The position numbers and the translations under genes were made by a program. A DNA stretch of 64,000 nt from an uncultured Alphaproteobacteria bacterium. Lineage in GTDB: Bacteria > Pseudomonadota > Alphaproteobacteria > MPNO01 > DASWLB01. The DNA is taken from positions 170,570 to 234,569 of the forward strand of contig CAVZIN010000010.1 of NCBI GenBank assembly GCA_963775315.1. Direction: 5' to 3'. This document shows, one piece after another, positions 1 to 64,000 of this stretch (position 1 is its first letter; every line of letters starts with the position of its first letter). Below the pieces are notes generated by a model, which saw only the letters and a list, made by a program, of their open reading frames with translations, was not told the origin of the DNA and did no database searches.

Positions 1-507
1 CCGTCCACGCCGGACGCGCCAGCTCCGATCGGCGATCCGCCGCCGAGTACGGAGGAGTGGCAGCGCCTCGGCGCTGAGCTGGTCGCCGAGCGCACGGCCG
101 ACGACGCAGCCCTTGCCGCCTTGCGAAACGACTGGGGAACCGAGTTCGACGCCAACCTCGGTCTTGCCCAGCGCCTGGTGGGCGAAGTGGCTGCGCCCGA
201 GCTGGTCGCCGCGTTCGACCGCTCGGGCCTCGCCGGCAATCCCTTCCTGTTGCGCGCCGTGGCCGAGGTGGCGCGCCGGCTGTACGGGCCGAACGGTGCC
301 GCGGCCTCCGCGTCCATGCCGCCCTCGGGCCGCAATACCGGACGTATCCGCACCCGCCTCGACGAGCTGCACGCGCTGCAGTTCCACGACGACCCGACGC
401 AGCGCGACGCCTACCGTTCGGCGCCCGTGCAGGGCGAGCTCGAGCGGCTCTATGCCGCGCTCTATGGCCATGCGCCGGTCGTCGGCCGCGAATCGCGCGT
501 CGCCTAG
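1..507 (+). CDS. Phage hypothetical protein, 5' end outside the window
   Basis: Frame 1 is open from nt 1 to the stop at 505-507. The listed ORF 121..507 is only its internal Met. It lies 17 nt upstream of the next phage gene. No family recognised. Confidence 0.45.
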   Translation, partial: PSTPDAPAPIGDPPPSTEEWQRLGAELVAERTADDAALAALRNDWGTEFDANLGLAQRLVGEVAAPELVAAFDRSGLAGNPFLLRAVAEVARRLYGPNGAAASASMPPSGRNTGRIRTRLDELHALQFHDDPTQRDAYRSAPVQGELERLYAALYGHAPVVGRESRVA

Positions 508-524
508 AAACAAGGGAGCGAAAA

Positions 525-1094
525 ATGGCCTCCGAAGTCGGCATCTGCAACTCGGCGCTGACCAAGATCGGTGCCGGGCGCGTCGTCGCGCTCGACGACG
601 GCTCGAAGAACGCGAACGCCTGCGCCGAGCTGTACCCGAAGCTTCGCGACGACCTGTTGCGCCGCCACGTCTGGAACTTCGCCTGCGTCCGGCTGAAGCT
701 CGCGCGGCTCGCCGCTGCGCCGGTCTTCGGCTACGCCTACGCCTATCAGCTTCCGTCGGACTGGCTGCGCACGGTCGCCGTCTATGAGGACGATGCCGCG
801 GCGGCGCTCGCAGACTACCGCATCGAAGGCCGGACGATCCTATCGTCGGCCGAGGCGCTCTACCTCCTCTACATCCGCGCCGTCACGGATCCGAACGACA
901 TGCCCTCGGATTTCCGCGAGGCGCTGGCGTGCCTGCTCGCCTGCGACCTGTCCGTGCCGATTGCCCAGTCCTGGAGCCTGCGCCAGGAGATGGGCGACGC
1001 GTTCCGGGATGCCGTGGCGCGCGCGAAAAGCGTCGACGCGGTCGAGGACTGCCCCGAGCCGATGCCGGCCGGAAGCTGGGTGACGGTGCGCTGA
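525..1094 (+). CDS. Phage structural protein, tail tubular A / adaptor-like (tentative)
   Basis: 189 aa with SD AAGGGAG upstream. Its size and its position directly before a ~830-aa tail protein mirror T7 gp11/gp12 order. The family call is from memory only. Confidence 0.5.
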   Translation: MASEVGICNSALTKIGAGRVVALDDGSKNANACAELYPKLRDDLLRRHVWNFACVRLKLARLAAAPVFGYAYAYQLPSDWLRTVAVYEDDAAAALADYRIEGRTILSSAEALYLLYIRAVTDPNDMPSDFREALACLLACDLSVPIAQSWSLRQEMGDAFRDAVARAKSVDAVEDCPEPMPAGSWVTVR

Positions 1095-3598
1095 TGGCTC
1101 GGGTCAATCCGCTGCAGCCGGCGTTCAACGCCGGCGAGATCAGCCCGCGCATGGTGGCGCGGGTCGACTTCAACAAGTACGGCGCCGCGGCCGCCGTGTG
1201 CGAGAACATGATCGCCCTGCCGCAGGGCGGAATCATGCGCCGGCCCGGCACGCGGTTCGTCGCTGCCGTAAAGGATTCGGAGAGCGCCTGCCGCCTGCTT
1301 CGCTTCGAATTCTCGACCGAGCAGGCCTACGTCATCGAGGCGGGGGAGGGCTATTTCCGCTTCTACCGGAACCAGGGCGTCATCAGCGTGGCCGCGACCG
1401 ACGCCGCGATCGTCAACGGCACGTTCACCGCGGACATCTTGGGCTGGACCGACCGTTCGGGCGCGGGATCGTCGATCGCACACGACGCGACCAACGGCCG
1501 CCTGTCGCTCGTCTCGAACGGGACGAGTTACGCCCATGCCGAGCAGGCGGTCGCCACGAGCCATGCGAACCAGGAACACGTGCTGGCCTTCCACACGCTG
1601 GGCGCGCCAGGCGACGAGGTTCTGCTGCGCATCGGCACGAGCTCGACCGGCGGCGAGATCGTCGACGACGTGGCGTTCGCGACCGGGCGGCACGTTTTCG
1701 CCTTCACCCCGCCCGCGAGCCCGTTCTACGTGCAGTTCCGCCACAAGACGGGCAAGACCCTGCAGCTCGACGACGTGGCCCTTCTGACGGGTTGCGCGCT
1801 CGAGCTCGCGACGCCTTTCGCCGCATCCGACCTGGGCGGCTTGCAAAGCGCGCAATCGGCCGACGTCGCCTATCTGTGCCACGCCGTCCATCCGGTGCAG
1901 AAGCTCGCCCGCTCCGGCCACACCTCGTGGTCTCTGGTCGAGACAGCGTTCGATGACGGGCCATGGATTGCGCTCAACCCGGACGCGGCGAAGACCCTGG
2001 CCGCGGCCTCCGCCTCGGGCCTCGGCGTCACGGTGACGGCGAGCGGCCACGCGCCGTTCGACCCCTCTGACGTCGGCCGCGCGCTGCGCCTCACCCATGG
2101 GGCGAACGAGCCGGGCTGGGGGGTGATCGCCGCCTATATCTCGGCGACCGAGGTGACGGTGGACATCCGCCGTGCCTTCACCTCGACCGCGGCCACCGCC
2201 GACTGGCAGCTTGGCGCCTGGTCGGCTGCGACCGGCTATCCCCAGGCCGTCGCCTTCTTCGAGCAGCGCGCCTGCTACGCCAAAACGACCAACCAGCCGC
2301 AGACCTTCTGGATGTCGCAGTCCGCCGACCTGGAGAACATGCGACCGGACAGCCGCGATTCCGGCGCGAACACGGTTCAGGACGACGATGCGCTCGACTT
2401 CACCATGGCAGCCGAACGAGTGGACGTCATCCAGTGGCTGTCGCCCGGCGCCAAGCTGGTGATCGGCACGTCGGGCGGCGAGTGGATCGTGCAGTCCGAC
2501 GGGCCGGTGGTGACGCCGACCGACATCAGCGTGAAGCGCCAGACGACGCACGGTTCCGCGCCCCTGCCCGCCGTGCGGGTCGGCCCGACGGCGCTGTTCC
2601 TGCAGCGCGCGCGGCGCAAGATTCGCGAATTCACCTACGACTTCCAGGTCGACGGCTACCAGGCGCCCGACCTCACCATCCTGTCCGACCATGTAAGCCA
2701 GCCCGGCCTCGTCGAGATGGACTACCAGGAGGAGCCGGACTCGGTGCTCTGGTGCGTCCGCGCGGACGGCCAGCTCGCCTGCATGACCTATCGCCGCGAC
2801 GAAGACGTGATCGGCTGGACCCGCCAAGTCCTCGGCGGATCGTTCCAAGGCGGCAACGCCTGCGTGGAATCGGTGGCGGTGATCCCCGGCAGCGACGATG
2901 CGGGCCAGGTTCTGAGCTCGGCCGACCGCGACGAGGTGTGGGTGATCGCGAAGCGGACGCTCGGCAGCGCCACCTGCCGAATCGTCGAGTTCTTCGAGCG
3001 TGCCTTTGTGGGCCCCGATCCGCACGCCTACGCGACCGGCGCGGCGTGGCGGGCGGCGATGCTGACGGCGCAGCGCGACGCATTCTACGTCGATTGCGGT
3101 CTGACCTATGACGGCGCCGCAACGACGACCGTCAGCGGTCTTGACCATCTCGAGGGCGAGACGGTCAAGGTGCTGGCCGATGGGGCCGTGCACCCGGACC
3201 GGACCGTGTCGGCCGGTGCGATCTCTCTGCAAGCCCCTGTCAGCAAGGTGCAGGCCGGGCTCGGCTACGCCCACACATACGAGTGCCTCAAGATCGACGC
3301 GGGGGCCAGCGCCGGAACGGCCGTCGGGCGCACCAAGCGCATCCACGGGCTCACCCTGGTGCTGCTCGATTCGACCGGCACGGGCATCGGGCCGGATCGC
3401 GGGCACCTCACCCCGCTGGAATTCCGCGAGGTGGCCGATGCGATGGATTCGGCGGTGCCGCTGTTCACCGGCGAGCGCTATGTCGAGTTGGAGGGGGACT
3501 ACCAGCTCGACGCCCGCTTCGTGATCCGGAACGACGCGCCGGGCCCGTTCGCGCTGCTCGCCGTGGCGCCGGCGCTCAAGACCAACGAGATGGTGTGA
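1094..3598 (+). CDS. Large phage tail (nozzle / tail tubular B-like) protein
   Basis: 834 aa from the ATG at 1094, which overlaps the upstream TGA by 1 nt. The N-terminus MARVNPLQPAFNAGEISPRM resembles podovirus tail/nozzle proteins as I remember them. The ORF-track start at 929 is upstream and unlikely. Confidence 0.6.
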   Translation: MARVNPLQPAFNAGEISPRMVARVDFNKYGAAAAVCENMIALPQGGIMRRPGTRFVAAVKDSESACRLLRFEFSTEQAYVIEAGEGYFRFYRNQGVISVAATDAAIVNGTFTADILGWTDRSGAGSSIAHDATNGRLSLVSNGTSYAHAEQAVATSHANQEHVLAFHTLGAPGDEVLLRIGTSSTGGEIVDDVAFATGRHVFAFTPPASPFYVQFRHKTGKTLQLDDVALLTGCALELATPFAASDLGGLQSAQSADVAYLCHAVHPVQKLARSGHTSWSLVETAFDDGPWIALNPDAAKTLAAASASGLGVTVTASGHAPFDPSDVGRALRLTHGANEPGWGVIAAYISATEVTVDIRRAFTSTAATADWQLGAWSAATGYPQAVAFFEQRACYAKTTNQPQTFWMSQSADLENMRPDSRDSGANTVQDDDALDFTMAAERVDVIQWLSPGAKLVIGTSGGEWIVQSDGPVVTPTDISVKRQTTHGSAPLPAVRVGPTALFLQRARRKIREFTYDFQVDGYQAPDLTILSDHVSQPGLVEMDYQEEPDSVLWCVRADGQLACMTYRRDEDVIGWTRQVLGGSFQGGNACVESVAVIPGSDDAGQVLSSADRDEVWVIAKRTLGSATCRIVEFFERAFVGPDPHAYATGAAWRAAMLTAQRDAFYVDCGLTYDGAATTTVSGLDHLEGETVKVLADGAVHPDRTVSAGAISLQAPVSKVQAGLGYAHTYECLKIDAGASAGTAVGRTKRIHGLTLVLLDSTGTGIGPDRGHLTPLEFREVADAMDSAVPLFTGERYVELEGDYQLDARFVIRNDAPGPFALLAVAPALKTNEMV
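1872..2461 (+). repeat. Inverted repeat, arm 1 (590 bp, original copy inside the nozzle gene)
   Basis: Its reverse complement recurs at 3664-4253. Junctions were read base by base. All three reading frames give identical peptides in both copies (for example QKLARSGHTSWSLVE...SPGAKLV). Confidence 0.9.
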
Positions 3599-5076
3599 TG
3601 GAGCTGGTGCCGTTCCGGCCCGAGCACTTCCTCGCCCTTATGCCGCCGCCCGCCCGTGCCGACCACCAGCTTGGCGCCGGGCGACAGCCACTGGATGACG
3701 TCCACTCGTTCGGCTGCCATGGTGAAGTCGAGCGCATCGTCGTCCTGAACCGTGTTCGCGCCGGAATCGCGGCTGTCCGGTCGCATGTTCTCCAGGTCGG
3801 CGGACTGCGACATCCAGAAGGTCTGCGGCTGGTTGGTCGTTTTGGCGTAGCAGGCGCGCTGCTCGAAGAAGGCGACGGCCTGGGGATAGCCGGTCGCAGC
3901 CGACCAGGCGCCAAGCTGCCAGTCGGCGGTGGCCGCGGTCGAGGTGAAGGCACGGCGGATGTCCACCGTCACCTCGGTCGCCGAGATATAGGCGGCGATC
4001 ACCCCCCAGCCCGGCTCGTTCGCCCCATGGGTGAGGCGCAGCGCGCGGCCGACGTCAGAGGGGTCGAACGGCGCGTGGCCGCTCGCCGTCACCGTGACGC
4101 CGAGGCCCGAGGCGGAGGCCGCGGCCAGGGTCTTCGCCGCGTCCGGGTTGAGCGCAATCCATGGCCCGTCATCGAACGCTGTCTCGACCAGAGACCACGA
4201 GGTGTGGCCGGAGCGGGCGAGCTTCTGCACCGGATGGACGGCGTGGCACAGATCGTCCGGATCGAGTCCGCCCTCTCACTGACGATTTCGGCCGGCTCGA
4301 CCCTCGGCACGACCAGCGGCGAGCCCTGCCGTCTCTGGATCGTGGTCGCGACCTATGGCGGGGCGACACAGCTGGGCGCAGTGAATTGCCTCGACCATGG
4401 CACGTTCACCATCTTTCCGCTGCGCCAGACGGGAATCGCCACCGTCTACGCCGAGGGCGGCGCAGGCGGCGCCGACACTGCGGGTGCGATCTACGCGACC
4501 ACCTCGACCGGCGCGTCGTTCACCATCCTCGGCTATATCGAGTGGCCGGCCGGGCTCGTTACGGCCGGCACATGGAATACGGCGCCCTCGGTCGTCCAGC
4601 TGTACGACGCCCAGACGGCCCTTCCCGGCCAGTACCTCGGCTGCTTGAGCAGCTACAACAGCGTCGCCGCGACCGGCTCCACAATCATCCCCTGCGACAA
4701 CACCGCGCCGCAAAGCAGCGAGGGCGACCAGTACCTGACGCGCGCGGCTTGGGCGCTGAGTCCCGCCAACCTGATCGAGGTCGAGGTGCAGGCCTTCTTT
4801 GCCAGCTCAGCAGCGGGCAGCCTCACCCTGGCGCTGTTCCAGGACACCGACATGTCGGCCAAGGCCGTCTCGGTCTCCACCGCTGCCGTCAACGCCATCT
4901 ACGGGGCGCGCCGCCTCACCTACCTTGCGCGCCCGAATCCTGCCGGTGTCACAAGCTTCTACGTGCGTGCGGGCCTCAGCGTCGCCGGTACGCTCACCTT
5001 CAACGGCGTCGCAGGCGCCGGGCTCTATGGCGGCCGGCTCCTCAGCTACATCCGTCTGCGGGAGATCATGGCATGA
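3598..5076 (+). pseudogene. Chimeric ORF: short 5' remnant of a phage gene, the inverted copy of the nozzle-gene segment, and a tail-fibre-like C-terminal region
   Basis: ATG at 3598 (MELVPFRPEHFLALMPPP) runs into antisense repeat DNA at 3664-4253, which is open only by chance. From 4254 on, the sequence is Gly/Ala/Thr/Ser-rich and tail-fibre-like (..ISAGSTLGTTSG..TLTFNGVAGAGLYGG..). Confidence 0.5.
3664..4253 (-). repeat. Inverted repeat, arm 2 (590 bp, derived inverted copy)
   Basis: Reverse complement of 1872-2461. There is one mismatch at 3663/2462, then 8 more matching nt. The spacer between the arms is 1202 bp. Confidence 0.9.
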
Positions 5077-5441
5077 GCACCGTTCGAGTCGTCTACGACC
5101 AGGAGCCGACCTTTCCGGCAACCGACCAGCACCCGGACGCCGCCCGCTACCAGGTGGGCGGACGCTGGGTCGACGCTATCGGCGGGGCGCCGACCGAGAC
5201 GGAAGTGACAGCCTTTCTGGCGACAGCGCAGCGCTGGCTCGTCCCCAAGCTTCAGATCGTCGACCGGCTGATTGCCATTGGGCTGATGGACGCCGCGACC
5301 GCGACGCTCAATGATGCGGCGAACGTCACAGTCAAGACGCGCTGGGACGCCGCCGCCGAGGTGTGGAACGACGACCCGCAGGCCCTGGCACTGCTGGCCG
5401 CTATCGGCGCGGATGCCGCAAGCGTGCTGGCGCCAGCATGA
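5073..5441 (+). CDS. Phage hypothetical protein
   Basis: 122 aa. ATGA overlap with the upstream stop. Coding-like composition. No family recognised. Confidence 0.5.
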   Translation: MSTVRVVYDQEPTFPATDQHPDAARYQVGGRWVDAIGGAPTETEVTAFLATAQRWLVPKLQIVDRLIAIGLMDAATATLNDAANVTVKTRWDAAAEVWNDDPQALALLAAIGADAASVLAPA

Positions 5442-5728
5442 CGGCCGACGAACAACTCGACACCCGCGCGATCGAGCTCGCGACCAGCGCGCTGGCCCGC
5501 ATCGAGGCGCACGAGCGCGTCTGCAAGGAGCGCTGGGAGGCGAGCCGGCGCGCGCAGGAAGAGATAAAGGACGCGCTGAAGCACGGGTTCGACGAGACGC
5601 ACCGGCGCATCGACGAGGTACACGGTCGAATCAACGGACTTGCGGACCTCCGGCTCAAAAGTGCCGCCGGCGTGATTGGCGTGCTGCTCGTCGCGTTCGG
5701 CTGGGTGTTCATGGTCCATTTCGGCTGA
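5438..5728 (+). CDS. Phage coiled-coil protein with C-terminal transmembrane anchor
   Basis: 96 aa. ATGA overlap with the upstream gene. Hydrophobic C-terminus AAGVIGVLLVAFGWVFMVHF. Confidence 0.5.
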   Translation: MTADEQLDTRAIELATSALARIEAHERVCKERWEASRRAQEEIKDALKHGFDETHRRIDEVHGRINGLADLRLKSAAGVIGVLLVAFGWVFMVHFG

Positions 5729-5784
5729 CGCCGCCGGACCGCGCCCGACCCCTCACCCCCTATCCAACGCTGAAAGGAACGGAC

Positions 5785-6117
5785 ATGACGTGGTTCGATG
5801 ACGTGAAGTCGTGGCTGGAAGCCCGGATCGCCGAGCTGCGGTCGGCGATCGGGCCGGCACTGACCGCGTTCGCCAACTCGATCGTGGCGGCAGGCGCCGA
5901 CGCCCTGCTGCAGATCGCCGAGGAAGCGGTCACCAAGGTGGCGGCCGATCCCACCATCCTCACCAACTCGGCAAAGCGCGACGCGGCGATCGCCCAGGTG
6001 CTCGGCGAGGCAGGAAATGCCGGCCTCAAGGTGACCGAGACGGCCGCGCTCAACGCCATCCAGGCCGTCTACACCGCGATGAAGGACTCGGCGTCCGCCG
6101 CACCGGCGACGCCGTGA
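5785..6117 (+). CDS. Phage hypothetical protein, possibly holin-family-like (weak)
   Basis: 110 aa. SD GAAAGGAAC upstream of the ATG at 5785. Sits immediately before the spanin pair. Ala-rich and amphipathic. The functional call is weak. Confidence 0.45.
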   Translation: MTWFDDVKSWLEARIAELRSAIGPALTAFANSIVAAGADALLQIAEEAVTKVAADPTILTNSAKRDAAIAQVLGEAGNAGLKVTETAALNAIQAVYTAMKDSASAAPATP

Positions 6118-6344
6118 GCTGGCTGGCCCTCGCCGGCTATGCACTCAAGCTGCTGGGGCTCGTCGAATGGGCCACGAAGCTGTTCGAGCGCATCGAGGCC
6201 CGGCAGGAAGGTCGCGTCGCCCAGACCGTGCAGGACCAAGCCAAGGTGATCGCCGATGCCGAAAACGCCAACCGGGCCCGCGCTGATGCTGAGCGCGGCG
6301 CTGACCATGACCTCCTGCGGGACGACGGTTTCCGGCGTGACTGA
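6114..6344 (+). CDS. i-spanin (Rz-like)
   Basis: GTG start in a GTGA overlap. N-terminal TM segment WLALAGYALKLLGLV followed by a charged coiled-coil region. A lipoprotein ORF begins inside it in the +1 frame. Confidence 0.6.
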   Translation: MSWLALAGYALKLLGLVEWATKLFERIEARQEGRVAQTVQDQAKVIADAENANRARADAERGADHDLLRDDGFRRD

Positions 6345-6465
6345 CGCCAGCTGCACCGTTTTCCGGCCGATCGGCTGGTCTGTACGGGACACGCCGCAGA
6401 CCATCCGCGAGGTGAAGGAACATAACGCGGCCTGGGAGGCGATTTGCCGGAAGAGCCTGCGCTGA
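6256..6465 (+). CDS. o-spanin (Rz1-like outer-membrane lipoprotein)
   Basis: 69 aa. Signal peptide plus lipobox-like LTMTSC. It starts within the Rz-like gene in the +1 frame and extends beyond it, the classic overlapped spanin layout. Confidence 0.65.
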   Translation: MPKTPTGPALMLSAALTMTSCGTTVSGVTDASCTVFRPIGWSVRDTPQTIREVKEHNAAWEAICRKSLR

Positions 6466-6497
6466 CCGCGCGCTACTCGCGTTCACCGAAAAGGAAA

Positions 6498-6527
6498 GGC
6501 CCCGGCGGTGACGCCGGGGCCTTTTTT
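6498..6527 (+). terminator. Rho-independent terminator after the lysis cassette
   Basis: GGCCCCGGCG-gtga-CGCCGGGGCC stem-loop followed by TTTTTT. Confidence 0.8.
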
Positions 6528-6576
6528 CGTGAGGGCTGCGTGCCGGTCGTGGCCAGGCGCCCCCGAGGGGGAAACC

Positions 6577-6653
6577 TGGTCGGAGCGAGAGGATTCGAAC
6601 CTCCGACCCCCGCCTCCCGAAGACGGTGCTCTACCAGGCTGAGCTACGCTCCG
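6577..6653 (-). tRNA. tRNA-Pro (anticodon CGG)
   Basis: The reverse complement folds as a cloverleaf. Acceptor CGGAGCG/CGCTCCG, anticodon loop TTCGGGA, T-loop GGTTCGAAT, encoded CCA. 77 nt. Confidence 0.9.
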
Positions 6654-6713
6654 GCATCCCTGAGGACCGCTATATAACCTTCCGCCCAGCGAGCCGCAAG
6701 CGGCGGCCCGCCG

Positions 6714-7763
6714 CTAGTAGGCGCGGTCGACGGCGAACTCCACCGCCTCGATCAGCGCCCCCTTCTCCGAACCGGGCGGGAAGATCTCAAGGGCCTGACG
6801 CGCCGCGGCGCGGTAGCCGCGGGCGCGGTCGATCGTCGCCTTCAGCGCGCCGACCTTCTCCAGGAGAGCGGCGGCACGGCGGAAATCGCCCTTCTTCTGC
6901 TCCAGATCCTCGAGCGTGCGGCGCCAGAACGCGCGCTGTTCGTCATCGCCCTCCCGAAAAGCCAGAACCACCGGCAGGGTGATCTTGCCCTCGCGGAAAT
7001 CGTCGCCGACCGTCTTGCCGAGTGTCGCCTGCTGGGCCGAATAGTCGAGCACATCGTCGATCAGCTGGAAGGCGATACCGAGGTTGTAGCCATAGGTGCG
7101 GAGTGCCGAGCGTTCCGCCTCCGGCCTGTCGGACACGACCGCGCCGATCTCCGCCGCCGCGGCGAACAGCTTGGCCGTCTTCGCCCGGATCACCGCCAAA
7201 TAGTCTTCCTCGGTCGTGTCGGTGTCGTTGGCGGTCACGAGCTGGGCCACCTCGCCCTCCGCGATGACGGCGGAGGCCTCGGAAAGTATGGCCAGCACGT
7301 CGAGCGACCCATCCGCGACCATGAGCTGGAAGGCGCGGCTGAACAGAAAGTCGCCGACCAGCACGCTCGACTTGTTGCCCCAGACCGAGTTGGCGGTGGC
7401 AAGCCCGCGGCGGAGGTCGCTTTCGTCGACCACGTCGTCGTGCAGCAGGGTAGCGGTGTGGATGAACTCGACCGAGGCGGCGAGGCCGATATGGCGCGAC
7501 CCCGTGTAGCCGCAGAGCCGCGCTGCGCCCAGCGTCAGCATGGGACGCAGTCGCTTGCCGCCGGCGGCGATGATGTGGCCGGCGAGCTGGGGGATCAGCA
7601 GAACCGGCGACTGCATCCGCTGCAGGATCACCTCGTTGACGCGCGCGAGATCCTCGCGCGTCAGGTCGACGAGGGAATCGAGCGTCGGTCGCGGGAACTC
7701 GTCCCGGCCGCCTTCCAGGCTGACGACGACGCTCACCCTCGGCTCCCGTGGCAGTTGACGCAA
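6714..7763 (-). CDS. ispB: Polyprenyl (octaprenyl) diphosphate synthase
   Basis: Two Asp-rich motifs, LLHDDVVDES and FQLIDDVLDY. Length is typical for the family. The exact start is uncertain. Confidence 0.85.
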   Translation of the reverse strand: MRQLPREPRVSVVVSLEGGRDEFPRPTLDSLVDLTREDLARVNEVILQRMQSPVLLIPQLAGHIIAAGGKRLRPMLTLGAARLCGYTGSRHIGLAASVEFIHTATLLHDDVVDESDLRRGLATANSVWGNKSSVLVGDFLFSRAFQLMVADGSLDVLAILSEASAVIAEGEVAQLVTANDTDTTEEDYLAVIRAKTAKLFAAAAEIGAVVSDRPEAERSALRTYGYNLGIAFQLIDDVLDYSAQQATLGKTVGDDFREGKITLPVVLAFREGDDEQRAFWRRTLEDLEQKKGDFRRAAALLEKVGALKATIDRARGYRAAARQALEIFPPGSEKGALIEAVEFAVDRAY

Positions 7764-7863
7764 TTGTGGAATGACGGGAGCATAGACCCGTCGCGGCGGC
7801 GGTCAAGCTGCCGCGGATCCGCCGCCGGGCCGCCGCGCCCGCCGTTGGCGCGCCGGAGCGGGG

Positions 7864-8082
7864 ATGAAGGAACTTCTGCGGACGAACGACGCGGTGCTTC
7901 TGTCTTGGCTGACCGCGCTGCTCCGCGCGGAGCAGATCGAGCCGATCCTGTTCGATGCATACACCTCGGTCGTGGAGGGCAGCATCGGCGCCATTCCGCG
8001 GCGGCTGATGGTTGCGGACGAGGATCATGCCCGGGCGCGACGGATCATCGAGGAAGCGGGCGAGGGCTCCCATCTCGACTGA
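7864..8082 (+). CDS. DUF2007-like small protein
   Basis: 72 aa. MKELLRTNDAVLLSWLTALLRAEQIE... resembles the DUF2007 family as I remember it. Confidence 0.6.
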   Translation: MKELLRTNDAVLLSWLTALLRAEQIEPILFDAYTSVVEGSIGAIPRRLMVADEDHARARRIIEEAGEGSHLD

Positions 8083-8818
8083 CGAGACCACCGAGGACGC
8101 CATCCTCGGCGGGCGCGTCGTCGTGCGCCAGCCGCGCGAGGGATTCCGCGTCGCGATCGATTCCGTGCTGCTCGCCGCCGCCGTCCCGGCGCGCGCCGGC
8201 GACCTGATCTTCGAGCCTGGCACCGGCGTCGGCGCCGCAGCGCTCTGCCTTCTTCGCCGCGTGCCAGAGTGCCGCGTCGTCGGGCTCGAGCTGCAGTCGG
8301 CGCTCGCCGCACTCGCGCGCGAGAACGGTGCGCGCAACGACCTCGGTTCGTCGTTCGAAGTGGTTGAGGGCGACGTCGCAGCACCGTCGTCGCGAATCAC
8401 CCCTGGCACCTTCTCGCACGTAATGATCAACCCGCCCTACCTCGAACCGGCGCGTGCGCGTGCGCCCCGTGCGGCAGCGCGCGCTGCCGCGATGGTCGAA
8501 GGCGAGGCCGCGCTCGACCGATGGATCGCGGCGGCGCTCCGCGCGCTGCGCCACAAGGGCAGTCTCACGATGATCCATCGCGCCGACCGGTTGCCGGACA
8601 TCCTCGCCGCGCTCGATGGCCGAGCAGGTGAGACCGTGGTCTTCCCGATCTGGCCCGAACGCCTGAGAAATCGGGCGATTCGCGTGATCGTGCGGGCGCG
8701 GAAGGGCATCTCAGCGCCGTTCCGGCTGACGGGCGGACTCGTCCTTCATGCGCAGGGAGGCGGCTATGCGCCAGAAGCGGAAGCGGTGCTGCGCGATGGC
8801 AAGCCGCTCGCCTTCTAG
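8027..8818 (+). CDS. SAM-dependent N6-adenine methyltransferase (TrmN6/YfiC-like)
   Basis: Catalytic NPPY motif (VMINPPYLE) and a GTGVG SAM-binding loop. The ATG at 8027 has SD GAGGA. The track start at 8012 is a TTG. Confidence 0.7.
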   Translation: MPGRDGSSRKRARAPISTDETTEDAILGGRVVVRQPREGFRVAIDSVLLAAAVPARAGDLIFEPGTGVGAAALCLLRRVPECRVVGLELQSALAALARENGARNDLGSSFEVVEGDVAAPSSRITPGTFSHVMINPPYLEPARARAPRAAARAAAMVEGEAALDRWIAAALRALRHKGSLTMIHRADRLPDILAALDGRAGETVVFPIWPERLRNRAIRVIVRARKGISAPFRLTGGLVLHAQGGGYAPEAEAVLRDGKPLAF

Positions 8819-9036
8819 CGACCGCGGGGTGGCGCGCGACCTCTTCGATTGGCTTCTACGCGTTCTCGACTGAGGTTTGGAGAAGTCATCGCTGGTTCGT
8901 CGCCGGATCGGGCGACAACGACTGGCAAATCGCAAAATTCGATTGATCACTTGGCGATGAACAATTGAATCTCACGGCGTTCTCGGTATATTGAGTCGGC
9001 CGGCAAATGGGTGCCGGTGCAAGTGGAGAGACGACC

Positions 9037-9114
9037 ATGGCTGCTCCGGCAAAGAAGGCCGCCAAGAAGACCGCCACCACGAAGAAGAAGACGGCGAGCA
9101 AGAAGAAGAAGTAG
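9037..9114 (+). CDS. Candidate 25-aa Lys-rich micro-protein (MAAPAKKAAKKTATTKKKTASKKKK)
   Basis: SD GGAGAG 7 nt upstream of the ATG and a strong terminator hairpin downstream. Too short for the ORF track. Expression is unproven. Confidence 0.35.
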   Translation: MAAPAKKAAKKTATTKKKTASKKKK

Positions 9115-9171
9115 TTTCCGGCCGACCGAGGCGGACGGAACCCGCGCCACGGTCGGCGCGGTGGAAATGAG

Positions 9172-9205
9172 GCGGCGGTCTGGGCATCCAGGCCGCCGCT
9201 CTTTT
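9172..9205 (+). terminator. Rho-independent terminator
   Basis: GCGGCGGTCTGG-gcat-CCAGGCCGCCGC (one mismatch) followed by TCTTTT. Confidence 0.7.
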
Positions 9206-9284
9206 ATGTGCCGAGCTTTCCGTCCGCGCGCCGCGCCCGTCCCCGTCCTTGACCCGCCCGGATGGGCGAGCCTAGAAGACAAGA

Positions 9285-9548
9285 ATGCTGGGGCTGAGTT
9301 TTTCCAAACTCGTATTCCTGATCGTCGTCATCGCCGTCGTCTGGTACGGCTTCAAGTGGCTCGGCCATACCGAGGCGCGGCGCGTCAACCGCGACGACAC
9401 CCGGCCGCGCGCGCGGGCGCGCACCGCCGACCGGGCGGCGGTCAGCGCCGAGGACACGGTCCGCTGCAGCGTATGCGACACCTATGTGGTCGCGCGCGAT
9501 CCCCGCAGCTGTGGCCGTGCCGGATGCCCTTATCCGCCGGCAAAGTGA
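9285..9548 (+). CDS. Small membrane-anchored protein with C-terminal Cys-rich (zinc-ribbon-like) motif
   Basis: N-terminal TM segment LVFLIVVIAVVWYGF. C-terminal CSVCDTYV...CGRAGCPY. Confidence 0.5.
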   Translation: MLGLSFSKLVFLIVVIAVVWYGFKWLGHTEARRVNRDDTRPRARARTADRAAVSAEDTVRCSVCDTYVVARDPRSCGRAGCPYPPAK

Positions 9549-9626
9549 GCAATTCCCAGGCATTCCGGTCGTATTGACCGGCTTCGGGCCGGTGGGTAAG
9601 TTGCGGGCCACGCCGGGATCCCGCCA

Positions 9627-10499
9627 ATGACCGAAGCTTCCCCAGCGAGGACCTCGTTCCAGGGCCTGATCCTCGCCTTGCAATCCTACTGGGCGGCGCA
9701 GGGATGCGTCCTCCTGCAGCCCTACGACATGGAGGTGGGGGCGGGGACGTTTCATCCCGCCACGCTGCTGCGCGCGCTGGGCAAGGGCGCCTGGCGATGC
9801 GCCTACGTGCAGCCGTCGCGCCGGCCGACCGACGGGCGCTATGGCGAGAATCCGAACCGACTGCAGCACTACTACCAGTTCCAGGTCATCCTGAAGCCGT
9901 CGCCCGCCGACAGCCAGCAGCTCTACCTCGAGAGCCTGCGGACCCTCGGCATCGACGCGGCGCTGCACGACGTCCGCTTTGTCGAGGACGACTGGGAGAG
10001 CCCCACACTGGGCGCCGCCGGCCTCGGCTGGGAAGTGTGGTGCGACGGGATGGAGGTGACCCAATTCACCTATTTCCAGCAGGTGGGCGGAATCGAGTGC
10101 GACCCGGTATCGGTCGAGCTGACCTACGGGCTCGAACGGCTGGCCATGTACATCCAGGGCGTCGAGAACGTCTACGACCTGGACTTCAATGGCGCGGGCG
10201 TGACCTACGGCGACGTGTTCCTGCGGAGCGAGCGCGAGTTCTCCGCCTTCAATTTCGAGCACGCCAACACCGAGAACCTGTTCAAGCAGTTCGCGTTCGC
10301 CGAAGGCGAGTGCGCGGCCCTGCTGGGGCATGACCTCGCCCTGCCCGCCTATGACCAGTGCATCAAGGCGAGCCACCTGTTCAATCTCCTGGATGCGCGC
10401 GGCGTGATCAGCGTCACCGAGCGGGCCGCCTATATCGGGCGCGTGCGGGCGCTCGCGAAGGGATGCTGCGAGGCCTGGCTTCGCGGCACGGCGGCATAG
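9627..10499 (+). CDS. glyQ: Glycine--tRNA ligase alpha subunit
   Basis: 290 aa. Conserved GlyQ sequence throughout ([13 protein letters not shown]..., [20 protein letters not shown]). Confidence 0.95.
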
Positions 10500-12575
10500 A
10501 TGGCCGAGCTTCTGTTCGAGCTTCTTTCCGAGGAGATCCCGGCGCGGATGCAGGCACGTGCCGCGACCGATCTTGAGCGCGCCATCATCGAGCGGCTGAA
10601 GGCGTCGCAGCTCTCTTTTGCCTCCGCCGAGACGTTCGTGACGCCGCGCCGGCTCTCCATAGTGGTCGACGGCCTCCCCGACCGCCAGCCTGATGCGACC
10701 GAGGAACGGCGGGGCCCGCGCGTGGGCGCGCCGGACCAGGCGATCCAGGGATTCCTGAAGGCCAACGGCCTCGCCACGCTCGACCAATGCGAACGGCGCG
10801 AGTCGGGAAAGGCCGAGTTCTGGTTTGCCGTGGTCGAGCGGCCGGGACAGCCGACCGCGGCGGTGCTGCCGGAACTTCTGGAGGCTGCGGCGCTCGACGT
10901 GCCGTGGCCCAAATCGATGCGTTGGGGCAGCGGAACGATCCGCTGGGTTCGGCCGTTGGTGAGCGTGCTCGGGCTGTTCGACGGCCGCCCGCTCAGCGGC
11001 ACGTGCCTGGGCCTTCCCTTCGGCGCCATCACCCGCGGCCATCGCGTGCATCATCCTCAACCGATCGAGGTCTTCTCCTTCGCCGAATACCGCGAACGGC
11101 TGGCGGCGGCGCGCGTGGTGCTCGATCCCGCCGAGCGGCAGCGGCGCATCGCCCAGCGCGCGGCCGAAGCCGCTACGGAGGCCGGGCTAACGGTCAAGGA
11201 GGATCCCGGGCTTCTCGCCGAGGTGGCCGGGCTGGTCGAATGGCCCGTGGTCGTGATGGGCGCCATCGACGACCGGTTCATGGTCGTGCCTTCCGAGGTG
11301 CTGACCACCGCGATGCGCACGCACCAAAAGTACTTTGCGACGCAGCAACCGGACGGGCGCCTCGCCGCGCGCTTCATCACTGTCGCCAACATCGACGCGC
11401 CCGACAGCGGTCGCGCGATCGTCGCCGGCAACGAACGCGTGCTGCGCGCCCGGCTGGCCGATGCGCGCTTCTTCTGGGATCAGGACCGCAAGCGGAAGCT
11501 GGAAGACCGCGTCCCGGCGCTCGACGACATCGTGTTCCACGCGCGGCTCGGCAGCCTCGGCGCGAAAATCGGGCGGCTACAGACGCTGGCCGCGGAGCTT
11601 GCGGAGTTCGTGCCCGGCAGCGACCGCGACTTGGCGCGCAGCGCGGCGCTGCTGGCCAAGGCGGACCTCACCACCGGTATGGTCGGCGAATTCCCCGAGC
11701 TTCAGGGGATCATGGGCCGCTACTACGCGTTGGAAGAGGGGGAAAAACACGATGTGGCAGACGCCATCGCCGATCATTACGCCCCCGCCGGCCCCAACGA
11801 CCGCTGCCCGACACGCCCGGTGAGCGTGGCGGTCGCGCTGGCGGACAAGCTCGACACCCTGTTCTGGTTCTTCGCCATCGACGAGAAGCCGACCGGCTCG
11901 AAGGACCCGTTCGCGCTGCGCCGTGCCGCCCTCGGGGTCATCCGGCTGATCCTTGAGAACCGGCTCCGCCTGCCGCTTCGCGAGGCTTTCGCGCGCGCGC
12001 GAAGCGGCGCCGCCGTGCCGATCGAGGAGCGGGCGGCGGCCAAGGTGAGCGAGGAGTTGGTCGCGTTCTTCGCCGACCGGCTGAAAGCGCACCTGCGGGA
12101 GCAGGGGGTGCGCCATGACTTGGTCAGTGCCGTCTTCTCCCTGACCGGCGAGGACGATCTGGTGCGCCTCTTAGCGCGCGTCGACGCGCTGCAGCGCTTT
12201 CTCGGCACCGACGACGGCGCCAACCTGCTGACCGCCTACCGGCGCGCCGCCAATATCGTCCGGATCGAGGAGCGCAAGGACAAGGCCGCCTATGACGGCG
12301 CTCCCGACGAGGCGGCGCTGGTCCAGCCCGAGGAGATCGCGCTTCTGGATCGGCTGCGCACAGCCGAGGCGGACACGGCCGCCGCGCTCGATGCCGAGGA
12401 TTTCGTGCGGGCAATGAGCGCGCTGGCGAGCCTGCGCCAGCCGGTGGACGCGTTCTTCGACCGCGTCACGGTAAATGCCGACGAGGCGGCCCTGCGGGCC
12501 AACCGCCTTCGGCTTCTTTCGCAAATCAGGGCGACGATGAACCGGGTCGCCAACTTCGCCGAGATCGAAGGCTAG
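10500..12575 (+). CDS. glyS: Glycine--tRNA ligase beta subunit
   Basis: 691 aa. The ATG directly follows the glyQ stop. [19 protein letters not shown]-terminus is typical of GlyS. Confidence 0.95.
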
Positions 12576-12609
12576 GGCCCGGGACGCACCGAGGATCGGG
12601 AAGGTCACG

Positions 12610-15303
12610 ATGGCGGACAAGTGGGTATATCGCTTCGGCGGAGGCAAGGCGGAAGGGCGCGCCTCGATGCGCAACCTTCTGGGTGGCAAAGGCGCGAACC
12701 TGGCCGAAATGTCGAGCCTGGGACTGCCCGTGCCGCCGGGCTTTACCATCACCACCGACGTCTGCACCGCCTTCTACAAGAACGATCGGAACTATCCCGA
12801 CGGGATGGAGAAGGAGGTGGAGGCCGCCCTCGCCCACATCGAGACCGAGGTCGGCGCCAAGTTCGGCGATGCGAAGAACCCGCTTCTCGTGTCGGTGCGT
12901 TCGGGCGCGCGGGCTTCGATGCCGGGCATGATGGACACCGTCCTCAACCTGGAACTCAACGACGAGACGGTTAAGGGGCTGATCGACCGCTCCGGTGACG
13001 CCCGGTTCGCCTATGACTCCTACCGCCGCTTCATCCAGATGTATGCCGACGTCGTGCTCGGCGTCGAACACCACCAGCTCGAGGAGCTCCTCGACAACCT
13101 GAAGCTCGAGAAGCGGTACACGCTCGATACCGAGCTCAAGGCCGACGACTGGAAGTCCCTGGCGGCACAATACAAGGAGCGGGTGCGGGAGCTTCTGGGC
13201 AAGCCCTTCCCGCAGAAGCCGCGCGACCAACTCTGGGGCGCCATCGGCGCCGTGTTCGGGAGCTGGATGAACCAGCGCGCCATCGCCTATCGCCGGTACA
13301 ACAACATCCCGGAGGAGTGGGGCACCGCCGTCACGGTGCAGGCGATGGTGTTCGGCAATATGGGCGACGATTGCGCAACGGGCGTCGCCTTCACGCGCGA
13401 TCCCTCGACCGGCGATAACGTCTTCTATGGTGAGTACCTGGTGAACGCCCAGGGCGAGGACGTGGTGGCAGGCATCCGCACGCCGCAGCACCTGACGGTG
13501 GCGGGCAAGGAGAAAGCGGAGTCCGACCTGCCGGCGATGGAAGAGGTGATGCCGCACGTCTTCGGCCAACTTGTCGAGGTGCGGGGGACTCTCGAGAAGC
13601 ACTACCGCGACATGCAGGACATCGAGTTCACCGTGCAGTCGGGCAAGCTCTACATGCTGCAGACCCGCACCGGAAAGCGCACCGCCTCGGCCGCGTTGAA
13701 GATCGCCTGCGACATGGTGCGCGACGGGCTGATCGACGAATCCGAGGCCGTTTCGCGCATCGAGCCGGAATCGCTCGATCAGCTCCTCCACCCGACGCTC
13801 GACCCGGACGCCGAACGCACCTTCCTGACTCGCGGACTCCCGGCTTCGCCCGGCGCGGCCTGCGGCAAGGTGGTGTTCTCCGCCGACGAAGCCGAGGCAA
13901 TGGCCGCCAAGGGCGAGGACGTCATCCTGGTCCGTATCGAGACGAGCCCCGAGGACATCCATGGCATGCATGCTGCCAAGGGCATCCTCACCAGCCGGGG
14001 CGGCATGACCAGCCACGCCGCCGTGGTGGCGCGCGGCATGGGCACGCCCTGCGTCGCTGGCGCGGGCGAGTTGGTGATCGACTACAAGGCGAAGACCCTC
14101 CGCGTGCGCGACATCGCTGTCAAGGCAGGCGACATCATCACGCTCGATGGCGCAGCCGGCGAGGTAATGCTGGGCGCCGTTCCGACAATCCAGCCGACGC
14201 TTTCCGGCGACTTCGCGACACTGATGGAATGGGTCGACAAGGTGCGCCGCCTCGGCGTGCGCGCGAACGCGGAGACCCCCGAGGACGCGATGACGGCGGT
14301 CCGCTTCGGTGCCGACGGGATCGGGCTGTCACGTACCGAGCACATGTTCTTCGACGAGGACCGCATTGTCGCGGTGCGCGAGATGATCCTGGCGCAGGAT
14401 GTCGAAGGGCGGCGCAAGGCGCTGGCGAAGATCCTGCCCATGCAGCGCGACGACTTCATCGAGCTGTTCCGCATCATGGAGGGCCGGCCGGTCACCATCC
14501 GTCTGCTCGACCCGCCGCTGCACGAGTTCCTGCCCAATTCCGATGCCGAGTTCGAGGAGGTCGCACGCTCGACCGGCGTGGCGGTCGAGGCGGTGCGCGC
14601 GCGCAGCAACGCGCTGCACGAGGCGAACCCGATGCTGGGCCATCGCGGCTGCCGGCTGGGCATCACCTATCCCGAGATCTACGAGATGCAGTGCCGCGCG
14701 ATTTTCGAGGCCGCCGCCGCCGTGCAGAAGGAGGGCACCAAGGTGGTGCCGGAAGTGATGATCCCGCTGATCGCCACCAAGCGCGAGCTCGACATCCTGA
14801 AGGAGATGGTGGACCGCGTCGCCGCCGAGGTGATGACCGCGACGGCGACCAAGCTCTCCTACCTCACGGGCACCATGATCGAGCTCCCGCGTGCCGCCCT
14901 GCTCGCCGGCCAGATCGCCGAGACGGCAGAGTTCTTCAGCTTCGGCACCAACGACCTCACCCAGACCACATTCGGCCTGTCACGCGACGATTCCGGAAGC
15001 TTCCTCGCCGCCTATGAGAAGGCGGGCATTTTCGAGAAGGACCCGTTCGTAACGCTGGACCGCGAGGGGGTGGGCGAGCTGATCCGCATCGCCGCCGAAC
15101 GCGGCCGGGCCAGCCGTCCGAAGCTGAAACTGGGCATCTGCGGCGAGCATGGCGGCGATCCTGCGTCGGTTCGGTTCTGCCATGCGGTTGGGCTAGACTA
15201 CGTCTCGGCCTCGCCGTTCCGCGTGCCGATCGCACGCCTCGCCGCTGCCCAGGCGGCGCTCGCCGGCGAGGATCAGGAGATCGGCGTCAGCTCGACGGCG
15301 TAG
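12610..15303 (+). CDS. ppdK: Pyruvate, phosphate dikinase
   Basis: 897 aa. Phosphohistidine motif GGMTSHAAVVARG. PEP-utilising C-terminal domain. Confidence 0.95.
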   Translation: MADKWVYRFGGGKAEGRASMRNLLGGKGANLAEMSSLGLPVPPGFTITTDVCTAFYKNDRNYPDGMEKEVEAALAHIETEVGAKFGDAKNPLLVSVRSGARASMPGMMDTVLNLELNDETVKGLIDRSGDARFAYDSYRRFIQMYADVVLGVEHHQLEELLDNLKLEKRYTLDTELKADDWKSLAAQYKERVRELLGKPFPQKPRDQLWGAIGAVFGSWMNQRAIAYRRYNNIPEEWGTAVTVQAMVFGNMGDDCATGVAFTRDPSTGDNVFYGEYLVNAQGEDVVAGIRTPQHLTVAGKEKAESDLPAMEEVMPHVFGQLVEVRGTLEKHYRDMQDIEFTVQSGKLYMLQTRTGKRTASAALKIACDMVRDGLIDESEAVSRIEPESLDQLLHPTLDPDAERTFLTRGLPASPGAACGKVVFSADEAEAMAAKGEDVILVRIETSPEDIHGMHAAKGILTSRGGMTSHAAVVARGMGTPCVAGAGELVIDYKAKTLRVRDIAVKAGDIITLDGAAGEVMLGAVPTIQPTLSGDFATLMEWVDKVRRLGVRANAETPEDAMTAVRFGADGIGLSRTEHMFFDEDRIVAVREMILAQDVEGRRKALAKILPMQRDDFIELFRIMEGRPVTIRLLDPPLHEFLPNSDAEFEEVARSTGVAVEAVRARSNALHEANPMLGHRGCRLGITYPEIYEMQCRAIFEAAAAVQKEGTKVVPEVMIPLIATKRELDILKEMVDRVAAEVMTATATKLSYLTGTMIELPRAALLAGQIAETAEFFSFGTNDLTQTTFGLSRDDSGSFLAAYEKAGIFEKDPFVTLDREGVGELIRIAAERGRASRPKLKLGICGEHGGDPASVRFCHAVGLDYVSASPFRVPIARLAAAQAALAGEDQEIGVSSTA

Positions 15304-16174
15304 TCTCCGGTCCGCAGGCGAGCAGCGATAGTCGCGCCTCGCCCGCCGCGAGCGGCCCCTCTGCGAGATCGAGCCGCAGCAGCGCCATGCCGACCGCGCC
15401 GGCGGACGAGCGCATCTCGCCCGCCTCCACCCCGTTGCGGAGGATGGGCGTCCCGGGAGACGGTACAGGCCCGTCGATCGCGACCGGCAGCAGGCGCTTC
15501 CGCACAAGTTCGCGCCGCTTCATGCGGGTCGTGACCTCCTGCCCGACATAACATCCCTTCTCGAAATCGACGCCGTTCAAAATGTCAGCCCCGCCTTCGA
15601 GCAGCAGCAGCTTGTCGGCGATGAAGTCGCGACTGCCGTCGGGCAGACCAAGTCCGATCCGCGCCGCGTCATACGCGGCGAAATCTCCCACCGAAAATCC
15701 CGCCTTCTCGAGCGCCGTGCCACCCGTCTCGCCGGGGAGCACGACCCGAACGCCGATCCGCGCCTCGCGCGGATCCACATAGGCGATCCCCCCGCCGAAC
15801 ATTCGCGCAGCCCCCTCACGATTCGCGAGCCCCAGCGCCGCAGCGGCTCCGTCGCCGAACGCCGCGTAAACCGCGAGCCCGTCCTTTGGTGCAATCGCGA
15901 CCTGGGCCCGCAGCTTGTAAAGCGCGAGCCGCTTCGCGAGCGCGTCCCGCCGCTCGGCCTCGCAGTCCAGGTAGAGCGCGCCGTCCAGTTCCAGGACGAC
16001 GAAATCGAACAGGTACCGTCCCTGCGGGGTCAGCAGGGCCGCATAGATCGCCTGGTCGGGCGCGACCTTCTCGACATCGTTGGTGACGAGGCCCTGAAGG
16101 AACGACCGCGCCTCCGCCCCCGTTACGGCGATGAGGGCGCGACCCGGCAGCGGCACATAGAGCTTGCGATCCAT
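15287..16174 (-). CDS. ygfZ: Folate-binding Fe-S cluster repair / tRNA-modification protein YgfZ family
   Basis: KGCYVGQE signature. Start taken at MDRKLYVPLPG (ATG at 16174), not the upstream Arg-rich extension in the track. Confidence 0.8.
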   Translation of the reverse strand: MDRKLYVPLPGRALIAVTGAEARSFLQGLVTNDVEKVAPDQAIYAALLTPQGRYLFDFVVLELDGALYLDCEAERRDALAKRLALYKLRAQVAIAPKDGLAVYAAFGDGAAAALGLANREGAARMFGGGIAYVDPREARIGVRVVLPGETGGTALEKAGFSVGDFAAYDAARIGLGLPDGSRDFIADKLLLLEGGADILNGVDFEKGCYVGQEVTTRMKRRELVRKRLLPVAIDGPVPSPGTPILRNGVEAGEMRSSAGAVGMALLRLDLAEGPLAAGEARLSLLACGPETTPSS

Positions 16175-16313
16175 GACGGGCGTGAGGTGGGGCGCGCCAC
16201 GCGCCGCGGCAAGGGCCGGCTTGGCAATCGGCCGAACGCGACGGTATAACGCACGCCATGGGCGATGAAGCCGCCATCGGCCGGCTCCCGCGCCGACCGG
16301 GGCGGGCGCCGGA

Positions 16314-17276
16314 ATGAAGATCCTGTTCATCACCTCGACACGGCTAGGCGACGCCGTCCTGTCTACCGGGCTCCTGCGCCATCTACTTGCGCGCCACCCC
16401 GGGGCCGGCGTGACGGTGGCCTGCGGCCCGCTTCCCGCGCCGCTGTTTGCCGTCATGCCGGGCGTGGAACGGGTCATTGCGCTGCGCAAGCGGCGCTTCG
16501 CAGGCCATTGGCTCCGGCTGTGGCTCACCTGCCTGCCCGTTCGCTGGGATTTGATCGTCGATTTGCGCCGCTCGGCAGTCTCGCGTCTCCTCTCCGCGCG
16601 CGACCGGCGCGTGCTCGGCCGGGGCCTTCAGGGCCATCAGGTCGAGCGGCTGGCGACCGTCCTCGCCCTCCTGTCTCCCCCCGCCCCTCACCTCGAAATC
16701 GCGTCGCAAGCCGCCGAAGCGGCCGCGCGGCTGATCCCGGCCGGAACGCCGGTGCTCGGCCTTGGCCCCACGGCCAACTGGCCACCCAAGGCCTGGCCTG
16801 CCGAGCGGTTCGCAGCCCTCGCCGCGCAGCTCACCGGCCCAGAGGGCATCCTCCCCGGCGCGCGCATCGCCGTTTTCGGCGCGCCGGACGAACGCGACGC
16901 GGCCGGGAAGGTCATCGAGGCCCTGCCAGCGGACCGGCGCATCGACCTCGTCGGCCGCGCCGGCCTTCCCATCATCGCCGCCTGCCTCGCCCGGCTTTCC
17001 CTCTATGTCGGCAACGATTCCGGCCTCGCCCATATGGCGGCGGCTGTCGGCACGCCGACCCTTGCGCTGTTCGGGCCAAGCCATCCCGAGATCTACGCGC
17101 CATGGGGCGACGGGACCGCCGTCGCCCGCACCGCACTCTCCTACGAGGCCTTGATCGGCACACCTGGCTACGACCATCACGACCACTCGATGCGGCTGAT
17201 GGATTCTCTGTCGGTGGACGAGGCGGCCGGCCAAGCCGACGCCCTATGGCGGCGCTGCCGCGGCGCGGCGGCATGA
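16314..17276 (+). CDS. Glycosyltransferase family 9 (heptosyltransferase-like)
   Basis: MKILFITSTRLGDAVLSTG N-terminus and ...YVGNDSGLAHMAAAVGTP motif, both typical of GT9. Confidence 0.8.
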   Translation: MKILFITSTRLGDAVLSTGLLRHLLARHPGAGVTVACGPLPAPLFAVMPGVERVIALRKRRFAGHWLRLWLTCLPVRWDLIVDLRRSAVSRLLSARDRRVLGRGLQGHQVERLATVLALLSPPAPHLEIASQAAEAAARLIPAGTPVLGLGPTANWPPKAWPAERFAALAAQLTGPEGILPGARIAVFGAPDERDAAGKVIEALPADRRIDLVGRAGLPIIAACLARLSLYVGNDSGLAHMAAAVGTPTLALFGPSHPEIYAPWGDGTAVARTALSYEALIGTPGYDHHDHSMRLMDSLSVDEAAGQADALWRRCRGAAA

Positions 17277-18031
17277 GCGCGGCGACCATCTCCGCGCTGG
17301 TCGTCGTGCATGACGAGGCGGGCCAGCTTGCCGAATGCCTCGGCCGGCTCGGTTTCGCCGACGAGATCGTGGTGGTTCTCGACCGCTGCACCGACGCATC
17401 GAAGGAGATCGCGCTGCGCTTCACCGACCGGCTGGTCGAGGGCGCCTGGCCGCTGGAAGGGCCGCGCCGCAACGCGGGGATCGCCGCATGCTCCGGCGAC
17501 TGGGTCGTAGAGATCGACGCGGACGAGCGGGTGAGCGATGCCCTTGCCGCCGAGGCGCGCCGCGTGGTCGAGGGTTCGCCCCATGATTGGCACGAGCTGC
17601 CCGTCGACAACTATATCGGCAGCCGGCTCGTCCGCTACGGCTGGGGGGCGTCCTACGGCACTTCGGCGGTGCCCCGCCTGTGGCGCCGCGGCATGAAATG
17701 CTGGGGAGAAGGCCGCGTCCATCCGGCGATCGAGCTGCGGGGCGCCAAGGGACCGCGCCTTGCCGCACCGCTGGTCCACTACGTGGACCGGGACATCTCC
17801 GACATGATCCGCCGGCTCGACCGCTACACGACGCTGCGCGCGCGCGATCTCCGCGATTCGGGCAACATCGGCTCGTTCGGACGCAATCTCCGTCGCATCT
17901 TCACCCGCTTCTACAAATGCTACGTGCGGCGGCGGGGCTATCGCGAGGGCGGGTACGGCTTCCTGATCGCGCTGTTCGCCGGGCTTTACCCGATGCTGTC
18001 GCACCTCAAGGCGCGTCTCGAGGACGATTGA
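17273..18031 (+). CDS. Glycosyltransferase family 2
   Basis: ATGA overlap with the GT9 gene. ISALVVVHDE... N-terminus and DxD-type EIDADE motif. Confidence 0.8.
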   Translation: MSAATISALVVVHDEAGQLAECLGRLGFADEIVVVLDRCTDASKEIALRFTDRLVEGAWPLEGPRRNAGIAACSGDWVVEIDADERVSDALAAEARRVVEGSPHDWHELPVDNYIGSRLVRYGWGASYGTSAVPRLWRRGMKCWGEGRVHPAIELRGAKGPRLAAPLVHYVDRDISDMIRRLDRYTTLRARDLRDSGNIGSFGRNLRRIFTRFYKCYVRRRGYREGGYGFLIALFAGLYPMLSHLKARLEDD

Positions 18032-19065
18032 TGCGCGTGCTTCAGGCGATGGCGGGAGCGCCGGTCGGCGGGGCGGAGGCATTCTTTGTCCGGCTCATCG
18101 GAGCGCTCGCCCGCACAGGACTCGACCAGCGCATCGTCGTCCGGCGCGACGCGAAACGCGCGGCCGCGCTCGCAGCCTCGGGCCTCGCACCGATCGAGCT
18201 CGCCTTCGGCGGGCGTCTCGACTTCGCCACCCGCCGCGCGCTCGCCCGCGAGATCGAGGCCTATCGCCCCCAGATCGTGCTGACCTGGATGAGCCGCGCA
18301 ACAAGCCACTGTCCGCGGTCGACCCCTCGCCGCCCGTTCGTCCACGCCGCCCGGCTCGGCGGCTATTACGACCTGAAATACTACCGGCGTTGCGACCACC
18401 TCGTCGGCAACACCCGCGACATCGTGGCCTATGCGGTGAGGAGCGGCTGGCCAGTGGAGCGCGTTCACTACCTTCCCAACTTCGTTGCGGCCGAACCCGC
18501 CCCGCCCGTTGCGCGCGAGAGCCTTGCCACGCCCGCCGACGCGCCGCTGCTGCTCGCGCTCGGCCGGCTCCACCCCAACAAGGCGCTGCACGTCGCCATC
18601 CGCGCCCTCGTGCGGCTTCCCGCCGCCTATCTCTGGATCGCGGGCGAAGGACGGCTCGACGCCACCCTCCGCACCTTGGCGCGCGAGCAGGGCGTCGCGG
18701 ACAGGGTGCGATTCCTTGGCTGGCGCGACGATACCGCCGCTTTGCTCGCCGCCGCCGACGTGCTGCTGTGCCCTTCGCGCATCGAGCCGCTCGGCAATGT
18801 CGTGATCGAAGGCTGGGCGCACGGCGTTCCGGTGGTCGCCGCCGACGCGGTCGGGCCGCACGCACTGATCGCGGATGGCGACAGCGGCCTGCTGGTTCCG
18901 GCGGACGACCCCGCTGCGCTGGCCGCCGCGACGGGCCGCGTGCTGGAGTCCGCCGGGCTTGCCGCCCGTTTGGCCGACGGAGGCCGGGCGGCTTGGCACC
19001 GCGACTTCACGGAACAGGCCGTGGTGCGCGCCTGGCTCGAATTCTTCGAGCGGATCGCCGGCTGA
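18031..19065 (+). CDS. Glycosyltransferase family 4 (GT-B)
   Basis: TGATG overlap with the upstream gene. C-terminal E-x7-E region (PSRIEPLGNVVIEGWAHG). Confidence 0.8.
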   Translation: MRVLQAMAGAPVGGAEAFFVRLIGALARTGLDQRIVVRRDAKRAAALAASGLAPIELAFGGRLDFATRRALAREIEAYRPQIVLTWMSRATSHCPRSTPRRPFVHAARLGGYYDLKYYRRCDHLVGNTRDIVAYAVRSGWPVERVHYLPNFVAAEPAPPVARESLATPADAPLLLALGRLHPNKALHVAIRALVRLPAAYLWIAGEGRLDATLRTLAREQGVADRVRFLGWRDDTAALLAAADVLLCPSRIEPLGNVVIEGWAHGVPVVAADAVGPHALIADGDSGLLVPADDPAALAAATGRVLESAGLAARLADGGRAAWHRDFTEQAVVRAWLEFFERIAG

Positions 19066-20819
19066 TGTGCGGCATCGCAGGCCTGATGACTGCACCGGGC
19101 CACTCGCCCGACCTCGCCGCTCTCGATGCCATGGCCCGAGCGGTCGCGCATCGCGGGCCGGACGGGACCGGCCGCCATGTGGCCGGTAACGTGGCGCTCG
19201 CCCACACCCGCCTCGCGATCATCGATCTCGCGACCGGCGACCAGCCGATCGGCGATCCCGGTGGCGCGGCACTGATCGCAAATGCCGAGATCTACAACTA
19301 TCGCGCGCTGGCGGCGGCGCTGGACGGGGTGGCGCTCCGCACAGCCTCGGATTGCGAGCCGCCGCTGCACGTCTGGCGGCGCGAAGGCGCGGGCTTCGTC
19401 GACCGGCTGCGCGGCATGTACGCCGTTGCCATCCACGATCCGACCGCGGGGCGGCTGGTGCTCGCACGCGACCCGTTCGGCATCAAGCCTCTGGTCTATG
19501 CCGAGACCGCGGCCGGCTTCGCCTTCGCGTCCGAGCCGCAGGCCCTGATCGCCGGCGGGCTCGTTGCGCCCGACATCCGGCCGGAGGCGCGCGCCGCGCT
19601 GTTCCAGCGCCAGTTCGCCTCGGGTGCCGACACGATTTTCGAGGGCATCAGGCGCGTCCTGCCGGGCGAGACGCTGGTCATCGAGGGAGGCCGCATCGTC
19701 GAGCGTCGCCGCCGGGCCGCCCTGCCCGACGGCGGGCCGGCGCCCACGACCGAATCCGAGGCGCTTGCCGCCCTCGATGCCGCGCTCGCCGACAGCGTGA
19801 CGCTGCACCAGCAGGCCGACGTGCCCTATGGCATGTTCCTTTCCGGAGGCATCGACTCCTCGGCGCTGCTCGCCCTGATGGCGCGGCTCAACGACCGGCC
19901 GGTGCGGGCCTACACCGCCTTCTTCCCCGGCACCGACGCGGCGGACGAGCGCGCCCGCGCCCGAGCCGTGGCCGAGGCGCTCGGCGCCTCGCATGTCGAA
20001 GTGCCGTTCGACGAGCAGGATTTCCTGGCGCTGCTGCCCGAGATCGCCGCCGCGATGGACGATCCCGCCGCCGATTACGCCTGCCTGCCGAGCTACAAGC
20101 TGGCGCGTGTCGCAGCCTGTGACGTGAAGGTCGTACTCTCGGGCGAGGGCGGCGACGAGCTGCTTGCCGGGTACGGGCGCTATCGGCGTGCGACGCGGCG
20201 CGTGCTGCCCGGCCGCCGGTTGCGCGGCCGCGGGGCGATGGAAGGTCTCGGCATCCTCCGCGACGAGGCCGTCTGGCGCGACGACGGCGACTCCCGGATG
20301 GCCGCCGAGCGCCGCGCCGGGCGAAGCGCGCTGCAGGCGGCGCAGGCGACCGACATCGCCGGGTGGCTGCCCGACGACCTTCTGATCAAGCTCGACCGCT
20401 GTCTAATGGCACACAGTGTCGAGGGACGAACGCCCTATCTCGATCCCGTCGTCGCGTCCTTCGCCTTCCGCCTTCCGGACGCCCTCAAGGTACGTCGCGG
20501 CTACGGCAAGTTCCTGCTCCGCCAGTGGCTCGCCGAGCGCGTGCCGGCTGCCGAGGCCTGGTCGAAGAAGCAGGGCTTCACCGTGCCCGTCGGCACCTGG
20601 ATCGCCCGGCATGGCGCGAGGCTCGGCCCGCTGGTCGCCGCCCAGCCTGGTGTTGTCGAGGCGTGCCATAAGGACGCGGTCGAGCGGGTCTTTCGCGAAC
20701 CGGGCGGGCGCGCCGGCCACGCCGCCTGGATCCTGCTGTTCTACGCGCTGTGGCACCGGCGCCACGTGCGGGGCCGACCGCCAGCGGGCGACGTGTTCGA
20801 CTGCCTTTCCGACGGCTAG
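19065..20819 (+). CDS. Asparagine synthase (glutamine-hydrolysing)-like amidotransferase
   Basis: N-terminal MCGIAG nucleophile and SGGIDSS PP-loop. The TAG stop uses the TA that flanks the IS630 insertion. Confidence 0.85.
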   Translation: MCGIAGLMTAPGHSPDLAALDAMARAVAHRGPDGTGRHVAGNVALAHTRLAIIDLATGDQPIGDPGGAALIANAEIYNYRALAAALDGVALRTASDCEPPLHVWRREGAGFVDRLRGMYAVAIHDPTAGRLVLARDPFGIKPLVYAETAAGFAFASEPQALIAGGLVAPDIRPEARAALFQRQFASGADTIFEGIRRVLPGETLVIEGGRIVERRRRAALPDGGPAPTTESEALAALDAALADSVTLHQQADVPYGMFLSGGIDSSALLALMARLNDRPVRAYTAFFPGTDAADERARARAVAEALGASHVEVPFDEQDFLALLPEIAAAMDDPAADYACLPSYKLARVAACDVKVVLSGEGGDELLAGYGRYRRATRRVLPGRRLRGRGAMEGLGILRDEAVWRDDGDSRMAAERRAGRSALQAAQATDIAGWLPDDLLIKLDRCLMAHSVEGRTPYLDPVVASFAFRLPDALKVRRGYGKFLLRQWLAERVPAAEAWSKKQGFTVPVGTWIARHGARLGPLVAAQPGVVEACHKDAVERVFREPGGRAGHAAWILLFYALWHRRHVRGRPPAGDVFDCLSDG

Positions 20820-21884
20820 AGCGGTTCATTGTTTGAGCGAATCGGAGGGGATTCCCGATTTGCGGCGTTTGTGATTCAAGATGCTGGCTGGAGCGGAGGC
20901 CAGCATCGATGACCCGACCTCTTTCGAATGATCTTCGTGAGCGCGTTGTTGCGGCGGTTCTGTCCGGGGAGACCTGCCGATCTGCGGCGGCCCGGTTCGG
21001 CGTTGCCGTTTCGACGGTGGTGAAGTGGTCGCAGCGCTATCGTGCGACGGGCTCGGTCGCACCAGGTAAGGTCGGTGGACATCGCAAGCCGATCCTGACG
21101 CCGCACCGCGCCTTCATCGTGGAACGGATCGCCCAGACGCCGCACCTGACGCTGCACGGGCTCAAGCGCGAGCTGGCGGCGCGCGGGGTGAAGGTCTCGC
21201 ACAACGCGGTGTGGCTATTCCTCAGGCGCGAGGGGCTGCGGTTCAAAAAAAACGCTGTTCGCCCTTGAGCAGGGCCGCGCCGACGTCGCCCGCCGGCGGC
21301 AACGCTGGCGATCCTGGCAGGCCGGCCTCGACCCGAAGCGCCTGGTCTTCATCGACGAGACCCCCGCCTTCGCGGGGGCAGGCTCTGGATCAAGACCAAC
21401 ATGGCGCCGCTGCGCGGCTGGGGATCGAAGGGCAAGCGCCTGCGCGGCTTCGCGCCGCACGGCCACTGGCGCACACTGACCTTCCTCGGGGCGCTGCGCT
21501 GGGATGGCCTCGCCGCCCCCTGCGTCTTCGACGGGCCGATCAACGGCCAATGCCGCGCCTATGTCGCGCAGCAGCTCCTGCCCGTGCTCCGGCCCGGCGA
21601 CATCGTCGTCATGGACAATCTCGGCTCCCACAAGGGAGCTGCCGTCCGCCAGATGATCCGCGCCGCCGGCGCGAGGCTCTGGTATCTGCCGCCCTACTCC
21701 CCCGACCTCAACCCGATCGAACAGGCCTTCGCCAAGATCAAGCACTGGATGCGCGCCGCACAGAAGCGCACCGTCGACGACACTTGGCGCCACATCGGCT
21801 GCCTCGTCACGACCATCGATGAGGCCGAATGCCAGAACTACTTCGCAAACGCTGGATACGCTTCCGTCAAAGCGTGAACCGCTC
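20819..21884 (+). mobile_element. IS630-family insertion sequence (1066 bp) flanked by a duplicated TA
   Basis: Terminal inverted repeats GAGCGGTTCA... at 20819 and, as reverse complement, at 21884. TA at 20817-18 and 21885-86. HTH plus DDE transposase coding inside. Confidence 0.85.
20909..21877 (+). pseudogene. IS630-family transposase, reading frame broken into three segments
   Basis: HTH part is in frame 2 up to the A8 run (21245-52). The conserved TLFALEQGRADV...VFIDET is in frame 0. After a 23-nt hairpin-containing stretch (21363-85), WIKTNMAPLRGW...DNLGSHK...YSPDLNPIE returns to frame 2. Confidence 0.7.
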
Positions 21885-21964
21885 TAGGGCTCCGCCGAGG
21901 TTGCGCCTTCGCCCTCAGCCCCTATGATCGCCCCCGGTTCATGCGGCAGTAAGGGAGCCCGCAG

Positions 21965-23296
21965 GTGGCGGAGACATACGACCTGATCGTCGCGGGCGGA
22001 ATTTGCCTTGCCCCCGGCGGGCGCATCGAGGCCGACGTCGGCGTGCGCGACGGGCGCATCGCGGCCATCGGCCGTCTCGATTCCGGCGCGGCGGGCACGG
22101 TGATCGACGCGAAGGGGCTGCACGTCCTGCCCGGCGTGATCGATAGCCAGGTCCATTTCCGCGAGCCCGGCCTCGTGCACAAGGAGGATCTGGCCACCGG
22201 CACGCGCGCCGCGGTTCTGGGCGGCATCACCGCAGTGTTCGAGATGCCGAACACGAATCCCAACACCGACAGCGAAGCCGCGCTCGCCGACAAGCTCACC
22301 CGCGCCAAGGGCCGCGCCTGGTGCGACCACGCCTTCTTCATCGGCGCGACCGCGGAGAACGCCGACACGCTCGGGACGCTGGAACGCCTGCCCGGCTGCT
22401 CCGGCGTCAAGATGTTCATGGGAAGCTCGACCGGCACCCTCCTGGTCGCCGACGACCCCACCGTCGCGCGCGTGCTGAAATCCGGACGCCGCCGCATGGC
22501 CGTTCATTCCGAGGACGAGGACCGGCTGCGCGAGCGCTGGAAGCTGGTCGAGGCGGGCGCCGACGTAGCCCGCCATCCGGACTGGCGCGACGTCGAGACG
22601 GCGACGCGCGCGACGCGCCGCCTGCTCGCCCTCGCGCGCGAGGCCGGGCGGCGAGTGCACGTGCTGCACATCTCGACCGCGGAGGAGCCGGCGCTGCTGC
22701 AGGAGGCGCGCGACATCGCGACTTTCGAGATCACCCCGCAGCATTTGACCCTGGCGGCCCCCGAGTGCTACGCGCGGCTCGGCACGCTCGCCCAGATGAA
22801 CCCGCCGATCCGCGACGCACGGCACCGCGACGCGCTGTGGCGCGCCGTCGCGAGCGGGCTCGCCGACGTGATCGGCTCAGACCATGCGCCGCACACGCGC
22901 GACGAGAAGGACCGCCCCTATCCGAAAAGCCCGTCGGGCATGCCGGGCGTGCAGACCTTGCTGCCGCTGATGCTGGACCATGTCGCCGGCGGGCGGCTGA
23001 GCCTGGAACGGCTGGTGGACATGGTCTGCACCGGCCCCGCGCGGGTCTACGGCGCAGCCGCGAAGGGGCGCCTTTCGCCCGGCTACGACGCCGATTTGAC
23101 GCTGGTCGACCTCGGCGCAAAGCGCACCATCACGAACGGCTGGATCGCCACGCGCGCCGGCTGGTCGCCGTTCGACGGGATGGAGGTGACCGGCTGGCCG
23201 GTCGCCACGGTAATCCGCGGCAACGTGGTGATGCGCGATGACGAAGTGCTGGGCATGCCGGTCGGCGCGCCCGTGCGATTCCTGGAATGCTTGTGA
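21965..23296 (+). CDS. Dihydroorotase-like cyclic amidohydrolase
   Basis: GTG start. PGVIDSQVHFREPG metal-binding motif and ...IGSDHAPH motif of the amidohydrolase superfamily. Confidence 0.8.
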   Translation: MAETYDLIVAGGICLAPGGRIEADVGVRDGRIAAIGRLDSGAAGTVIDAKGLHVLPGVIDSQVHFREPGLVHKEDLATGTRAAVLGGITAVFEMPNTNPNTDSEAALADKLTRAKGRAWCDHAFFIGATAENADTLGTLERLPGCSGVKMFMGSSTGTLLVADDPTVARVLKSGRRRMAVHSEDEDRLRERWKLVEAGADVARHPDWRDVETATRATRRLLALAREAGRRVHVLHISTAEEPALLQEARDIATFEITPQHLTLAAPECYARLGTLAQMNPPIRDARHRDALWRAVASGLADVIGSDHAPHTRDEKDRPYPKSPSGMPGVQTLLPLMLDHVAGGRLSLERLVDMVCTGPARVYGAAAKGRLSPGYDADLTLVDLGAKRTITNGWIATRAGWSPFDGMEVTGWPVATVIRGNVVMRDDEVLGMPVGAPVRFLECL

Positions 23297-23306
23297 CGGA
23301 GACGTA

Positions 23307-24299
23307 ATGGCCGAGGAGACCTTCCGAGCGCTGCTGCTCGAACAGGGCGAGAAGAAGCCGACCGCCTCGATCCGCACCCTGTCGGTCGCGGATTTGCCCG
23401 AGGGCGACGTCACTGTCGCGGTCAGCCATTCCGACCTCAACTACAAGGACGGGCTGATCCTCGCCGGGCTGGGCGGGCTGGTGCGCACCTACCCGCACGT
23501 TCCCGGCATCGATTTCGCCGGCGAGGTGGTGGATTCGCGGGCTGCCGGCTTCAACCCTGGCGACGCGGTGATCCTGACCGGCTGGCGCGTCGGCGAGGCG
23601 CATTGGGGCGGCTATGCCGAGCGTGCCCGCGTGAAGGCCGAATGGCTGGTGAAGATGCCCGCGGGGCTCGACGCCGCGCACGCCATGGCGCTCGGCACGG
23701 CGGGGTTCACCGCGATGTTGTGCGTGATGGCGCTGGAGGAGGCCGGCGTCGGCCCCGAGGCGGGCGATGTGCTGGTCACCGGCGCGGGCGGCGGGGTCGG
23801 CGGCATCGCGATCTCCCTGCTGGCGAAGCGTGGCTACAAGGTCGTCGCAGCGACCGGGCGCGCCGCGCTCGCCGACCGGCTGAAATCGCTCGGCGCCGCC
23901 GAGGTGATCGACCGTGCCGAAATCTCCGGCAAGCCTGCCCGGCCGCTGGCCTCCGCGCGCTGGGCCGGATGCGTCGACGCGGTTGGCGGGGCCGCCCTGC
24001 CCCAGATCCTGGCGGCGATGAAATACGGCGGCACGGTCGCCGCGTGCGGCAATGCCGGCGGGGTGGCGTTCGAGACCACGGTGCTGCCCTTCATCCTTCG
24101 CGGGGTGCGGCTGGTCGGGATCGACTCGGTCATGTGTCCGGCGCCGCGCCGCGAGGCCGCTTGGCAAAAGCTCGCGACCGAGATGGACCGGGCTGCGCTC
24201 GACGCGCTCACCACCATTGTCACGCTCGACGCAGTGCCCGCGCTTGGCGCCAAGATCCTTGCGGGCGAGACCGAGGGACGGGTCGTCGTAGCGCTGTGA
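23307..24299 (+). CDS. YhdH/AcuI-family NADPH:quinone / acryloyl-CoA reductase (MDR superfamily)
   Basis: 330 aa. SDLNYKDGL and VTGAGGGVG motifs, typical of the YhdH subfamily. Confidence 0.8.
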   Translation: MAEETFRALLLEQGEKKPTASIRTLSVADLPEGDVTVAVSHSDLNYKDGLILAGLGGLVRTYPHVPGIDFAGEVVDSRAAGFNPGDAVILTGWRVGEAHWGGYAERARVKAEWLVKMPAGLDAAHAMALGTAGFTAMLCVMALEEAGVGPEAGDVLVTGAGGGVGGIAISLLAKRGYKVVAATGRAALADRLKSLGAAEVIDRAEISGKPARPLASARWAGCVDAVGGAALPQILAAMKYGGTVAACGNAGGVAFETTVLPFILRGVRLVGIDSVMCPAPRREAAWQKLATEMDRAALDALTTIVTLDAVPALGAKILAGETEGRVVVAL

Positions 24300-24400
24300 C
24301 GGCCGGGTTAACCCTGTTCGTTCAGCATCGGTTAGCGGTCACGGGCCTAGGATGACGATGCCGGGACGGGGAAATCCCGACCCGCGCCGGATCGGATCGT

Positions 24401-24682
24401 ATGCGCCTCATTTCGTTTCGCCTTGCCGTGATGGCTTGCGCGCTCGCCCTTGCCGGGTGCGAGGCGCCAGAGCAGGTGCTGCGCGCGGGCGTCAACCCGG
24501 TGCAGGATCTGTTCGGGTGGAACGAGGAGAAGGTCGCGCGCGACACCTGGCTGTCGCCGCTGCCGTTCGTGCCGCCGCCGAGCTATTGCTACCGGACGCT
24601 GGCCCAGTCGGACTGCTACCTCCGGCCTCAGCCGGGCGCGAGCGAACGGCTGGTCGGATACATCGGCCCGCCGCCCTACTGA
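24401..24682 (+). CDS. Small lipoprotein, unknown function
   Basis: Signal peptide with lipobox LALAGC. 93 aa. Confidence 0.55.
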   Translation: MRLISFRLAVMACALALAGCEAPEQVLRAGVNPVQDLFGWNEEKVARDTWLSPLPFVPPPSYCYRTLAQSDCYLRPQPGASERLVGYIGPPPY

Positions 24683-24691
24683 CCGAGGCGA

Positions 24692-25612
24692 TCAGGCGCC
24701 CTGTGAACGGCCTTCGACCGCCGCGGTGCGGGTAGCCTGGCGCTCGATGGCGGCCGAGCGGATCGCCTTCTGCAGCTTCTCGAACGCGCGCACCTCGATC
24801 TGGCGGACACGTTCGCGCGAGATCCCGTATTCCTGCGACAGCTCCTCGAGGGTCGAGGGCTCGTCCTTGAGCCGCCGCTCGGTGAGGATGCGCCGCTCGC
24901 GCTTGTTGAGGTTCTTCATCGCGGCGCCCAGCATCTTGCGCCGCCCATCGAGCTCCTCGCGCTCGGCGAGCACCGTCTCCTGCGAATCCGACTCGTCGAC
25001 CAGCCAATCCTGCCACTCGCCCTCGCCCTCGGCGCGGAGCGGCGCGTTGAGCGAGTGGTCGGGCGCGGCGAGGCGGCGGTTCATCGACACCACGTCGTCC
25101 TCGGGCACCTCGAGCCGCTTGGCGATTTCCTTCACGCTCTCCGGCGAGAGGTCGCCCTCCTCGATCTCCTGAAGCTGGCCCTTCAGCTTGCGCAGGTTGA
25201 AGAACAGCTTCTTCTGCGCCGCCGTGGTACCCATCTTCACCAGCGACCAGCTATGCAGGATATATTCCTGGATCGACGCGCGGATCCACCACATGGCGTA
25301 GGTGGCGAGGCGGAAGCCGCGATCGGGATCGAAGCGGCGCACCGCCTGCATCATCCCGACATTGCCTTCGCTGATCAGCTCGCCCAGCGGCAGGCCATAG
25401 CCGCGATAACCCATGGCGATCTTGGCGACCAGGCGGAGATGGCTCGTCACGAGCTGGTGCGCCGCATCGGTGTCGCCGTGCTCGCGCCAGCGTTTGGCCA
25501 GCATGTACTCCTGGTCGAGATCCAGCATCGGAAATTTGCGAATCTCCTGCAGATAGCGCGCGAGATTCGTTTCCGGGCTGACTTTGGTAAGGCTTGGCAG
25601 TCGAGTGTTCAT
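24692..25612 (-). CDS. rpoH: RNA polymerase sigma-32 (heat-shock sigma factor)
   Basis: RpoH box QKKLFFNLRK and sigma-70 regions 2 and 4. 306 aa. Confidence 0.95.
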   Translation of the reverse strand: MNTRLPSLTKVSPETNLARYLQEIRKFPMLDLDQEYMLAKRWREHGDTDAAHQLVTSHLRLVAKIAMGYRGYGLPLGELISEGNVGMMQAVRRFDPDRGFRLATYAMWWIRASIQEYILHSWSLVKMGTTAAQKKLFFNLRKLKGQLQEIEEGDLSPESVKEIAKRLEVPEDDVVSMNRRLAAPDHSLNAPLRAEGEGEWQDWLVDESDSQETVLAEREELDGRRKMLGAAMKNLNKRERRILTERRLKDEPSTLEELSQEYGISRERVRQIEVRAFEKLQKAIRSAAIERQATRTAAVEGRSQGA

Positions 25613-25724
25613 TTTAAATGCCTTCCCCCTGGCCGGTCCCTGCGCCGATGACGCTTCCCCCGCGGGCGGCCGCTTTCGTACCCGTCAGAAAGCTAAACGT
25701 GCGGTGCGTGGACACCGTTCCAGG

Positions 25725-26705
25725 TTAAACGTCCTCTAAGCAACGCTCTAACATATTCATAAAAGAAGGCGAATCTTTGACGAAATCAAGGCGCTGACCG
25801 GTGGTCGGATGGTCGAACCCGAGCTGGTAGGCATCCAGCGCCTGATGCCCCAGCCCGATCACGGCGGGGATCGCCGCCGCCGCCCCATGGCGCCGCGCCG
25901 CCTGGGCCCCGCCGCCATAGGTCGGATCGCCCACCACAGGATGTCCGATCCTCGCCATATGTACACGAATCTGATGGGTCCTTCCCGTCTCTAGCCGACA
26001 CTCGACCAGGCTGGCGGCGCGCCCGACCCGCCGCAGCACACGGTAGCGGGTGACCGCGCGCTTTCCGCCTCGTTCGACCACCGCCATCTTCTTACGGTCG
26101 TGCGCGGCCCGGCCGATATTCCCTTCGATCACACCTTCGGCCGGTCGCGGCACGCCCCAGACAAGCGCCCGGTAGGCCCGGGTGACGGTGTGGGCGGCGA
26201 ACTGCACCGCGAGGGAGCGGTGCGCCTCGTCGGTCTTGGCGACCACCATCAGCCCCGACGTGTCCTTGTCGAGCCGGTGCACGATGCCGGGCCGCCGCAC
26301 TCCGCCGATGCCGGACAGCGAGCCGCCGCAATGGGCGAGCAGTGCGTTGACCAAAGTGCCGTGGGCGGAGCCGGGCGCCGGATGCACCACCATCCCCGCC
26401 GGCTTGTCGAGCACAAGGAGGTGCGCGTCCTCGTACTTCACGTCGAGCGGGATCGCCTCGGGCTGCGGGCGGGCCGGGGCCGGCGGCGGCACGACGATGC
26501 GGAACGACTGGCCCGGTTTGACCCGGTAGGAGGGCTCGTCTATGGTCGCGCCCGCCAGTGACACTTGGCCGGCGGCGATCAGCGCCTGCGCCCGGTTGCG
26601 CGACAGGCCGGGGACGCGCTCGGCAATCAGCCGGTCGAGCCTGCTCCCCGCCGCATCGGGCCCGGCCATGACGCTGTGCTCGCTGCCCCCGCCTTCCGAC
26701 ACCAT
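25725..26705 (-). CDS. rluD: RluA/RluD-family 23S rRNA pseudouridine synthase
   Basis: S4-like N-terminus. Catalytic HRLDKDTSGL motif. Confidence 0.85.
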   Translation of the reverse strand: MVSEGGGSEHSVMAGPDAAGSRLDRLIAERVPGLSRNRAQALIAAGQVSLAGATIDEPSYRVKPGQSFRIVVPPPAPARPQPEAIPLDVKYEDAHLLVLDKPAGMVVHPAPGSAHGTLVNALLAHCGGSLSGIGGVRRPGIVHRLDKDTSGLMVVAKTDEAHRSLAVQFAAHTVTRAYRALVWGVPRPAEGVIEGNIGRAAHDRKKMAVVERGGKRAVTRYRVLRRVGRAASLVECRLETGRTHQIRVHMARIGHPVVGDPTYGGGAQAARRHGAAAAIPAVIGLGHQALDAYQLGFDHPTTGQRLDFVKDSPSFMNMLERCLEDV

Positions 26706-26726
26706 CAGCGCGAGAGATCACGAATC

Positions 26727-27053
26727 ATGGCGATGCTCAAGGGGTTGGTCATCGGCCTCGGCCTGCTGATCGTGCTGGCACTGGGGGTGATCGCGGTCAC
26801 CGTCGCCAACCGCACGTCCGGCCCCAAGACCACCGAGGCCCCGGTCGCGACGGCCGCGCCCGGCGCCTTCGGCAAGGTGCACGTGGAGCTGCCTCCCGGC
26901 GCGCGGGTGGTCGAGACCCATATCGAGGGCGGACGCCTAGTGCTGCGGATCGTCCGCCCGGACGGCAGCGAGGCGGTGCTGGCGTATGACCTGGCGGGCG
27001 GGCGCCCCGCCGGCACGGTCGAACTCGGAACCGCGCCGGCGGCAGCGAAGTGA
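26727..27053 (+). CDS. Membrane-anchored hypothetical protein
   Basis: ATG at 26727. N-terminal TM segment LVIGLGLLIVLALGVIAVTV. 108 aa. Confidence 0.5.
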   Translation: MAMLKGLVIGLGLLIVLALGVIAVTVANRTSGPKTTEAPVATAAPGAFGKVHVELPPGARVVETHIEGGRLVLRIVRPDGSEAVLAYDLAGGRPAGTVELGTAPAAAK

Positions 27054-27057
27054 GCCG

Positions 27058-27930
27058 CTACTGCACCTTGTGGTGGATCGGCTTCAGCGTGCGGAGATAG
27101 GCGACCACCGCGTCCAGATCCTCGGGGGCCATCTTCGCGAAGTGCGTGAACGGCATGGGCACGCCGAGCTTGCGCTTGCTGCTGGGGTCCAGGCCCGAGG
27201 TGATCGCCTCCTTGATCTGTGCGTCGGTCCAGCCGCCGATGCCGGTTTCCTTGTCCGGGGTGATGTTCGCCGACATGATCACGCCGCCGCCCGGCTGATC
27301 GAAGGGGAAGCCGCCGGCGCCCAGCGAATTCTCGTAGTCGTAGCGCCCGCGCACCTGCGGGGTATGGCATTCCATGCAGTGGGCGAGCGGGCCCGCGATG
27401 TAGCCGCCATAGGCCACCTTGTCAGATTTGGGCGGGGCCGTGACGTTTTCGGCCGGCTGCTCGGAGTGCAGTGGCATCTTGTAGTTCGACTTCGGCACCT
27501 TGTGGCTGATCGGCTTGATCGTCCGGAGATAGGCGACGATCGCATGCACGTCGTCATCGGACATGCGGTTGTACATCTCGATCGGCATCGGCGGGCCGAT
27601 CACCGTACCGTCGGGCCGGCGCCCGTTGCGGATGGCGGCCACGATCTGGTCGTCGGTCCAGCCGCCGATACCCGTCGCCTTGTCCTGGGTGATGTTCGCG
27701 CTGACCGCGCGGAACACGGGCGAGGTGAACACGAACCCGCCGGCGAAGCGCATGCCCTTGCCCTTGGGCCCGGGGATGGTATGGCAGTCGTCGCAGGCGA
27801 CGACCGCGTCCATCAGGTAGGTGCCGCGCTCGACCGGCGTCTCGGCCCTCGCGATGCCGACGTGAAGCAGCATCGCGGCGGACGCGAACAGCGTGCTGGC
27901 GCGAATGGCGCGCCGGATGGTGCTGTGCAT
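27058..27930 (-). CDS. Dihaem c-type cytochrome
   Basis: Signal peptide and two CxxCH haem sites (CDDCH, CMECH) in a duplicated domain. Confidence 0.85.
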   Translation of the reverse strand: MHSTIRRAIRASTLFASAAMLLHVGIARAETPVERGTYLMDAVVACDDCHTIPGPKGKGMRFAGGFVFTSPVFRAVSANITQDKATGIGGWTDDQIVAAIRNGRRPDGTVIGPPMPIEMYNRMSDDDVHAIVAYLRTIKPISHKVPKSNYKMPLHSEQPAENVTAPPKSDKVAYGGYIAGPLAHCMECHTPQVRGRYDYENSLGAGGFPFDQPGGGVIMSANITPDKETGIGGWTDAQIKEAITSGLDPSSKRKLGVPMPFTHFAKMAPEDLDAVVAYLRTLKPIHHKVQ

Positions 27931-28214
27931 TTGCCCCCCCCAATAGCTTTCCCCGCCATGCGTTCCGTGCGGGTTCGAGCACGATTACAGCAAGAATAAC
28001 GTAAAACTGCAATCGCGTTAAAAGGCGGATGGTGGATAACCATGCCGAACACTTGGCGAGCTTTTGCAAAGGCGGGAGCGGGCGCTCGGCTCGCGAGCCC
28101 TGGGCTGGCGAGGCTCATTGGGCCGGCGCCGCCTGACCATCAGCGCGACGCGCGCCTGCCGCCGCCGAGACGCTTGATCGCCGAAGCCCGTTGCCCTATG
28201 TGTGGGGCCGCCGC

Positions 28215-28290
28215 GTCCCCTTCGTCTAGTGGCCTAGGACGTCGCCCTCTCACGGCGATAACAGGGGTTCGAATCCCCTAGGGGACGCCA
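28215..28290 (+). tRNA. tRNA-Glu (anticodon CTC)
   Basis: Near-identical in layout to canonical bacterial tRNA-Glu. Acceptor GTCCCCT/AGGGGAC, anticodon loop CTCTCAC, GGTTCGAAT T-loop, encoded CCA. 76 nt. Confidence 0.92.
28247..28290 (+). repeat. attL core: 3' 44 nt of tRNA-Glu (anticodon loop to CCA)
   Basis: Exact 44-bp copy recurs at 56705-56748. The flanking bases differ on both sides. Confidence 0.85.
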
Positions 28291-28314
28291 GCATTTCCCC
28301 GCCCTTGCTCCCGT

Positions 28315-28346
28315 TTTGGCTATTTTTTGGCTAATATGCGGCGCCG
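28315..28346 (+). promoter_or_regulatory. Candidate arm-type integrase binding region (2 x TTGGCTA)
   Basis: TTTGGCTATTTTTTGGCTAATATGCGGCGCCG matches 56575-56606 at 28 of 32 positions, in the same orientation. Confidence 0.4.
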
Positions 28347-28368
28347 TTTATGCGGCGGCCGCGCGCCT

Positions 28369-29085
28369 TCACTCTTCCCACCGCTCCGCCGCCAGCGGCA
28401 GATCGTTCAGCTCGGCTCGAGCCTCTCGCCAGTTAGGGTAGTGCTCGGACATCAAGGCGAGGAATCGCTCGCTATGCGTCGGCTCGATCAAGTGGATCAT
28501 CTCGTGCACGACGACGTATTCGAGCAGGTCCTTCGGCTTCTTCGCGAGTTCGGTGTTGAGCCGGATGTGCCAGGCGCGAGAGTTGGCGCTACCCCACTTG
28601 GTCTTCATGCGCTGCAGGAAGTAGCCGTCCACAGAGACGCCAAGTCGTGGCTCCCATTTGGCGATCAGCCTAGGGACGATCTCGTGAAGCAGGGCCTTAT
28701 GCCAATCGTGCATCAGTCTCGCGCGCACCGCCTCGGTACTGCCAGGCCGCACGACCAGCGTTATGCGACGGTGATCGAGCCTGACGTGCGGTTTGCCGTG
28801 CTGATGCTCGACCGCCAGTAGATGGCGCCGCCCCCAGAGATAGTGGGACTCACGTGTGACGAATTTGCGGGGCGCTTCCCGGGCCTGCTTGGCGTACCCG
28901 GCCTGCTGTGTCCGTATCCAGGCCAGCTTCGATACGGCGTAGGCGCGTGCCACTTCGCTCCGGGTGCCCTTAGGCGCGACCAGGGTCACTCGGCCGTCAG
29001 GCGGATGCACGGAAAGATGAACGTGCTTGACCGCCTTGCGGGTCAGCTCAATTGATATGTCGCCGAGCTGCAGGGTCTCGCTCAC
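28369..29085 (-). CDS. DUF45/YgjP-like zinc metallopeptidase
   Basis: HExxH motif (VVVHEMIHLIEPTH). GTG start in a GTGA overlap with the hsdR stop. Confidence 0.8.
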   Translation of the reverse strand: MSETLQLGDISIELTRKAVKHVHLSVHPPDGRVTLVAPKGTRSEVARAYAVSKLAWIRTQQAGYAKQAREAPRKFVTRESHYLWGRRHLLAVEHQHGKPHVRLDHRRITLVVRPGSTEAVRARLMHDWHKALLHEIVPRLIAKWEPRLGVSVDGYFLQRMKTKWGSANSRAWHIRLNTELAKKPKDLLEYVVVHEMIHLIEPTHSERFLALMSEHYPNWREARAELNDLPLAAERWEE

Positions 29086-32000
29086 TCATACCCCGATTGG
29101 TTCTTGACCAGCTCGAACAGTGCCTGCGTCGCCGCGCGGTTGCGATCGAGTAGTGGGAATAGCGCGTTCAGCACCTGCACTTCCCGAGCGTGGTCGCCCT
29201 TCCAACCGGCCGGCGCCTGCTCCCGCATCACGCGGTCGATCTCCAGGGCCAGCTTCGCGAGCTCCATGTCCTCGGGTTGAGGTTTGGCCGTGCCCGATGG
29301 TGCGCCCTTGGCGGCGGCGAGGATTTGCGGAAGGTTGCGGTAGATGACAATCGCCTCCCGGTTGCCGTGAAGTACGGCGGGAACATCCACTTCGGGTTGT
29401 TTCGCTGCCAGCCGCTTGGCCAGGGCCTCCGCCTTGCGCAGGAACTCTTCGTAGGCCGCCGCTTCCGCGCGGCTCTGCTTGATCAGGTCATCGAGCAGCG
29501 TCGACATCTCGGCATAGAAGCGCGGGTCCGTGAGCTGCTCCCGGATAATGGTCTTGCGGACGTTGTTGATGATCCCCTCGGCAATGGCATTGCGCGACAG
29601 CTTGCCCTTCTCGTTGAGCTTCTTAGCGATCGCATCGTGGATCCCGGTCTGGATGATCAGTTCCGTCAACGAGAGGTCGCTGAGGTCGCCCTGCTGCGCC
29701 GCAGGGTCGGCCTGTACGTAGGTATTGAGCAGGTGGCGCATATCCGCCTCGAAGGGCTTGATGTCCAGCTCCTCGCCCGAGTGCTTCTTGATGGCCGCGC
29801 GGAGGTCGCTGTAGAACGCCACTTCCTGCTTGATGGCATCCGCCTCGGGTTCGGAGTAACCCGCCTTGACCAACTCGCCCGCCATTTCGGAGTAGGCGCG
29901 CACGAAACTTGCGACGGCTTTGTAGAAGGAGATCCGCAACGGCTCGGTGTCACTGAGCGCCTTCGGATCGGCGGCGTCGCCGCAGAAGTAGCGCAGGAAG
30001 TGCTCAACCTCGCGCGGTGGCGGAACTGGCTCGCACAGGTGCCGCAAGGCTTCGCCCGCCAGATCGAGCTGCTTGCGCCCTTCTTTGATCCAGTCTTTGA
30101 GTTCGACGTTGTTGCTCGTGCCGCCCTCGTCGATGTCCAGCTCGTCCGAGCTGTAGACAGCGATGGCCTCCTGCACGTTCTTGAATAGCTCCTTGAAGTC
30201 AACGATGTGCCCGTAATCCTTGTCGTCGCCGTCCAGGCGGTTGGTGCGGCAGATCGCCTGGAACAGGTTGTGGTCGTGCAACTCGTTGTCCAGGTAGATA
30301 TATGTGCAGCTCGGCGCGTCGAAGCCCGTGAGCAGCTTGCTCACCACGATCACGAGCTTCGTGTTGGCAGGCTCCTCGATGAAGCGGCGCTTGATTTCGG
30401 TCTCGTACGTTTCGGTCGTAGAGCCTCCAAGGATGTGGTCCGTGTAGGAGTCGTATTTGTATCGCTCGTCGCTGTTGACCGGCTCGCGCGAGATGGCGTT
30501 GTGGTTCGGCTCATACGACGTGACGATGCCGACATAAGGGCCAAAGGACGTGTTCTGGAACAGCCGGAAGTAGTGACAGGCGTCGTAGATGCTGGCCGCC
30601 ACCAGGATCGCTGTGCCGCGGTCACTGTTGAGTCGCGGCTTGAGGCTGAAATCCTCGATGATGCTGGCGACGATGCGCTGCTTGCGCTCCTGGGCGTTCA
30701 TCAGCTTCTCCAGCGTGGCCCAGCGCTTGCGCACCACGGCCTTCTGGAAATTGTTGAGACCCTTGGTCTTCTCCTCGAACCATGCATCGATAGTTGCGCG
30801 TGAGCCGAGCCGCTGCGGCACATCGCGGGCTTCGTACTTGAGATCGAGAATTACTCGGTCGGCCACGCCCTCGTGAAACTTGTAGGTGTGGATGTAGGTG
30901 CCGAACACCTCGCGCGTGGTCTGCTTGTCCTTGCGCAACAGCGGCGTGCCGGTGAAACCGACGAACAGCGCGCTCCCCAGCCATCGCTTCATCTGCCGGT
31001 TCATGTCGCCGCCCTGTGTGCGGTGGCACTCGTCCACGAAGACGTGGAACCGTCCGTGCACGGGCGGCGGATCGCCTTCGAGGTCCGCGGGGTCGAACTT
31101 GTGCACCAGCGCGCACAGGAGGCGCGGCGTGGTGGCGCCCAGCTTCGCCACGAACTCCGCGCGGGAGGTGATGCGCGGCGAGGGCGAGTTCTCGCCGACC
31201 ACCCCGGCGTTCTTCATGACGCCCTCGATCTGCTTGTCCAACTCGTCGCGGTCGGTGACGATCAGGATGCGCCCCTCGGGATCGTGCTCCAGGATCCACT
31301 TCGCCAGCATCACCATCAGGATGCTCTTGCCGCTGCCCTGGGTGTGCCAGATCACGCCACCCTCGCGGCGGCGGATGCGCTCCTGCGCGGCCTTCAGCCC
31401 CACGTACTGGTGCGGGCGCGGCACCTTCTTCTGGCCGGCATCGAAGATGATGCAGTTGCGGATCAGGTCCAGCAGCCGAGCCTTGCCGCACATCTGCGCC
31501 AGCGGCCGGTCCAGCAGGCTGCCGCGCTCGATGGCTGAGCTGCCCGTCTCGTCCTTCCACTCGACGAAGAGCGTCTCCGGCGTGCCCGTGGTGCCGTAGC
31601 GCAAGCCCTGCGAAGTCGCTGCCCGCGAAAACGAGCTGCACCGTACTGAAGAACGGCTTGTTGAAGATCTCTTCCTGGTTGGTGATGAGCTGGCGCACGC
31701 CATCCCCCACCTCCACCGAGCTTCGCTTGAGTTCGATCACGCCGACCGCGATCCCGTTGAGATACAGCACCACATCTGGCCGTCGCTCGTGGCCGCCGCG
31801 GAGCGTCACCTCCTCCGCCAGCGCGAAGTCGTTCGCCTCGGGATGCTCCCAGTCCACCAGGTGCACCGTCTGGTACGCCTGCCCGGCCGCGGTCTGCACC
31901 GGCGCGCCATAACGTAGCAACTGGTAGGTGCGCAGGTTCGCCTGGTAGAGCGTGATGCCAGTTGAATCTGCGGCCGTTTCCAGCTTTTGCAGCGCGGCGG

Positions 32001-32193
32001 AAATCTGCGCGTCGGTGTAGCCGCGTGCGCTCAAGTTGGCCCGCAGCAGCTCGGTCTCGATGCTGCGGTTGTTAGCCCGGTCGCTCCAGTCGCCCAGGTA
32101 GCGATAGCCCAAATTGTTGGGACGCGCAGGGTCCGCGAAAAGGGCGACGATGCGCCTCTGCGTCTTGCGTTCGGACCGAGGTTCTTCAGGCAT
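29082..32193 (-). pseudogene. hsdR: Type I restriction enzyme R subunit, single frameshift near 31614 (or a sequence error)
   Basis: The N-terminal 193 aa are in one frame (..[11 protein letters not shown]). The rest is in another ([13 protein letters not shown]...), with GSGKS, DECH, TGTP and QAICRTNR helicase motifs. One extra nt lies between the codons at 31615-17 and 31611-13. Confidence 0.8.
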
Positions 32194-34150
32194 GGACGGT
32201 CTCTACGAGGACCTCCCGTTCCACATAGCGCCGGAACGAGGCGGCATCGGTAAAGCATTTGAAGCCTGCCTGGCTGGCGATCGTTATGGTGGCGGCCTCC
32301 TCGTTGAGGAGAACAGCTACCGGCTCGCTCAGCTCCTCCTGGATCCCGTTGGGCCATGCGAGATCGAACACCGCCACTTGCGTGCCCGTCGCCGGGTCCG
32401 AGAAATCGTAGGACATTTCTCCGCGGGGCAGGCCTTTTGACTCGACCCAGTCGTTCAGACCTTCCAGTTCAGCCTCCTCGGCCTCGCTGGCAATACCCCC
32501 AACCACACTTGTCGGTGCTACGGGTACGGTAGCTGCCACGGCCAGCCAACGCAGATCACCATGGAGCAGCTCCTCCATCCGCTTGTTCAGCTCATCGGCC
32601 AGAAGGACTTTGCGCGCTTCAAGGAAGTCGCGGAAGCGGTCGATCTTCCACAGTTCCTCATCGGCAGGAATCCATTGCGAAGCCAAAGCGCCCGGATGCG
32701 CCTTTTCCACCTTCGGGAAATACTCCTCGGGCAGACGGTCCCGGATGTCCAGGTTGGTATCCTTGGTGAGGAAGCAGAAGTTGGCGAGGGCGTTCACCTC
32801 CGGGCGCTTGTACCTGCGCTTATAGAGCTGCGCCTTCGGGAAGATGTGGTGCACTTCGAGCCGGCTCATCTTCCCGAGCAGGTTGGCCTTGAGCGGCAAT
32901 CCGGTTCCCCAGTCCCGGGCCGCGCCCATGCGGGTCAACAGGTAGAGCACGGGGTAGAACCGAGCTCCCAAGCTCCAGCCGGTGAAGTGACCTGCTTCGG
33001 CACGCAGGCCACCGTGCCAGAGCCGCAACTGCTCCAGCAGTTTGTCCAGGCCGCCATCGTCCCCGTCCAGGGCGGCGAGGTCCTGATCGATGAAGGATTC
33101 GGTCGAACCGGAAAAGCGGCCCCACATGGCCGCCTGCACGTACCAGAAAAGGAGCTTGTCGCGCTCCTTCTCACCTAATGGGCCGAGCTTCTTGGCCTGC
33201 CGCTGATCGAGGTAGCGCGCGATCACCGGGACCGCGAAGCGACCGAAAAACACCTGGTCGTGATCCAATCCCAAGCGCCCACCGATCAAATTGAGGCTGG
33301 TGTCAATGTGCCTGATCGCCCGCGTCAGGGCATCCTGAACCTCAGCGGCCGACTTCTCGTGGAGATATTGGAACTTGGCTTCGCCCGTCAGCACGGTATT
33401 AACTGAGCGCAACAGCCAGTCGAGGTTGAACCGATAATCTGCCTTGGTCCATTCCTTCAGCTTCGCCTTCATGGCGTCGCGGCCTTCGGGCCAGTCCGCG
33501 CAGATTTTGGCGAGCGCCAGGTCGCCCTTCGAAAGCTTGGTGCCGCCGCTGTTGACCTTGTTGAAGATGTCGACCACCACGTCCAACGACTTGTCGGCGC
33601 CGGTCACTTCCTCGATGTGCAGGTCGATCTCGACGATGCCGAGCAGGCGGCTAAGGCGCCCGACATAGTCGCCTACCTTGGCCGCGAGCGCCGGCTGGGA
33701 CGATAAGCGGGCGATGAACTCCCCCAAACCAGCCGTTCCCGTGCGCATCAGCTCGGTAACGTCAATCCATAGCGGATCATCCTTCATCTTGACCGGTTGG
33801 TAGAACTCGAAGACTTCACTCTCCAGGTGGAACCGCAGGCCGGTAAATGCCTGCGCGTTTCCATCGAAAAACTTTGGCGGCTTGCCACGCTCCACGCCGT
33901 AGAGCGTAGTCATACGCTGCTGGCCGTCGAGCAACAGCTTGACGACGCCGGCCGCCAACGCGCCGTCGCCGCGATGGGCCGCGGTTTTGGATTCCGTCGC
34001 CCATACGAGGAGACCCCCAACCGGGTGACACCGGTAGAGCGAATCGAATAGCCCACGCACCTGGTCCCGATTCCAGACATAGCCGCGTTGGAACTCGGGC
34101 AGGGCCATGTGGCCGCTGTCGATGTGGTCGAGGATCGTGGAGATCTTCAT
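32186..34150 (-). CDS. GmrSD-like type IV restriction enzyme (DUF262 ParB-like NTPase + DUF1524 His-Me/HNH nuclease)
   Basis: [11 protein letters not shown] and [11 protein letters not shown] in the N-terminal domain. LEVHHIFPK...[10 protein letters not shown] in the C-terminal domain. Overlaps hsdS (ATGA) and hsdR (8 nt). Confidence 0.85.
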
Positions 34151-35412
34151 ACCAACCGCGCCCTCCCTGTGAGCAGTTCCTGCATCATCGCCTGCTTCAG
34201 GTCGCGGGTCTTCGCGCGGCGGGCTTCGAGGAGGTCGATCTCGGCGTCCATGTCCGAAAGAACTGTAGCGATAGCAGTCTGTTCAGCGACCGAAGGAATC
34301 ACTAGTGATAGTGCCATGAGGTCGCGCCCATACAAATGGTGAATTGTGATGCCTTGTGCGAGCTCAGCAATGGCTCGCCGTTTCGTCTCGGTAAGGTAAC
34401 TCGCCAAGAAAGCAGGATCGAGGCGACCGCTGTTGCGTCGGATAATGTTGATATCGCCGCCCAGCAACACACCATTCATCATCAATGCCGTAGCAGTCGC
34501 GAGATCTATTCCGGTCGTCGTGGTTGAGCTAGGCATCAAAACATCGCCCAATTTAGAAGGCACGCCTTCATCGCTGTCCGTCTGGCTAACCACGGAAGTA
34601 ATGGCAAGGCCATAGGTTGTGAACAGCTCGCCATAGAGGATGCAGGGATTCTTCCCGGAAGCGGAGAGCGCCGAGCGAGATAGGCCCCTCCCTTTCAGAA
34701 CATCTGCGACGTCCCGCAATCGCTTCACCTCCCACTCCCCGCTGAAACCAGGAAGGCGTGTTTGGCCGGTAAGGAGTTGCTGCATGGCGGCCTGCTTGAG
34801 GTTTCGCTTCTTGGCGAGGAGACTGTCCAGGGCGCTCAGTAGCGCGTCCACATCGCTCAACGCACCCGCGATGGCACGCTGTTCTGGCAAATTCGGGACA
34901 GAGAACCGAATGGCGCGAAGGCGCCCGAGATTGAAACCCGGCACTGAGGTGCCGATACTGTGGATGCTGATTTGTTTTTGAAACGCTGCGCCGGAAAACA
35001 GATAGAAAAGGAATAAGCTATCCGCCTTGCTCGGATCGGGGGTCAATTTCATCTGCTTATTCGAGATGATGTATTGCGGATACCGAGCCTTGTGGCTAAT
35101 CAGCCCGACCTGATTTATTGTTCCCCAGCAGGTAAATACGAGGTCGCCCGTTACAACCGCAGAGCGACGAAACTCGGCGGCCTTCTCTTTTGACAGAAAA
35201 ACGAGGCCGTCATCGATCAGGCACGTTTGCCCGTCATTTGAGAGATTACTTCCGCGGATTACCGGCACTCCGGCTTCCTGAAAGAACCGCGATCCGATGC
35301 TTGAGCCGAACGGCCCTGTCGAAAGAGCGAACTCGTCGCTGGCCTTGAGATCGTCAACAGTTACCTCCCTCCAGGCCTGACGGTGATCGTGCGACACAGG
35401 AGTTAGTTCCAT
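34147..35412 (-). CDS. hsdS: Type I restriction-modification specificity subunit
   Basis: Two target-recognition halves, each followed by a conserved helical spacer (..LLAKKRNLKQAAMQQLLTGQ.. and ..LLEARRAKTRDLKQAMMQELLTGR..). Start MELTPV at 35412 overlaps the hsdM end by 10 nt. Confidence 0.85.
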   Translation of the reverse strand: MELTPVSHDHRQAWREVTVDDLKASDEFALSTGPFGSSIGSRFFQEAGVPVIRGSNLSNDGQTCLIDDGLVFLSKEKAAEFRRSAVVTGDLVFTCWGTINQVGLISHKARYPQYIISNKQMKLTPDPSKADSLFLFYLFSGAAFQKQISIHSIGTSVPGFNLGRLRAIRFSVPNLPEQRAIAGALSDVDALLSALDSLLAKKRNLKQAAMQQLLTGQTRLPGFSGEWEVKRLRDVADVLKGRGLSRSALSASGKNPCILYGELFTTYGLAITSVVSQTDSDEGVPSKLGDVLMPSSTTTTGIDLATATALMMNGVLLGGDINIIRRNSGRLDPAFLASYLTETKRRAIAELAQGITIHHLYGRDLMALSLVIPSVAEQTAIATVLSDMDAEIDLLEARRAKTRDLKQAMMQELLTGRARLV

Positions 35413-37883
35413 ACCGCACCGATCCTCTTTAGGTGCTCGTCCACCCGCGCGGCAAGTGCGGCCACCTCGTCGGTGAGCTTGGGCAGAGGCGTTGCGTAGC
35501 GTTCGGCCAATTGACGGATGCGGCCGGTGAGGGTCTGCGAAACGCGATCGAGTTCGCCCTGCACGGCAGCGGTGAGCGCGGCCAGCCACTTGTCGTCCGC
35601 CACCAGCGACTTGATTTCGTCCTCGGTGAGCTTGGGATACTTGGCGTGCAGCTTGGCGTCGAGGTCCTCCCGCGCCTGCTTGAGGTCGGCCTTGCTCTCG
35701 TCCTGCTGGTCGAGCAGCGCCTTGTATCCTTTCAGCGCCTTGACCTCGTCGGCGTAATCTGGGTCCTTGCCGATCTCCTTTAGGCGTGCCTTGATGGCCT
35801 TGGCGGTGATTTTCTGCTTGTCGCCCTCGCCTTCGATGACTTCTGCGAGCAGCCCCTCCTCCCCGCCCTGGTCCTCCCGCAGCTCGTCGAGCTTCTGCTC
35901 GGTGGCGGCGACTTCCGCCTCCAGGTCCTCGATGGTCTTGCGTTCGGCGTCGAAGTAGCGGGCGATCATGAGCGTCGCGGGAATGAGGTCCGATTTGAAG
36001 CGGCGCCTGCCAATCTCGTAGTCGTGCGTCTCGGGCCAGGCGAGCTTGTTGCTCTTGTCCTTCACCTTGACGATCTCGCGCGTCTGGGCACCGGCCTTCC
36101 AGCCGTCGGCGGCGATCAGGTAGGCGTCGTCCTGCATCGTCGCATTCCAGTAGTTCATCAGATGCTGATAGACGTCATAGGCGTCGAGCAGCGGCGCGGC
36201 GCGGAAAGTGGCGAGCAGGTCCTCGGCGATCTGCTCGATGAGCTGCTTGGGAAGGCTGTCGCGATCGAAGCCATTGAGTTGCGGGAGGTTGGCGACCTTC
36301 CAGCGGTCGAATATCTCGTTGACCGTGGCGACGAAGGCGGTGAACTCGGCGTGGCCGAAGATTGCGGCCTTGACTTCGGTGATCGGCAGCTTCGGGCGCG
36401 CGTAGCCGGCGCGGCCGGCGGACTCGAACAGCGCCGCGCGCACGCCGGGTATCACCTGCCAATAGTTGCCCAGGGCATCGAGGTCGCGCTCGGGAATGCC
36501 ACCCCGCAAGTGGCCGTCGATGTCCTGCAGGTCCTCGGGCTCCGTCGCGTCGATGTAGCGCGGCAGGTTAAGGTTCCAGTCGTTCTTCGGGTCCGTAATC
36601 TCCTCGAACGGCACCATGCGCGCGTAGCGCGGCACGTCGCTTTGCTTGCGGAAGGTGTCCACGATGCGGTGGATGTCCTGCTCGCGCAGCCGGTTCTTGG
36701 GGCCATCCTTGATGTAGCCGCGGCTGGCGTCGATCAGGAAGATGCCCTTGCGCGCCTGTGCGTTCTCCTTATCCAGCACGAGGATGCAGGCGGGGATGCC
36801 CGTGCCATAGAACAGGTTCGCGGGCAGGCCGATGATGCCCTTGAGGATGCCGCTCTCGATGAGCTTTCGTCGGATGGCGGCCTCAGCGCCGCCGCGGAAC
36901 AGGACTCCGTGCGGCAGGATACAGGCGCCCTTGCCCGTGCCCTTCATGCTGCGGACGATGTGCAGCAAATAGGCATAGTCGCCCTGCTTCTTCGGCGGCT
37001 CGCCCCAGGCGAAGCGCTGGAAGGCATCCTGCGCGGGGATTAGGCCCGTGCTCCAGGTCTTGTCCGAGAACGGCGGATTGGCGACGACGTAGTCGTAGGT
37101 GCGGAGCTTCTCGCCGTCCTTGAACTTGGGCGCGGCGAGCGTATTGCCCGGGAGGATGTTGGCCGTGGGGAAGTCGTGCAGGATCATGTTCATGCGGGCG
37201 AGGCCGGCCGTGGTCACGTCCCTTTCCTGCCCTTCTAGCGTGATGCGCTTGCCCGCCTCGGCGGCGACCTTGAGCAACAGCGAACCGGACCCGCAAGTGG
37301 GGTCATAGGCGGTAGTTGCGGCGATCGTGTTGTCCGGCGCGATGCCAATGACCTTGGCGATGACGCGGCTCACCTCAGCGGGCGTATAGAATTGCCCTTT
37401 GCTCTTCCCGCTCTGGGTAGCGAAGTGCCGCATCAGGTATTCGTAGGCATCGCCGAGGATGTCGTCGTGCTCGGCGCGGTTCTCCGAAAAATCGAGCGCG
37501 GGGCTTTCGAAGATGGCCACCAGGTTGCTCAGGCGCTGCACCATCGCATCGCCTTCGCCGAGCTTGTTCGGGTCGTTGAAGTCGGGGAAGTCGCTGCGCG
37601 CCAGGCGCTGGTTGGCGTCGATGAGCGGCTGAATCACTTGGGTGTTGATCTTGTCGCCGATGCCGGGATTGCCCTTCAGCGCCACCATGTCCTCGAAGCT
37701 CGCCCCCTTTGGAATGATGACGGGCGGCGCGAAATCGTCCGAGTCCGCATACTTGTCGGACACGTACTTGATGAACAGCATGAACAGGACGTAGTCCTTG
37801 TACTGGCTGGCATCCATGCCGCCGCGCAACTCGTCGCAAGACGCCCAAAGGGAGGAATAGAGGTCGGACTTTTTTATTGCCAT
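35403..37883 (-). CDS. hsdM: Type I restriction-modification N6-adenine DNA methyltransferase subunit, long form with a coiled-coil C-terminal extension
   Basis: HsdM N-terminal domain. Motif I DPTCGSGSLL and motif IV VVANPPFS. 826 aa, with the last ~300 aa helical and charged. Confidence 0.9.
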   Translation of the reverse strand: MAIKKSDLYSSLWASCDELRGGMDASQYKDYVLFMLFIKYVSDKYADSDDFAPPVIIPKGASFEDMVALKGNPGIGDKINTQVIQPLIDANQRLARSDFPDFNDPNKLGEGDAMVQRLSNLVAIFESPALDFSENRAEHDDILGDAYEYLMRHFATQSGKSKGQFYTPAEVSRVIAKVIGIAPDNTIAATTAYDPTCGSGSLLLKVAAEAGKRITLEGQERDVTTAGLARMNMILHDFPTANILPGNTLAAPKFKDGEKLRTYDYVVANPPFSDKTWSTGLIPAQDAFQRFAWGEPPKKQGDYAYLLHIVRSMKGTGKGACILPHGVLFRGGAEAAIRRKLIESGILKGIIGLPANLFYGTGIPACILVLDKENAQARKGIFLIDASRGYIKDGPKNRLREQDIHRIVDTFRKQSDVPRYARMVPFEEITDPKNDWNLNLPRYIDATEPEDLQDIDGHLRGGIPERDLDALGNYWQVIPGVRAALFESAGRAGYARPKLPITEVKAAIFGHAEFTAFVATVNEIFDRWKVANLPQLNGFDRDSLPKQLIEQIAEDLLATFRAAPLLDAYDVYQHLMNYWNATMQDDAYLIAADGWKAGAQTREIVKVKDKSNKLAWPETHDYEIGRRRFKSDLIPATLMIARYFDAERKTIEDLEAEVAATEQKLDELREDQGGEEGLLAEVIEGEGDKQKITAKAIKARLKEIGKDPDYADEVKALKGYKALLDQQDESKADLKQAREDLDAKLHAKYPKLTEDEIKSLVADDKWLAALTAAVQGELDRVSQTLTGRIRQLAERYATPLPKLTDEVAALAARVDEHLKRIGAVWN

Positions 37884-38030
37884 TTGAGGCTGTCAAACTC
37901 CGTTTGAATTTTCGATATGAGCTTAGAGGCGGTTGTATAGCTTGTTCGGTGAGGTCGGTGCGCAGAGATGGGCCGGTCACCTCGATGCGGGCTGCGGACC
38001 AGCTACACTCGCCAATGCGCCGTCGGTCCC

Positions 38031-39794
38031 TTAGACCTGCTCCATCCCAATATACTGCTCTTCAGGGCTGCCGGCGGGGCGCAATGGCGCATCTGCAATC
38101 GCGTCCGGAAAAGTGACGTCAGGTATATCAGTGGCAGGGAAGCTCAAGCCCACTGCCACGGCCAAGCGATGAACGTCTGCAGCAACGCACAGCGCGTGGT
38201 CCAGATTTTCCGGAGGAGGCAAGGAGATGACGCGAACACCACCCCCTGCAGCGTTCTGCTCGCGCAGCCATAGATCCAAGCTCGCCGCGCTGTACATGTG
38301 GACGTCCGACGACACGCCGCCCCCGATGAAGAATAGGGGTAGGCCGCCAGTCCAACGCTCGCTCGTAGGATAGCGCTCTTTCTTGGTTCTCCAGATCACG
38401 GTGCGTTGGGCCAAGTCGAGGCGCCAGCGGAAGTAATTGGCCAAGGTCGCATCATGCCGAACCATCTGCCAAGGCTCGACCCCGAGCATCGAGACTTGTG
38501 CAGTGAATATCGGGCACCGCGCACCACCTGCTCCATTCTTGAACAGGTTGAAGCTGCAGCAGTCGACCGTCCCTCCGCCGACATCGACCATGGCGTAGAG
38601 CCCATCCTCAAGCATGGTCGAGCTCGCAAAGCCCGACACGGCCGCAGCAATTTCAGGGATCAGCGCCGCTCGCTCACGTTCCAGCAGTCTCGCCGGGTCG
38701 GACCGAACGCTGCTCAGGGCTTCCCTGACCGCGTCCAGGCTGACCTCTATCGAGCTTTCGACCAGACGCAACGCAGCGGCGCAACAGCGCCGGTATCGGC
38801 CACGAAGCGTCTCGTCAGCTAGCGAAGCGGCGGGAAAACCGAAATTGTAGGACCAGAGCAAGCGGCCCTTCCGGAAGGTTGCCGCGTGTTCCCACTTGAA
38901 CCAGCCTCTCGCCTGGCGGAGTTGCAGTGCCAAGAATGCGGACGCGGTCTCTTCGGCGGTTGCTGCCGGTTCTGCAAGCCACCGATCCGCATCCGACCGA
39001 ACCCCACGTCGCATCAGGTTGGACTTGATCGCGCATGTGACCATGGAGTGGGGCAATGGCGTGAGTGAGAAAATGCCATTCCGGTCCAGCCAAATTCGGG
39101 AAGCCCACAGGTACGGGTGATCCTCGGTGCGCGCGAAGGCGGGCACGGGAACAGCGTAGATCGGCGAACCGGCCTCGTAGGGCAGGCGGAGCGCGACCTT
39201 GGTGCTTGACGTGCCGAAGTCGAGTCCAACCAGGATCTCGATCGCCCGTGCCCCTCGATGGCCCGGGTCATCGCCTTCGACACCTTTCTTCAGGCGGACG
39301 GCCAGATCGGCTACTTCGGCACGTGCCGGGCGACATGTGGCAGCAGTCTCCTGCGACCTTCGCTCAATGGCGGCAGGCAGGCCCCTTATCTCCCGGTCAA
39401 GGCGTCGTTCCGCAGCCTCTCCATCAGGCCCTTCGACCGGCTTTGGCGGGTCGAAGACGACAGGCGGAGGGGGCGCAACCGATTTCGACTTCGGATGAGG
39501 TGAAGCCTCAGCGACGCGAGTTCGCTTGGCCGGCGGCGCAGGCGGAGGCTCGGGAGGAGCTTTGGAACGCGGTGCCGACGGCGTAGATTTAGTGCTGCGC
39601 TTTGGGCTTGTTGATCGCTTGTCGGAAGATCTTTGAGGGTGTTCCGGCGGGGACGCCTTGCGGGAACTATCCATCGGGGCGATGGCAGCGCGCGAAAGGG
39701 CCTCAGCTGCCGAGTCCTCGCGCGCAGCTGCCCGCTCGTCAACCTCCGATTCTGATCTCTCGAAAAGTCGCCTGAGCCATTTCGGAATCTGCAC
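38031..39794 (-). CDS. Divergent Hsp70/actin-fold (ASKHA) ATPase with a Pro/Lys/Ser-rich N-terminal tail
   Basis: GTG start with SD GGGAGG. Roughly the first 170 aa are low complexity. ASKHA phosphate-1 LVGLDFGTSSTKV, phosphate-2 MVDVGGGTVDC and adenosine-like FFIGGGVSS motifs. Confidence 0.7.
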   Translation of the reverse strand: MQIPKWLRRLFERSESEVDERAAAREDSAAEALSRAAIAPMDSSRKASPPEHPQRSSDKRSTSPKRSTKSTPSAPRSKAPPEPPPAPPAKRTRVAEASPHPKSKSVAPPPPVVFDPPKPVEGPDGEAAERRLDREIRGLPAAIERRSQETAATCRPARAEVADLAVRLKKGVEGDDPGHRGARAIEILVGLDFGTSSTKVALRLPYEAGSPIYAVPVPAFARTEDHPYLWASRIWLDRNGIFSLTPLPHSMVTCAIKSNLMRRGVRSDADRWLAEPAATAEETASAFLALQLRQARGWFKWEHAATFRKGRLLWSYNFGFPAASLADETLRGRYRRCCAAALRLVESSIEVSLDAVREALSSVRSDPARLLERERAALIPEIAAAVSGFASSTMLEDGLYAMVDVGGGTVDCCSFNLFKNGAGGARCPIFTAQVSMLGVEPWQMVRHDATLANYFRWRLDLAQRTVIWRTKKERYPTSERWTGGLPLFFIGGGVSSDVHMYSAASLDLWLREQNAAGGGVRVISLPPPENLDHALCVAADVHRLAVAVGLSFPATDIPDVTFPDAIADAPLRPAGSPEEQYIGMEQV

Positions 39795-39863
39795 CGGATG
39801 CCTCCCGTCCTTTTTTGTTCATTGAAAACAACCTCCGGACTGGGTGCAAGTTAATTTCGCTGG

Positions 39864-42800
39864 TTAATGGACCGCGATAATTGCGACGGTCAGCTGCTCG
39901 CTTTGGGACGACACCGCCCGGCTCCGTTCGATCTCGCTTCGTCGAATGGCAGCGCGATCTTCCAAGCGCTTCTGCCTGCCCTCATTGGCGGCCAGGATTC
40001 GCCGAAGGCTCTGTGAGCGTGATCCACCCCTGGCTATTTCGCGCCGCTGGCTGTCGATGATGATCTGCAGGCGGTTGCGCTGTTCTCCAATGCGTTGTTC
40101 GAGTGTGCGGAGCTGGATGGAGGCTCGGTCGTCTTGTTCCGCCTTCCTAGCTGCACCCTCCTCGACGAACCGCTCCGTCAGCAGTGTCATGACCGCATCA
40201 CAATGCTCGGCAAGGTTCACGCAGTCCAGATGCAACTCCGCGCCGCTCCAAATGATTCCGGACTCCGCGGCAGAAAGGAGTAGTCGCTCCGCTAGGTCGG
40301 CCTCGATCTGACATCCGTCGTCGATGTCGAATCCTGCGTACGCAATGCGCTCCTGATCGACCAGGCCGCCGAACCTCCACAACATCGCCACGACTGCATA
40401 AATGTGCCTCTTGATCGACGCAGCTGAACCGGGGGAAACCTTGTCGAGGGCCAACCGCGCCGCGACTGCGGGCCTGAGTTTCGGGGCGTCGGTTTCAGAT
40501 ATGCAGTCGGAAACGAACCGCACGAATGAGTGCGTTTGAGTAATTGTCTCGACGGCGGCTGTTTGCGCCACTCCAGCCGGGGGACGGCCGAAACGGCAAC
40601 TGACACCCCCAAGCTCGCGCTCGATCCTTCCGCCTTTAGGCAGGCGCTTTCTGTGAATCCATTCTCCATAGGCGACGCGCGCCTCGGAGGTCAGGCGGAC
40701 CTCGTATAAGTCGTCCCGCCCAAGCTCCCTGACGGAACTACCCGGAAACAGCGATGACAGGCCTTCGCCCACGTAGCGGGCAAGGTCCCGGGCCCCGATC
40801 CAGCGGTGCATTTCATGGGCCGCGTGGATTGACCGCAAGATGTGGTCACCATGCGCGATCAGTGCGGCCGCCTCGCCCTCGAGCTCCTCCTCGAGCTTCA
40901 TGCGATTCTCGATGGCTTGCCGCGTTTGATCGATACGCTGCTCGATCTGGAGGGTCGTAAGTCCACCGGATAGAAGGTCGGGGGCCAGCTTGGCGATTTC
41001 CTCGCCAAGAACCGATTCGAACCCCCCTAGGGCTCGCTCGCAAAGGCGCAGCCGCTCGTAAAGGCGGCGATAAATATGGTCGTCGATCGTCTCACGGTGC
41101 AGCAGATTTATGATGGTGACCGCCTCGGCCGCTTGGCCGAGCCGGTCTACGCGACCGATCCTCTGCTCCACGCGCATCGGATTCCAGGGAAGATCATAGT
41201 TGATGATGGTCGCGCAAAACTGGAGGTCAATTCCTTCGCTGCCGACTTCCGAAGACAACAGAATGCGGAGTTCGGGGTCTGATTCAAAGCGCGAGAGAAC
41301 AGTCTTTCGATCGGCGGTACCGCCGTGGATCGTGACGCAGGACATGCCAGCATGAGCGAGCCGCCGCCCCAAGTATCGCAGCGTCGGGCGAAAGCCGCTG
41401 AAGATGACCACCTTCTCGCTCGCGTCCCGAGAAAGGAAATTGTCCAGGACGGCGAGAAGTTCTTGGAACTTCGTATCGTACGCTTCAAGGGTTTTGGGGG
41501 CCGGTAAATTGGCGCACAGCTTAGTCAAGCGTGCGACGAGTGGTCGAAGGTCCGAGCCGGCGGATGCCGCGGACTCGTCATCGGAAAACTCATCTTCGTC
41601 TTCCGCCTCGACGTCGACAGCCTTTCGTCTCCAATGATCAATCGCTGCCGGCAAACATGACGCTAGAAGCCGCTGGGGCGTCGCCAGCAGAAAGCCAGGT
41701 GCGACACCGCGTTCACTGGCGTGGCGTTGAACCTCCTGCGTGATCGCCTCATAGACCTGACGCTCGGGAGGGCTCATCTCCGCACGATAGGCGCTCACAC
41801 GGCGGACAACGCGCAGCTCCTGCACGTCTCTGCGCCTCGTCCGGTTGATGGTGTTGGAGAGGAGGTTCGTCTGCTCGAGGCGTCCAGCCAGCCGTGCCCG
41901 CTCCCCGAGCGGTATGGCATCTGGCATGCTGCGCAGCTCTTCAACCAGTGCCCCTATTTGCTTCGTATCGGCGAGAAGAGGATGCAGTTCCGCGCGCGAG
42001 ATAATCTCGACGACTTCGCGCTTTGGTTTCCCCCGCAGCAGGGCCTCGCGAGCTTCCACCAGAGGCTGGTTGGCCTCGAGGATTCCGTCGAGGGCGCGTT
42101 CATCCCGAAAGGTCTCAGGATCGATCAAATTGAGAAGAGAAAGGAGGTCACAATTCTTGAGGTGAACTGGTGTAGCCGACAGATAGACTTGATGCTGCGC
42201 GAGTGGTCTCAGGAGCCGAGCGAGGTGGTTGCTCTGGGTTTCCGGGTTTCGAAGATGGTGTGCCTCATCGACCACAAGCAGATCGAAGATCGGTTCGTCG
42301 TCAGCACGCTCCCGAAGTAGCCGTGCAAGTTTCGCCGAAGCGCGCCGATAGGACGGTTCGCGTTCGTCGTCCCACCCCGCCGGTGGCCTCATGCCTTGGA
42401 GGCTGCAAATCGCAATGAAGCCCCTCTCCATGCGGCCTCGATCTTCCGCGAGCGCAAGTGTTTCCTGTGCTGTCACGACACGGGCATCGAGCCCAAACTT
42501 GCTTGAAAGCTCCGCCTCCCACTTGGTGCACAACACACTAGGGCACAAGACGAGCAGCCGCCGGTAGTCAAAACGCGCGCGAAGTTCCGTCCAAATCAAG
42601 CCGGCCTCAATGGTTTTCCCGAGCCCAACCTCATCGGCAATCAAGAGGTTTCCTGTCGGCGACGACAATATTTTCAAGACAGGCTTGAATTGGTGCGGAT
42701 GGAAATCAGTATTCGTTAATTCCATACTGTAGATCACGTCAGTGAGGCGCCCGGTCAACCGAATGTGAGCGAGCACCTGACGGAGCCGTGCCGGTTCACT

Positions 42801-43037
42801 GAAGCGGCCGGATCTTAGAAAATCTGATGGCTCCTCGCTGGCGGCTGGAACGGCCTCGATCTGCTCAAGCGGTATATTGCTGATGCCACCAGGAAATTGG
42901 ACCCGCCCGAACTCGCGGCCCGCAAGGCGGACGACCGCTTGAAATGAGCCGATGCGATGGGGATCACCGACGAGGCGGACAAGTGACCCAGGAGTGAGCC
43001 GAACCTCTCTCGCGCCATTGTTGTTCATGTCGGGCAT
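39864..43037 (-). CDS. SNF2/RapA-like superfamily-2 helicase with long N- and C-terminal extensions
   Basis: Motifs I LIADEVGLGKT, II LVVDEAHHLRN, III YLSATPV, V SEVGSEGIDLQ and VI QRIGRVDRLGQ. The C-terminal ~400 aa are coiled-coil rich with no nuclease motif I recognise. Confidence 0.85.
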   Translation of the reverse strand: MPDMNNNGAREVRLTPGSLVRLVGDPHRIGSFQAVVRLAGREFGRVQFPGGISNIPLEQIEAVPAASEEPSDFLRSGRFSEPARLRQVLAHIRLTGRLTDVIYSMELTNTDFHPHQFKPVLKILSSPTGNLLIADEVGLGKTIEAGLIWTELRARFDYRRLLVLCPSVLCTKWEAELSSKFGLDARVVTAQETLALAEDRGRMERGFIAICSLQGMRPPAGWDDEREPSYRRASAKLARLLRERADDEPIFDLLVVDEAHHLRNPETQSNHLARLLRPLAQHQVYLSATPVHLKNCDLLSLLNLIDPETFRDERALDGILEANQPLVEAREALLRGKPKREVVEIISRAELHPLLADTKQIGALVEELRSMPDAIPLGERARLAGRLEQTNLLSNTINRTRRRDVQELRVVRRVSAYRAEMSPPERQVYEAITQEVQRHASERGVAPGFLLATPQRLLASCLPAAIDHWRRKAVDVEAEDEDEFSDDESAASAGSDLRPLVARLTKLCANLPAPKTLEAYDTKFQELLAVLDNFLSRDASEKVVIFSGFRPTLRYLGRRLAHAGMSCVTIHGGTADRKTVLSRFESDPELRILLSSEVGSEGIDLQFCATIINYDLPWNPMRVEQRIGRVDRLGQAAEAVTIINLLHRETIDDHIYRRLYERLRLCERALGGFESVLGEEIAKLAPDLLSGGLTTLQIEQRIDQTRQAIENRMKLEEELEGEAAALIAHGDHILRSIHAAHEMHRWIGARDLARYVGEGLSSLFPGSSVRELGRDDLYEVRLTSEARVAYGEWIHRKRLPKGGRIERELGGVSCRFGRPPAGVAQTAAVETITQTHSFVRFVSDCISETDAPKLRPAVAARLALDKVSPGSAASIKRHIYAVVAMLWRFGGLVDQERIAYAGFDIDDGCQIEADLAERLLLSAAESGIIWSGAELHLDCVNLAEHCDAVMTLLTERFVEEGAARKAEQDDRASIQLRTLEQRIGEQRNRLQIIIDSQRREIARGGSRSQSLRRILAANEGRQKRLEDRAAIRRSEIERSRAVSSQSEQLTVAIIAVH

Positions 43038-43262
43038 GCGACATCATCTTCAAAAACGTACGATGGTTGCAAGAAGCTCGGGCCACCCTGGCTTCGGGTT
43101 GCACGCTGCGCCAACAGCAGACCCGTACGGAAAACCCCTCTGATGCGAGGGCTCAGGAGGCTTGATTCTCGGGCATTATCGGCCCGGCCGCGGCATGTAC
43201 GCAAAACATTTGATTTCCGTACCTCCGGCCACCATCTTGCGATTGAACGATGGGAGGCAGCC

Positions 43263-43880
43263 ATGGCGAAAACGTGCCGCGTCGCCTTTTACGCCCGCGT
43301 ATCCACTGACGGGCAGACAGTCGACAACCAGCTTCGTGAGCTCGACGCCGTTGCCGAACGTCACGGCTGGGCTGTCGTAGCAAAATGCCTCGACGAGGGT
43401 ATCAGCGGCGCAAAGGGACGGAAGGGTAGACCCGGGTTCGACGCCCTTTGCCGGGCGGTGGCGCGCAAGGAGGTCGATCTGGTAGCGGCATGGTCCGTTG
43501 ACCGGCTTGGCCGATCCCTTCAGGATCTGGTCGGGTTTCTCGGTGAGCTGCACGCCAAGGGCGTCGATCTCTACCTGCACCAACAAGGAATCGACACGAC
43601 CACCCCTGCTGGTCGTGCGATGTTTCAAATGCTCGGCGTATTCGCTGAGTTCGAGCGGGCTATGATCCAGGACCGTGTCCGTTCGGGGTTGGCGCGCGCC
43701 CGCGCGAAGGGCAAACGCCTCGGCCGACCCCCGACGTCGGCCGCAGTTGAACTGCGCATTAGGAAGATGCTCGAGTCCGGCCAAGGCATCCGCCGAACCG
43801 CTACGGAGTTACAGGTCGGAGTGTCGGTTGTTCAAAGGGTGCACGCAGAGATCGTAGCGGCTGAACCCTCAGCGGGCTGA
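43263..43880 (+). CDS. Serine recombinase (resolvase/invertase family)
   Basis: Catalytic FYARVSTDGQ N-terminus and C-terminal HTH. SD GGGAGG. 205 aa. Confidence 0.9.
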   Translation: MAKTCRVAFYARVSTDGQTVDNQLRELDAVAERHGWAVVAKCLDEGISGAKGRKGRPGFDALCRAVARKEVDLVAAWSVDRLGRSLQDLVGFLGELHAKGVDLYLHQQGIDTTTPAGRAMFQMLGVFAEFERAMIQDRVRSGLARARAKGKRLGRPPTSAAVELRIRKMLESGQGIRRTATELQVGVSVVQRVHAEIVAAEPSAG

Positions 43881-44954
43881 GTCGAGCAGTTGGCGCATAC
43901 GAGCGACAATGTCCTCTTCCTTGGTCGGCTTCTTGCCAAGCCCACGCATGATCTCCGCTTGCCGCCGCGCCGCCACCTCGCCGTAGCTGAAAAGCGTCGT
44001 CATCACCTTCTCGTGGCCGAGGTTCTGGCTCCACGCCTTGAACTCCTCCGGCGGACCACAAAGCTGCTCGCCGAGAAGGACCAGCGTCCTGCGGAAGCTG
44101 TGGGGATTGAAGTAAGGGAGGCCCGCGGCCGTGAAGGCCTCCTTGAAGATGGCGCGGATCGGCCCGGCGTTGGTCCAGTGCTTACGATCCAGCCCGACGG
44201 CACGGAATTGGTGATCCGGCCCAAGTGTCACCAGCGTTGCCGGGAACAGCGGATCGTCCAGCCCCCAGCGCTTTTCGGTCTTCAGGAACTCGACCCACTC
44301 GGCGACGATGCCGCGCACCTCGTCGCCAACAGGAAAGAACCAGGTTGGAAAGGTCTTGGACAACTTGGTATTCACCTCGCGGGCGTCCTGCATCACGAGG
44401 CCCTCGACCATGTCGACATGCTTGAGCTTGAGCGAGGCGATGGCGCCGTCCCGGGCGCCGGTAAGCAGCGTGAAGGCGATGAGGGTACGGTTGCGCCGCT
44501 CGATTTCGGTCGTCGCCGGCATGGAGTGCAGGACGTGCAGGATCTGCTCCACGGTCGGGATGCGGGGCTCCCGGTGCGCCTTGGCGATCCTGGTCTCTTT
44601 TTCCGACAGGTTGAAATACTCGGCATCCGAGTAGCTGAGGCGCGAGCGGAAGCCCGGCTGACCGGCCAGCCAATGGAAGAAATTCCGAAGTGCGCTGAGC
44701 GTGGCGTACATCGTCGCCTTGCTGAGAGGCTTGCCAGTGGTCGCGCTCATCTGCTCCGCCAAGTGGCGCTTGAAGGCGACAGCCTGCTCGATGCGGAAGG
44801 TTTTGAAGCTGCGGAAATTGGTATCGACCTCAAAACGGTGCAGCGCCGCCGCTGTTGCGTCGAGGGACGCTTCGCTGAACCGCTTGGCCTCTTTCAGATA
44901 GGCGAAATACAGACGCTTCAATCTCTCGTTCTCGGGGTTGCAGGTCATCGGCAT
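43869..44954 (-). CDS. Tyrosine recombinase / integrase
   Basis: LLTGARDGAI (Arg), HSFRRT (His-x-x-Arg) and GHEKVMTTLFSYGEV (Tyr) motifs. SAM-like N-terminal domain. Confidence 0.85.
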   Translation of the reverse strand: MPMTCNPENERLKRLYFAYLKEAKRFSEASLDATAAALHRFEVDTNFRSFKTFRIEQAVAFKRHLAEQMSATTGKPLSKATMYATLSALRNFFHWLAGQPGFRSRLSYSDAEYFNLSEKETRIAKAHREPRIPTVEQILHVLHSMPATTEIERRNRTLIAFTLLTGARDGAIASLKLKHVDMVEGLVMQDAREVNTKLSKTFPTWFFPVGDEVRGIVAEWVEFLKTEKRWGLDDPLFPATLVTLGPDHQFRAVGLDRKHWTNAGPIRAIFKEAFTAAGLPYFNPHSFRRTLVLLGEQLCGPPEEFKAWSQNLGHEKVMTTLFSYGEVAARRQAEIMRGLGKKPTKEEDIVARMRQLLDSAR

Positions 44955-45436
44955 TTTCCCTCTCGCTTGGGGTCACAGTTCACGGAGGTGGAAGGGATCT
45001 CTCCTATGCGCGGAGCCGCCTCCGGGAATGCGATGTCCAAATCGGCGCGAACGGCGTGAAGTCCGGCCAACGAGACCCGCCGGTGGATCAGCAATTCACA
45101 GTCCGGGCAGATGCCTCTCAGGTTGCCCAACGTCGGGGTTAAGGGGAGGTAGTCCGCCATCTTGCCGGCCGGCATCTTTGGCGCGCGGCAGCGGATGCAG
45201 TAGATGTGGCCCCGCGGGCAGGGGGTTTTGGCTTTGGCGCGCCGCTCCGTCAGGAAGCGGACCAGCTCCTCGCCGTGAAATAGGATTGGTCGCTTGCCGT
45301 CGATCGGCGTCAGCCCGTGCTTCTTCCAATTGCGCACGGAGTTCTTGTGCGTGCCGAGCACGCGAGCCGCCTCATCCACAGTATAAGTGCGATGGATCTT
45401 GATGAGCCGCGGATTAGGACGCCGGCCGTGTCCCAT
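44945..45436 (-). CDS. HTH DNA-binding protein with C-terminal Cys-rich zinc-ribbon, integrase partner
   Basis: YTVDEAARVLGTHKNSVRNWKKHG HTH. CPRGHIYCIRC...CPDC cysteines. 10-nt overlap with the integrase start. Confidence 0.65.
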   Translation of the reverse strand: MGHGRRPNPRLIKIHRTYTVDEAARVLGTHKNSVRNWKKHGLTPIDGKRPILFHGEELVRFLTERRAKAKTPCPRGHIYCIRCRAPKMPAGKMADYLPLTPTLGNLRGICPDCELLIHRRVSLAGLHAVRADLDIAFPEAAPRIGEIPSTSVNCDPKREGKCR

Positions 45437-45440
45437 GGCG

Positions 45441-45635
45441 CTAGGCCGACTGGATCGGTTTCAGCCCCTTCAACCAAGCAATGAGGTCGTCGGCAAGGAT
45501 GACTGTCCGCCGCCCCCGCTTTCGTGCGATCAGCTCGCCGTTGCGGATCGCCCGGTAGATGGAGGTGCGGCTGGCGTCCGCGGCCTCCATCGCCTCCGGG
45601 ATCGAATAGACCAGCTTTTCCGTCATGCTCGACAC
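45441..45635 (-). CDS. AlpA/excisionase-family HTH protein
   Basis: 64 aa. YSIPEAMEAADASRTSIYRAIRNGEL is typical of AlpA/Xis-like regulators. Confidence 0.8.
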   Translation of the reverse strand: MSSMTEKLVYSIPEAMEAADASRTSIYRAIRNGELIARKRGRRTVILADDLIAWLKGLKPIQSA

Positions 45636-45755
45636 TCCATGGCTGTTTCAGCGAATGCCTGGGCATCCGCGCATGGGTGCCGTTATGCGGGGAGGGAGCG
45701 ATTCAGCCCGACCGATAACCGCTGGAAACCGCTGGAAACCTCTCGCCGGGAGTTT

Positions 45756-46634
45756 TCAGCGGGCATTGTCGGAGGGATAGACGTCGGCAATCCAAGCCCG
45801 GATCGTGCTGTCGTTGGGTGGGCTGTCCCATGTCTGGGAACACCAATCGCGCATGTGCCGGAATAGCTCTGCCCGTCCTGGGAGCCCATCCGGCGTGTTC
45901 GCTAGCCTCAGCAATTCCCGGATGAATGCATTTCTGTCGTACTTAGGGGGACGGCCGCCCTTGTCCTGCACTTTTTCCTCGGCGGAGGCGATCTCGTCGT
46001 CGGAGCCGGGCGGGCGCCAGTCTGGCCGGGCGAAATCCTCCACTTCGGCCGATTTCAGTACGACGCTGCCTTTCCACACCACGGGGAAGTAGGAGTTCCC
46101 TAAGGAAAGACTTATCGGATTCGGCTGATGTTGGCCGGGACGGTCGCTTCCTGGCGAGAACGCTGACATCGCGTCGTTGCTGGCCCAAAAATCTGGGTCT
46201 ATGGGTTCGAGCTTTCCGAGATCGGGAGCGAAGAGCCAAGAGTGCAGCCAACCGCCGTTCAGCGCCTTTCGGAGCGAAAACGCGATCTCGACGCGCCTCA
46301 CGCGAGCAGAGATTTCCTCTTCACGCAACGCTTCCAGGAGCGGCCTCTCTTTCGCCAACAATTCGTGGGCCTGTTCTACCGAATCCGCCCACTCGTAACC
46401 CCGAGTGGTCATTACGCGCCAGCCACCGCGGTCTTCTTTGCGAGGATCTGCGATGTAGGAATGGCGAATATCGCGCGCCCTCTGCTCCTGTCCGGTCCAT
46501 TCGTCTGGATGCAGGCCCTTTCCAAGTACCTCGACCGCCTCCGCTAGGAGGATATAGCCAGGCGGACAATAGATCGGGACGAACACCGGTTCGCCCGCCT
46601 CGGGCAGTGGCTGAAACTCGAATTGGTTGGGCAC
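45756..46634 (-). CDS. Hypothetical protein of mobile-element context
   Basis: 292 aa. GTG start. Coding-like composition. No family recognised. Confidence 0.5.
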   Translation of the reverse strand: MPNQFEFQPLPEAGEPVFVPIYCPPGYILLAEAVEVLGKGLHPDEWTGQEQRARDIRHSYIADPRKEDRGGWRVMTTRGYEWADSVEQAHELLAKERPLLEALREEEISARVRRVEIAFSLRKALNGGWLHSWLFAPDLGKLEPIDPDFWASNDAMSAFSPGSDRPGQHQPNPISLSLGNSYFPVVWKGSVVLKSAEVEDFARPDWRPPGSDDEIASAEEKVQDKGGRPPKYDRNAFIRELLRLANTPDGLPGRAELFRHMRDWCSQTWDSPPNDSTIRAWIADVYPSDNAR

Positions 46635-47007
46635 GCGACAGCCTCACAGCGGGAGCGACAATGTTATCGGAAATCGCCGACTCGGGAGGCAAAGCAATCA
46701 GCCGGTGATGCGAGTGCGAAGAGCTGGGATAGGGGAGCGTCGATTGGGCGGTCCGGTGAGCTTAGAGTGCCCATGGATACCGAGCGCGGGAAGTCCGCCC
46801 ACATCGTGTCAGCATGGCCTGCTTGACCGAATACAGGCCTCCTCTTCCGTCGACAGCCCGTCCAGCCGGCGAGCTTCCGCAATCGGTCGCGTCTCTGATC
46901 GCCGGCGCGCTTCCTCCTGAAGCTCATGAAATCTCACATGGTCCCTTTACGGGGTCCACCGCCATCTTCCGGCTGGCGGGCAATGGCCCGCGGATCGGGC
47001 TACGCAG

Positions 47008-47091
47008 ATGGCGGACGTGATTTACCTCGCGATCGGGCTCGGCTTCTTCGTTGTCGCGGCCCTCTACGTCGCCGCATGCGAACGCATGTGA
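47008..47091 (+). CDS. Candidate 27-aa hydrophobic micro-protein upstream of kdpF
   Basis: MADVIYLAIGLGFFVVAALYVAACERM is a single predicted TM helix. Its stop is 7 nt before the kdpF ATG. The SD is weak. Confidence 0.35.
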   Translation: MADVIYLAIGLGFFVVAALYVAACERM

Positions 47092-47098
47092 GGCCGCG

Positions 47099-47188
47099 AT
47101 GGGATTCGACGACATTCTGGGCGGGCTGGTGATGTCGGGACTGCTCGTCTATCTCGTCTACGCGCTGATCCGGCCAGAGCGGTTCTAG
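47099..47188 (+). CDS. kdpF: K+-transporting ATPase subunit F
   Basis: 29 aa, [29 protein letters not shown]. The C-terminal LxRPERF signature of KdpF. Immediately upstream of kdpA. Confidence 0.75.
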
Positions 47189-47201
47189 GCGGGCGGACGC
47201 C

Positions 47202-48929
47202 ATGACCCTCAACGGCTGGCTTCAGATCGGGCTCTACGGGGCGCTGATCCTCGCTGTCACCAAGCCGCTCGGGCTTTACATGGCGCACGTGTTCGAGGGC
47301 GAGCGGACGCTTCTCGCCCCTGCGCTGCGGCCGGTCGAGCGCGCGATCTACCGTATCTGCGGCGTGAACGAGGCTGCGGAGCAGCACTGGACCGGCTACA
47401 CCATCGCAATGCTGGCGTTCGGCGCCGCGAGCTTCCTTGCCGTCTATGCGCTCCAGCGTCTCCAGGTCTACCTGCCCCTAAACCCGGCCGGCCAGGGACC
47501 CGTTTCGCCCGATAGCGCTTTCAACACCGCGGTGAGCTTCGCCAGCAACACCAACTGGCAGGGCTATGGCGGCGAGACCACCATGAGCGACCTGACCCAA
47601 ATGGTCGGGCTCACGGTGCAGAACTTCGTCTCGGCCGCAACGGGTATGGCGCTCGCCATCGCTCTGGTGCGGGGCTTCGCGCGCGCCTCGGTGCAGACCG
47701 TCGGAAATTTCTGGGTGGATCTCACCCGCGCCACGCTCTACGTGCTGCTGCCCATGTCGGTCTTCATGGCGATTGTGCTGGTGGCACTTGGCGTGCCCCA
47801 GGACCTCGCCCCATATACCGACGCGACGACGCTTGAGGGCGCGCGGCAGGTCCTCACTCAGGGTCCGGTGGCCTCGCAGCTCGCGATCAAGCAGCTCGGC
47901 ACCAATGGGGGCGGGTTCTTCAACGTCAATTCGGCGCATCCGTTCGAAAACCCGAGCGCCATCACCAACCTGATCGAGATGTGGGCAATCCTCGCGATCA
48001 GCGCCGGCCTCACCTACACGTTCGGGCGCATGGTGCGCGACACGCGTCAGGGCTGGGCGCTGTTCGCCGTCATGGCCGTCCTGTTCGCGGCCGGGGTCGC
48101 CGCCACATACGCCGCCGAGGCGTCGGGCAACCCTGCCTTCGCCAGCCTCGGCGTCGACCAGGCGGCGAGCGCGGGCCAGCCCGGCGGCAACATGGAAGGA
48201 AAGGAGGTCCGCTTCGGCGTCGCCAACTCCGCGATCTGGGCGACGGCGACGACCGATGCCTCGAACGGCTCGGTCAACGCGATGCACGACAGCTTCACGC
48301 CCCTCGGCGGACTGGTGCCGATTGCCAACATTCAGCTCGGCGAGATCATCTTCGGCGGCGTCGGCGCCGGGCTTTACGGCATGCTCCTGTTTGCCGTGCT
48401 CGCCGTGTTCGTCGCGGGGCTGATGGTCGGGAGGACGCCGGAATATCTCGGCAAGAAGATCGAGGCGCGTGAGGTCAAGATGGCCATGCTCGCGATCCTG
48501 ATCCTGCCGGCCGCGATCCTTGGCTTCACCGCGCTCGCGAGCGTCATGCCGGCCGGCCTTGCCGGGCCGGAGAATGCCGGTCCGCACGGATTCAGCGAAA
48601 TCCTCTACGCCTTCACCTCCGGCACGGGGAACAACGGCAGCGCCTTCGCCGGCCTGTCCGCCGACACACCGTTCTACAACGCCACCATCGGGCTCGCGAT
48701 GCTGATCGGGCGGTGGCTGATGATCGTGCCGATGATGGCGATCGCGGGCTCGCTCGTCGGCAAGAGGATCGTGCCGCCGTCTGCGGGCACGTTCCCGACG
48801 ACGGGGGCGCTGTGGGTGGGGCTCCTGATCGGTGTCATCGTGATCGTCGGCGGGCTTACCTTCTTCCCGGCACTGACGCTCGGTCCCATTGCGGAGCACT
48901 TCGCGATGGCGGCCGGAAGGGTCTACTAG
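47202..48929 (+). CDS. kdpA: K+-transporting ATPase subunit A
   Basis: 575 aa polytopic membrane protein with conserved KdpA sequence ([17 protein letters not shown]). Confidence 0.95.
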
Positions 48930-48930
48930 C

Positions 48931-51000
<2,070 letters not shown>

Positions 51001-51007
51001 GGCCGTC

Positions 51008-51574
51008 ATGCTGAAGCACCTGCGCCCCGCGATTCTCATGCTGGCCGTCATGACGGTGCTCACCGGGCTTGTCTACCCGCTGGCGGTTACCGGCATCGCG
51101 CAGCTCGTATTCCCATACCAGGCGAATGGCAGTCTGATCGTCCAGAACGGCAAGGTCATCGGATCGGCCCTGATAGGACAGGAGTTCGTGAGCCCGCGCT
51201 ACTTCCACGGCCGGCCGTCCGCGACGAGGCCGCGGCCCTACAACGCGGCGTCCTCGGCCGCGTCAAACCTGGGTCCGACCTCGAAGGTCCTCATCGCGCG
51301 CGTCGCGGCCGACGCGAAGAGCCTTGAGGCCGAAAACCCCGGCGTGAAGGTGCCGGTCGACCTGGTGACGAGCTCGGCGAGCGGGCTCGATCCGGACGTA
51401 ACGCCCGCGGCCGCGCTGTTTCAGGTGCCGTGGGTCGCCCGGGCGCGCGGCCTCGATCCCCGTCGCGTTCGACAACTGGTGGAGACCCGCATTCAAGGCC
51501 GATTCCTGGGCATCTTCGGCGAGCGGCACGTCAACGTGCTGGAGCTCAACCTTGCGCTCGACGCCCTCAAGTAG
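51008..51574 (+). CDS. kdpC: K+-transporting ATPase subunit C
   Basis: 188 aa. N-terminal TM segment and the SGLDPDVTPAAA motif typical of KdpC. Confidence 0.9.
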   Translation: MLKHLRPAILMLAVMTVLTGLVYPLAVTGIAQLVFPYQANGSLIVQNGKVIGSALIGQEFVSPRYFHGRPSATRPRPYNAASSAASNLGPTSKVLIARVAADAKSLEAENPGVKVPVDLVTSSASGLDPDVTPAAALFQVPWVARARGLDPRRVRQLVETRIQGRFLGIFGERHVNVLELNLALDALK

Positions 51575-51634
51575 CGCAGTGAACCGCGCCGCCCTTCGGC
51601 GTATCCTGGGGTCCCCGACGCTGGGGTCACAAGG

Positions 51635-54376
51635 ATGAGCGGCGACACCTCGGACCGCGATACGCGGCCTTCGCCCGACGCGCTGCTGGTCCAAGCCGAG
51701 CGCGAGGGACGGGGTCGGCTCAAGATCTTCCTCGGCCCATATCCCGGCGTCGGCAAGACCTTCGCGATGCTCGCGGCCGCGCAGGAACGGCGGCGCGAGG
51801 GAACCGATGTCGTGGTCGGCATCGTCGAGACACACGGGCGTATCGAGACCGAGGCGCTGCTGCGCGGGCTCGATGTTCTCGCACGCAAGCACATCTCCTA
51901 CCGCAGCCGCGTGTTCGGCGAGATGGACATCGACGCCATCTTGTGGCGCAAGCCGAAGCTGGTCGTTGTCGACGAGTTCGCCCATACGAACGTGCCGGGC
52001 AGCCGCCATGGCAAGCGCTGGCAGGATGTCGAGGAGCTGCTGGCCGCCGGCATCGACGTATATACCACACTCAATGTGCAGCACCTGGAGAGCCTGAACG
52101 ATGTAGTGGCGCGCATTTCTCGCGTGCGCGTCCGCGAGACCCTGCCGGACAACGTGCTGCAATCGGCCGACGAGATCGAGCTGATCGACCTGCCGCCCGA
52201 CGACCTTTTGCACCGCCTGCGCGAAGGCAAGGTCTATGTCCGCGACCAGGTCGGCCGCGCCGTCCGCCACTTCTTCTCCAAGGGCAACCTCACCGCGTTC
52301 CGTGAGCTAGCCATGCGCGTCGCCGTCGAGCGGCTGGACGCGGAGGTGGTGGGCTTCATGCGGGCGCACGCCATCCCAGGCCCCTGGCCGACACAGGACC
52401 GGCTGATGGTGTGCGTAAATGAGTCCCCGCTCTGCACCAAGCTGGTGCGCGCGACCAAGCGGGCGGCCGATCGGCAGCACGCCCCCTGGGTGGCGGTCAG
52501 TGTGGAGACGCCGCGGCGCGCCGCGCTGCCGGACGAGGCGAAGGATCGCGTCGCCGAGGCACTGCGGCTCGCCGAAAGCCTCGGCGCCGAAGTGGTGACG
52601 CTTCACGCCGAATCAAACGTCGCAGAGGAGCTGCTCGCCTTCGCGCGCGGGCGCAACGTGACGCGGCTTGTGCTCGGCCGGCCGCGGCGGCGCGTATGGT
52701 CGGGCCTCCTGCACGAAGACGTGGGACGGAAGCTCATCCGCAAGGCGGAGGGGCTGGAGGTCATCCTCATCGCGCCTGACCAGCCGGAGCCTGTCGAGGA
52801 GCGGCTGCGGTCCGCCGTTCCGAAGCCCCACATTGCGGCCGACGTGTACGGGTTCGCCACTCTGACCGTCGTCAGTGCAGCGGTCGTGGCGTTCTGGGTC
52901 CGGGATTTCCTGCCGCTCCCCAACGTATCGCTGGTGTTCCTGACGGCGGTCGTGTTCGTCGCGGCGCGCTGGGGATTGTGGCCGTCGGTCTATACGGCAC
53001 TACTCAGCTTCATCGTCTACAACTTCTTCTTCACCGAACCGTACTACACGTTCAACGTGCTGGAGGACCGCGACCTCCTGACCATCCTGTTCTTCCTGGC
53101 GGTCGCGATCCTCGTCGGCAACCTCGCGGCGCGGCTGCAGGCGCAGGTCGCCACCATGCGCCGGACGGTGCGACGCACCGAAAACCTCTACGATTTCAGC
53201 CGCAAGGTGGCCGCCGCAGCCGGACTCGATGACGTGCTGTGGGCCGCGGTGCACCATGTCGCGGCCACCTTGGAATGTCGCGCACTGGTGCTGCTGCCCA
53301 AGCGCGAAGGCACAGGGCTGGAGATCGCGGCGGGCTATCCCCCGGAAGACCGGCTGCAATCACGCGACTGGGGCGCGGCGGAATGGGCGTGGGAGCACCG
53401 GAAGCCGGCCGGGTGGGGGTCGGACACGCTGCCGGCTGCGGCGTGGCTGTTCCTGCCGCTGGAGACGCCGCGCGATCCGATCGGTCTGGTCGGGGTGTCG
53501 TTCGGCGAGGAAGGGCGGCTCCTCACCCCCGACCAGCGCCGCCTCCTCGAGACTCTGGTCCAGCAGGTCGCCCTGGCCGTCGAGCGAACGCACCTTGCTA
53601 CCGACATTGAGGAGGCGCGCGTCCACGCCGAGACCGAGCGGCTGCGGGCCGCCCTTCTTTCCTCGGTGTCGCATGACCTTCGCACGCCCCTGGTCTCGAT
53701 CATCGGCGCAGCGACGAGCCTCAACAGCATGCGGGAGGGACTGAGCGAGGACGACAGGGCGCAGCTCATCCGCGCCATCCTGGGCGAGAGCGAACGGCTG
53801 AACCGCTACGTCCAGAACCTCCTCGACATGACGCGGCTGGGCTATGGCGCGTTGCAACCCAACCGCGAATGGTCTGACATCCGGGAGATTGCCGGCCGCG
53901 CAGCGAAGCAGATGGCGCGGTCGGCGAGCGGGGTGCGGGTGGAGCTCGAAATCCCCGACGATCTGCCGGCCCTTCACGTCGATCCGGTGCTGATCGAACA
54001 GGTGATGGTCAACCTGCTCGACAACGCAATCAAGCATTCGCCGGCCGATGGCAGGGTCATCGTCTCCGCGGCGCGCCAGGACGACGCGCTGGCGGTGCGC
54101 GTGACCGATCAGGGTCCGGGAATCCCGGCCGACCAGCGGACGGCGGTGTTCGACATGTTCTACCGCGTGCGCGGTGGCGACAGGCGGATGGTCGGGACCG
54201 GGCTGGGTCTTTCGATCTGCCGCGGCCTAATCGAAGCGCATGGTGGACGGATCGAGGCGAAGGCGGGGCCAGGCGGGCGCGGCGCGACCATCGCGTTCAC
54301 CTTGCCGGTTGCGACCATGCCGGCGGTCAGCGACACCGATGACGGCCCGGCGCCCGAGGTCCAGGCTTCGGCGTGA
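51635..54376 (+). CDS. kdpD: Sensor histidine kinase KdpD
   Basis: N-terminal KdpD/Usp domains, four TM segments, H-box SHDLRTPL and HATPase_c motifs. 913 aa. Confidence 0.95.
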   Translation: MSGDTSDRDTRPSPDALLVQAEREGRGRLKIFLGPYPGVGKTFAMLAAAQERRREGTDVVVGIVETHGRIETEALLRGLDVLARKHISYRSRVFGEMDIDAILWRKPKLVVVDEFAHTNVPGSRHGKRWQDVEELLAAGIDVYTTLNVQHLESLNDVVARISRVRVRETLPDNVLQSADEIELIDLPPDDLLHRLREGKVYVRDQVGRAVRHFFSKGNLTAFRELAMRVAVERLDAEVVGFMRAHAIPGPWPTQDRLMVCVNESPLCTKLVRATKRAADRQHAPWVAVSVETPRRAALPDEAKDRVAEALRLAESLGAEVVTLHAESNVAEELLAFARGRNVTRLVLGRPRRRVWSGLLHEDVGRKLIRKAEGLEVILIAPDQPEPVEERLRSAVPKPHIAADVYGFATLTVVSAAVVAFWVRDFLPLPNVSLVFLTAVVFVAARWGLWPSVYTALLSFIVYNFFFTEPYYTFNVLEDRDLLTILFFLAVAILVGNLAARLQAQVATMRRTVRRTENLYDFSRKVAAAAGLDDVLWAAVHHVAATLECRALVLLPKREGTGLEIAAGYPPEDRLQSRDWGAAEWAWEHRKPAGWGSDTLPAAAWLFLPLETPRDPIGLVGVSFGEEGRLLTPDQRRLLETLVQQVALAVERTHLATDIEEARVHAETERLRAALLSSVSHDLRTPLVSIIGAATSLNSMREGLSEDDRAQLIRAILGESERLNRYVQNLLDMTRLGYGALQPNREWSDIREIAGRAAKQMARSASGVRVELEIPDDLPALHVDPVLIEQVMVNLLDNAIKHSPADGRVIVSAARQDDALAVRVTDQGPGIPADQRTAVFDMFYRVRGGDRRMVGTGLGLSICRGLIEAHGGRIEAKAGPGGRGATIAFTLPVATMPAVSDTDDGPAPEVQASA

Positions 54377-55071
54377 GCGACGGAGACCCGCTGATCCTCG
54401 TCGTCGACGACGAGCCGGAAATCCGCCGGTTCCTGCGGATCGGGCTTTCGGCGCACGGCTATCGCATTGCCGAAGCGGCGCGGGGCGGGGAGGCGTTGCG
54501 CCAGGCCGAAGCGGCGCGGCCCGCGCTCGTCGTTCTCGACCTCGGGCTGCCCGACATGGACGGCCAGGACGTGATCCGCAAGCTCCGCGAATGGTCCGCC
54601 GTGCCGGTCATCGTGCTCTCGGTCAGGGCGGCCGAACGCGAAAAGGTAGCGGCGCTCGATGCCGGCGCCAACGATTACGTGACCAAGCCCTTCGGCATCG
54701 CCGAGCTGCTGGCCCGCGTCCGCGCCGCGCTGCGAGCGCAGCCAGCCGATAGCAAAGAGTCCAGCCGCATCGTCGTCGGCGATCTCGCGATCGACATACC
54801 GGCGCATCGCGTGACCGTGGCGGGCCGCGAGGTGAAGCTCACCCGGAAGGAGTTCGCCATGCTGCGTATCCTCGCGCGCGACGCAGGCCGCGTCATAACG
54901 CACCGGGCCCTGCTACGCGAGCTATGGGGCAAGGCGCACGAGGGCGAAACACACTACCTGCGCGTCTACGTCGGCCATCTCCGACAGAAACTCGGCGACG
55001 ACCCCGCCGCGCCCCGCTACATCGAGAACGAGCCCGGCGTGGGGTATAGGCTGATCGATAGGGTGGACTGA
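54373..55071 (+). CDS. kdpE: Response regulator KdpE (OmpR family)
   Basis: GTGA overlap with kdpD. Receiver domain DLGLPDMDG. Winged-helix C-terminus. Confidence 0.92.
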   Translation: MSDGDPLILVVDDEPEIRRFLRIGLSAHGYRIAEAARGGEALRQAEAARPALVVLDLGLPDMDGQDVIRKLREWSAVPVIVLSVRAAEREKVAALDAGANDYVTKPFGIAELLARVRAALRAQPADSKESSRIVVGDLAIDIPAHRVTVAGREVKLTRKEFAMLRILARDAGRVITHRALLRELWGKAHEGETHYLRVYVGHLRQKLGDDPAAPRYIENEPGVGYRLIDRVD

Positions 55072-55269
55072 TTGAGCCGCGCGCGACAAATGCGGCGCCA
55101 ATGCTTGCCCGGGCTAGGCTCCTGGCCCAGCTTCGAGCGAACCTTGGTGACGCCGAACTCTGCGAAAAATTGGCGAACGGGACGCGAATTCGAACCCACG
55201 GAATCTGGAAGGGTTCAACGGCTTCCGAGCCTAGCCCAGCCCCAGGGGTTCGGTTTGAACCCTAGGCAG

Positions 55270-56556
55270 CTAGGCGATGCGGGTGACCTTCGCAGCGCCC
55301 CCAACAATGCCGAGTTCTGGAAAATGGGCGCGGATGGTGTCCGCCACGTAGTTGGGCGAAAGGTGGGCGTAGTGCTTTTCGGTCATCCGCGTGTCGGCAT
55401 GCCCTAGTTGCTTGGCGATCACAGCCATCGGTACGCCTTGCATGGCAAGAAGGCTGCCGTGAGTGTGCCGCAAGACATGAAAGGAGACCGCAGGCGAGAT
55501 CTTCGCCTGGTTGCACGCAGCCATGAGAGGACGGTGCTGGTGCGACTTGCCCCACTTGGCGCCGCTCGCATTCGCGAAAATGGGAGTAGCACCCGATTTG
55601 CCTACCGTCGCTTCGAAAAAGAAGCCCTGCGCCTCATCGGTCAGCACGACGTGGCGCGGCTTGCCGCTTTTAGAGATTCGGACCGTCAGCGTGCCGGAAC
55701 CCGGATTGAAATCGACCACTTGCAAGCCAGCGAGCTCGCCGTAGCGACATCCCGTCAACAGGGCCGCACGCACCATTGGGCGAAAGTTGCTGTCGCAGGC
55801 ATTCACCAGCCGCCGGCATTCCGCCTCGGTCAGATAGCGGACCACCGGCGCGTCCACATGCTGGAATGGCTGGACCCGGCGCCATGTCTCATCCGTCGCC
55901 GCCTTGCCTTCGCGCCAGGCGTGATTGAGAGCGGCCTTAAGCACGGTCAAGACCCGGTTCGCGGTCGCCCGGCGGCGACGAACGGCGTCGGGATCGTCGT
56001 TCCGCGCGCGGTGCCGTGCACCTTCAGACCGTTTGCTGCGCAGCCGTGCAGGGCTCTCGGCCAGACGATGATGCCAGTCTCTAATCTTTTGGGTCGTCAG
56101 CCTGGCGAGTTCGATGTCACCGAGCGAGGGCAAGATATGGGCATTTGCCGCCACCTCTGATGCCCCATGGGCTTTTCCGCCGCGCTTCCGGTACCAGTCC
56201 AGGTAATCGGCGATCGCGTAACGGACGGTATAGGGGCCAACGGCGACCGCCTCCAGACCGGCGTCCCGCCGCGTTTCCTGCTGAAACCATTTTCGAGAGG
56301 CTTCTTGGGCCTGCCAATAGGTGAAGACCGCGATGCCGTCGGCATCCTGAACGTCGTCCGCCGAGCCGAGCTTCGCTTCTACGTATCGACCCTCGGAATT
56401 GCGCCGCCGGACAGTCCAGGAGCCACTTTCCTTGCGTCGGCGGTAGCCGATGTGCAGCCCCTGATCCAAAGCCCGCCAGTGGGGCTCCGGACGGACCGGC
56501 AGCCGCTTTCTCGCGGCGCGGTCCTCGAGGTTCTTGTCCCGCAGCTTCCGAGCCAT
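55270..56556 (-). CDS. P4-type tyrosine integrase of the tRNA-Glu island
   Basis: Start MARKLRDKNL with SD GGAGG. LLTGCRYGEL, HVLRHTHGS and LGHADTRMTEKHYAHL catalytic motifs. The track start at 56619 is probably too far upstream. Confidence 0.9.
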   Translation of the reverse strand: MARKLRDKNLEDRAARKRLPVRPEPHWRALDQGLHIGYRRRKESGSWTVRRRNSEGRYVEAKLGSADDVQDADGIAVFTYWQAQEASRKWFQQETRRDAGLEAVAVGPYTVRYAIADYLDWYRKRGGKAHGASEVAANAHILPSLGDIELARLTTQKIRDWHHRLAESPARLRSKRSEGARHRARNDDPDAVRRRRATANRVLTVLKAALNHAWREGKAATDETWRRVQPFQHVDAPVVRYLTEAECRRLVNACDSNFRPMVRAALLTGCRYGELAGLQVVDFNPGSGTLTVRISKSGKPRHVVLTDEAQGFFFEATVGKSGATPIFANASGAKWGKSHQHRPLMAACNQAKISPAVSFHVLRHTHGSLLAMQGVPMAVIAKQLGHADTRMTEKHYAHLSPNYVADTIRAHFPELGIVGGAAKVTRIA

Positions 56557-56574
56557 AGGTCGCCTCCGCGCGGA

Positions 56575-56606
56575 TTTGGCTACTATTTGGCTAATATACG
56601 GCGCGG
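56575..56606 (+). promoter_or_regulatory. Candidate arm-type integrase binding region (2 x TTGGCTA) in the int 5' region
   Basis: TTTGGCTACTATTTGGCTAATATACGGCGCGG. Imperfect direct repeat of 28315-28346. Confidence 0.4.
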
Positions 56607-56704
56607 AACAGTCGGACACAATCGGGCACGGAAAATAGCTGAAATCCCGGATTTCTGCGGCGATCGAGTGTTTCGGGACGTTCGTCTACGTGCCTGTTAC
56701 CTTT

Positions 56705-56748
56705 CTCTCACGGCGATAACAGGGGTTCGAATCCCCTAGGGGACGCCA
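56705..56748 (+). repeat. attR core: displaced 3' 44 nt of tRNA-Glu
   Basis: Exact copy of 28247-28290 with no 5' half of a tRNA upstream. Confidence 0.85.
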
Positions 56749-56907
56749 ATTCTCCATTTATGTTTGTTTTCAGGTGCTTAGCCGGCCCTCCGAGGCCAGA
56801 TTTACCCCGCATTTGCGCCTTCCGTTCAGGGCCGGTTGATACGCCACTGTTCGCCGCCTATGGTCCCGGCTGGGGTGCCTGATCGAAGCGCTATCGCATG
56901 TGGCTCG

Positions 56908-57116
56908 CTATTGCCGAATGGGCCATCCTCGGCTTGCCGCCTTCGTCGTATTGAGCGGCGCGAGCAGCATACGTCGCCCGAAGATCAGCTGCGTGTCGGC
57001 CACAGGATAGCGCACCGACCAATCCGCATCGTCGATCGCACGTCGCGGGCATGGCCGATCTCGCCATCGGTGGCGCGGAGGACGAAGCCGCCAGGACCGC
57101 CGATACTGAACGGCAT
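56908..57116 (-). pseudogene. PRC-barrel domain gene remnant (frameshifted, short)
   Basis: MPFSIGGPGGFVLRATDGEIGHARDV in one frame continues as IDDADWSVRYPVADT..GRRMLLAP in another. Together they resemble a PRC-barrel core. Confidence 0.3.
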
Positions 57117-57181
57117 GGCGCATCTGCGCTTCAGTTGCGGAAACCGGGCCGACGCGACCCGCGATGGCGCGGTTCCGGCTA

Positions 57182-58049
57182 GGTCACCAACTCATAAAGG
57201 GGATTTACATTTGTAGCGAACAGTGATTCAAGTTCCTCGATGGAGGAGCCGTGATGCACAAGCGCCGCTACGAACTGACGGACTTTGAATGGTCGATCAT
57301 CGAGCCTGTGTTGCCGAACAAGCCGCGCGGCGTTCCGCGAGCCGACGACCGGCGGGTTTTGAACGGCATCTATTGGCGTCTGAGGACGGGGTCGCCCTGG
57401 GCCGACATTCCGGAGCGCTACGGGCCGGCGACGACCTGTTACAACCGCTTCGTCCGGTGGCGGAAGATCGGCGTGTGGGATCGGGTTTTCGAAGCCGTTT
57501 CCAAGGCTTACGACGGCGACCTGCAAATGATCGACTCCTCGTCCATCCGCGTCCATCAGCACGCCGCCAACGTCAAAAAGGGGGTCCGGAAACCGCCGCT
57601 GGGGACGTCCCTGGAACCCGATGCATGGGGCGCTCGCGGGGCGGACTGACCACCAAGATCCACGCGCTTGTCGATGCCAACGGCCTGCCCGTCTCGCTCA
57701 AGCTTTCCGAGGGCCAAGCCCATGACGGCAAGAGCGCGGCCGACATGCTGACGAACCTCGGCCCCGGACAGATCCTTCTGGCCGACCGCGCTTATGACAG
57801 TGACGCCTTGCGCGCCGAGATCGAGAAGCAGGGCGCCTGGGCCAACATCAAACCCATGCCGGGGCGCGTCCGCATCCCGGCCTTCAGCGCCTTCCTCTAC
57901 CGCTATCGCAACCTCGTCGAGCGCTTCTTCAGCAAGCTCAAACACTTCAGGGCAGTCGCAACCCGCTACGACAAGCACGACGCCAACTACCTCGCTCTCA
58001 TCAAGCTCGCCGCCGTCAGAATATGGATGCGGTTTATGAGTCGGTGACC
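57182..58049 (+). mobile_element. IS5-family (IS427-group-like) insertion sequence, 868 bp
   Basis: 17-bp terminal inverted repeats GGTCACC(A/G)ACTCATAAA. Flanks read C-TA-[IS]-TA-G, consistent with a TA duplication in a CTAG target. Confidence 0.85.
57251..58047 (+). CDS. IS5-family DDE transposase made by a -1 frameshift at CAAAAAGGGG (57574-57584)
   Basis: OrfA (..HQHAANVKKG) and the -1 frame (GGPE...GRSRGGLTTKIHALVD...ADRAYDS...) join into a typical IS427-group transposase. Confidence 0.8.
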
Positions 58050-58073
58050 TAGCGCGTTTTCCGATCGAACGGG

Positions 58074-58146
58074 TCCGGCCCTCTCCCCCGCCCGGCCACC
58101 CATACCAGCATGATGTCGTCGGGTGGCCGGGCGGGGGAGAGGGCCG
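58074..58146. repeat. Perfect 27-bp-stem palindromic hairpin (REP-like or bidirectional terminator)
   Basis: CCGGCCCTCTCCCCCGCCCGGCCACCC, a 19-nt loop, then the exact reverse complement. Lies between the IS5 end and the 3' end of the next gene. Confidence 0.7.
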
Positions 58147-58174
58147 GCGCGATTCCTCGCGAGCGGAAGATGCT

Positions 58175-59698
58175 CTAGGACTCGCGCCAGGGCTGGTATT
58201 CGTCCTCGCGCAGCCCGAACGTCCAGGCCACCGCCGCGCGCGCGGTCGTGATCGCGGGCGGCACGTGCAGCCAGAACTCGCGGAACGTGCCGTCGGGCTC
58301 GGGCGAGTGGTTGACCACGCGCACCGCGACGATCGGCGGGCCGACCATGTTGCGCAGGCGGTAGAGCCGGCCACTCGCGTCGCGGTGCACCTCCTCCGCG
58401 CCGGCATCGCGCATGAAACGCCCGAGGCCGTAGCGCTCGATCAGGACCCAGCGGCTGCCCGGGTCGAACTCGCGTAGCACGCGCGCCAGGGTCAGAGGCA
58501 TTTCGGGATCGACCAGCTCGGGCGGAACCGCCCGGCCGCGCCACGCGTGGATCACCGTGCCGTCGGCCCAGGCGAGCGCCGGACCGGAGTCGGCGTGAGG
58601 CCTGCCCTCCGCATCCAGCCGCTCGAGCGTCGGCGGGCGCACCGCGACTCCGACTGTGTCGAACGGGTAGAGCCGGTCGACCGCGAAGGCCAGCCGGACG
58701 AAGCTGCGCGCGGCACGCGGTGCCTGCCCCTCCACGCGGTCGACGACCCCGGCGCGCGACGCGTCCTCGACGCCGTCGAAATAGGGTGGCACCCAACCGA
58801 ACATTTGCCAGTGCCGGCTCCAGATGCCACGCCCCATCGCACTGCTCGACAGGGCTCGCATCGCCGCGCTGGGAGGCATGCCCCCGCCGTCATCGCGGCC
58901 GGCGCCGAACGGCGCGCGCGGCGCGAAGGCGCGGCGATGCGCCTCGTCGAAGAGACGTACCAGCGCTTCATGCGGTGCGAGCCCCTCGCCAGGCGGGATG
59001 GCTCGGTCACTCCATGCCGCCTGCCGTGCCGCGCGCATCCGGCCGGCCACCGAACGCACGGGTCGGACCTCGCGCAGAAAGAGTGGGAGCCCGCGATAGG
59101 CGCGGCGCGCACGGAGGAAGAGCAGCACGCCCGGCACGGCGCCCAGCACGACGACCGTGCCGGCAATCGGATCGCGCCCCAGCAGGCCCGCGGGCAGATC
59201 GGGCATGACGGTCAGAGCCACGACCTGCGCGGTCGCCACGCACAGGATGGTGCCCATGATCCAGGCCGGCACCGAAGGCCCGACCGAACCCGATTTCTGT
59301 CCGGGCGGCGCCGGCAGCCGGGCACACAGTGCAAGGCAGAGCGCCGCTCCCGCCAGTGCCAGCGCAAGCGCGGCACCCAGGATGGCACGCCGGTCGTCGA
59401 ACATCGTTGGATGGTTGACGACCGCGAGAACGATCCCGGCCCAGGCGACCGTACCCAGCACCGCGTAGCACAGCGCCCGCGACCGCTGCGTCCGTGGCGG
59501 TCGGATCAGAAAGGAGATCGTGTTCGCGGCCTCGTCCGGCCCGTCGGCCCAGATGATGTGTCGAGGACGCGCAAGCCCGCTCGCCTCGTAGGCGTGGCGG
59601 ATGGCGTCGTCGGCCTCAGGCGTCGGCGTTAAGCGCCGCCCCGCCAGCCGGTCGCGCCAGGCGGCGGTCGAGCGTGGCGGAGCGGCGGCCTCGGCCAT
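58175..59698 (-). CDS. Membrane protein with DUF6745-like C-terminal domain
   Basis: Several TM segments in the N-terminal half. The C-terminus ..EPDGTFREFWLHVPP..ARAAVAWTFG matches the DUF6745-type family as I remember it. Confidence 0.6.
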   Translation of the reverse strand: MAEAAAPPRSTAAWRDRLAGRRLTPTPEADDAIRHAYEASGLARPRHIIWADGPDEAANTISFLIRPPRTQRSRALCYAVLGTVAWAGIVLAVVNHPTMFDDRRAILGAALALALAGAALCLALCARLPAPPGQKSGSVGPSVPAWIMGTILCVATAQVVALTVMPDLPAGLLGRDPIAGTVVVLGAVPGVLLFLRARRAYRGLPLFLREVRPVRSVAGRMRAARQAAWSDRAIPPGEGLAPHEALVRLFDEAHRRAFAPRAPFGAGRDDGGGMPPSAAMRALSSSAMGRGIWSRHWQMFGWVPPYFDGVEDASRAGVVDRVEGQAPRAARSFVRLAFAVDRLYPFDTVGVAVRPPTLERLDAEGRPHADSGPALAWADGTVIHAWRGRAVPPELVDPEMPLTLARVLREFDPGSRWVLIERYGLGRFMRDAGAEEVHRDASGRLYRLRNMVGPPIVAVRVVNHSPEPDGTFREFWLHVPPAITTARAAVAWTFGLREDEYQPWRES

Positions 59699-59714
59699 GG
59701 CGGCGCGGCGCCGC

Positions 59715-60062
59715 TCAGTCGGCGATCAGGCGCGGCGGCTCGCTCGGCATGTATTCGCGCTGACGCACCACGCGATACGTTCCCGGCGCGACGTGAAGGG
59801 CGCCATGTTCCTCGTGCGTCAGCGCTGCGGGCGCGGTACCGGGGACATACAGGAAGGCCTGACCGGTACCGTCCTCGCGGAACAGGCGCGCGCGGTCGCC
59901 CGGGAGAGCATGGGCATGGCCCGACACCTCGCCATAGGCGAGGACGATGCGGCCCTCGTCCGGTGCCTGCTCGCGAGCCCCCGGCGGAACCGCGTCGCAG
60001 GGAACCAGAAGGACGTCGCCCTGGCGGTACTGTCGTGCTGCTTCGATCTTTCGCTGCAACAT
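59715..60062 (-). CDS. Small hypothetical beta-barrel-like protein
   Basis: Start taken at MLQRKIEAARQYRQGDVLLVP. The GEVSGHAH motif is common in small phage/MGE proteins. The track start at 60137 is less likely. Confidence 0.5.
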   Translation of the reverse strand: MLQRKIEAARQYRQGDVLLVPCDAVPPGAREQAPDEGRIVLAYGEVSGHAHALPGDRARLFREDGTGQAFLYVPGTAPAALTHEEHGALHVAPGTYRVVRQREYMPSEPPRLIAD

Positions 60063-60321
60063 CGCTGAATGCTCCCGCAATCGGTAATCGCCCGATTTCA
60101 CCAACGATAGACGGTGCGGCGAAACCCGCCATAACAAAGGTTAATGGCCGGTCCCGTCGGGCGCGGCGCGCCGCCGCATCACGGGGTTATCCAAAGTTAA
60201 TGTCCGCGCGTGCCGCGGGTGTTTTCATTCGCAGTCTCAAGCTCTTCGAGCCCACCTCCCGTCCACCAGACCGATCGATCGATCCGCCGTACGAGCAATG
60301 GAGCAAGGACACTGACACGCC

Positions 60322-60983
60322 GTGCCGCAGATTTTCGGCCGCCCAGCCAACGCCCTCGCCCGACTGCCTTGATCGGCGTTCCCCTCGCCGCGATCGTCGG
60401 CGTCCTGGCCGGCGTTCTCTACGTGCGTGGCGCGGGAGGCACAGCGGTCGGCATCGCGATCGAGCAGCCTGTGCCGTTCAGCCATGCGCATCATGTCGGC
60501 GGGCTGGGCATCGACTGCCGCTACTGCCACACCTCGGTGGAGCGTTCGTCCTTCGCCGGGCTGCCGCCGACCGAGACCTGCATGACCTGCCATTCCCAGA
60601 TATGGACCAACGCGGCGATGCTGGAGCCCGTCCGCGCAAGCTTGCGCGACGACACGCCGATCCGGTGGAATCGCGTCCACGACCTGCCGGACTTCGTCTA
60701 CTTCAACCACGCAATCCACGTCGCCAAGGGCGTGGGCTGCGAGACCTGCCATGGGCGCGTCGACCGGATGCCGCTGATGCGGAAGGCGCAGCCGCTCACC
60801 ATGGGTTGGTGCCTCGCCTGCCATCGCGATCCGGCGCCGCATTTGCGCCCGCATGCCGAGGTGTTCACGATGGGCTGGACGCCCCCCAGGGGCACCGACC
60901 GTCGTGCCCTCGGCGAGGCGCTGATGCGCAGCTACCGGATCCACGACAAGACACTGACGCATTGCACGATCTGTCACCGCTGA
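60322..60983 (+). pseudogene. actA: Alternative Complex III pentahaem cytochrome c subunit, apparent 1-nt deletion near 60369
   Basis: Five CxxCH sites (CRYCH, CMTCH, CETCH, CLACH, CTICH). The GTG at 60322 encodes VPQIFGRPANALARLP, then hits TGA. The TM and haem domain continue in the next frame from 60369 (LIGVPLAAIVG...). Confidence 0.6.
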
Positions 60984-61011
60984 CTGGCGACGGGGCGCGC
61001 GGGGGCGCGCG

Positions 61012-64000
61012 GTGAGCGGCGCCGGCGGCATACGCGCTGCGCTCGAGGGCAAGCGCGGGTCGCAATTCTGGCGCTCGCTGGAGGAGCTGGCGGCGGCGCC
61101 GGACTTCCTCGACCACCTCCACAATGAATGGCCGCGCCAGGCTGGCATCTGGGACCAGGCCGTGGACCGGCGCCACCTCCTGCGGCTGATGGGGGCGAGC
61201 CTCGCGCTCGCCGGCCTTGCCGGCTGCGGCCGGTCGCCAGAGAAGATCGTGCCCTATGTGCGCCAGCCGGCGGGCGCGACGCCGGGCGAGCCGCGCCATT
61301 ACGCGACCGCGCTGGTCCATGACGGCTATGCCCGCCCGGTGATCGGCGAGGCCTATGACGGGCGGCCGACGCAGCTCGCCGGCAATCCGGACCATCCGGC
61401 GAGCCGCGGCGCGACCAGCGCGTTCGACCAGGCGGCCATCCTGGGACTCTACGACCCCGACCGCTCGCAGGCGGTGCGCCGCAAGGGCGTCGTCGACACG
61501 TACGAACTCGTTCCTCGCCATGCTGATCGATGCGCGCGCGCACTGGCGCACGACAGGCGGGAAAGGCTTCGCGATCCTCACCGGACGCGTCACCTCGCCG
61601 ACGCTCCTCGCGGCCATCGCGACGCTGCGCAAGACCTATCCCGACCTCCGCTGGTATGGCCATGAGCCGGTGGACGGCGCGGCGGCCGCGGAGGGCGCGA
61701 AGCTCGCCTTCGGTCGCACGCTCGATACGATCTACCGGTTCGAGGACGCGCGCGTCGTCGTGTCGCTCGACGGCGATTTCCTCGATGCGGCCTCGCCCGG
61801 CCAGACCGCCTACGCGCGGGAATTCATGGCTGGCCGCAAGGCGCCGGAGCGGCGCGCGCCGACGCGCCTCTATGCGGTCGAATCCACGCCCGGCCTCACC
61901 GGCGCCGCGGCGGAGCATGTGCTTCTGGTGAAGGCCGGCCGGGTAGAGATGCTGGCGCGTGGCCTCGCCCAGCGCCTCGGCATCGACGCGGTGGGACCGG
62001 ACGAGATGACCGCACGCGAGCGGCGGTGGCTCGACGCGGCAGCACGCGACCTCGCCGCGCACCATGGCGCAGCACCCGTCGCCGTCGGCTCCACCCAGCC
62101 GCCAGTGGTGCATGCGCTGGCGCACGCGATCAACGACCGGCTCGGCAATTCCGGACACACGGTCCACTATGTCGAGCCGGTAGCCGCGTCGCCCGACGGC
62201 GACGTCGCCGCGCTCGCGCGCGACCTCGCCGCGGGCCGGATCGAGACGCTGGCAAGCTTCGCCGAGAATCCCGCCTACAGCGCGCCGGCGGATCTTGGCC
62301 TCGCCGACTTGATCCGGACCAGGACGCGCCTGTTCATCCATTCCGGCCTGTACGTTGACGAGACGGCGCGGATCGCCGACTGGCACGTCCCCGCGCGCCA
62401 TGACCTCGAAAGCTGGGGCGACGCGCGTGCGTTCGACGGCACGGTCACGATCCAGCAGCCGCTGATCGAGCCGCTTTACGAGGGCCGCAGCGCGATCGAG
62501 CTGATCGCGGCCTTCGCGGGGCGGGACGATGCGGCTCCGCGCACGCTGGTGCGCGAACATTGGCAAGCGGTGCGAGGTGAACAGGACTTCGAGGCGTTCT
62601 GGCGCGGCGCCCTGAAGGCGGGCGTGGTCGAAGGAACCGCGGCCACGCCCGTCACGCCCACGCTCCGCGCCAATCTCGGCGGCGCGCGGGACCGTCCGAC
62701 GCAACCGGATGCGCGCCCCGGCATCGAGGTGCAGTTCCGCCCCGACCCATCGGCATGGGACGGGCGCTATATCAACAATGGCTGGCTGCAGGAGCTAGCG
62801 CGGCCGCTGACCAAGCTGGTGTGGGGCAACGCCGCCATGATCGCGCCTGCCCATGCCGCGCGGCTCGGAATCGAGAGGGGCCGCCACGTTCGCATCGTGC
62901 GCGGCGGACGCGCCGTCGAGGCGCCCGTCTGGGTGCTGCCCGGCCAGCCCGACGAGACCGTAACCCTGACGCTGGGCTATGGCCGCGCGGAGGCGGGGCG
63001 GGTCGGCGGCGGGTTGGGCTACGACGCCTATCGCCTGCGCACGAGTGACGCGCCGTGGTTCGCCGCAGGGGCGCGCATTGAGGTCCTGCCCGCGACCAGC
63101 GACCTCGTCACCACGCAGCATCACCACGCGATCGAAGGGCGCGGCCTGGTGCGCACGGCCACCTGGGGCGAATACCGCGCCGACCCGCACTTCGCGACGC
63201 GCCCGCCATACGAGGCGCCGACGACGTCGCTCTATCCCGAGCCGAGCCCCACCGCGCGCTCGCCCGGCGAGGACGGCTGGACGCCCTACGCGTGGGGCAT
63301 GGTGATAGACACGGAAAGCTGCATCGGCTGCAACGCCTGCATCGTCGCCTGCCAGTCGGAGAACAACTGGCCCATCGTGGGGGCGGAGGAGGTGGCACGC
63401 GGGCGCGAGATGCAGTGGCTGCGCATCGACCGCTACTACGCGGGCCCGCCCGACAGCCCGGCGACCGTGTTCCAGCCGGTGCCCTGCATGCAGTGCGAGA
63501 ACGCGCCCTGCGAATACGTCTGCCCGGTCGAAGCCACGCAGCACAGCTCGGAAGGGCTGAACGAGATGGTCTATAACCGCTGCATCGGCACGCGGTACTG
63601 CTCGCAGAACTGTCCCTACAAGGTGCGGCGCTTCAACTGGTTCGACTATACCCGCCCGGCCGCCGACCACCCCTCCAGCAAGATGGCCGACAACCCGCAG
63701 GTGACGGTGCGCTCGCGCGGGGTCATGGAGAAATGCACCTATTGCGTCCAGCGCATCGACCGCGCGCACATTCGGGCCGATCGCGAAAACCGCACCATCG
63801 CCGAGGGCGAGGTGACCACCGCCTGCCAGGACGCTTGCCCGACACGCGCCATCGTGTTCGGCGACATCAACAACCCGGAGAGCGCCGTGCGCCGGCTGAA
63901 GGATACGCCGCGCAACTACGGCATGCTGGCCGAACTGAACACCCGGCCGCGCACGACCTACCTCGCGGGCGTCACCGACCCCAACCCCGATCTCGAATCC
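61012..64000 (+). pseudogene. actB: Alternative Complex III molybdopterin-like / 4Fe-4S subunit, frameshift near 61500, 3' end outside the window
   Basis: Tat-type signal (RRHLLRLMGASLALAG). The frame changes after ..AVRRKGVVDT. The +1 frame stays open from ~61500 to 64000 and carries Fe-S motifs CIGCNACIVAC, CMQCENAPCEYVCP and CIGTRYCSQNCP. Confidence 0.7.

Follow-up and report, generated by a model that had tools for sequence, protein, structure and literature searches.

A probable template-switch scar in a phage-like late operon: a 590-bp inverted duplication with deletion

Long perfect inverted repeats serve as substrates for homologous inversion by RecA recombination. The G segment of Mu (Gin) and the C segment of P1 (Cin) depend on a dedicated serine invertase acting at crossover sites of about 26 to 34 bp, and each provides two functional alternative fibre C-termini. 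Inverted segments joined at short microhomologies or quasi-palindromes, often with deletions, are also known from FoSTeS/MMBIR and from snap-back tandem inversion duplications in Salmonella and E. coli; duplications of the FoSTeS/MMBIR type were defined under selection for amplification, span kilobases to megabases and bring a gain in copy number. The four-point template-switch model (Loytynoja & Goldman; Walker et al. 2021, PMC7954356) deals mostly with events of tens of bases in one fork, and the 3-2-1-4 order of switch points, which gives a single perfect inverted repeat, is a majority class among template-switch events making single inverted repeats (PMC7954356).

The locus described here shares the single perfect inverted repeat with the 3-2-1-4 class, but 590 nt would have been taken from 1.2 kb away and 1.6 kb skipped, and the ancestral state in this comparison is known from other species only. 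In contrast to the FoSTeS/MMBIR duplications, the locus shows no trace of selection, and on balance about 1 kb has been lost. The likeness to the Mu and P1 segments is that inverted repeats flank a segment in a phage-like tail region, whereas a serine invertase, crossover sites and alternative fibre C-termini are all absent here. On the evidence of its sequence, the locus probably records one recent and accidental template switch that left a phage-like element with an inverted duplication and a deletion in its late operon. It represents an ordinary kind of mutation and not a new system.

The inverted repeat and the tail genes around it

The features of the locus are listed below in coordinates of the window, that is, the whole stretch of 64,000 nucleotides that was analysed.

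525 to 1094, plus strand: tail tubular protein A gene, intact (phrog_394, E 3.5e-55; 84-88% amino acid identity to same-genus relatives)
1091 to 3598, plus strand: intact nozzle gene (tail tubular protein B, 835 aa), from which the duplicated segment derives (phrog_376, E 1.7e-200)
1872 to 2461, plus strand: arm 1, the original segment, nozzle codons about 261-457, in its native position in all relatives
2462 to 3663, plus strand: spacer of 1202 bp, comprising the 3'-terminal 38% of the nozzle gene and 22 codons from the start of a 128-aa gene
2463 to 2470, plus strand: nozzle-side microhomology partner TCGGCACG, reverse complement of 3655-3662
3598 to 3663, plus strand: 22-codon remnant of the 128-aa acetyltransferase-like/internal-virion-protein gene (MELVPFRPEHFLALMPPPARAD = residues 1-19 of the relatives' 128-aa protein)
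3598 to 5076, plus strand: chimeric 492-aa ORF, the in-frame core of a 597-aa ORF (3283-5076)
3655 to 3662, plus strand: 8-nt microhomology CGTGCCGA, just 5' of the putative switch point
3664 to 4253, minus strand: arm 2, derived inverted copy of nozzle 1872-2461, absent from G001, G002, G003, G004 and L025
4254 to 5076, plus strand: what survives of the tail-fibre gene, its 3' half of about 274 codons, frame from 4252/4255
5073 to 5441, plus strand: orf120, the next conserved gene, where colinearity with relatives resumes (65% amino acid identity to G003 orf120)

The two arms are exact reverse complements over 590 of 590 positions across the 1202-bp spacer, as a sequence-only reading of this DNA had claimed, and an exact match of this length makes a chance origin impossible. 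The match reaches 599 bp with one mismatch (2462 versus 3663) and about 610 bp by gapped BLAST. In the whole genome, BLAST recovered just two copies of the 590-bp arm, and a genome-wide self-BLAST identified the arm pair as the sole non-IS local inverted duplication in 4.49 Mb. The nozzle gene containing arm 1 is full-length and colinear with its relatives (83-85% amino acid identity), and its product is 38-43% identical to tail tubular B of HTVC010P-type pelagiphages. Its stop codon overlaps the ATG of the 128-aa gene remnant; the relatives' 128-aa protein matches phrog_4177 and phrog_308, and the pelagiphage gene at the equivalent position is annotated as an acetyltransferase. Arm 2 starts 66 nt past this ATG at 3598, and the coordinates agree with the earlier claim on this point.

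The locus was compared with five related elements (G001, G002, G003, G004 and L025). In all five, the gene order is nozzle, 128-aa gene, 142-aa internal virion protein gene, a fibre gene of 552-560 aa and orf120. None of the five carries the inverted repeat, and the case foreseen by the sequence-only reading, the same repeat beside functional genes in a relative, was not found among them. Arm 2 stands where the relatives have about 1.6 kb, with colinearity kept up to 3663 and again from 4254. Codons 23-128 of the 128-aa gene and the entire 142-aa gene have been lost, and the fibre gene lacks about its first 276 codons and with them the tail-attachment domain; the missing 1.6 kb of genes was found nowhere else in the genome, on no contig. 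Judged by this comparison, arm 2 is a replacement with deletion of about 1.6 kb and not a simple insertion. The sequence-only reading had described the copy as inserted into the next prophage gene, and it does start inside the 128-aa gene, but the neighbouring genes are not intact. The comparison with related elements that it had proposed gave the normal content of this interval as the rest of the 128-aa gene, the 142-aa gene and the full fibre gene. Its statement that the copy ends just before a fibre-like region was imprecise, as the copy reads in frame into the fibre gene midway along its length.

As a result, the 492-aa ORF contains, in one frame, 22 native codons, 197 codons of an Arg/Gly/Ala-rich antisense nozzle frame and 274 fibre codons. 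The 597-aa ORF reported earlier is present and, as had been suspected, artefactual, joining native, antisense-nozzle and fibre codons. The nozzle gene has 69% GC, its antisense strand is open anyway (an 845-aa antisense ORF), and the chance expectation of an in-frame fusion across arm 2 is about 1/9. The surviving part of the fibre shares 43% amino acid identity with residues 271-552 of the G003 fibre, in an alignment that begins at the junction, and nucleotide matches to relatives restart at 5057. The fibre C-terminal module is common to more than 330 metagenomic proteins, with a best identity of 48%, and the in-frame fibre remnant (4255-5073) matched no Pfam, PHROG or NCBIfam family.

At the inner junction, the 8-nt match sits in an imperfect block of 17/20 (2462-2480 versus 3644-3663), and the chance of such a junction run is about 3e-4. 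Base 3663 is a C, as in the native Asp codon of G002 and G003, where a copy of the arm would give a T. Microhomology was scored at the inner junction alone, the native sequence of the outer junction having been deleted and no fibre relative exceeding 48% amino acid identity. From the zero differences between the arms, we estimate the age of the rearrangement at no more than about 1% of the between-species divergence.

A template switch and the explanations weighed against it

Two features expected of a template switch were found: arm 2 is a reverse-complemented copy of a segment already present close by, and about 1.6 kb has been replaced between colinear flanks. The locus is in keeping with one template switch in the order 3-2-1-4. 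A DNA 3' end would have extended along the locus as far as 3663, left its template and used the inverted microhomology (8 perfect nt, 17/20 over the whole block) to pair with the opposite nozzle strand at 2463-2470, where either its own displaced strand or that of the sister could have served as the new template. It would then have copied 590 nt backwards, from 2461 to 1872, before leaving again and resuming the original template about 1.6 kb on, within the fibre gene. A reading in the opposite direction would give the same product, with the microhomology then guiding the return switch. One point against is the C/T mismatch at the end, at 3663, which simple primer extension would not easily accommodate. 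Among the possibilities raised by the sequence-only reading, a recent rearrangement inactivating the tail module is the best supported, given the relatives without the repeat, the missing 1.6 kb, the identical arms and the inner microhomology.

A variant of this explanation, which does not contradict it and which we regard as possible though doubtful, places the event in break repair. A break inside the deleted 1.6 kb would have been resected, and the left 3' tail would have snapped back at the 8-nt microhomology, been extended by 590 nt and finally, through end joining of the microhomology-mediated or Ku/LigD type, been connected to the right end. Deletion, templated inverted insertion and junction microhomology are the expected product of such repair, and the top-strand 3' end, terminating in CGTGCCGA, would be able to pair with TCGGCACG at 2463-2470 of the same strand. 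However, a templated insertion of 590 nt is long for end joining, and the sequence features do not separate this route from a replicative switch.

It is unlikely that the locus is an assembly artefact, in which a chimeric long read, or a variant of one or a few molecules, would have entered the contig while the dominant genotype retained an intact tail module. The source genome appears to be a metagenome-assembled genome, and its closest relatives are Nanopore/metaFlye MAGs with one Medaka polish, which mends small errors but not structure; base-level errors do occur in the relatives' assemblies. The fold-back artefact considered by the sequence-only reading is nevertheless a poor fit. In a fold-back chimera the arms abut and the sequence never resumes its original orientation, whereas here a spacer of 1202 bp is present and two junctions 590 bp apart, one of them with microhomology, restore colinearity from 4254. 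Such artefacts often lie at a contig end, whereas this locus is located in a contig interior, about 172 kb inside 438 kb. Moreover, the genome-wide self-BLAST revealed no second structure of this kind in the assembly, and no contig holds the missing 1.6 kb. Repeats of 1-2.5 kb were cleanly resolved. IS copies of 1.06-1.3 kb lay resolved within contigs and showed hardly any indels, so that a 0.6-kb repeat was within reach of the long-read assembly.

Exact look-ups of the chimeric ORF, the nozzle, tubular A and orf120 (one orf120 query lacking the first codon) found no independent assembly, and a 29-mer beside the outer junction had no match among metagenome contigs. A nozzle protein query of metagenome contigs returned relatives at 52-75% identity and no conspecific. 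As a side observation, the G003 portal and MCP genes show apparent frameshifts, in which a single extra base lies at a GANTC motif position; these are probable Nanopore methylation errors and not decay.

An invertible cassette, in which RecA-driven flipping of 2462-3663 would toggle the nozzle gene as a population-level switch, is highly improbable. A 590-bp perfect inverted repeat with arms 1.2 kb apart would be a good substrate for homologous inversion, and the reading frames are joined in frame, but the chance expectation of such a fusion is about 1/9, in an antisense frame that is open anyway. None of the tested ORFs of the 16-kb element hit a recombinase family, and no invertase gene was seen among them (the portal and scaffold ORFs were assigned by homology only). 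The fibre gene and the two virion-protein genes are destroyed in either orientation, the flipped state would merely truncate the nozzle at codon about 457, and the structure is absent from all relatives. The recombination-prone switch suggested earlier is thus not upheld as a function, with no recombinase among the tested ORFs, a nozzle gene broken by inversion and a structure that is not conserved. Two further candidates were rejected: a site-specific fibre switch of the Gin/Cin/Hin type or a shufflon, given no recombinase match, no functional alternative genes and no conservation of the repeat; and a diversity-generating retroelement, given zero differences in 590 bp, the inverted orientation of the repeats, a source in nozzle coding sequence and no unaccounted ORF left in the element as a reverse transcriptase candidate.

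The host element and the consequences of the rearrangement

The supposed prophage is a podovirus-type cluster of about 16 kb, from repressor to lysis genes, which includes a LexA/CI-type repressor, a candidate GafA-family gene, TerL, portal, capsid, tail tube, fibre and lysis genes. Neither an integrase nor replication genes were found in the 16-kb cluster, and no att repeat was detected, as the tRNA-Pro end has no second copy at the element's left edge. The candidate GafA-family gene, of 178 aa and upstream of TerL, matched DUF6456 at 22-28 bits in the four orthologues (cut-off 26.3), and a BLASTp search with GafA matches proteins annotated with a DUF6456 domain (PMC9638019). Four species share the flanks of the cluster, the dS of the cluster equals that of the flanking host genes, and dN/dS is 0.07-0.32 for TerL, portal, scaffold, MCP, tubular A and nozzle. 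These values indicate that the cluster is inherited vertically and under purifying selection.

The lack of integrase and replication genes, the vertical inheritance under purifying selection and the putative GafA-family gene together make the cluster a candidate gene-transfer-agent-like element. We tentatively suggest that it could be a vertically inherited, selected element of this kind, of podovirus type, and not a decaying prophage, in which case the duplication would be a very recent natural knock-out of the fibre/virion-protein module in one lineage. To our knowledge, none of the described gene-transfer agents is of the podovirus type. HTVC010P-type pelagiphages (e.g., Lederberg, MT647605) share the order tubular A, tubular B, acetyltransferase, small internal virion protein and fibre; in the phages, however, two large internal proteins, of about 590 and 1254 aa, are encoded ahead of the fibre, and there are about 19 kb of early and replication genes, all of which are missing from the element here and elsewhere in the genus.

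Since the 128-aa and 142-aa virion-protein genes and the tail-attachment domain of the fibre have been lost, particles could not carry fibres, and the rearrangement creates a fusion ORF that contains junk. RecA-mediated inversion would be able to act on the 590-bp perfect inverted repeat and would then divide the nozzle gene, and a transcript spanning both arms would form a double-stranded stem of 590 bp. A template-switch scar also accounts for the spurious 597-aa ORF, which an annotator might call a tail protein. Taken alone, the inverted duplication is of little importance, being a clean, datable example of a kilobase-scale template switch in an uncultured bacterium. Its context matters more, as the cluster looks like a domesticated set of podovirus-type particle genes, kept across a genus of uncultured soil Alphaproteobacteria; if the cluster is domesticated, the source genome would be a natural loss-of-function variant.

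Inverted repeat and the interval it occupies

Direct comparison of the nozzle segment at 1872-2461 with the inverted copy at 3664-4253 gave 590/590 reverse-complement identity, and an ORF of 597 aa was present at 3283-5076 as predicted, confirming the coordinates and arithmetic of the sequence-only reading for both arms and the ORF. A repeat search delimited arms of 599 nt each (1872-2470 and 3655-4253), 1184 nt apart, with a lone mismatch (2462 versus 3663), and gapped BLAST carried the similarity to ~610 nt. In the whole 4.49-Mb genome (12 contigs, 69% GC; the window is positions 170570-234569 of contig CAVZIN010000010.1, hereafter C10), BLAST found only these two copies of the 590-bp segment. 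Reading from the ATG at 3598, a single frame runs through 22 native codons, 197 antisense-nozzle codons and 274 fibre codons.

Tail genes of the window and of related elements
525-1094, tail tubular protein A (phrog_394, E 3.5e-55)
1091-3598, nozzle, tail tubular protein B (phrog_376, E 1.7e-200)
Directly after the nozzle in relatives, 128-aa gene, "internal virion protein" (phrog_4177 / phrog_308)
Between the 128-aa gene and the fibre in relatives, 142-aa gene, internal virion protein (phrog_418)
Fibre of relatives, 552-560 aa, first ~135 residues matching the N-terminal tail-attachment region of many fibre/spike PHROGs

A genome search located the element in each of the three other species of this genus (G001, G002 and G003, whose nozzles are 82-84% identical in amino acids) and in a sister genus (G004; 71%). 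In these four genomes and in a metagenome contig with a related element (L025), the order is constant: nozzle, 128-aa gene, 142-aa gene, full fibre and orf120. Locus comparison revealed no inverted second nozzle segment in any of the five. In HTVC010P-type pelagiphages, whose tubular B is 38-43% identical to the window nozzle, tubular B is followed by an acetyltransferase gene, the gene of a small internal virion protein, those of two large internal proteins and then the fibre gene.

The window retains just residues 1-19/22 of the 128-aa protein and has no 142-aa gene, and fibre homology begins at residue ~271, directly after 4253; the missing length is ~1605 bp in G003 coordinates. Since only these remnants are kept of genes that are intact in relatives, and a whole-genome search did not find the lost genes elsewhere, we conclude that the second arm replaces 1.6 kb. 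The copy does start within the next gene, as had been proposed, but it replaced sequence rather than being inserted between intact genes. The surviving C-terminal module of the fibre (4255-5073, 273 aa) had no match to any Pfam, PHROG or NCBIfam model; it has >330 metagenomic homologues (35-48% identity), attached to N-termini that vary greatly in length (352-807 aa), PF18454 being present in some.

Junctions, mechanism and age

As seen in the alignment with relatives, the window tracks the native 128-aa gene through GCC GAC, encoding an Ala-Asp conserved in all three relatives, and then continues as nozzle reverse complement. The 8 nt before the inner switch (3655-3662, CGTGCCGA) are the reverse complement of 2463-2470, within a wider block matching at 17/20 positions, while base 3663 is the native C where a copy of the arm would give T. 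A run as long as this microhomology occurred at a frequency of 3e-4 among 200,000 random junction pairs from the same region. At the outer junction (4253|4254), microhomology is not scorable, since the native sequence of the fibre has been lost and the best fibre match among 5.8 billion proteins reaches 48% identity.

The locus consists of three colinear pieces: the left part up to 3663, a reverse-complemented stretch running from 2461 to 1872, and the right part from 4254 on. The description of the four-point template-switch model fits these pieces exactly, and of the two majority classes that yield a single perfect inverted repeat, one has the ancestral point order of these pieces, 3-2-1-4 (PMC7954356). 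This fit points to one event with two switches, at least one of them probably guided by microhomology; the setting could have been a replication fork or snap-back repair of a break within the deleted interval, and the sequence is consistent with either. Zero differences in 590 bp place the 95% upper bound on arm divergence at ~0.005 per site, against a synonymous divergence of ~0.55 between these species, suggesting that the event falls within about the last 1% of the time since the species diverged, unless the arms are being homogenised by gene conversion. Overall, the best reading, and in our judgment a likely one, is that a one-off template-switch event in the recent past left this scar and disabled the module of fibre and virion-protein genes; the rearrangement belongs to an already known class of mutation.

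An assembly or library artefact, or a variant carried by only one or a few molecules, appears unlikely. The close relatives are MAGs from the Nanopore data of Microflora Danica, with metaFlye as the assembler and Medaka for polishing, and if this genome shares that presumed origin, the rearranged form could be a strain-level variant and not the only genotype; no identical proteins or junction-adjacent DNA were found in other sequence collections. Indirect evidence argues against an artefact: the locus sits in a contig interior, and the assembly has no other non-IS local inverted duplication and resolves IS copies of 1.06-1.3 kb, as well as repeats of 2.5 kb, within contigs with almost no indels. 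Moreover, the 1.2-kb spacer and regained colinearity are unlike fold-back chimeras, and one junction carries microhomology. That the repeats form a functional invertible switch of the nozzle, close to the recombination-prone switch offered by the sequence-only reading, is very improbable for several reasons. The tested ORFs of the element matched no recombinase family, and relatives do not share the repeat. Flipping 2462-3663 would do no more than shorten the nozzle gene, and both orientations leave the fibre gene and the two virion-protein genes destroyed. The fusion would be in frame by chance in about 1 of 9 cases, and the nozzle gene has an antisense frame that is open for 845 codons.

The 16-kb cluster

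The "prophage" is only a ~16-kb podovirus-type structural and lysis cluster (window -9434 to 6480; C10:161135-177050), terminating at tRNA-Pro(CGG).

Further features of the cluster
Divergent, paired with the DUF6456 gene, S24/HTH LexA/CI-like repressor (PF00717, 4e-11)
C10:162145-162681 (window about -8425..-7888), upstream of TerL, 178-aa DUF6456 protein (PF20057)
After the scaffold, capsid (PF19821, 1e-62)

Following the DUF6456 gene come TerL, portal, scaffold, capsid, tubular A, tubular B, fibre-region genes and lysis genes. No integrase or replication genes were found within the 16 kb, nor an att duplicate of the cluster end, and, unlike true phage relatives, the cluster has no large internal proteins. 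Its locus and flanks are shared by all four species in this genus (relatives' loci L013/L018, L014/L019 and L015/L020), with nucleotide identity (80-84%) and median dS (~0.55) at the values of neighbouring host genes; dN/dS of its genes is 0.07-0.32. The four orthologues of the 178-aa protein score 22-28 bits against DUF6456, for which the cut-off is 26.3. GafA, the activator of the Rhodobacter capsulatus gene transfer agent (GTA), matches proteins annotated with this domain when used as a BLASTp query (PMC9638019). Gene content, the missing integrase and replication genes, shared flanks and dS, dN/dS and the GafA link make the cluster a candidate podovirus-derived, domesticated GTA-like element, which we regard as a lead, not a result.

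Other observations concern individual cluster genes. A Cys-rich 204-aa ORF without a Pfam match lies between scaffold and capsid (C10:168256-168882, minus strand; window -2313..-1687) in this genome only, in a ~900-bp interval for which relatives show no conservation. In each of the four species, the scaffold protein (C10:167369-168214) and orf223 (C10:170405-171076; window -164..507) have paralogous C-terminal halves (36-40% aa). Both single-base "frameshifts" of G003 (portal and capsid; L018/L013), with which the G002 scaffold gene was grouped, are an extra T where G000 has GANTC (GAATC, GAGTC). Since these sites coincide with the CcrM-type motif, the probable cause is methylation-associated Nanopore basecalling error in that MAG rather than pseudogenisation.

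Judging from the genes lost, particles would be unable to attach fibres and would be missing two virion proteins. The repeat would offer RecA a substrate for inversion, and a late transcript across both arms would form a duplex of 590 bp that RNase III would probably target. The rearrangement itself is of low interest; the conserved 16-kb cluster is of more interest for follow-up.
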